This document shows, one piece after another, positions 1 to 64,000 of a DNA stretch of 64,000 nt. Both the position numbers and the translations under genes were made by a program. The notes beneath the pieces were generated by a model. The model was not told the origin of the DNA and ran no database searches. It saw only the letters and a list, made by a program, of their open reading frames with translations. The stretch covers positions 4,216,001 to 4,280,000 of the forward strand of contig OZ251224.1 in assembly GCA_965240325.2 (NCBI GenBank), read 5' to 3'. Within the stretch, counting starts at the first letter, position 1. Each line of letters starts with the position of its first letter. This DNA comes from Rebecca billardiae RCC1528 (Eukaryota; Protista; Haptophyta).

Positions 1-602
1 AGTCGCACAGCAGCTTGCCCCTCTGCGCGCGGTGCACCTCGATGGTGTGCGCGAGGCGGTCGAGGTGGCGCTGCACGGCCGGCCGCTCGAACGCCGCGCG
101 AGAGGTGGCGCACCACGACGGGTCGAATGGTGTGAGCTCCGCCGCGTGCGCTCGTAGGTGCAGCGCGGCGCTGAGGACGAGGGCGGCCCCCATGGAATGA
201 ATCCCTGCCGAGATGTCGAGTCGACTGTCGAACCATCAATATTGTCGAGACCGCGATACTGTGTACAACGTCGGTCTTACAAAGGTGGTTTGGCCTCTTG
301 TTTGGCCCCTTGCCCCTTCACAATTGCACACCGATTCAGCTACATACACTGCTACAGCCTTGAAGAGGGTGGAGAGCTCACCATTCACCAGCAGGCTCCG
401 CAGCGGAAGGCCTTTCCGTTTGGTTGACGAGATCTCCGACTGGGATGGGCGATTGGGCGGGGGCCCGGGGGCGCCCGCGCGCCGGTGAACCAGCCATCCA
501 TGCTTGATCCATGCATCTTGGGCTTGCATCTTGGTCAATTATACTCGGCACGCGGCCGCGTTGCGCCGTCGCCGGCTGAGGCTGTGGTCGTCAGCAGATT
601 TC

Positions 603-1963
603 ATGATGGAGCTCTGCATCCGGGCGGCGCGCACGGGCACCGGCGCGCCGCGGCGACGTGCGCGGCACGTGCTGCGCGTGGCGGGCGCGCTGCTGCTCCT
701 GCTCGGCGCAAGCACGGCGCCGCCGCCGCCCAACCGCTCGCGGAGCGCGCGCGCCCTCCGCCAGCAGGACCTCTCGCACCAGCTGCAGTTTGTGCAGCGG
801 CGCGTGAAGTTTGCGGGCATCCGCGCGTCGTGGGTGAGCGCGGTGATGTGCCTGGGCGACTCGTGGATGACGGGGCTGAACACGGCGGAGTTCGGCCACG
901 TCTGGGAGATCGAGCAGGTGCAGAAGGACTACCGCGGCGGCGCGTGGGCGTGCGGCAACGGCAAGGTGCTCGGCTTCCCGCAGATCGAGACGCTCGGCAC
1001 GCTGCTGCGCAAGTTCAGCCCGCAGGTGGTCGGGCTCTCGTCGGGCGTGACCCCGTTCCTCAACCCGTGCAAGGAGAACCCGGCCGAGTGCGGCCTCAAC
1101 GCCGCGGCCGACGGCGCCTCGCTCCTCGGCACCAACATGTCCTCGCACCGCGAGGGGCTGGAGCGCGAGAACACGCTCATCTGGCAGGCGCGCGACGCGG
1201 TCGACTGGCTGCACGCGCGCCACCCGCCGGAGGTGCTCGACGGGTGGAAGGTGATCACGATGCTGCCGACGTGGGGGGACCAGTGCGCGCACCGCCGCGC
1301 GCGCCGCGCCGCACCGCCCCCGCAGCCCGACCGCGGCGCTCACGGCCGCGCGCGCGCGCCGCGCGCCCGCGCGCTCGCAGGTGGTGGGCGAAGCGCAACG
1401 TGACGCTGATGCGCGACGGCGTGCACCACGTGCTCGCGTTCCTGCGCTCGAAGCTGAAGAAGGCGTACGTCAACCTGCTCGGTGTCTCGGACACGCCCTC
1501 CTCGCTCGACGACGTGCAGAAGGAGACGATGTGGTGCAAGCTGCAGGTCGCCGGCTGGAAGAAGAAGGTGCGCTTCGAGACCGGCATCGTCTTCAACGAG
1601 ATGGACGGCGCGGACGCGTTCGCGACCGAGCTGAACCGGATGCTGCTCGCCGCGGCGGAGCGGTTCGACGACGGGCGCAACTTCGTCGTGCGCTACCGCC
1701 CGCTGCTGCGCGGCTACGCCTTCCAGTCGCGCCTCTCCGACCCGTTCACGTGCTTCCACCCGCACCGCTCGTTCGCCCAGGAGCTGGGCTACGGGCTGCT
1801 GCAGAACATGGCGAGCGACTCAATGCGCCAGCTGGCGACGCTGCCGATCTACCGGCCGCCCGGGCAGACGTCGGGCGACCTGAGCGTCTCGCTGCACGCG
1901 CTCAAGACGATGGGCGCGTTCAAGCGCAAGGTGATGCGCGAGCGAGACCTGCTGCTGCTGTGA
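603..1963 (+). CDS. Phospholipase B1-like SGNH/GDSL lipase, N-terminal hydrophobic anchor; 2 exons (603-1282, 1381-1963)
   Basis: Motifs CLGDSWMTG, DYRGGAWACG, TLGTLLRKFSP, LNAAADGA, WKVITML and CFH match PLB1-type lipases. A GT-AG intron at 1283-1380 joins ORF 504..1403 to ORF 485..1963 in frame. Confidence 0.75.
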
Positions 1964-3280
1964 CGCGCCGCGCGCCGCCGCACGCCCGCGAGGGGCGGCG
2001 GCGCCGCGCGCTGGCGGCGCTCAGTGCTCAGTTGTCCTCCGTGCTCTTGCTGTGCGGAGCGGAGGGCGGTGGTGCGCCCGGCCCGTGGCGGCACGCCGCG
2101 GGCTGCGCGCGCCACCACCGTTGTCGGCCAGGCGTGCAGGGGCGCGAGCGCGCCGCGAGACGGCGCGCTCAGCGCTGCAAGCCCTTGCGGCTGGCCGCGC
2201 TGGCGCGCGGGCGCGCGCGCGCGTGCTCGCCCATCCGCCCACGTCTCGGCGCGCCGCCCGCGGTGACTCCGGCGCCGGCCTCGGCGGCGGGCTGTGCGCC
2301 GCTGCCGCGTCGCCGCTCGCGAGCGCATGGCGTGCGCGCGCGCGGAGAGGCCGGTGTGTGCGCGCGCACGCGGACGGGCGGCGCGCACGCAGACCGCGCG
2401 CGCACGGGCGGGCTGCTGCGCTCGGCGCAGCAGCCCGACGTCGGCGCGGGCGCAGGGCCATGCGTGGTTGCGGCGCGGTTGTCGGCTGCTGGGCCTCTCG
2501 CCGGGACTCGTGGCGAATCGTCTGCGGGCCCGATCGGCGACGGCGACCAGCCGCGACGTCGCGGACAGCACCGTCACTCGTCGCCACGTAATCGGCAGAC
2601 CGTCACTCGTCAGTGGCAGCAGTGGCATCCCGGAGTTCGCTGGCTGCCCGAACCGCGCGCGGCCAAGGTGATCTGGAGTGGCCGCGCCGGGGAGTCGCCT
2701 CCGTGAGACTACTCATTTCCAAGATGAAGATCCGGGGTTCTGGCCGTGGTTCCGGACTATCAAGCTGGGCGCCTACAGCCTTAACTCACTACTCAGTTTA
2801 TTTGTTTTAAAACCCCATATTCTGCTCATCATATGGGTGAACATAAGTCTGAAAGTCGTATTGGCTTCAGAGTTCAACTATTCACTGAGCGCCCATTTGC
2901 TTGCCTTCGATTATAGGAGCCTGAAAGCGCTTCTTCACCACTAACGTCGAACTGTAGATCTCCGTTGCCGGACGGGTTTCTAAATGAAGTCCGCTCGAGC
3001 TTGATTTACCGTGGATTCATATCGTTCGGGCAGATGATTGGTCCATGTACTTTCCGGATTGTGCAGCCGTGAACCATCTGGCGAATAAGAAGCGCCGCAT
3101 TTGATGGGCTTCAATATGGGGGTAGTGCGTTTCTGAGTTTGGAGTGTGGTAACGGATTCAAAGCGGGCCACGCGGCGACGAGACGCGCGCGCGCGTCCCG
3201 CTTCAAAGCGGCGCCCACTGCCGCGACCGCGGTTCGTCGCGCAGCGAGCGCCGGTCTTAGAGGCCCGCCACCTGCCCGCC

Positions 3281-4946
3281 ATGGGTTTCACCGATGCGCA
3301 GGTCGCCGATCTCCGCTCCAAGGGGCTCGGCTTCGTCGTCGCCGAGATCGAGCAGATGCAGTCGGACGCTGACGCGCAGTGGCTGCTGTACGCGGCCGCC
3401 CTCGTCTTCTTCATGCAGACCGGCTTTGCGATGCTGTGCGCGGGCCTTGTGCGCGCGAAGAACACGAAGAACATCCTGCTGAAGAACGTGCTCGACGCGT
3501 GCGCGGGTGCGCTCGGCTTCTGGTGCGCCCGTCCGCAGCTGCCTCTCCGCCGGCACGCCCGCGTCCCACGCCTCGCGCCCGCACCGCCCGGGATCGCCGC
3601 GCGCTCACGCGGCGTGCGCTTGTGCGCCCGCGCGCCCGCGCGCCCGCGCTCGGCAGGTCGATCGGGTACGCATTCGCTTACGGCGAGGCGAACGGCGGCA
3701 ACCCCTTCATCGGCAACACCTACTTCTTCCTCACCAACTTCGAGGGCAACGACACCTACCAGTCCTGGCTCTTCCAGTTTGCGTTTGCCGCGACCGCCGC
3801 GACGATCGTGTCGGGCGCCGTGGCGGAGCGCACAAAGATGGCGGCGTACATGTGCTACTCGTTCGCGCTCACGGCGTTCGTGTACCCGGTGGTCGTGCAC
3901 TGGGTCTGGTCCAGCGCGGGCTGGCTCTCCGCCTTCAACGCCGCGCCGCTGCTCGGCACGGGCATGGTCGACTTTGCCGGCTGCGGCGTCGTGCACATGG
4001 TCGGTGGCCTCTCCGCGCTCGTCGGCGCCGCGGTGGTGGGCCCGCGGCTCGGGCGGTACGACCTCGAGGGCAACGTGATCGACATTCCGGGCCACTCGTC
4101 CACGCTCGCGGCACTCGGCACCTTCATCCTGTGGGTCGGCTGGGTACGGCAGCATGCGCGCGCGCGCCCATCCGTCCGCGCGCCGACGCCGCGAGCGAGC
4201 GCGTGCGAGGGCGGCGGCGAGGTGCTGAGCGGTGTGCGCGCGCCCGCCCCGCGCCGCCGCCCCCTGGCACGCAGTACGGTTTCAACCCGGGCTCGACGCT
4301 CGGCATCTCGGGCGGCCTGGGCAACGTCGCGGGCAAGGCCGCCGTCACGACGACGCTCTCGGCCGCGTCGGGCGCCGTCTCATGCCTCGCCATCTTCAAG
4401 GCGTCGACGCACGCCTTCGACCTCGGGCAGACGCTGAACGGCGCGCTCGCCGGCCTCGTCTCGATCACCGCGGGCTGCTCCGTGATGGACCCGTGGGCCG
4501 CCGTCGTCACCGGCCTCATCGGCGCGATGGTGTACACCGGCTGGTCCGAGTTTGTCAAGAAGATCCTCAAGATTGACGACGTGGTCGACGCGTCCGCGGT
4601 GCACTTTGCGTGCGGCGCGTGGGGGCTGATCGCCGCGTCGCTCTTCGCGACGAAGGCCAACTTCTCCGCGTCGTACGGCGTGGACGACCCGATGTACTAT
4701 GGCGCCTTCTACGCGCCCGTCGGCCAGGGCCACCAGATGTTCGTCTGCGCGCTGATCGGCATCTGCTGCATCACCGCGTGGGTGGGCGGGCTGATGACGC
4801 CCTTCTTCTACTTGCTCAAGCTGGCCGGGCTGCTGCGCTCGCCGCCCGAGGAGGAGGAGCTGGGCATGGACGTGTCCAAGCACGGCGGCAGCGCCTACCC
4901 CGACTACGTCGTGAGCACAACCAACACCGTCAAGGAGAACGCCTAA
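3281..4946 (+). CDS. AMT1: Ammonium transporter (AMT1 family); exons 3281-3522, 3657-4143, 4275-4946
   Basis: Motifs [86 protein letters not shown]. Two GT-AG introns restore the frame. Confidence 0.97.
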
Positions 4947-5594
4947 GCGCGCGCAAGCGCGCGCGCGCGGCACTCGGCCGCGCGCGCGGCGCAGCGAGCT
5001 GCGCGACGGGGCGGAGCCCTGGAGGATCGGCCCCGCCGGTACGCGCGCGCCGGCAGCCGGACGCCGCGCTCGCCGGAGCCCATCTGCCCAGGCGCGTGGC
5101 GGGACGCGCCTCTATGCCGGCCCGACACGCGAGGGTCGGTGCACTCGTACGATCTGCAGCTGGCGAACGACCGCGATCACTCCGATGCCTCGGACTACTT
5201 GAGTACTGCAAGTGCACTGCTTGAACTCTGTGCCGACGCCAATCAGTGTGACGGTGCCCGTGGCCGTGTCCGCCCGTGAGAGACACCGTGAGTGGCGTGA
5301 GTGCTCGTGACTCGTCAGCAGCATCATATCTACCGCGTCTGATCAGTCACACTGACTACTGCTAGTTACTCAGACACAGGCGCGGCGACCTGACTTATGC
5401 GGCTGACTGCTCGTCTTAATCATCATCATGATGCAGCAAGTATAGCATCGTCAGACGATGATGACGATGTCGATGATGTCATCATGTCATGAATAATCAT
5501 GATGAGTTCATGATGATGACGACAGCATGTCTCAACTCTCGTCAATAATAATAATAACTGACAACGATGACTCGCTCGTCTCATCAAGTCGTCA

Positions 5595-8500
5595 TCACCA
5601 ACGGCGCGCGGCCGCGTCGCGGCCGGTGACAGCCTGGCGCCGCAGGGCGGCGAGCCGCTCGAGCGCAGCGTCGGCGTGCGCACGCAGCTCGAGCACGCCG
5701 CGCGTGCCCGGGGCGGGCACCCTCCACGCCGCGGGCGGCGTGCCGAGGTGCTGATCGGCCGGCTCGTCGCTCCATCGCATCCGCGCCTCGGGCGCCGCTT
5801 CGCGCGAGGCCGAGCGCGCGCGCTCCGCGCTCGCGCGCGGGCGCGGCGTGACGGGCGTGCTGAGCTGCTCCGGCTGTGGCGGAGGCGGCGAGTGCAGCCA
5901 CAGCGCACCCTCGAGCTCGGAGAGGGTGGGCGAGCGCGCGGCGGAGGAGGAGGAGGCGGAGGCGGAGGCGGAGGCGGAGCCGCTCGCTCGCTGCCCGCGC
6001 GCCGCCGGCCATTCCGAGCTAGCAGCCGCCGTGTGCAGCTGCGGCGGGCTCGGCGCGGACGGCCCGCGCCAGCGCGGCGGCCCGCGCTCGCTCGCGCCGC
6101 GCTCGACGGCGGCCGTACCCGCCCAGGCGCGTGGCGGCGCGTGCGACTGCGCCGAGGGCGCGGCCTCGGCGGCCTGGCAGCCGACCGAGTGTGCTGCCGC
6201 CGCCGCGCCGCACGCCGCCTGGCAAGCCGCGTCCACAGCGCGCGAGCCGGCGGGAGCGGCCGCGGCCGCGGCGCGGGCGGACGGCGGCGCAGCGCGCGGC
6301 GTGCACAGCGGCCGCGCAATCGCGGCCGCGCGCGCGGTGGCCGCGGCCGAGGCGCCGCCTCCGCCGCGCGGCGTCGGCGCGCCACGGCCCGAGCCGCCTT
6401 CCGCGCGCGCCGCCGCGGCGTGCGGCCGCGCGGCCGGCTCGGCCTCGGCAGCGGCGAGCAGGGCGGTGGCCCAGCGCCGACGGCCGGAGGCGGGCGCGCG
6501 CTCGGCGGGGGCAGCGCGGCACTCCGCGCCGCCGACGAGCGTGCTGGTCGGAAGCGCGTGCGGCGGGGCGCCGTCGGTGGCGCGCGCCGCGGCCGCCCAC
6601 GCCGCGACGCGCTCGCTGCCGCCCTCGGCGCCACCGTGGGCAGGGGCGCGCTGCGGCGCGGCGCGGGCGCTGGGCGCAGGCCGCGCCAACGCGTGCGCAG
6701 CCGCGCTCGCCGCCGCGGCCGCCGCCGCCCGCGCCGCGTGCGCCGCCGTGTCGGCGGTGCCGGCCCACGCGGCTGGGTGCGCGCTACCCGCCTCCGCCGC
6801 CACCCACGCGCTGCGCCGCGCACACGCGCCGGCGGCCGCGCCTGCAGGCAGCTGCTGCCACGGCGCGGTCGCAGCCCACGATTGCGCGCCGCCCGCCGCG
6901 GCGCCGCCACCGAGCGCGGGCGCGCCGCCCGCGGCCGCGCGCGCGTGCAGGGCGGGCGCGCGGCGCGGCGGCGCGGCGTGCGCTGGGCCCGCGGGCGCAG
7001 GGTGCGGCAGCGGCGACGATGGCGCCGGCGCGCGCGGCCGCATCGCCGGCGCGGCCGCGGCGGGCGCAGCGGGCGCGCTCGGCGGTGGCGCAAGCCGTGT
7101 GCCGGCGTGTGCGCACGCCGCCGGCGCGGCGCTCGCGCCGCCTCCGCGCCGCGTGCGCTCGTCGGCGAGCGGCGGGCGCCACGGCTCTGCGCGCGGCGCG
7201 GCCACGGCCGCCCGCGCCTCCGGCCTCGCCGCCGCACCCGCCGCGCTTCCGCCGCCCACCGCGCCCGCGTCCGCACCCGCGTCCGCGCCGGTACCGGCGG
7301 CGACGCGGGCGGGGGCGGAGGCGGAGGCGGAGGCGGAGGAGGCGGCGATGAGATGGGCTGCCAGCGCCGTCACCGCCTCCGCGGCGCGCGCCATCGGCGG
7401 GCGGCGGCGGCGCGCGGCGCGCGCGGCCGCGGCGCGACGCCACGCGCGCAACGCCGCGCGCATGCCGAGCGCCGCGCGCGCGCGTGGCGGCGCGCTCGGC
7501 TCGGCGCGCGCGCGCGCGCGCGCGCGCGCCCGCCGCGTCGGCGCGCGCGCGCGCGCCGCCGCCGCCTTGCGGCCGTGGCGGCGCGGGCGCGGCGTGGCGC
7601 GCGCTGGCGGCGGCGCCGCCTCGCGCGCGCGAGCGCGCGCGCGAGCGCGCGCGCGCGTACCGCTCGCGCGCCGAGCACACGCGCCGCCACCGCCTGAGCA
7701 GCTGCCGCGCGCGCGCGCGCGGCACCGCGGCCGCGGCCGCGGCGCGCGCGGCGCGCGCCGCGCTCGCGTGCGCGACGAGTGCGCGCACGCAGCGGCGCGC
7801 GACGCGCACCGCGGCGCGCGCGGCGCGGAGGCTCTCGAGCTGCGCCGTGCGCGCGACGCGCGCCGCCCAGCGGCGGAGGGCGCGGCGCGCGCTCCTCGCG
7901 CGCCGCCAGCGCGCGCGCGGCGCCGCGCGCGCCGCCAGCGCCCACGCGGCCGCCTCCGCCGTCGCGTCGGCCGCGGCGCGCGCGCGCCAGCCGCGCAGCG
8001 CGCGCGCGCGCGCCGCGCCGAGCGCGGCGGCACGGAGCGCGGCGGCGCGCGCGCGGCGCGAGGCGGCGCGGCGCCACCGCGCGAGCACGCCCTCCGCCAG
8101 CCGCGAGACCGCCGCGAGCCCGCGCCACGCGCCCACCGCCGCGGCCTCTGCGTGAACGCGCGCGGCGCGCCGCCACGCTGCGAGCGCGCGCCGCCGCCGG
8201 CCGCGCGCCGCGCGCGCCGCGCCGTCATGCGCCGCGGCCGCGGCGTCGGCCTCGGCGGCCCAGCGCGCGACGGCACGCGAGAGCGCGCGCCGTCGAGCGA
8301 GACGCGCCGCGCGCCGCTGCCGCGCGTCGCGCACCGCCGCCGCGCGCGTCGCGCCCAGCGCCGCCGCGAGGCCGCGCGCGCGCGAGGCCGCGCGCGCGCG
8401 CCGCGCCGCGCCCGATCGCGCGTCGCGCGCGCGCGCGGCCTCGCGCGCGCGCGCGGCGGCGGTGCTGCGCGGCGCGGCTCGCGTCGGCCGGGCTGGCCGC

Positions 8501-9495
8501 GCGCCCTGGCCCGCCGCCGCCGCCGCCGCCGCCGCGCCGAGCTCGCGCGCGCGCTGCGCCCAGCGCGCCGCCGCGCGCCGCACGGCCGCGCGCGCGGGCG
8601 CGGCCACGTGCCGCGCGAGCGCGCGCACGCTCGCACCGACGGCGGCGCGCGCGGCGTGCCGCCGCGCGCGCGCGAGCCGGCGGTGCGCGCGCACGCGCTC
8701 GCGCGCGCACGCGCGCACGAGCGCCAGCGCGCGCGCCAGCGCGCGCTCGGCCCGCGGCGCGGCCGCGCGCGCGCCGAGCGCCGCGGCGGCGCGGCGGCGC
8801 GCGAGCGCGCGCAGCGCGCGCACAGCGTGCAGCGCAAGCGTGCGCCCGCCGAGCGCGGCGGTGAGCGCGAGCTCGCGCTCGCGCGCGTGCACGTCCAACG
8901 CGCGCGCCGCGAGCGCCGCGAGCCCGCGCCGCGCGCCGCGCGCGCGCGCCGCCGCGCGCGCTCGCGTCACTGCGTGCCATGCGCGCAGCCGCGTGATGCG
9001 CGCGCGCGCGCACAGGGCGGCGCGCGCGCGGTGCACGGAGAGGGCGGCGGCGAGGCGGTCGGCGGCGCGCCGGGTCCAGCGGCGCAGCGCGAGCTGCGCC
9101 GCGCCGCGCCGCGCCGCGCCCAGCGCCTCCGCCGCGCTCACGGCCGTCGCGATTGCCCACGCGCGCAGCACGCGCGCAGCGATGCGCCGCGCGCCCAGGC
9201 TGCGCGCGAGCGAGTGCACGGAGGCGCGGAGCGAGCGGCGCCGGCCGATGTGGCGCCAGAGGCGCACCGCGCCGTCCAGACGCCGCCGCGCCGAGCGCGC
9301 GCCGAGCACGTGGCCCGCGGCCGCGCCCGGCGCGCGCTCGGGCGGACGGCTGGCGGCCGCGGCGCCGTGCGCGCGCCACGCGCGGAACGCGGCGCCCAGC
9401 TCGGCGCGCTTGCCCGTGGCGGGCGGCGGCGCGCGCCCGGCGAGCGCGAGCGCGTGGCGCAGCTGGTGCCCGAGCGCGTCGAGCTCCGCGCTCAT
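5595..9495 (-). CDS. Long Ala/Arg-rich protein with periodic Trp (Sfi1-like centrin-binding repeats) and low-complexity tail; junction near 7480-7660 unresolved
   Basis: From ATG 9495 (MSAELDALGHQL) there are recurring FRAW/LRAW/LRRW/LAAW/LARW/LRGW units. The reading continues in the frame of ORF 5595..8837 (ALGMRAALRAWRR...LELRAHADAALERLAALRR). A GT donor exists at 7660, but no clean in-frame splice was found across the (CG)n tracts. Confidence 0.5.
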
Positions 9496-9679
9496 CCGCT
9501 GCGCGAGGTCGGCCCAAGGCGCATGCCGGTGTCGCGAGTGACCAGCGCCGCGCGCTCGAACAGCCAGCCAGCCGAGTTGGCGAGCACAGCGCACCGGTCG
9601 CCGGGAGGTCGGGAGCTGTTGCGAGCGCACTTGTTCAGCGCAGGCAGTCGCTCGCCAAGGACTCACTCCTCGGCCCACG

Positions 9680-9916
9680 ATGGCGCCGCCCAGCAACGCG
9701 CGGACGCCAGCGGAGACGGCTGTGGGCTTGTGGCGCCTATGGCTGGCGTGGCGCGGTGTCGTCGCCGTGGGCGCGACGTCCCTCCTCGCGTATTGCCACT
9801 ACGAGATGTACCGCGCACAGCCCGAACTCTACCGATGGCCCTGGCCCAGGCGAGCAGCGCACGCCGCCGCCGCAGGCGCAGAGCGCACTGGGGAGAACGC
9901 GCGCGAGCAGCGGTGA
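9680..9916 (+). CDS. Small putative single-pass membrane protein (78 aa), divergent from the Sfi1-like gene
   Basis: ATG start, hydrophobic segment WRGVVAVGATSLLAYC followed by HYEMY; composition is more complex than the artefact ORFs. Confidence 0.45.
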   Translation: MAPPSNARTPAETAVGLWRLWLAWRGVVAVGATSLLAYCHYEMYRAQPELYRWPWPRRAAHAAAAGAERTGENAREQR

Positions 9917-12900
9917 CGGCGGACGGAGCGCAGGCACGCTCGGCGCGGCGGCTGTCGAACATGCACTACGTCTACGACGCAGTTACGCACTGCGCGTGCG
10001 CTGCTGCTGACGCGCATGGCCTCGCTCAACCCATGCGGCATCCGTCAGCGGATGGGAGTGATTACGGTCCCGCCCGCAGCGGGCGCGTAACTCAGACGAC
10101 CGTCTCAATAATGCCGCCCGCGTGTCAGATGCGTCCGGCAGCGGGTTATGACTACACTTGCACCAAGACCCAAGCCCACGCGCCGCGACAACAGGAAGCT
10201 ATAGCTGAGACTAATAACGACTGTACTGACGACGACGCGTAATTACACGGCTTAATCGGCTATTAATCGTCGGACTAGTAGATACTCGGTCCATTCTGTG
10301 AGTCTGCAGAAGAGTTAGGTGGTTCATCGTACTCTTATTAAATAATACTTTATGGCGCACGCCCCCCCCCCCGAAAGGTCTGAGCGTGAGCGAAAGCCGG
10401 GGGGGGGGGGGCGGCGCACGTGCTCCGCAAAATCAAAAAGAGGATGCGCGCAGGATTTTGGGGATCGATTTTTGTGGGTGGCCTTACCGTACGTATGAGT
10501 GGATTTCGCTGCCAATGATTGCGTTTGTAGTAGATGCTAATTTTAACGATAGTAACACTTAGGGGAATGCCGGGTGGAATAGCACATAGCACCAGCCGTG
10601 TTGTGTTCGAACATTCCGTCATAGTAAGATGCTTGAATTGTAAGAGCCTGAAACGTCTCGCCAACCATAGAAAAGAGAGGTTGAGTCAGATTTTATGTCG
10701 CTTGAAGTAAAGAATTATTATGCCGGCATCTGAAGTCATGATTCATGAACCGTCGCTTCTCAGTGGCGGATATCATCAGGTTAAGGCCGTTAACTCGTTA
10801 AGCCCCTTGTTAAAAGCCCCTTGATTACCCTTGATTCATACACGGGTAATATATCTTTTAAAGCCGGAAGGCGCTCAAAATACCCAAGTGGGCACTGGGT
10901 GCCGGGTGGCCCGCGAAGTAAAGTACAGTTTACTGCTATTATTAACGTGCACACTGCTTGGTTAACATTTTACTAAGCAGAATAAGAGACGCACACAGCT
11001 CAGGCAGGCGAGATTGCAGTATCATAATATCTCCCTTGATGATATGTACCCTGGTCGCGCGGGCAGGCACTAGGCAGTGGTGAGCAGGAAGGAGTTGGTT
11101 GGAGTGCTGAACCGAGGCAGCTCGGAGGGTGTCCACCGCCCACGCAGGCCGCTGCCGCACGATCGTTCAATCCGACAGACTCAGCGCAGGTGCGCGCAGC
11201 TGCGGCGGGTCCCAACGGCCGTCGGCATCGCATTCGTGCCTCGCTCACCCCGCGCGCCCCGCCCTGCCGACCCGCGTCCACGCGCGTGCGCGCCTGACGT
11301 CGCGCAGCCTTTTCGGTGCAAGCTCCGTTCTGCTGGTGTTCGAGACTGTGGCTGGCGCAGGCGCACGAGGAGAGGGCAGCGCGAGTGTCTGCGTGCTCGC
11401 TGCATCTTGCTGCGCGATGGTCCGCTCGTCTGCTCCCACGATCTCGAGTGACTCGACCGATCTCGTCTGGGACAGCGGCGAGCGCACGATCAGCTTGCAG
11501 CTGCCAACACAGCGCGCTCGGCGTGAGCAGCCCGCGGGAGCGGTGGCAGTGACCGAGCTGCGCCGCACCGCCGGCCGCACGCGCGTGCGCCAGTTGGGTG
11601 GCGTCGTGGTCTCGCCTTTCAGCCGTTTCATCCGCCGCTCAGGCCGATTTTACGCCGTCAGCAGCCATTTGTCGACGCGCTACGCGTCAGACGGCTGACG
11701 AGCCGGGTGAGCCGCCTGTGGGCCGTCAAGCCGCATCACCCAGCGCAGCTTCGCCCGCGACGACGGCTTCGCCTGGCTACCACTGCTCATCAGCCGCGTG
11801 CTCGGCGGGCTCGGCGGGCGTCGTTCGGCCGAGCACGGCTGCAGCGCAGCACGCGTAAGTAAGAGGCCGTGGAGCCTGGAGCGCCCCGACTGTGACGCGG
11901 ATGGCGGAGGCGCCGGGCTTTGCGGGAATTGGGCTCGGGCTGCCATGAGCCGCCACGGGCTCGGGGCTGTACCGTCTGCGCAGATCGCGCTCGGCCCGGC
12001 CGCAGCCCTCCTGAGCGCGCGCCTCAGAGCTGAGACTGATCACGGGCCGAGGCGCACGAGCGACACTGCCATGCGGCTCGGTGTCGAGCCGCGCCCGCTG
12101 CGTGTGAGGCTCGAGGCGCGGCGCTCGCACGGGCTCAACGCGGGCGCAGCGGGTGCGCGCAGCTGGCGCACGCAGCCACGCGCGGAACTAGCTAGGGCCG
12201 TGCGCCCTCAACTTCGTTGTTTACTACCCGAAGATCGGCGTAGCCGATCATATATATCGGGCGGCGGAAGTACTACTTTATTATTACTTTATTATTATAA
12301 CTTATTAGCAGCGAATAATCCCGCGGGCCCCCGGGGTAAACGCAGCACAAGGCCTGCGGCCGGCCGTCAACTCGTCAAGGCCGCGCACTCGGCACTCTCT
12401 GTCACTCTGACTCCGAGTCCGAGGCTGCCCGGTCTGAGAGTGACTCAGAGTCGGCGCACTCAGCACTGGCGCCAGGCGGCAGCTTCCAGGCCCAGCCATC
12501 ATCAGTCTAGTCGCAATCTGCCAGCACTCGGGTAAGCTAGTCCGTAAGTCCCGCGAAGTCGCCGAAGTCCGATCGGCCCAGCGTACGAGCAGGACTCGCC
12601 AGACAGAGGCGCCCAGACTCCGTCAGAGTGGCCCAGTCAGTGAGGCCAGACGCCCGCGCCTGCGGATCTAACTCTAAGGGCAAGGCAGCCGATGCAGTCA
12701 CCGTGACCCACGGTGCCGCGGCGGTCCGTGCGCCGAAACATGTTGGTCGGTGCACGGCGCACGCGACGCGCCACCCGCGTGCGAGCCGCGGCGCCGCCGG
12801 CGACGCAGGACGAGCTTGGCTGGAGCCATCTCGCACGCCCGCGCCTGGCGAAGCAGGCGGCGGCCAGGGGCAGGGGGCGCCGGAAACCGGTCTCCTGGGC

Positions 12901-14914
12901 CAGAAAAACCCGGACAGACTGTTTGTCCGGGGCCCCGCCACATATGACATGTATATAAATACTTAAAATTTTAGTCGTCGTCCACTGCTCTGAGTCATCA
13001 TCGAAAACACGACCGGCCGTCGTACGTATACTACGACATCATCATCAGTCAGCACCAATCACGATCACAGTGCGCTAACACGGGCCGAAAGTTGAATGAG
13101 AGGCGTCACGATGGCTGTCGACGCGCGCGCTGGCCGACCGTCCTCAAGAGGCCGTGATCGGCGGCGTAGACCGCGCGGCGGACCTCGCGAGAGAGCCTAG
13201 TCCTAGTCTTCAGCGGCGCTGATCAACGCCTTCCTCCTCCTTCGCCTCGAGAGCAGCTCCACATGACACGCGCCGAGACGGCCGCAAAGCGACTCCGAAG
13301 CGACTCTGCGAGCGCGCCGCCGGCTGCTCTGAGCATGCGGAGATGGTCGGCTCTTTCGGGTGCGCGGCATGCGCGCTGGATTGCTGACTTTCATGGTCCA
13401 GCTCGGCTGCTCGAAACGTGCACGTCTGCTCTCGCGTGCTGGCACGACTCACGCTCTCCAAACTGACCGCTGCTCATATCAGGGCATGCTGCCGCAATCT
13501 CATCCTCAATCGCATCCCAGCGGCACCCGGGCACAGACGCAGGTGCACATCGACCTGGAGTGGCTGTCATCGTCGCCACTACCTCTCGGCTAGTCGGCTG
13601 GCGCTCAGCACCAAGTTGCCGCGTAAATGAACGCGCGCGCGACGGCTTTCTGACCACGGCCCGTGTTGTGCAGGTCGTGGTCACATGTGAGCGCGGCGCT
13701 GCGGAGACGGGGCGGGGTCTCGCACGCCAGTGGCGCTGGCAGCGTGCCGCGCCGCAGATCGCATCGCGCCGCGCCGTGCTGCGCTGCTCGCGCTGCTGTC
13801 AGCCAGGTCGGAGTTCGCGGTCGGTCGTCATGACGTCACTGTCAGCGGCTCCCGCCAGCCGTCGTCGCACCCGGCGGCCCGAGCTCAGCTGAGAGTGAGG
13901 CAGCGCGTCTACGAAGAGGCGATGCGCAACTACAGCAGCATGCAATCAGCGTGGCGTGCCGCGCCCGCGGGCTCCCCAAGCCTGCCGACTCATCCGCCAG
14001 CCAGCCGTCCGCCGACGCGACGCGAGCTCGGACTGATGGCCGTCGGGTCCGCAGTGGCCGTGCGTCGACGCGCGGGCACGCTGCCCGCGTCGCTGTAATC
14101 GATCCCGTGCTGCGTGCGCATACAGGTTTCGTCCGCGGTCGGCCAGTCATCAAATTTTCTTAGCGCAGCAGGCGAGCAGGTCGCATGACGACAACTGCTA
14201 CTCCTATACGCGCAAGCTACGACCGGGCTATAGCCATAGGCCGCGCGCTACTCTGCGCGAGTCTCAGCTGCGCCTGGTACGGACGTACCGGGTGCAGTCA
14301 GCGGGTCAGCCGATGACACGGTCACTCGGGGCGCGGTCAGGGCGCCGCCGCGAAGTCAGCACAGTGGTGATGCGCCGAAAACGTGCAAGCGCGTCACGAG
14401 GAGACCCCAGACAATCACGCCGGCCACTCGTCGTGCGTGTTTCGTCGCCTGCTCCACTCAGCCCTCGAGTCAAGCTCAGGTGCCCCTGTGGAGGCAACCC
14501 GAGCGCCCAGATGCGCGGCCTCGGGAATCTCCAGCGCGCGCGTACGCGTGCAGATCTCCTCCCCCGCCTTGAGCGCATGGGGGCCGGACGATACGACTGG
14601 ATGGCAAGAACGCGTGCTTCTGGCACCTTCGGTGTGCAACGCAGGGTGCTCGTGCATCAGCTGCGCCCAGTAAGCCACTCGCACGCCAGCTGGGATGCTC
14701 GGGCTCATCGCCAGCCACACTGCTCGAGTGCCCGTCGTGTGCCGTATGCTCAGCAGCACAGCCGACGGGGCACATCTGATGCAGCGTATTCTGACACTGC
14801 GCGTGTAGTGAGCTCGTACGCCAGCCCACTGCCTGCGCAGCCCGCTTGATCCCGATGATCGAGCCAACACGTGGATCCCATGCGCCTGCGCGAGCGCGGC
14901 CGCGGCGCGCCCGC

Positions 14915-15620
14915 GAATGCAAGGGGGTGCAGCTCGTGAACGGTGGAACGCAGCTGTGATGCACTGGGTCATGCGCGTACAGCGAACAATTTCAGCCGTG
15001 TAACTTTCTGCGATGCCCTCCTAGACCCCGCTGTCAGCCGCCGTGTGGCGCGGCGCGCGCAAGGTGCGCGCGCAGGCTGCCGAGCACCCGGCACGCGCAC
15101 TCCGGTCAGAGGCGGACGGAGGCGGCCGCGATGGGAGGCATGACCCGCGAGCCCGAACGAGCGTAGGTGATGCAGAACTCAGCCGCCCCCCGTCTTGGCG
15201 CACGCCATGCGGCTGGCGTCTCTGCGCGCGCATGTTCGCGTGCGGATCTCAGATGTTCCTGCTCGCGAAGCGAGCGCGGAGAGCCCGCGAATTGAGGGGG
15301 GGTGCAGCTCGTCAACGGCGAAACGCAGCTGTGCTACCTTTGATGATGCGTGTACACGGAACAATTTCAGCCACGTAACTTTCTGCGATTCCCTCCTAGA
15401 CCCCCCCGTCAGCCGCGGTGTGGCGCGGCGCGCGGGAGGCGATGTCGCCGACTGCTGGCGCACCTGCACGCGCACTCTGGTCAAAGGCGGACGGAGGCGG
15501 CCGCGATGGGAGGCATGACCCGCGAGCCCGAACGAGCGTAGGTGATGCAGAACTCAGCCGCCCCCCGTCTTGGCGCACGCCATGCGGCTGGCGTCGCTGC
15601 GCGCGCGTGTTCGCGCGCGG
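14915..15620. repeat. Degenerate tandem duplication, period 375 bp
   Basis: AACAATTTCAGCC occurs at 14985 and 15360. The blocks at about 15110-15215 and 15485-15590 are nearly identical. Confidence 0.9.
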
Positions 15621-15837
15621 ATGGCTGCGCCAGCGATGGCGGCCGGCCTCCGCGAAAACGTCCCTGATCGCGGAATCGGCCGATTCTGCCAATTCAACTT
15701 TCGGTGCCGGTTAGCGCACTGTGATGACGACTACGACTGCTATATATAGATGATGGCCCGCGGTGCAGGGCGGAGCGCGCAGCGTGGAGCCCGCACCAGC
15801 GGGCCCGAACCACGTTTCAAAAAGATCTTTGATCAAG

Positions 15838-15877
15838 AAAAAAGGGACGGGGGGCGAAAAAAAGGGACGGGGGGCGA
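15838..15877. repeat. Perfect 20-bp tandem duplication AAAAAAGGGACGGGGGGCGA
   Basis: Two adjacent identical copies, 15838-15857 and 15858-15877. Confidence 0.9.
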
Positions 15878-17530
15878 TTTTTAGGGCTGGCGGAGACCGA
15901 GTTTCGAGTTTTTGAGATCGCATAGAGAGGTCTATTAGGCCGAAAAAGAGCGCGCCCACGATATTCCCTAAGTAAATAAGTGCGATTGGACGTCAGCCGG
16001 ACGTGACTTTAGCGTAACGGTTCGTTACGAGCGAATCGTATTCGTCGTCCCGGATCGCGTGACGTCCGGACTGGGCCACGTCCGGATCGTCGGAGGTGAC
16101 GTGCCCCGGCACGATGGCGTCGGATGCGGGACGGCGCCTGCACGTGCCTCCGGACCCGCCTCCCGCTTGCTGCTCACGCAGTCAGCTGCGACCGTGGCGC
16201 ATAATCGCAGAAGCAGTGCCGGCAGTACGGCCTGCATCAGCTAGTGCCGCGCCGTCGTGGCGCGCGCGGTACGGTTGCGCGTTTCAGCAGCGCTCGCCGC
16301 TCGGCGACGGCACGCGCGTGCGGCTCAGGTGTGTCAAATGCGCTCTCGTCGGCGCGCTTTCGCCTGCCACCTCGTGCACCCGTGCCGCCAGTTTCATCGT
16401 CTTCATGAGGACTGCTGCTGCTGTCGCCATCCGCTCTCCATCACCCCGAGTCGCGCGGCGCGCGCGGTAGGCACCAGGGCAGGGCGTACGGTCACTCACC
16501 CGTGCAACGGGTCAAGTGGCCAGAGTACGTCTGGTCGTTGGCTGGCACGGGCCGCAGCGCTAAAGCACCCTGCTGTCACACCCGACTCCTTCAGTACTCC
16601 GAGCTCCGCGGCACGACTCACTCGGCACGATCGCGGACGGGTCGGATCCGAGCTGATCAGCCAGTTAGACATTTGGCAGCTAGTTGTCAGACGGACGTCC
16701 GATTTGACGACCGGTGCCGGGTGCGGTCTCAGGTCCGCTGCTGTGATTGTGTGAAGTGTGAATGAGTCTCGCGGTCGCGCAGGCAGGGCGACGGTCGGAC
16801 TAATAGCTTCAGTCATCTCAGAACCGACTTCAATCAACTGGCGAACTGCCACTACGGCGGAGAGCCGCGATTGCACGGCCACCGCGGGCCCCCAACTGCG
16901 TTGATTCTATGCAGAAAAGGACCGCGGAACGCGGTCATATTTACCGCCGTACGACGCGCAGACGCGCTAATATAAGCTGACGCTAGCTACTAATCACTAA
17001 TCAGAGTAACAGGTACGCGTGCTGGGACGGTGGGCCCGACGGTGCTGGTCTCCTTATTCGGAGTTCGTCGGCGGCTGTGCCCGATTATCGACAAGTCGGC
17101 GTTGATGGCCGCAGAGCACCGGCTTGCACCGCGATCGAATGGCTTGAGCGTGGCCTTGAAGTTGAGCTGCTGGAGCGGCGGTGAGCGGTCAGAGTGCGAT
17201 ACACCTTATCATAATCATTGGCACTGCGCGGCTCGCATGGACCTGCTGTGCCCCAGTCGAGGACGAGGGCGAGGCTGCAGGTCCAGATTGGCAGTCTCGG
17301 CCACTGGTAGCAGCTGGTCCAGCCTGCCCCGCGCGCCCTGGACGGTCGCGTGCGCGCTTGCTGCTCGATCCAGCTGGCCGGCTGGCGGCGGCAGGCGCTG
17401 CTGCATCGCCCGGGGAGCGCTTCGCCCGCTGCGGCGGCACCTCCTCGTCGTCCAAGTCCGGGGCGGAGGCAGCGAGTGCCTGACGCTCTCCGAAGACAGA
17501 TTCGCCGTTGCGCCGAGGCACACGAGCCAG

Positions 17531-19447
17531 TCAAAGACAGACCTCGTTGCCGTTGGGGCCTGGGTGTCCCTGGCGCCACTCGTTACAATGCGGCTTGTGC
17601 GCCTTCCACGCGCGCCGCAGGTGGTCGTGTGAGCAGAACACTGCCACGTGACATCGGTCGCACTTCTTCAGCCCACGCCCCGTCTTGGCGCACACGAGAC
17701 AGCACTTGGACACGACCTCGCGCTCGCCTGCAAACTGGGTGATGAGCACTTCACAGGGGTCGAGAGTGCTGTCGAGCTCGTGCCCACGGCGCAGCAGCCG
17801 CGCACCCTCCACCACATCACGCTCCACGCCCCGACCCGCCAGCATCAGCCGTCCAAGATGAGACGTAGCGTGTGGCTGATCACGTTCAGCGGCCAGCCGG
17901 TACCAGCGCACCGCCTCGGCCATGTCCTGCGGCACGCCAGCGCCAAGCTCGCAGCACACGCCCAGATTGTGCTGCGCAGCTGCGTGGCCCTGCTCGGCCG
18001 CCAGCCGGTACCAGCGCGCCGCCTCGGCGCTGTCCTGCGGCACGCCCTGGCCCATATCGCAGCACCAGCCCAGGCTGCACTGCGCCTCCGTATCGCCCTG
18101 CTCGGCCGCCAGTCGGTACCAGCGCGCCGCCTCGGCGCTGTCCTGCGGCACGCCCTCGCCCTTCTTGCAGCACACGCCCAGATTGTTCTGCGCAGCTGCA
18201 AAGCCCTGCTCGGCCGCCAGCCGGTACCAGCGCACCGCCTCGGCGCTGTCCTGCGGCACGCCCTCGCCCTTGTCACAGCACCAGCCCAGGCTGCACTGCG
18301 CCTGCGCATCGCCCTGCTCGGCCGCCAGTCGGTACCAGCGCGCCGCCTCGGCGCTGTCCTGCGGCACGCCCTCGCCCTTGTCGCAGCACACGCCCAGATT
18401 GTGCTGCGCATCTGCAAAGCCCTGCTCGGCCGCCAGCCGGTACCAGCGCGCCGCCTCGGCGCTGTCCTGCGGCACGCCCTCGCCCTTGTCGCAGCACCAG
18501 CCCAGCGCGTACTGCGCATCTGCAAAGCCCTGCTTGGCCGCCAGCCGGTACCAGCGCGCCGCCTCGGCGCTGTCCTGCGGCACGCCCTCGCCGTCCTTGC
18601 AGCACCAGCCCAGCGCGTACTGCGCATCTGCAAAGCCCTGCTTGGCCGCCAGCCGGTACCAGCGCGCCGCCTCGGCGCTGTCCTGCGGCACGCCCTCGCC
18701 TTTCTTGCAGCACACGCCCAGATTGTACTGCGCCTCCGCATCGCCCTGCTCGGCCGCCAGTCGGTACCAGCGCGCCGCCTCGGCGCTGTCCTGCGGCACG
18801 CCCTCGCCCTTGTCGCAGCACCAGCCCAGCGCGTCCTGCGCATCTGCAAAGCCCTGCTCGGCCGCCAGTCGGTACCAGCGCGCCGCCTCGGCGCTGTCCT
18901 GCGGCACGCCCTCGCCCTTCTTGCAGCACACGCCCAGATTGTACTGCGCAGCTACAAAGCCCTGCTCGGCCGCCAGCCGGTACCAGCGCGCCGCCTCTGC
19001 CCAGTCCTGCGGCACGCACTCGCCCTTCTTGCAGCACACGCCCATTCTGTTCTGTGCCGATGCGTTGCCCTGCTCGGCCGCCAGCCGGTACCAGCGCACC
19101 GCTTCCACCCAGTCCTGCGGCAGGCCCACGCCGTGCTCACAGCACGCGCCCATACTGAACTGACCAGTTGCGTGGCCCTGCTCTGCCGCCAGCCGGTACC
19201 AGCGCACGGCATCGATGAGGTTTTGGTCCCATCCAAGGAGGCCCCGATGATTGCAAAAGCCAAGTGCCAGCTGAGCGTCCGCCAGCCCACACTCGGCTGC
19301 GATGTTGTACAGGCGCGCCGCCTCACGCTCGTTCTGAGCGACGCCGTCTCCACGTGCGAAGCGAACAGCCAGAAGGTACGTCGCACGCGCGTCACCTTTG
19401 GCCGATCTGCGCCGAAGCAGCTTCACCGCGGCGCTGGTCTCGTCCAT
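17531..19447 (-). CDS. Sel1-like repeat protein (~15 repeats) with C-terminal MYND zinc finger; intronless
   Basis: 36-aa repeats AQxxLGxCCxxGEGVPQDSAEAARWYRLAAEQG; C-terminal CLVC..KKCDRCHVAVFCSHDHLRRAWKAHKPHC. Confidence 0.95.
   Translation of the reverse strand: MDETSAAVKLLRRRSAKGDARATYLLAVRFARGDGVAQNEREAARLYNIAAECGLADAQLALGFCNHRGLLGWDQNLIDAVRWYRLAAEQGHATGQFSMGACCEHGVGLPQDWVEAVRWYRLAAEQGNASAQNRMGVCCKKGECVPQDWAEAARWYRLAAEQGFVAAQYNLGVCCKKGEGVPQDSAEAARWYRLAAEQGFADAQDALGWCCDKGEGVPQDSAEAARWYRLAAEQGDAEAQYNLGVCCKKGEGVPQDSAEAARWYRLAAKQGFADAQYALGWCCKDGEGVPQDSAEAARWYRLAAKQGFADAQYALGWCCDKGEGVPQDSAEAARWYRLAAEQGFADAQHNLGVCCDKGEGVPQDSAEAARWYRLAAEQGDAQAQCSLGWCCDKGEGVPQDSAEAVRWYRLAAEQGFAAAQNNLGVCCKKGEGVPQDSAEAARWYRLAAEQGDTEAQCSLGWCCDMGQGVPQDSAEAARWYRLAAEQGHAAAQHNLGVCCELGAGVPQDMAEAVRWYRLAAERDQPHATSHLGRLMLAGRGVERDVVEGARLLRRGHELDSTLDPCEVLITQFAGEREVVSKCCLVCAKTGRGLKKCDRCHVAVFCSHDHLRRAWKAHKPHCNEWRQGHPGPNGNEVCL
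17879..19174 (-). repeat. 108-bp coding tandem array (12 homogenised Sel1 units)
   Basis: The core CGGTACCAGCGCGCCGCCTCGGCGCTGTCCTGCGGCACGCC recurs every 108 bp with few changes. Confidence 0.95.
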
Positions 19448-19513
19448 CTGTGCGGGCGGTGCTTTTGCTCAGGCCTCACGCGAAGACCGTTGGACGAGCG
19501 AGATCACAATCTA

Positions 19514-21767
19514 CTCGGGCCGGGGGTTTGGTGGTAGCGAGGTTTGTAACGGTTTGTCCGCGGGACAAACCGTTTCAGCTTGGTCGGCGTGCGCTATTTT
19601 GAGCGCGCGCCTATGAAGGCAGCTGCTATTCAAAGGCGAATCGCCTATGAAGCCGGCTCCTATGTGTCAATACCTTACGGGTACTTGGGAGCGGGCTCAT
19701 AGGGCTCACCAGGCCGCGAGACTGCACCATGCCGCCCATCTGCACGTCGCCGAATCGGCCGCAATTCGGAAGCGAGAGGCGAGGCAGAGGACGGCAGACG
19801 TTTGCCACGAGCGTGGTGTCGGTCCTTGTTGCGTGCGCCGCCGTCGTGCTTGCTCCCGCCGCGGGGAAGCAGGCGCGTAGCTGCCGTCCACGCAGAAAGA
19901 AGGACAATTCCTATCGTTCAACGCATGCGCCGAGCTGTCGATCCAAGTACATGGCTGTTGGGCGACCCTCTCGCCGTTCGCGGACGCTGCCATACCGTAC
20001 TGCGCGACCTCTTGCTGCTAGCTGCTCCGCCCAGCTGGCACGAAGGTGGGGCGCGAGGCGTTTTGATTGGCAGATGTCTGGAAGTAGCACACCCTGACCT
20101 CGCAGCTGATGCTTCCCTCAGTGTGCTGTCCCAGTTGACAGACATGTCGTGGCTTGCATCTCGGGGGCAGGTATTCATCTTCAGTAGCGCTTCGCCAAGC
20201 TACGCCCTGCGCAAGCCGCCTCAGTGAGCGCCGCTCTGAAAGCCTCACCGACCTCTGCGTTCTATCGCGTGCCGTCTCACGCGTGATGCGGTTGAGCTGC
20301 CGTTGCGCACGGCGTGTGGCTCGAGCTCGCGCGGGGCTTGGCGACGCACACGTACGTGCGGAAAGCCGCATTGCTCTCGGCCTACGCCGCGCTCGTCCGC
20401 GCGATGGGCGCGGGCACGCTCACCGGTCAGCGCGCGCATGAGCTGCGCGCGCTGATCGCCGGTGAGCTCAGAGCTGCGCGCGCTGCCGGCAGTCATCCCT
20501 GCGAGTGCTGCGGCGGCGAGCGGCGGGCGAGGCGCCAGCAGGAAAGCTCGCACTCGTCGACTCAGCGTTCGTCATGCTGCCCTCGCTGCCGCCCGACGCG
20601 ATTGGCCTGCAGTTGAGGGCGCCAGGGTGACGCTGCGCCCGCTCCTAGGGGCAACCGGCGGCTGAGGACGAGTCGACTGGATGCAGTATTATGAGTAGTC
20701 GCTGACCGTTGACGATGATGCTACGCGTACTAAGACTACTGACGATTTTGACGCGCTACTGGTCTCGGCGGTCATCAGCTGAGCCTGCGAGTGAGACTTG
20801 TTTCTCTCACTGCTGCCATCCGCCGCCGGATATGTGACTACACGTGAGCCGACGATTATCACTTGAGCTCGGCGCCAGCCCGATCGAAAGCAGCCTGAGC
20901 CTGAGGCCCCGGGCCCGGACGGGCGGACAGTGACAAGCTGCAGACGACTCGACGATCAGCTGCTGACAGATGATCACGGCGACATGATGATGATGGGCGC
21001 AGTTGCGGAAGGCCCACCTGCCACGGCCTACTGCAGGATGCGGATGCGCAAAGGGGTGGTCAACATTAGATATCTGCTAAGGTGACAGGAGCTGTAGCCG
21101 TGGGCCGCAGCGCGGCGCGCAGTGCGCATGCATGCACGCGCGCCTGACAGATGCTCCGGGCACGAATGATTGCCCTCAGCTCAACCCAGACGAGTTGAAG
21201 CATGGCCGAGTGGCGCCGTGCACACGTTCACATCGATGGCCGTGCGACCATACAGTCTTGCCATGTACGCCCGCGAGGTCAATGGTCAAACCACAGCTGT
21301 GGCTTTGGATCAGGTCCGCCGAGCACCACCGCGGTACAGGCCCAAGCCTTGGCAGTGCGAGCAGTCCTCTTGAGTTCGGCGAACGGGAAAGCATGCATCA
21401 CCTGGCCCACAGTGCGCAGCATCGCGAAGCTGTGGGCCAGATGGATCCCCGCGCGAACAAGACCAATAAGGGCAATGCTCGCTACGTGAGCAGATGCTGA
21501 TACTCCTACGGCACCCGCTCGGGAACTTGTGCCCCGGTCTCGACATCTGGGTATCGCCCGGATCATGGGCCGGGGCATTGGCCGCCGCGCCGCCCATCCC
21601 ATCAACGCAACAATCGCAGCTGCGGCCTGCTGCACCTCCGGTCCCGCGTCCTCCCCCGGCGCGGCCATCACCGTCGTGCGGCATGGATGCCACACAGTCC
21701 CGCGATTTTCCGAAAAAGCGGCCGTTGATTTTTCGGAAATTCCTTACCACCAAACCCCCGGCCCGAG
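19514..21767. mobile_element. Non-autonomous TIR DNA transposon with TA target duplication (Tc1/mariner-type signature), ~2.25 kb
   Basis: CTACTCGGGCCGGGGGTTTGGTGGTA (19511-19536) is the exact reverse complement of 21745-21770, which reads as C-TA-[TIR...TIR]-TA-G. No intact transposase ORF inside. Confidence 0.8.
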
Positions 21768-22705
21768 TAGTTGAATCTGTCAATCTCCCGCAAGTCCCGT
21801 GATGGGCGGCGAGTTGAGAGTCCTGTCGAGACCCCGCCTCTGCTGGCCGGACCGCCGCAGAGGGAGCGCTGGATGCCTGCAATGCGGTCTGCCTCCCCGG
21901 CCCGGGCGGCTGGTGCGGGACACGATTGTTGGCCTGCCGGCCGTCCGGGCCGGCACCTCGGCCGGGCGTTCCGCATCTCTCATTCTCTGCTCGGAGACGT
22001 GCGATTAGTGTGCCACGTGTCTTCCTGCATCGGCGCGCCTTAGCGTCTCCTGTCCGAGCCAACCGCGTATCCACTGCTGCTCAGCCGAAAGCGCAATGTG
22101 CTTGTCGTCTTTTTGGCGCGATGAGTGTTGTTCCATCGGGAAGACCCGAGGCTCACGAAGCAGCATAGGCTCCTGCTCGCGCCATCTCTCGGCCCTGGTG
22201 TTAGTGGTGCAGTTTGAGCCTGTAGACTACTACGTCTGAGCGGGACTGGCGGGTGTCGCGGGCAGCGCCAGCACTCAGCAGTCGGGCACCGACGCACCGA
22301 GCTGCACCCGACTGATCCGGCACTGCGTGTGCGTGTTGGGAGTGGCGGCGCTCGGCATCCCTGCGCACGCTCATTTGCAGGACGTCGTGAGCCATGCGCG
22401 TACGGGCGCGGAGGATATCTCCAACGCCTGCGTGGTCCAGTCGCGCGGCGCTCTCGCCTTTCGGGGGACGTGGGTGAAGAGGGCGGGTCGCGTTAATGGC
22501 GGGGTATTATGGCGTGGGTGACGACATATATGGCGGTGCCGTTCGTCTTGAATGACGCCGCATAAATGCCGTTGCGGCGCATATGGGAAAAGCGCTCGCC
22601 ACATATTCGCCGAGCTTGGGCCTTTCGCCGACTCGAAGCGTCGCAAACCACAAACTCATGCACTGATGAGTAGTGCCGGGGCTGCTGTGCGGGCTGGGGG
22701 TCATC

Positions 22706-25700
22706 ATGGCCCAGCAAGCCCTCGGGACGGTGCACGACACTCTGCGCGTGCTGATCGGTGCGCACCCGCTCAGCCTTCGCGGCCCCGTCGCCGAGGCCAC
22801 GCGTCTCCCTCGCCGCGCGTGCACATCCTTGGTCCAGCTCACCCGCGCCCCGACCCCCCCCGCGCGCGCGCGCGCAGAGGGGACGGTGCATCCGCTGGTG
22901 GTCGCCGATGGCTCGCGCGTCGTGCTCGCGGTGAACCCGCCCGCGCGCGATCTGCTGGTCGGGAGCGAGGGGGGCGAGCCCGTCGGCCGCAAGATCGCAC
23001 ACCTGCTGCGGCCCGACCCGAACGCCGGCGACGTCGCCGCCGAGGGCGAGCACGTGTGCACGATTGTCTCGTGTGAGCAGCGCACCAACTGCGTCACCAA
23101 GCGCGTGGGCGGGTACATCTGCCTCAACCTGATGCCCACCGGGCTGCTGCTGGGCGAGGACGACGAGAACGCCGCCGAGCACGCCGACGACGCCGCCGAG
23201 CGCGAGCAGCACGAGCACGAGCTCGAGGTGGCCGAGGAGGAGGAGCGCGCGTTCACCGAGCGAATCGCCGGCCACGTGCTGCCCGCGCCGACCGAGGACG
23301 TGGAGGGCTCGCCCGACGGCGAGCTGCACCTGCACGTGCTCTTCGTGGACGACGACCCGTTCCAGGCCAACGTGATGACCATGCTCTGCGCGTCCAACGG
23401 CTACCAGCTCACGCACTGCGCGAACGGCCCCGACGCGATCGAGGAGCTCAAGCTGCCCGAGCACCCGTACAACCTCGTGATGCTCGACCTCAACATGCAG
23501 CCAATGCACGGGCTCGAGGTGCTCAAGGCGATCCGCAAGTTCAACAAGCACATCACCGTGATCATCATCACCGCCACCGAGGACGACCACATGGTCAAGG
23601 TACGAGCCGCCGCGCCGCGCGCGCGCGAGAGAGAGAGAGAGAGGGAGGGAGAGAGAGAGAGGGAGAGAGAGAGAGGGAGACACAGAGACAGAGACACAGG
23701 GGGCGTGTGCCTCGCGCCGCGCGGCGCGGCGCGAGGCGACCGGTCGGTGCCGGCTGGCGGCGGCCGACGCGCGTCGCGCGCGTTGCGCGCACTCGCGCGC
23801 GTGCGCAGGCGTGCATCCTCCACGGCGCGAACTCGTACCTCGTCAAGCCCGTGCGCGAGAAGGACGTGCGCAACATCGGCCACTTTGCCATCGAGGCGAC
23901 CAAGGCGGAGAAGCGCAGGCGGCGCGCGCGCGTGCGCTCCGCGATCGCGTCCGTGCTGATGACCAAGTTTGCGATCGTGTTCATGCCGCTGCGCGCGTTC
24001 AAGGCGGAGGGGCGGCTGATCCCGCACGAGGTGGCGCGCGCGAAGGGGCTGCTCACGCAGTGCGACACGTACGACGAGGTCGCAGAGTTCATCCGAGTCC
24101 ACCCGACTGTGCGCGCGCGCGCGCTTGCGCCGGCGCCGCGGCGGCGCGCCGCCCCTCTCGCCGCCGAGCGCGTGGCTGTCGCCCGCGCGCGGCCGGTCGT
24201 TGGCGTGCGCAGCGGGCGGGCGAGCGCGCGCTCACTCGCATCACTCGCGCGCGCCCCGCGTGCGCCGTGCAACGTGCCCGCCGCCGCGTGCCGACCGTGT
24301 GCGCACAACGCCACGCAACGCCACGCCACGCAACGCCACGCCACGCACCGCAACGGCATGCATCAGGCCTTTTTCTCGCACCAGGCGCGGCCGCGAACCG
24401 CACGCGTGCCGAGCGCCCCTGCTGCCGAGCGCGCGCCGACCCCAGGCGGCGCGCTCGGCGCTCGGCGGTGCGCCGCTTGCGCCCTGCGCTGAGCGGCCGC
24501 GCGCCCCGCCCCTTCGCCCTCTGCGCGCGCGCCCGCGCCTGCAGTGGCTGGGCCGCAGCCACCCGGACCCGGAGGGGCGGCAGTACGAGCTGATGCTCGA
24601 CGCCTCGCGCCGGCTGTGTGAGCTCGAGGGCGTGTCGGAGGAGTCGCTCTTCGTCTGGGTGCGCGGCACGCGCCGAGCACGCGCGCGCGCTCGCAGCCCG
24701 GGGCGCGGCCGTCGGGTGGGGGGCCGTCCGGTGGGGGGCCGGAGCCTGCGGGCGCGCCGTGTGCGCCGTCCGCGCATCGGCCGCGCCGTCCGCGCCGCGG
24801 CCGCGCGCCGCCGGTCGCGCGGCGCGCCGGCCCGTGCGTCGGCGGGCGCAGGGCGCGCGCTGAGCCCGCCTCCGCCCCGCCGGCCCGCCCCCCTCTGCCG
24901 CCCGTTTGGCCTGCCCCGACCCCACCCCCACCCTCCACCCCGTCGCCTGCTGCCCCCGCGCGCATGGATGGCGTGCGCCTTGAATGTGCGCGCACGCACA
25001 GATCGACTACATCTCGATCCCGCAGCGCAACAAGCACATGCAGCGCATGAGCATCTCGACGCTGGGTGTGTACGCGTCGCTGTGCAAGTACTTCGTGGTG
25101 GTCGCGCCCGAGGCGACGCACGCGGACACGCGCCGCCGGTGCGACGCGACGACGTACCGCAAGCGAGGCTGGTGCCGCCTCGAGCAGTGGGCGCACCTCA
25201 CCGCCGCGGGCACGGAGAACATGTTTGCCATCGAGCGCGCGGGCGAGCTGGGCATGATCGACCAGCAGGACGCGTGGGTGGACGACTCGATCCGCGTGTT
25301 TGGCGGCGACTTCACGTTCGAGGTGCGCGGCGCAGCGCGGCGCAGCGCGGCGCAGCGCGGGGGGCGCCGTCGTGCTCGCGGCCCTGTCGTGTGCTGCCGT
25401 CGGACTGGCGGCGCGCGCCGCGCACGCGCGCGTGCTTGCCGCCGGCTGAGCGCGGCCTCGCGCCCCGCGCGCGGCCCCTCCTCCGTTGCGCGCGCTCCCC
25501 CAGGAGGACAAGCGGCAGCTGGTGGACGTGGTGATGGGCCTGTGGTCGCTCACGCTCGTGGCGCACGCGGCCGGGCTGTCGCACGTGCTGCCCATCATCA
25601 AGCGCGTGGATGCGCGCAAGGCGGAGGTGCGCGCGCGCGCGCTGCAGAGGGGGCGCGGCGGAGGGGGCAGCGCGCGCCGCGGCGGGGGCTGCTGCGGCGG

Positions 25701-26780
25701 CTGTGCGCGGCGGCGGGGCGGTCTCGCTGCCGCGCGGGCCGAGGCAGGCCGCGGCTGCGCACGCGCCGACCCCCGCTTCCCCCGCCCTCCCTCCGTCATC
25801 CCGCGCCGCGCCGCGCCCCCGCCGCTTGGTGCGTGCCCCGTGCCGCAGGTCTTCCCGTCCGAGCAGTTTGGGGAGATGGTCACGATGCTGGAGGACGAGA
25901 TCCGGCTGTACTACGAGGCGGAGCCCGCGCCGATCAGGGCCGACGCAAACGTGAGTGAGGCGCGCGCTCGCGCCGCAGGGGGCGGGGGCCTCGCGCTGCC
26001 GAGGGCTGCCGAGCGCGCGGCGCCGAGCGCGAGCGGGCGCGCGCGCTGGAGCGCCGTGCCGCGCGCCCCGCGCCCGCGCTGCGCCCGGCTCGACTGGCGC
26101 TCACGCGCGCGCCCGCCTCCCCCCCCCCCTCCCCCCCCGCGCGCAGGCGGAGTGGTCGCAGTCGATGCTCAGCCTGCCGCACCAGGCCTCGCACCTGACC
26201 GTGCAGTCCGTCTCCTCGCCTGGGCGGCGCAACCGCTTCGGCCCGCCCTCCATCACCACGACCGCGCGAGCATCCGAGATGCACGTCGTCGCGGCCGAGC
26301 TCGTGGAGAACCGCCGGCTGTACCACAAGCTGGCGGCGAGCGGGGTGGGCGCGGACGGCGCGAAGCAGACGGCGATGGCGCAGCTGCAGGTCTCGATGGA
26401 GGCGCTCAAGCTGCCCGCGGACGCGGAGCTCGTGCGCGAGGTGCTCGTCTCGATGCGGATCGAGCCCGCCGGCCCGCCGCTCGCCTTCCGCGACTACTGC
26501 CGCGCGCTCGGCAAGCTGAGGCGAGTGCGGAGCGGCGTGGGCGCCAACTCGCCGTCGCCGATGATGCGGATCGCGCCCTCGCTCTCGAGGTCACCGCGCA
26601 TGGCGCAGGAGGACGGGGTGGGCCTCCAGCACGGCGGCGGCGGCGGCAGCTCGTCGCTCAGCTTGCCGCCGCCGGCTTGGCAAGTGGGCTCGAGCAGCAA
26701 GCTGCGCGAAAGGGGCTCGGGCCTGAGCCCGATGCAGCTGCCACAGCCTGCTGCCACACCGGTGCCAGGAGGAGTCACCG

Positions 26781-26785
<5 letters not shown>
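22706..26785 (+). CDS. PAS-like + response-regulator receiver + HET-like domain + degenerate EF-hand-like protein; exons 22706-22757, 22878-23599, 23809-24108, 24367-24384, 24545-24658, 25002-25322, 25504-25626, 25849-25950, 26147-26785
   Basis: PAS-like LVVADGSRVVLAVNPPARDLLVG..VGRKIAHLL. Canonical REC: VLFVDDD, LVMLDLNMQPMHGLE, IIITA, GANSYLVKP. HET-like: FFSHQW..HPDP, WIDYISIPQ, Y..RGWCRLE. All eight splice junctions keep the frame. Confidence 0.85.

Positions 26786-26852
<67 letters not shown>
26786..26852. repeat. (TA)n microsatellite
   Basis: About 33 TA units directly after the stop codon at 26783-26785. Confidence 0.98.
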
Positions 26853-26854
<2 letters not shown>

Positions 26855-26891
26855 CTAATCAATATTATATATATATTATCATCGTCATTAT

Positions 26892-27000
26892 TATATATTT
26901 AACGACGTGGCAGCATCGGACAAGCGTCAGGCTCAGAGTGCAACAGACACATAGAATGCGTCCGCGCCTTCCGTCCAGGTCAGACAGTGCGCCACCCGCA
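26892..27000 (-). mobile_element. ~110-bp truncated copy of the end of the element at 46858-46967
   Basis: Reverse complement of 46858-46967 with one substitution and one 1-nt indel; both copies end in TA-rich tails. Confidence 0.75.
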
Positions 27001-27372
27001 TATATAATATTATATAGTAATAATATAGACAGAGTACAATAAAAGTTCTGGTGAGCAGCTCTAGCGTAGATGAGTGAGATACAGCTACTAGCTAGCGCTA
27101 ACTAGCGGCGAAGATCCAGCACGAAGCCAGCTGTCGTCGTCAGAACGGTGAACCGCGCCGGTACGGCCGAGCAGCTCGGCCTCGTGGCGCGGTCTGCGCC
27201 TGCGCCGGGTCGTTGCCGGCGGTGCCCAGCGCGCGCGGTGTCACTGCCATGGCCGTGCGCGCGCGCGGTCCCGGTGCCAGCCGACATGATCGTGATTGCC
27301 TGCGATAGCCCGGCCACCGCCGCGCAGCAGCTATGCGCGCGCAGCATGCGCCAGCCAGCTCCGCCCCTAGCC

Positions 27373-28994
27373 CTACGAGGTGTTCACCGAGATGAAGCCG
27401 TACTGGGTCTGCGCCTGCGTGTTGGGCGGCACGTAGTGTGTGACCGCCGCCTTCTGCTCCGCCTCTGGCAGGTCCTGCGCCATCGCGTGGTGCATCGCCG
27501 ACGCGACGAGCGGCGACCTCGCCATCGCGGGCGTGGCCATCCGCGACACGTCCAGCCCGTCGTAGCTGAAGCACGGCAGCTGGATGTTCGCGTTGTACAC
27601 GGCGGTGCCGACCAGCAGGATCGCGAGGCCGGCGAGCTCGAGGAAGGACCAGTTGGTCCACATCTCGCCAAACGCGCCGCCCGACACGGCATAGAAGATG
27701 AAGAGGTCGGTCGACCAGACGGTGATCGGCCTGAAGTTGTCGAGGATCGCGTGCCACACGCTGTTGAGCAGGTACGTGACGAGCACGCCGAACGTGTTGT
27801 ACAGGAAGATGAAGAGGAAGTACCACACGAGGATCAGCTGGATCGTGCTCGAGTTTTGGATCATCACCAGCGTGTTGCGCGGGTCCTCTATCCGGCCGTG
27901 GTCGTCGCCCGGCAGGAAGAACGCCAGCGGGTACAGCACGAGCGTGCAGATCACCGCGCCCCACAGGCCCTGCGCGCGCGCAGCCGGCCGAGCGGAGCGG
28001 TGCGCGGGCGCACGGGCGAGAGAGAGAGGGGGCGAGAGAAAGCGGTTGCGGCGGTGGTGGCAGGGGCGCCGTCAGCGCCGGCGCGCGCGCGCGCGCGCCG
28101 GGCAGGGCGCGCGGGGATCGGGCGCGGCCGCGCGCGGGGGTCGCGCGCGCGCGCTCGCACCTCCATGCCAATCACCAGCAGCGGCGGCGCGGAGACGTCG
28201 CCCGTCATCACCTTCTCCTCGAACGCGTACTGCAGCGACTGCACAAACGTGCCGCACAGGATCAGCGCAACGCCCAGCAGGGGGTTGTCTGCGCGGCCGC
28301 GCGGAGGCGGCGGGGGAGGATGGGCGGGGCGGGCGGGCGGGCGCGGCGGCGGCTCGGCGTGATGGGTGGGTTGGCGCGCGCGAGCCCTCGACCACCGGCG
28401 CCGCGCGTGCGTGCGCCGCGTGCGCGCACCGCCGCTCATGTCGTCCGAGCCCGCGCCCAGCACGCTCGTCAGCCCGACCAGCGTGATCGCGAGCGCGAGC
28501 AGGCAGACGCCGACCCAGTTGTAGCCCTTCAGCCGGTCCTTGAGCAGGTAGTGCTTCATCAACGCGACGAAGACGATGCACGCGCCGCGTAGCAGCTGGT
28601 ACACCGACGCAGAGATGTGCAGCAGCCCAAACATGCACAGCACGGTCGCGAGGAGGTCAAAGCACGCCGGCACGGCGAGGATAAAGTAGGTCCAGGTCGG
28701 CATGCTCGGCTTGGGCACCTCGATGGCGGGGTTAATCCCCTTCTTCAGCGACTGCTGCTCCTCGCTGCCTTTGCGCCTCTCCCAGTACTCGTACGCGAAG
28801 TGGATCGGCAGCGCGCATGTCATCGCGACAAACATGATCCACGACTGGAAGAGCGGGTCCTCGAACTTCTCGACCTCACCGGTCATGCCGACGGACTCGG
28901 CCGTCAGCAGCATCTTCGACGCGAGCGAGCATCCCGTGCCCGAGATCAGCCCGATCACGAACACGAGGACCTCGCGCCACGTGCACGCGGCCAT
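27373..28994 (-). CDS. SLC35F6-like / DMT-superfamily nucleotide-sugar-type transporter; introns 28289-28429 and 27970-28160
   Basis: Motifs FEDPLFQSWIMFVAM, PACFDLLAT, ASVYQLLRGACIVF, QSLQYAFEEK, IGMEGLWG, WHAILDNFRPITVW; about 10 hydrophobic segments. Confidence 0.9.
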
Positions 28995-29354
28995 TGTCGC
29001 CCCGGTGCTCACGCCCGAGATCACGGCAGTCAGGGACGATGCCGGTCGGAGTGGAAAGCCTCGAATCTAATAGATCACCAGCAGAAGGCACCGTTCCGAC
29101 GTCCGGCGTCACGAGCAAGCCCTTGGACCACCCTTGCCCTTGGTATGGTACTCACGAGCTCCGGTCGCGACTCATCAGAACGTGACTAGTTTCAGACTCA
29201 CAATCAGCCCATCACCGACCGAGATGATCGAGAGGCTTGAGCAAACAGCCAAACCAAAACTGAAAACAAAGCGGCATCATCAGCAGCGAACCTTTTGACC
29301 TTGCCCACCGCGGCACAGGCTGTGACGTCCCCGCCCGGCCACTCGCATCCAGCG

Positions 29355-30194
29355 ATGGCGAAGCGCAAGGCAGAAGCGGACAGCGGCGAGGGCGCCAAGA
29401 AGGCCAAACCTTCTGCTGAGAAGGCAGGCAAGGCGGCGACGGGAAAGACCACGCCGACCATCGCCTGCCTCGCCCCCACAGAGGCTGCCAAGATGCCGAG
29501 CTCGTCGAAGGAGTTCCGCGAGCGCTTGGCTTCGCAGAAGAAGGAGCTGTACAAAGACCCGCCCGTGCTGCCACCGGCGGGGGCACAAGTGCTCTCCAAG
29601 CTCGAGCCGTTGCCCACACGCTCAAAGGACACGGGCGAGCTCAAGTTCGCGGACCAGCCCAAGTTCCGGCCGAACCTCACGCCTAAGGAGGTGATGCAGG
29701 CTGGCTCATTTGGTGGCACGTACTTCCGGCCGATCGTGAGCGCGGTGACGGGAGAGCGCTATCGTGGGATTCACAAGGAGTTCCCAGCAGACTGGTTCGA
29801 GGGCCTTGACCTCTCCCGGCACGTCGTGTCCTCCAAGTACGACGCCTCGGTCAACAAGTACAAGGTGAGCTGCGGCGGCAGCCTCGACATGTGGGAGTCG
29901 AGTGGCTGGATCTCGCACATCGACCCGTACGGATGGTTCCACTGGTACTGCCGGTTCTACCTCGGGCGGCGGTCCACAGACGACGCCCGACAGATCGATC
30001 GTTGGCTCAAGGGCCAGGGGCCGACGGGGCGCTGGCGCACCCAGCTCTGCAACAAGGTGCTGCAGAGCAAATCCAAGCAGTTTGACGATGCCTTGGTCAG
30101 CCCAGTGATCCGGCAGACGTGCCTGCATTGGGCGTACGAGCTCACGAGCAAGGACCTCGCCGCACACGCGCGGAAGAAAGGGATCCAGCTTTGA
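29355..30194 (+). CDS. Conserved uncharacterised protein (zgc:113208-like family)
   Basis: Motifs FRPNLTPKEV..AGSFGGTYFRPI, VNKYKVSCG, WESSGWI..DPYGWFHWYCRFYLGRR..DDARQIDRW, SPVIRQTCLHWAY; family assignment from recall. Confidence 0.85.
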   Translation: MAKRKAEADSGEGAKKAKPSAEKAGKAATGKTTPTIACLAPTEAAKMPSSSKEFRERLASQKKELYKDPPVLPPAGAQVLSKLEPLPTRSKDTGELKFADQPKFRPNLTPKEVMQAGSFGGTYFRPIVSAVTGERYRGIHKEFPADWFEGLDLSRHVVSSKYDASVNKYKVSCGGSLDMWESSGWISHIDPYGWFHWYCRFYLGRRSTDDARQIDRWLKGQGPTGRWRTQLCNKVLQSKSKQFDDALVSPVIRQTCLHWAYELTSKDLAAHARKKGIQL

Positions 30195-30582
30195 ACCCGC
30201 ATCCAGGGCGCGTATCGTCGTCGTCATCATCGTACTGGACATCCGCGCGGCCGCCGTGACGTGGCGGTCAGCCAGCACTGACGCCGCCCCGGCGCTCAGT
30301 CGGCAGCCTGAGGAGCCCTGATGTCAGACTCGGACCGGGCCTCAGATCCGAACGACCGAACGGAGACGGACTCTCAAGCTCTGACAGTTTATCAGAGCCA
30401 GACGCAGGCTCCTGACGGTCCTGCTGGTAGTGGTACTGCCGCCGTGATTGGCCATGACGATGTAACTGTGTATACTAACTGTGCATCGTCCGCGACTAAG
30501 AGTCTTACTAGTAGTAGTAAGAGTACTAACCCGGCAGGCGGTGCGCCGGTGCGGTGACTCCGCCAGTCGTCAATACTCGACT

Positions 30583-33500
30583 TCCCCCCCCCAAGACGGG
30601 CCCGGCCCGTGATGTGCGCAGCGGAGGCGCGCGGTCGAAGTCGCGCTTTCGCCGCGTCTGAAAAAGCGCCGTGGTACCTTTGCGCGCGCCCTGCGCGCCA
30701 CTGGGCGCACGGTGGCGGCCGCGCGCCGCCGCGCGGGCCGCATCCTCGCGGCCACTGGCGCCACCGCGAGGCCGCGCGCTCGGGCTGGGCGGGCTGCCAG
30801 CCGCGCGTAGGAGCCCGCCGCGCGCGCTCGGCCCGGCTCGCGGCCTACTCGCCGCCCGTGCGCTCGGCACGCGGCCGGCGCGACCCGGGCGGCGCGGCGC
30901 GCGAGGTTCGCGCGCCCGCTCGCCGGGCGCGTGAGCGAGTCGGGCGCGTTCGGTCGGCGGCGCCTGAGGGAGCGTGTCCCTCACGAGCTGTAGCGAGCCG
31001 GGCTCCCTCGCCTCGACGCCCGAGGCGGTGCGCCGCGCGCGTTCTGTGCCGGTCTGCGGCGGCGCAGCGGCTGCGCTCGCGCACGGACGGCCGCTGGGCT
31101 TGGATGGGCGCTCTCGAGCGCGTTTGGCGGCGGATCCCGCGCAGAGCGCTGGGGCAGGCACGGCGACCCGCTCTGTCCGCGCCCAGCCCGCCTCGTGACG
31201 GAGGCCTTGCCCATCGACCGCTCGCGCGCCTCACCGCCGGCGCTAGACCGGAGTCAGGCGTGGGCCGCACGCGCCGCGTGGGCCGCGCGCGCGCCCGGTC
31301 AGCCCACGAAGGTGGCGCGGCATCTGGCGGCACGCGAGGGCAATGCAGTTGCAGCAGCCTACCTTTCAGCTGGCATCTCTGCTCAGCCGGTCGCACTCGT
31401 TTCTCGCCATGCTCAGCGCTCATGCGTCTTCATGCCTGCGGTGCTGGAGGAGGGCCGTCCTGCTGCAGTCATGACCACTGGCTGCTGCCCTTTGAGTGCG
31501 CTAGCTGGCAGCGTTCACAGACGTGCGGCGCGCGGCGCATGCTGCTGTCCGCGCCCAATGAGCCCACAGCTGCGCTGACCTTGGCACAGCAGGGCACAAA
31601 GCGCTGCTATCGCCCATAGCAGTGACTGTGCCGAGCCGACTGAGCACCGGCTGCGCATGCGCACAAGCTGAGCTAGCAGGCCCAGCTCGAGTGTTGGCGA
31701 GCGACATGCGCAGTTGATGCAGCCTGGGCCGCCCGAGCGCAGCCGCGCACGCCCGTCTCACGGCCGTGCTAGGCATGCCGTGCCCATGGCTGTGTGCGCG
31801 CTGTTCACTCAGCAGTGCTGCACATAGATGCTGTAGTGTGCGCGAGCCCGCGCGTGTGCAGTGCCGACAGCTCTGCCAGACTCGCCAGAGCCCGAGCAGC
31901 AGCACGGATGTAGGGAACGTACACCTGTTGAGCGGACGACGCTGCTTGACACCCGTTGCCATGCGCACCTGGGACCACCACCCGGCCTGCTGATGTAGTG
32001 TCGACCGTTGAGCTTGAATACTGTGCGATGACCGCGCGAGACTGGCTGGGCAGCGGCGATGGCGGCAGAGACGATGGCGGCGACGACGCTCTGGGATCGG
32101 CGGCGGACTGGGCGGTGATGATGACGGTGATGACGGCTGTGGACTAGGTGGTGACGACACTGGCGGTGATGGTGGTAGCGATGGTGGTGGGATCCGCGGT
32201 GGGCTCGGCGGCGGACTGGGAGGAGGGGGCAACTGTGGCGGTGATGGCTGCGGGCTTGGCTGCGAGCTCGGTGGCGGGCCTGGCGGCGGCGACGGCAGCG
32301 TTCTACGCGGCGGGCGTAGCGGCGGAGATGTTGGCAGTGGTGGCGGCGGGTATGCCAGTGGCGATGGTGGTGGCGACGACGGTTGGCTGGCCGGCGGGCT
32401 GGGTGGCACCTGCAGCCAGCCCTTCCAGCAAGCAATGCTGACAATGCGGGCAGCAGTGTCAGTCGGGCATGATTCTCAACCACTCAAGCTACCTGCAGCG
32501 CCGCCTCGGCGTGCTCTCTCGCACTGCGACGTCCGCGTGTGACACGGGGCACAGCCTCTGCCGCCTGACCAGCAGCAGCTCGCCCCACTGGATTGCACTC
32601 TGGATGGCACGGCTACACGAGCAGTCACCAATGATGCCTTGGTCTGTCAGACGGTCACACAGGCTGGCTGGCGCACTCAGCGCGCCTCTGCCGCGGCAGC
32701 AGATGGCGAGCTGCCTGCGCTTGGCGTTTGAGGCAAGGTTGGCCGGCGCGCACAGCCAGTGGCCCACCACGATCTCGACCTCGGGAGGAAGCGCCTTATG
32801 GGCCGAGCAAACTTGCGAGCACACTATGGGCCGGCGCGTGCCTGCTCGGCCAGCAGCTGCTGTCCTGGATGCCGAGCCCGAGATGATGTCGGCCAGCATG
32901 GTGGGCTGCCTCGGGCCTGCCTCGGGCATACCGTGATGGCGCATGTTCGCTCGGTCGTGTGCCTAGCCGCATCGACGCGGGCACGGCATCGGTGATGGCG
33001 GCTCTGACCTGTCAGCCAGAGAGTCTCAGCTGACGTGACACCACGGGCCTGGCCGTCGATGTTGTTAGGTATTCGGGTCGCCGCCTCAGTTGTTAGACTC
33101 ACCCGACCTTCCGCCTAGACGTGTTGTACGTAGCCACGTGCTATCTACTGGCGCATACCTGGATGTGTGTGGCATAGCCTCTCGCCTGCCCAGCGATATA
33201 TCAGGCACGGGGCAAGCTGCATACGTAGCCCGCAGGCTAAGCGCCGCTCACGATTGCTACACTTCTGACTTGTGCCCACTTCGTGCACAGCGACACACGC
33301 GCGCATGCTGGAGCCAGGCGCGCCAAAGGCGACGGCCAAGAAGGCGTGCGGCCAGCCAGCGCATGCGAGAGTCAGGCGCAGTGAAGAGCACATCGCATCG
33401 CCTTCGTGGGCTGACCGGGCGCGCGCGCGGCCCGCGCGGCGCGTGCGGCCCACGCCCGACTCCGGTCTAGCGCCGGCGGTGAGGCGCGCGAGCGGTCGAT

Positions 33501-34128
33501 GGGCAAGGCCTCCGTCACGAGGCGGGCTGGGCGCGGACAGAGCGGGTCGCCGTGCCTGCCCCAGCGCTCTGCGCGGGATCCGCCGCCAAACGCGCTCGAG
33601 AGCGCCCATCCAAGCCCAGCGGCCGTCCGTGCGCGAGCGCAGCCGCTGCGCCGCCGCAGACCGGCACAGAACGCGCGCGGCGCACCGCCTCGGGCGTCGA
33701 GGCGAGGGAGCCCGGCTCGCTACAGCTCGTGAGGGACACGCTCCCTCAGGCGCCGCCGACCGAACGCGCCCGACTCGCTCACGCGCCCGGCGAGCGGGCG
33801 CGCGAACCTCGCGCACCGCGCCGCCCGGGTCGCGCCGGCCGCGTGCCGAGCGCACGGGCGGCGAGTAGGCCGCGAGCCGGGCCGAGCGCGCGCGGCGGGC
33901 TCCTACGCGCGGCTGGCAGCCCGCCCAGCCCGAGCGCGCGGCCTCGCGGTGGCGCCAGTGGCCGTGAGGATGCGGCCCGCGCGGCGGCGCGCGGCCGCCA
34001 CCGTGCGCCCAGTGGCGCGAAGGGCGCGCAAAGGTACCACGGCGCTTTTTCAGACGCGGCGAAAGCGCGACTTCGACCGCGCGCCTCCGCTGCGCACATC
34101 ACGGGCCGGGCCCGTCTTGGGGGGGGGA
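30583..34128. mobile_element. Foldback-type element with ~730-bp terminal inverted repeats and 4-bp TSD GACT
   Basis: Arm 30583-31312 is the reverse complement of 33401-34128 with only a few differences. Termini TC9AAGACGGG / CCCGTCTTG9A. GACT at 30579-30582 and 34129-34132. Confidence 0.92.
31501..32944 (-). pseudogene. Captured/decayed gene fragments inside the foldback element (Pro/Ser-rich PPSPPP linker, Cys-rich segments)
   Basis: Extensin-like PPSPPP stretch at about 32090-32410, with Cys-rich flanking frames broken by stops and frameshifts. Confidence 0.4.
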
Positions 34129-34412
34129 GACTGCTAGTACGAGTTCACTGGCATCACAGCTGCTTTTAATGATTGTGTCAATGATGACGATGGAAAGAAC
34201 GCGCGCGCGTCCGGAATTCGGACGGCGCGCGCGCGGGCGGCGGCCCGCGGATTGAGTGATCCCGAGTTTCAGTTCTGTCTGTAGACTGCACGGTTCGGGC
34301 GCGGCTGCTGAGCCGGTAGCTGATCCTGAAGACGATCAGGTGCTGTACACACCGGCTCCACGTCGCGGGCCGGGGTGAGCCTCATGGCGCGGAGACGGCC
34401 CGACGCGTCGGC

Positions 34413-58737: not shown

Positions 58738-59166
58738 ATGGCACCGCTGCGCTGTGATGACGACGCGGAGGATGCGCTCGGTGGGCACAGCGTCCCGCAC
58801 GGCATCCCACCCCGCACGTTGCTCGCCCCACGGGCCGCAGCCAAGGCCGACAGCCACTCCACGGGGATGGAGGACGGCGACGAGTTCGGCGGTCACAGTG
58901 TTCCCATCTCGACAAAAGCAAACGGTGCCATGGCTCATCTGGACGGTCTCACGAACGATTCGGCCGTCCTTGGAGGGCACAGCGTCCCGCATGGCGACCG
59001 CCACCGCACGCTACTTGCTCCCCGCGCGGCAGGCCAGCTGGACGGCCACTCCGCGGAGTTTGACTACTGCGACGAGCTCGGTGGTCACAGCGTCCCCGTC
59101 TCGGCGAAGGTGAAGGGGGTGATGGCGCACCCAGACGGCCTCGCAGGCATTGTTGCCGGCAGTTAA
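58738..59166 (+). CDS. 142-aa internal-repeat peptide with four GGHSVP motifs (2 x 64-aa unit), function unknown
   Basis: ATG start; 192-bp tandem duplication; GGHSVP codons differ only at synonymous positions among the four copies. Confidence 0.65.
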   Translation: MAPLRCDDDAEDALGGHSVPHGIPPRTLLAPRAAAKADSHSTGMEDGDEFGGHSVPISTKANGAMAHLDGLTNDSAVLGGHSVPHGDRHRTLLAPRAAGQLDGHSAEFDYCDELGGHSVPVSAKVKGVMAHPDGLAGIVAGS

Positions 59167-60040
59167 AGGCCGGTCGTTGTGCCACCCGCGCATGGGCTCG
59201 GCGTGACGATGGTAGACCGGCGTGTTCCAAGACCACTGAGTAGGGCTCCCCCGCGCCGGTCCGCCCCAGGTGCGAGCCCGCATTATAGTACGCGATTCGC
59301 TCGGCAGTCAGCGGTCCGAATTCAGCGGGCTATTTAGTAACAGGCCGCCTGCGGATCGTGACGACAGTACGACTCGCTCGCCTAGTCGCCTTACTACTAG
59401 TACGCCCAATGCATCGTCGATCACTGGCCAGCCACTCGGCCGCACCGAGTGTCAGTGAGTCCGAGACTCCGCCGGCGACGCGCGGCCGGGGCCCCGGTGA
59501 CGCGGCGGGCCGCCCGACTAGTGGCGGGCGTTCGGCCAGCCGACTCGGGCGACTGTGACGCACGAGTTGACCGTATAGTCACGCAGGTGAGCGGTGCGGC
59601 ATATATGATATGCCGCGCCCGCGCCCCGCGGGCGCCGCCCGGCCGCCGCCGGGGCCCGGACGCGCCGCGCGGCCCCCGCGCGCACGGCGGACGCCGCCGG
59701 CCTGGCGCGCCCCGGTGGCGGCCCGTCAGCCGTGCAGAGTCCTGCCGCGGGCCGCGGAGATCGACTCGCGTGAGGGCTCCGAGTAGTCCGCGCCATAGGT
59801 CCACAGTGGCACGACTCGCGTTTGTCAGTGGACCATCTGGTCTTCATGGAGTCGGTGCACGGCGCCGGTGCCAGTGCCTCTGCCACTGCTTCTGTGGGTC
59901 ATGATGCGGGAATCCGATGCGCTGGGAGCCGTGCAGCGTGTCTCTGAAGGCGCGGGCACTTGATGCGCATGCAGCACTGAGCAGGCAGCATAGAATCAGA
60001 GGAACCAGGCGCCATCGCGAGGATGCCCGGAGCATCGCCG

Positions 60041-60682
60041 TCACGCCGTTCCTGAGCGCGGCTCGGCGGGGCCGCCGTCGGCCGAGCTCAACGCGTAGAC
60101 GTAGATCTTGCTGGACACGTCAGGCGACAGCACCGACGTGGTGACGTGTGGCTCGAGCAACGGCTGCCCTAGTATGGGCATCGCGTATGCGTTCGACACC
60201 ACAATACTGCGGGGAGGTAGCTCGGCGCGCAGCTTGCGCCCGAGGCGCTCCATGATTGGCGGCACGCCGTAGACCACGACAATATCTGCGTCGCTCATGT
60301 CTGCGGTCCACAGGCTCTGCCATCGCACAGACTCGCGTTCAGCGCCGGCACTGCGAGCCAGGGACACGGCGCACAGGAACGGGTTGATCTCGTAGCCCGT
60401 GGCACGTCCGAAACCCGCTTGGCGCGCGGCGCGCAGCACGCTCCCATCGCCGCTGCCCAGGTCGACGAGGTGCATCGCATCGACGGGCTTGCCGACGTGT
60501 TTCAAGACGGCGCTGTGGTGTGTCAGCAGCCCGCTGTCGCCGAAAAGTGCGCGCAGCTTCCGAGCGGCCGTGGGAACGAATGGAGCGCCCTGCCTGCGGA
60601 GCGCGGCCACGAATGACCAACCGAGCACCACGTTGGCTGACACCATGCCATACAGCAACGCGTCCACCATGCTGGACGCCAT
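60041..60682 (-). CDS. FAM173-like (ANTKMT/ATPSCKMT) class I SAM-dependent lysine methyltransferase
   Basis: N-terminal TM followed by APFVPT, VDLGSGDG, GYEINP, VVVYG...M..L..KL..EL, VVSNAY. Confidence 0.85.
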   Translation of the reverse strand: MASSMVDALLYGMVSANVVLGWSFVAALRRQGAPFVPTAARKLRALFGDSGLLTHHSAVLKHVGKPVDAMHLVDLGSGDGSVLRAARQAGFGRATGYEINPFLCAVSLARSAGAERESVRWQSLWTADMSDADIVVVYGVPPIMERLGRKLRAELPPRSIVVSNAYAMPILGQPLLEPHVTTSVLSPDVSSKIYVYALSSADGGPAEPRSGTA

Positions 60683-61180
60683 CCGGTGCTGGCGGGTGCA
60701 CGCAATTTGCACCGGAAATAAAAACCCACCGAAAACCAGGTGCTCTCCCGACGGTTACTCGTCAACGGCCGCCCGACCCGTCGACACGCAAGGTCTAGGA
60801 TCACGATGGTGACGTCGTCTCATCCGGTTTCGTGTCGCGATTTCGACGGTCTGAGGCGCAACCTTTCAGACCGACAGCCGAAGTGCGTGTATCCATGACA
60901 TGATAGATATATGCGTAAATGCAGTGCCACCTTGCCGCGCCGCAGCCCCTCGATGCAATCCCCGCGCGTCGAATCGTCTGATGGGCCGCGGCCGCCGTTC
61001 CCGTGCAGTGAGCTGAGCTCCGAGCGCGCCGGGCAGCTCGGCCCGACTGCAGGCCGCCGTCAGGTCTGACAAAGCCGCACACGAGTGTCAATAGCTTAGC
61101 GCCGCGCCGACACCATCGCCCGTACGAGGCGAAGAGCCGCGGACGGCGTGCATGCGCACCACGCCACCAGCGCGTCGCCC

Positions 61181-62207
61181 CTACCCCTGCGCCGGCTGAC
61201 CTCCGGCTTGCTTCTGCGCACGGCGGGCGCGCGCGCACGCGGGAGCGGCGGGCGGCGGGCGTGAGCGACGGGCCGCGGGTGGCGCGCGCTGCCGTGCGCA
61301 CTCGGGCGCACCTGGATGGGCAAGAAGAGTTTGAACTCGGGAGGCAGCTCCTCCTCCGAGTACAGCCGGTCCGAGAAGTAGATCCGGCGGATGCGGCAGT
61401 TCGCGTGGATCTGCACGCGCAGCGTCTCAATGTAGTTGGTGCCGTACGCGCGCCGCGTGAAGTCGCTCAGGTTGAACTGGATCTGATTCCAGCCCTCGTC
61501 GAGCCGCATCGGCATCGTGCAGATGAACGGCTTCACGCGCGTGGTCGACTGGTAGTTCGAGGCGCGGAAGCGGCGGCGCACGTTCTTGTCGTCCAGAACG
61601 GTCACCTCGAACGTGAAGTACTTCTTCAACTGCGCGCGCGCCCGGCGCAGCACGAGCAGGGCGCGTGAGCGCGCGGGCCGGCCGCCAGCAGCGCCAGCGG
61701 GTAACTGACTCAACCGAAGCCGGCCGCGCCGCGCCGCGCGCGCGCGCGCGCCACGCGGCGAGCGCCGCGCGGGCAGCGAGACGGTGCGCGGTGCGCAGTG
61801 CGCGGCGAGGCGGCGCGCCGCGCGCGCCCCGCGAGCGCGCACGTTCTTGATGATCATCACGAGGAACGGCAGCTTGATGCCCAGCGTCTCCTTGGCGTTG
61901 GCGGGGCACGAGATGAACGTGGTCGAGATGTTGGTCGACATGATCTCGAGCACAGAGGACTGGATGTCGTTGTCCGTGATGCGCTTGATGTGCCCATTTT
62001 TGACCTCCTTATCCCAGATCTGCAACGGCTTGCTCCTGCGCGCGCCGGGCACGCGGCACGGCCCGGCGACGTGGTGAGCACTCGCAGCGCGCACGAGCCA
62101 CTGCGCTGCCGCTGACCCGCGCTCCCATGCGCGCGCGCGCGTGTGTGCACGCACCCGATACTGTAGAGGATGCTCAAGAACCCCGATTGGAATGTGTTCT
62201 TAAACAT
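61181..62207 (-). CDS. CFAP20: Cilia- and flagella-associated protein 20 (BUG22); introns 62036-62154, 61630-61842, 61214-61311
   Basis: [27 protein letters not shown]...[11 protein letters not shown]...[30 protein letters not shown]. Confidence 0.98.
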
Positions 62208-62620
62208 TGTGCGCCTGCAGAGCGCGCGGTTGCCGCAAGGGGTACGGGGGCACGGAGCGCGTGACGACGCGGCGCGTGTGACGGCAGCAAGCCTTGCGCG
62301 CCGCACACGCACACGCGCCAGCGCCTGCTGCCGCTCCGCCGCACAGGCCGCGTGCGACGGAGCGGTGCCGCATGCGCTCTCGGCTCACATGCCACGCCGG
62401 CGTCGGGCACGCGCGCCGCGCGAGCGTCGCCGCGCGCACAATGCGCGCTCCCCGGCGAGCTCGCTTTGAAGCTCCGCCTTGGAGTCAGCCACCCTGCGCT
62501 AAGCTCTGTGCTGGTGACAACAGCTGGCCCAAGAAACGGTGACGTCCGGGCGCCGAGTCCGGATGCACGACACCCGCGCCTCATCGAGTCGCGACCACCA
62601 TCGCGGTCTCGGCGCGGCAA

Positions 62621-62940
62621 ATGTCGATGCTCAGGGCGAACCTGCAATCGTTCCTCCTCGGCGCCGTGGGCTCGTTCGGCGCCGGCTACTACTTCCTCCA
62701 CCAGGACATCTGGCGCTCGGCCGATCTCCTCGGCGAGAGCCTCGGCTCCATGATCACCGAGGCGCGCGGGAAGAGCGCAGCGCTCGAGAAGCGCGTGGCC
62801 AAGCTGGAGGCGGAGGTGGCTGCGCTCAAGGTGCGCGCCAGCGCACGCGCCGAGGGCGCGGTGTGGCGTGCCCCACGCGCTCATGCTCCGACCGCTCCCT
62901 CTGTGGCGCCCCCCTTCCGCGGCGGCAGGCAAAGCGCTGA
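62621..62940 (+). CDS. Small single-TM + coiled-coil protein (73 aa); intron 62831-62928
   Basis: TM FLLGAVGSFGAGYYFL; heptads ALEKRVAKLEAEVAALK; typical GTGCGC...GCAG intron, then AKR-stop. Confidence 0.7.
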
Positions 62941-63778
62941 CGGCCCCAGCTCGGCGTCCGCACGCCCGCGCGCGAGACGGTGGGCTCACTAGTGTCCGAT
63001 GCTGCGCGCTCGCACTGGACAAGCGGCACGCGGCCTCGGCGCACCTTCCTCAGCTGGGCAGTGGGGTCGGAGGTTGCCGATGCACACGCCTGCCGTGGTT
63101 CGCAAGCTTGCGTTCGCGCCTCCATCGCGCGGGGCGAGGCGCAACGCTGCGTGCGCGTGACACGCAGGCACTATCATAGGCACTCACTATCATGTAGGCA
63201 GCCTCCGGCGCGCCCGCGCCGGCACTGTCCTGACCTGGCACCCGGCAGCCGCGGCAGCCTGACCAAACACCCGGGCGAACTACTGCCGTCAGCGTGAGTA
63301 TTTAATATTTTAAAATTTATTATATTTTATAATAGCATTGTCAGTGCAGGCAGCAAATGCACTGCTGCCCGAGGCGAGTTCCGACTTTAGACTCAGTAAT
63401 TAATTCATCCGGCGTGCCCGCAGTATCGCCAGTCAGCATCGGTAAAGTAAACGTATATGAGGCGTATTTACTCATTACTCTATATATATATAGCTAGCGC
63501 CGTCAGCATCATTCATCACGCGCGGTGTCGGTGACCGCGAATTTCAATTTGACTGGCGGCACCATCACTCCGTGACTCGACTCAGACTGAACGGCGACTG
63601 ACTCGGCAGACGGTCGTCGCACCGGTTGCCGATTGACATCGGTCATTCCGAATGCCCATCATCGTCGCGACTGCGACATCACTCATCAGCAGTCATCACT
63701 CACATCAGCGCCAGACAGTGTCAGTGACGGACCGCTCCGCATCGCAGGCCATCGGCGTCTATAGACTAATTCTATGAT

Positions 63779-64000
63779 TTAAAGACACAGGCACGAGGGC
63801 GCAGCTCTCCTGATTCGTCTGTCGAAGTACTGATTGGAGACAGAGGGTGTTGAGCGCGTTGGCCGCGGGTGAGGACCTAGTCGTCGCCGATGCTGATCAC
63901 ACGGAGGCAGTAGGTGCCCAGGGATGCCGCTGAAGTATTTGCAGTCGTCGCCGGCCTTGGTCATCATGTACTTGTACGCGTCGACGTTCCGAGGCCGTGT
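63779..64000 (-). CDS. Possible 3' end of a gene running off the window
   Basis: Open frame with coding-like sequence (NVDAYKYMMTKAGDDCKYFSGIPG) reaching the window edge. Confidence 0.35.
   Translation of the reverse strand, partial: TRPRNVDAYKYMMTKAGDDCKYFSGIPGHLLPPCDQHRRRLGPHPRPTRSTPSVSNQYFDRRIRRAAPSCLCL

What the first reader, a model, noticed from the sequence alone, without database searches (positions are those of the whole stretch)
22706..26785. Eukaryotic PAS-receiver-HET-like-EF-hand-like fusion: a candidate phosphorelay-gated HET effector
Seen: nine exons splice in frame to give a PAS-like segment, then an intact receiver domain (DD, phospho-acceptor D in MLDLNM, T, KP). These are followed by a domain with FFSHQW-x5-PDP / WIDYxSIPQ / RGWCRLE motifs and a degenerate EF-hand-like pair (MAQLQVSMEALKL..ELVREVL..LAFRDYCRAL). 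Known: SHxW, WIDxxxIxQ and RGWxxxE are hallmarks of HET (PF06985)-type domains, which are TIR-related cell-death effectors in fungal allorecognition. Inference: a His-Asp phosphorelay or small-ligand signal may switch on a HET-type, possibly NAD-consuming, output in an alga. I do not recognise this architecture as described. No single ORF in the track reveals it.
Basis: partly seen in the sequence, partly recalled or inferred. Interest (0 to 1): 0.85.

Follow-up and report, generated by a model that had tools for sequence, protein, structure and literature searches.

The report
Algal response regulator with HET/TIR-like output
A GC-rich haptophyte alga has a real nine-exon gene that joins a two-component "receiver" phosphorylation switch to a domain related to fungal HET and TIR immune or cell-death modules. 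I found no paper on this wiring; it could link His-Asp signalling to that domain, whose activity is still untested.

Summary
The exon chain is real. Nine exons (22706-26785, +) splice in frame to 796 aa. A polyadenylated mRNA contig of an orthologue, plus genomic copies in further taxa, confirm the junctions from exon 2 through exon 8. This includes the 18-nt AFFSHQ microexon with its GC donor.

- **Receiver:** genuine (Pfam 8e-18), with all catalytic residues present.
- **PAS:** probable only.
- **"EF-hand pair":** not supported.

The domain belongs to a family of over 1,100 clusters, mainly in haptophytes. Most members sit behind a membrane helix and ligand-binding ectodomains. Only this orthologue group carries a receiver. 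REC, linker and HET-like parts are under strong purifying selection (dN/dS 0.02-0.08).

Best reading: a response regulator whose output is a HET/TIR-type module. Any enzymatic or death function is inferred.

The scan has already noted this output domain on other DNA of the same genome (H-NOX, GPCR and lectin fusions), but not with a receiver. This is a new variant of a known kind.

The parts
22706..26785 (+). Whole coding region, ATG to TGA: nine exons, 796 aa
   Evidence: In-frame splice chain; orthologue mRNA and protein colinear with it
22706..22757 (+). Exon 1 (52 nt; MAQQALGTVHDTLRVLI + first base of the next codon)
   Evidence: The same 52-nt exon and a conserved peptide are recovered in orthologue mRNA L001 only after removing its retained 98-nt intron
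22739..23143 (+). PAS-like segment (aa 12-106; spans intron 1)
   Evidence: Pfam PAS_4 E 0.079 and PAS E 0.15; PAS_4 E 0.0015 in orthologue P0206; language-model and Atlas-model neighbours are all PAS clan. All below curated cut-offs
23333..23874 (+). Receiver (REC) domain, aa 170-280, split by intron 2 (23600-23808)
   Evidence: Pfam Response_reg E 8e-18 and 5.6e-24; dN/dS 0.07 against the orthologue
23486..23488 (+). Codon of the predicted phospho-acceptor Asp221 (in MLDLNM)
   Evidence: Position within the REC match; acidic pocket D175-D177, T249 and K271 also present
23875..23967 (+). Basic linker between REC and the HET-like domain (aa 281-311)
   Evidence: Identical in the orthologue, dN/dS 0.02, the most constrained part of the gene
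23968..25920 (+). HET/TIR-like domain, aa 312-574, over exons 3 to 8
   Evidence: Family alignment A1; AlphaFold2 pLDDT 96 on the orthologue's domain; HET the only recurrent Pfam family; structure matches; dN/dS 0.08
24367..24384 (+). 18-nt microexon encoding AFFSHQ, followed by a GC-AG intron
   Evidence: Peptide contiguous in orthologue mRNA; GC-donor intron at the same SHQ|W position in L002; P0206-P0208 all break right after SHQ
25182..25184 (+). Codon of invariant Glu463 (RGWCRLE), candidate catalytic residue
   Evidence: Invariant in 42 and in 52 family members. It lies at the start of the helix after the third strand of the model. Equivalence to the TIR catalytic Glu is inferred, not superposed
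26264..26536 (+).
   Evidence: 67% identical to the orthologue, dN/dS 0.30. No Pfam family, no homologues, low-confidence four-helix model
26786..26852 (.). (TA)n microsatellite directly after the stop codon
   Evidence: Read from the sequence

Best explanation
This is one soluble 796-aa protein of a GC-rich haptophyte. It has a short PAS-like domain, an intact two-component receiver, a highly conserved basic linker, a 260-aa HET/TIR-superfamily domain and a poorly conserved helical tail. It is best read as a response regulator whose output is the HET/TIR-like domain.

Shown:
- The fusion exists in mRNA.
- It is conserved in at least four other taxa and is under strong purifying selection.
- The receiver has every residue needed for phosphorylation.
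- The output domain folds with high confidence and has a cluster of invariant polar residues (S-H-Q-W, D, D, Q, Y, R-G-W-C-R-L-E).

Inferred:
- A hybrid histidine kinase/HPt relay phosphorylates Asp221.
- As in other response regulators, this changes self-association through the linker.
- That switches on the HET/TIR-like domain, which, like enzymatic TIR domains, needs oligomerisation and uses the W-x3-E glutamate to cleave NAD+ or a related nucleotide into a signal.
- The PAS-like domain may add a second, ligand or redox, input.

In most relatives the same domain sits under ligand-binding receptor ectodomains. I therefore rate signal production as more likely than outright cell killing.
For: - Gene model and fusion.
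- Receiver.
- Selection: dN/dS is REC 0.07, linker 0.02, HET-like 0.08, against 0.76 for the tail end, at dS about 0.7.
- Output domain family: 1,107 cluster representatives at E<=1e-3; invariant residues.
- HET link: 15 of 42 members hit PF06985, best E 1.3e-5, and no other family recurs. An Atlas fungal PF06985 cluster matches at TM 0.55.
- Output role: 39 of 49 long relatives have a membrane helix within 90 aa upstream of the domain. Their ectodomains are Peripla_BP_6, ANF_receptor, dCache, SBP_bac_1, FG-GAP and others.
- The PAS-REC cassette occurs with a different C-terminal output (coiled coil plus ankyrin) in P0210. This fits REC as input and the C-terminus as output.
- HET is remotely related to TIR, and HET homologues occur in Haptophyceae: PMC4986451.
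Against: - No enzymatic or death activity of any HET domain is established (PMC10197012).
- This protein's own domain gives no Pfam HET or TIR hit.
- Profile and single-sequence searches of solved structures find nothing.
- The Glu463 = TIR catalytic Glu equivalence rests on motif and secondary-structure position, not on a residue-level superposition.
- No RNA run of this organism was listed, so expression in this genome is not shown.
- No cognate kinase or HPt was identified here. Their presence in the genome rests on earlier unchecked scan notes.
Confidence: 0.55

Rival explanations
1. The HET/TIR-like domain is a non-enzymatic adaptor. Like the TIR domains of Toll-like receptors and MyD88, it signals only by homotypic contacts. 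This soluble PAS-REC protein would then be a phosphorylation-controlled adaptor that docks onto the HET-like tails of the many membrane receptors of the same family.
Against: Ten invariant polar or charged residues, including H, D, D, Q, Y, R, R and E, are more than a docking surface usually keeps. The W-x3-E glutamate is retained in every member.
Confidence: 0.2
2. The domain is an enzyme of another class with the same three-layer alpha/beta fold, such as a nucleotide-sugar or nucleoside transferase or hydrolase (fucosyltransferase-like or nucleoside 2'-deoxyribosyltransferase-like). It would then be neither a TIR-type NADase nor a HET-type death domain.
For: The top structural matches by Z are NodZ 6.9, FUT1 6.3 and FUT8 6.2-6.4. 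They cover model residues 1-190, including the N-terminal extension. Nucleoside 2'-deoxyribosyltransferases score 5.8-6.3.
Confidence: 0.1
3. The receiver is not used as a phospho-switch. It acts as a constitutive dimerisation or scaffold module, and the PAS-like domain, or nothing, is the real input.
For: Eukaryotic and bacterial pseudo-receivers exist (PMC12632262, listed). No partner kinase or HPt was identified here.
Against: All five catalytic positions are intact and conserved in four orthologues. REC dN/dS is 0.07. Earlier, unchecked scan notes report many hybrid histidine kinases with HPt in the same genome.
Confidence: 0.1
4. The fusion is an artefact of gene modelling: two neighbouring genes (PAS-REC and HET-like) joined by chance in-frame splicing.
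For: The joint depends on an 18-nt microexon with a non-canonical GC donor. No RNA run of this organism was listed.
Against: A polyadenylated orthologue mRNA contig carries REC, linker, HET-like domain and tail in one ORF. In three other taxa REC, linker and AFFSHQ lie in one uninterrupted genomic ORF. The linker is the most conserved segment.
Confidence: 0.02

Closest known systems
Fungal HET domain proteins (Pfam PF06985; e.g. Podospora HET-E, Neurospora TOL and HET-6)
   Same: Three motif blocks in the same order (xSHxW, WIDxxxIxQ, RGWxxxE). HET is the only Pfam family that recurs in the relatives. Predicted fungal HET proteins are among the nearest shapes. HET homologues in Haptophyceae were already mentioned in PMC4986451.
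   Different: Most members, including this one, fall below the Pfam cut-off. The domain has an added N-terminal beta/alpha extension and a C-terminal helical subdomain. Partners are a receiver or membrane receptor ectodomains, not NACHT/WD or stand-alone proteins. No link to allorecognition or cell death is shown in algae.
Enzymatic TIR domains (SARM1, plant TNL TIRs such as RPS4 and RUN1, bacterial AbTir, ThsB, SPARTA TIR-APAZ)
Gephyrocapsa huxleyi 'TIR domain-containing' genes that respond to virus infection (New Phytol 2025, PMC12489294)
   Same: That paper describes haptophyte proteins with a leucine-binding/EGF-like ectodomain, one membrane helix and an intracellular TIR-like domain with a conserved Glu, modelled on RPS4 and SARM1. 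This is the architecture I find for most relatives of this domain.
   Different: I could not test whether their genes belong to this exact family. The paper reports no additional signalling domains and does not mention response regulators (0 occurrences).
Response regulators with enzymatic outputs (bacterial REC-GGDEF such as PleD and WspR; CheB)
   Same: N-terminal receiver, a conserved linker and a C-terminal catalytic or oligomerising output. This is the logic proposed here.
   Different: Those are bacterial and their outputs are cyclases or methylesterases. A HET/TIR-type output was not found in any paper searched. No prokaryotic relative of the output domain was found in 185,579 genomes by pattern scan.

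Membership tests
Response regulator receiver (PF00072) | Profile match above the curated cut-off (30.2 bits) | tested here: met
   65.1 bits, E 8e-18 on exon 2 alone; 84.9 bits over profile positions 1-107 of 111 in the orthologue
Response regulator receiver (PF00072) | Catalytic quintet: acidic pair, phospho-acceptor Asp, Thr/Ser, Lys | tested here: met
   D175/D176/D177, D221, T249 and K271; conserved in P0151 and P0206-P0208
Response regulator receiver (PF00072) | Actual phosphorylation by a His-Asp relay | not testable with these tools
   Needs biochemistry. Hybrid kinases in the same genome are known only from unchecked scan notes
HET domain (PF06985) | Profile match above the curated cut-off (22.5 bits) | tested here: not met
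   No hit at E<=1 for the orthologue's domain or for the window's exons. 15 of 42 relatives hit, best E 1.3e-5, and the ones inspected scored 13.6-19.4 bits
HET domain (PF06985) | Three conserved blocks in order (SxxW-type strand, WIDxxxIxQ, RGWxxxE) | tested here: met
   FFSHQW, WIDYISIPQ and RGWCRLE, invariant across the family. The weak HET matches span HET profile positions 4-111 of 146. The HET motif wording is recalled from memory and from PMC4986451
HET domain (PF06985) | Same fold as fungal HET proteins | tested here: inconclusive
   An Atlas cluster that is 94% PF06985 matches at TM 0.55 by query, 185 residues, rmsd 4.0. Both sides are predictions, and no solved HET structure was found
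HET domain (PF06985) | Induces cell death when expressed or activated | not testable with these tools
   Needs an expression assay
TIR domain (enzymatic type) | Match to a TIR profile (PF01582, PF13676, PF08937, PF10137 and others) | tested here: not met
   No TIR family among the hits of 42 members at E<=1. No solved TIR found by sequence
TIR domain (enzymatic type) | TIR fold | tested here: inconclusive
TIR domain (enzymatic type) | Catalytic Glu in the helix after strand C | tested here: inconclusive
   Invariant E463 lies at the start of helix 150-163 of the model, after strand 124-128. No residue-level superposition was available
PAS domain | Profile match above the curated cut-off | tested here: not met
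   PAS_4 13.6 bits (cut-off 23.1) here and 19.2 bits in P0206. Supporting leads only
EF-hand pair | EF-hand profile match or helix-loop-helix pair with Ca-binding loop | tested here: not met
   No Pfam hit at E<=1. The model has pLDDT 61, and its first two helices are joined by a 3-residue turn. No EF-hand among the Foldseek matches. Language-model neighbours score only 0.88-0.89

The most novel reading that the evidence does not exclude
The HET/TIR-like domain is the general second-messenger-producing output module of haptophyte (and some dinoflagellate) signal transduction, comparable in role to GGDEF or cyclase domains. It would be plugged under periplasmic-binding-protein, Cache, H-NOX, GPCR and lectin sensors, and here under a His-Asp phosphorelay. 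This gene would then be the first eukaryotic response regulator that converts a phosphorelay signal into a TIR-type nucleotide signal. It would also be a soluble, switchable handle for finding out what HET domains actually do.
Probability: 0.25. Interest if true: 0.85.

Novelty: new variant of a known kind. Interest (0 to 1): 0.55.

Why it matters
HET is one of the most abundant fungal cell-death and immunity domains, yet its biochemical activity is still unknown (PMC10197012). TIR domains are central to immunity in animals, plants and bacteria. Haptophytes, which form globally important blooms, have expanded a HET/TIR-like domain into hundreds of receptor-like proteins. Their function is unstudied apart from one transcriptomic report on virus-responsive 'TIR' genes.

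A soluble version controlled by a standard receiver has a well-understood on/off switch (D-to-E, D-to-A, BeF3-). That makes it a practical way to ask whether the domain is an enzyme, what it makes, and whether it signals or kills. It would also show a new output class for eukaryotic two-component signalling.

Tried and rejected
- **RNA evidence in this organism:** The look-up of sequencing runs listed no run.
- **Handling of the spliced protein:** it has no single reference, so I did not type it into any tool. Exons were searched apart, and the orthologue P0151 (93.5% identical in the HET-like domain) stood in for folding and profile work.
- **Sequence searches of solved structures:** the family profile and the core domain gave only noise (CdiI, peptide deformylase, polyhedrin).
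- **Prokaryotic and viral relatives:** none confirmed in the genome or viral collections.
- **EF-hand reading of the tail:** rejected for lack of any support. One relative, P0160, does carry a true EF-hand after its HET-like domain, but it shows no similarity to this tail.
- **HPt reading of the tail:** a four-helix model and one weak HPt row at E 2.3. Rejected as meaningless at pLDDT 61.
- **Eight-exon model without intron 1:** suggested by P0151's start. Rejected because the orthologue mRNA has a frame-breaking retained intron there.
- **'Solute carrier 35' name on relative P0198:** this could have hinted at sugar-nucleotide biology. The protein is simply a fragment of this domain. The downstream ORF at 27373-27954 (-) has no Pfam hit.
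- **Identifying the genome:** exact look-up of a window ORF found nothing on record.
Full report
**The sequence and the gene model**

The window is 69% G+C and the region has eukaryotic gene structure. Joining the nine segments 22706-22757, 22878-23599, 23809-24108, 24367-24384, 24545-24658, 25002-25322, 25504-25626, 25849-25950 and 26147-26785 gives 2,391 nt, in frame, 796 codons and a TGA. The introns are 120-343 nt and 76-87% G+C, against 69% for the exons. Seven are GT-AG. The one after the 18-nt microexon is GC-AG.

**Independent support for the splice chain**

A search of 1.8 billion cluster representatives with exon 6 found P0001 (94% identical, 744 aa). Its 90% cluster holds P0151, an 830-aa MMETSP transcript ORF. 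P0001 is encoded without interruption on L001, a 2,699-nt contig that ends in a poly(A) run. L001 is therefore an mRNA.

The orthologue aligns colinearly with the model and reads straight across the junctions of exons 2 to 8, including HPT|AFFSHQ|WL and FVW|IDY. The exon 8/9 junction falls in a divergent, gapped stretch of that alignment and is not checked in this way.

Three further proteins (P0206-P0208, from other contigs) carry PAS-like, REC, linker and AFFSHQ in one genomic ORF and break right after SHQ. In L002 that break is a 238-nt intron with a GC donor, followed by WLSREHPDP. The odd microexon boundary is thus conserved across taxa.

P0151's own start (MRSG...) at first suggested that intron 1 does not exist. 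However, L001 carries the exon-1 peptide (MALALGAPVHDTLRVLV) in another frame, followed by a 98-nt GT..AG segment. Removing that segment gives the same 52-nt exon 1 in frame. So intron 1 is real, and P0151's start is an intron-retention artefact.

No RNA run of this organism itself was listed.

**Selection**

These values compare the window with the orthologue mRNA, at dS about 0.7.

| Segment | dN/dS |
|---|---|
| PAS-like part | 0.14 |
| REC | 0.07 |
| REC-to-HET linker | 0.02 |
| HET-like domain | 0.08 |
| Conserved tail | 0.30 |
| Tail end | 0.76 |

The fusion, and especially the joint between its two main domains, is maintained by selection.

**The N-terminal half**

- **Receiver.** Pfam Response_reg scores E 8e-18 on exon 2 alone and 5.6e-24 over profile positions 1-107 of 111 in the orthologue. 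D175-D177, D221 (in MLDLNM), T249 and K271 are present and conserved in all orthologues. This is an intact receiver.
- **PAS.** The PAS call is weaker. PAS_4 scores E 0.079 and PAS 0.15 here, and PAS_4 0.0015 in P0206, all below cut-off. The ten best named language-model neighbours are all PAS clan. The Atlas's own model of residues 55-150 matches PAS proteins at TM 0.5-0.58. I call it probable.
- **A shared cassette.** A paralogous PAS-REC cassette (42% identical) occurs in P0210 with a coiled-coil and ankyrin C-terminus and no HET-like domain. This fits the cassette being an input module that has been combined with different outputs.

**The C-terminal domain**

The domain spans aa 312-574, from FAIVFMPL to EIRLYY. 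It belongs to a family with 1,107 cluster representatives at E<=1e-3 and 502 at E<=1e-10. Where taxa are recorded they are mostly Haptophyta (Prymnesium and others), plus a dinoflagellate.

An alignment of 42 members (A1) shows these invariant residues: F, S, H, Q, W (FxSHQW), D (PDP), D and Q (WxDYxSIPQ), Y, R, W, R, E (YxxRGWCRLE) and a VFP..F block. The core D, Q, Y, R, W, R and E stay invariant in 52 full-length members.

Pfam gives nothing for this protein's own domain. HET (PF06985) is nevertheless the only family that recurs among the members: 15 of 42 at E<=1, best 1.3e-5. The matches inspected cover HET profile positions 4-111 at 13.6-19.4 bits, against a cut-off of 22.5.

AlphaFold2 on A1, with the orthologue's domain as first row, gives pLDDT 96 and pTM 0.92. 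The model has these parts:

- a small N-terminal beta/alpha extension;
- a parallel-sheet core, with strands at 50-55, 92-95, 124-128 and 168-171 and intervening helices;
- a C-terminal helical subdomain (203-266).

**What the fold resembles**

- **Foldseek against the PDB.** No match at E<=0.001. The weak list is enriched in TIR domains (RPS4/RRS1, RUN1, SPARTA, TIR-STING, TIR-1), the ThsA SLOG domain and nucleoside deoxyribosyltransferases.
- **VIA-align.** All of these scores are within one unit and below 8, a range the tool warns may reflect only a common arrangement.

|---|---|
| NodZ | 6.9 |
| FUT8 | 6.2-6.4 |
| FUT1 | 6.3 |
| Nucleoside 2'-deoxyribosyltransferases | 5.8-6.3 |
| AbTir | 6.2 |
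| SPARTA TIR | 6.2 |
| SARM1 TIR | 5.8-6.0 |
| MyD88 | 5.3-5.5 |
| ThsB | 5.1-5.3 |

- **Identity in those alignments.** It is highest for TIRs (17-20% for SARM1, AbTir and TIR-1), against 7-13% for the rest.
- **ESM Atlas.** The nearest shapes are haptophyte clusters that carry Ank, LRR_6, MORN, HNOB or TPR, plus an Ascomycota cluster that is 94% PF06985 (TM 0.55).

Taken together, the domain belongs to the HET/TIR superfamily at the level of motifs, weak profiles and predicted fold. It is not a member of Pfam HET or of any TIR family by their own thresholds.

Glu463 lies four residues after the invariant Trp, at the start of the helix that follows the third core strand. From memory, this is where the TIR catalytic Glu lies in SARM1 (WVHKE) and plant TIRs (SxWCLxEL). 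I could not make a residue-level superposition, so this equivalence is inferred.

**What the family does with the domain**

Of 49 long relatives, 39 have a strongly hydrophobic 19-mer within 90 residues upstream of the domain. Pfam partners among 52 long members are Peripla_BP_6 (6), ANF_receptor (3), dCache_1 (3), FG-GAP_3 (3), SBP_bac_1 (2), Phosphonate-bd (2), Ig-like, Ephrin_rec_like, Laminin_G, beta-helix, one kinase and one ankyrin protein. The receiver appears only in the orthologue of this gene.

The domain is thus the usual cytoplasmic tail of single-pass, ligand-binding receptor-like proteins. The receiver-fused form is a rare, soluble variant.

**The tail**

The block aa 624-714 is conserved with the orthologue (67%). 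It has no Pfam family at E<=1 and no homologue in the word-indexed database. Its AlphaFold2 model is poor (pLDDT 61): four helices, the first two joined by a three-residue turn. It has only generic helical-bundle matches. Language-model neighbours include EF-hand clusters only at 0.88-0.89, below the tool's level for a lead. The EF-hand reading is unsupported. It is not excluded for the second helix-loop-helix.

**Literature**

- Dyrka et al. 2014 (PMC4986451) showed the remote HET-TIR similarity and listed HET homologues in Haptophyceae, including Emiliania huxleyi.
- A 2023 review states that the HET domain's activity is still unknown (PMC10197012).
- A 2025 paper on Gephyrocapsa huxleyi describes virus-responsive genes with an ectodomain, a membrane helix and an intracellular TIR-like domain with a conserved Glu. 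It reports no other signalling domains and never mentions response regulators (PMC12489294).
- Searches for receiver-TIR or receiver-HET fusions found nothing relevant.

**Earlier scan notes**

In the same genome the scan has already noted this output domain fused to H-NOX, GPCR-type, PA-7TM and lectin modules. It has also noted many hybrid histidine kinases, some with HPt. No note combines a receiver with this domain. I checked the first kind only indirectly, through the HNOB and other fusions in the Atlas search. I did not check the second kind at all.

**Verdict**

This is a PAS-like/receiver/HET-TIR-like protein, a response regulator with a new kind of output, conserved in several haptophytes. 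That phosphorylation gates the domain, and that the domain is a nucleotide-cleaving enzyme, are reasonable inferences and not findings. The family context favours signalling over killing.

It is a new architectural variant within a family that is partly described and that this scan has met repeatedly. Its value is as a tractable entry point to the biochemistry of HET-type domains.

Noticed in passing
window 26786-27070: A (TA)n microsatellite of about 67 nt starts at the base after the stop codon. It is followed by an AT-rich island in a genome that is otherwise 69% G+C. It may be the 3' UTR or terminator region.
   Followed up: no
window 23618-23690; 24296-24345; 25327-25360: The introns carry short tandem repeats: (GA)n/GGGA in intron 2, a CGCAACGCCACGCCA-type repeat in intron 3, and GGCGCAGCGCG x3 at the start of intron 6. 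Introns are 76-87% G+C, higher than the exons.
   Followed up: no
window 24385-24544; L002 1591-1828: A GC-AG intron sits directly after an 18-nt microexon. The same intron position and GC donor are conserved in another taxon. Prokaryote-style gene callers end the ORF here, which is why database entries P0206-P0208 look like plain 'CheY-like' proteins.
   Followed up: yes
L001 68-165: The orthologue's polyadenylated mRNA contig retains a frame-breaking 98-nt intron 1. The MMETSP ORF labelled 'complete' (P0151) therefore has an artefactual N-terminus.
   Followed up: yes
P0210 (MMETSP transcript, 1200 aa): A paralogous PAS-REC cassette (42% identical) is fused to a long coiled coil, a second PAS-like stretch and ankyrin repeats instead of the HET-like domain.
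   Followed up: partly
P0160 (475 aa): A family member with a membrane helix, the HET-like domain and a genuine C-terminal EF-hand (Pfam EF-hand_5 E 2e-6 at 437-457). A Ca-binding tail does occur in this family, though not detectably in this gene.
   Followed up: partly
P0198 (Durusdinium trenchii, 183 aa): A dinoflagellate fragment of this domain is named 'Solute carrier family 35 member B1' in NCBI. The sequence is FISHQWLSRSHPDP... followed by WYDYLCIPQ, so the name is probably wrong, and the family extends to Symbiodiniaceae.
   Followed up: partly
window 6001-10000: Two 2-kb bins reach 84-88% G+C, far above the window mean.
   Followed up: no
window 27373-27954 (-): A downstream ORF of 193 aa looks like a multi-pass membrane protein fragment. 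It has no Pfam match at E<=0.1.
   Followed up: partly
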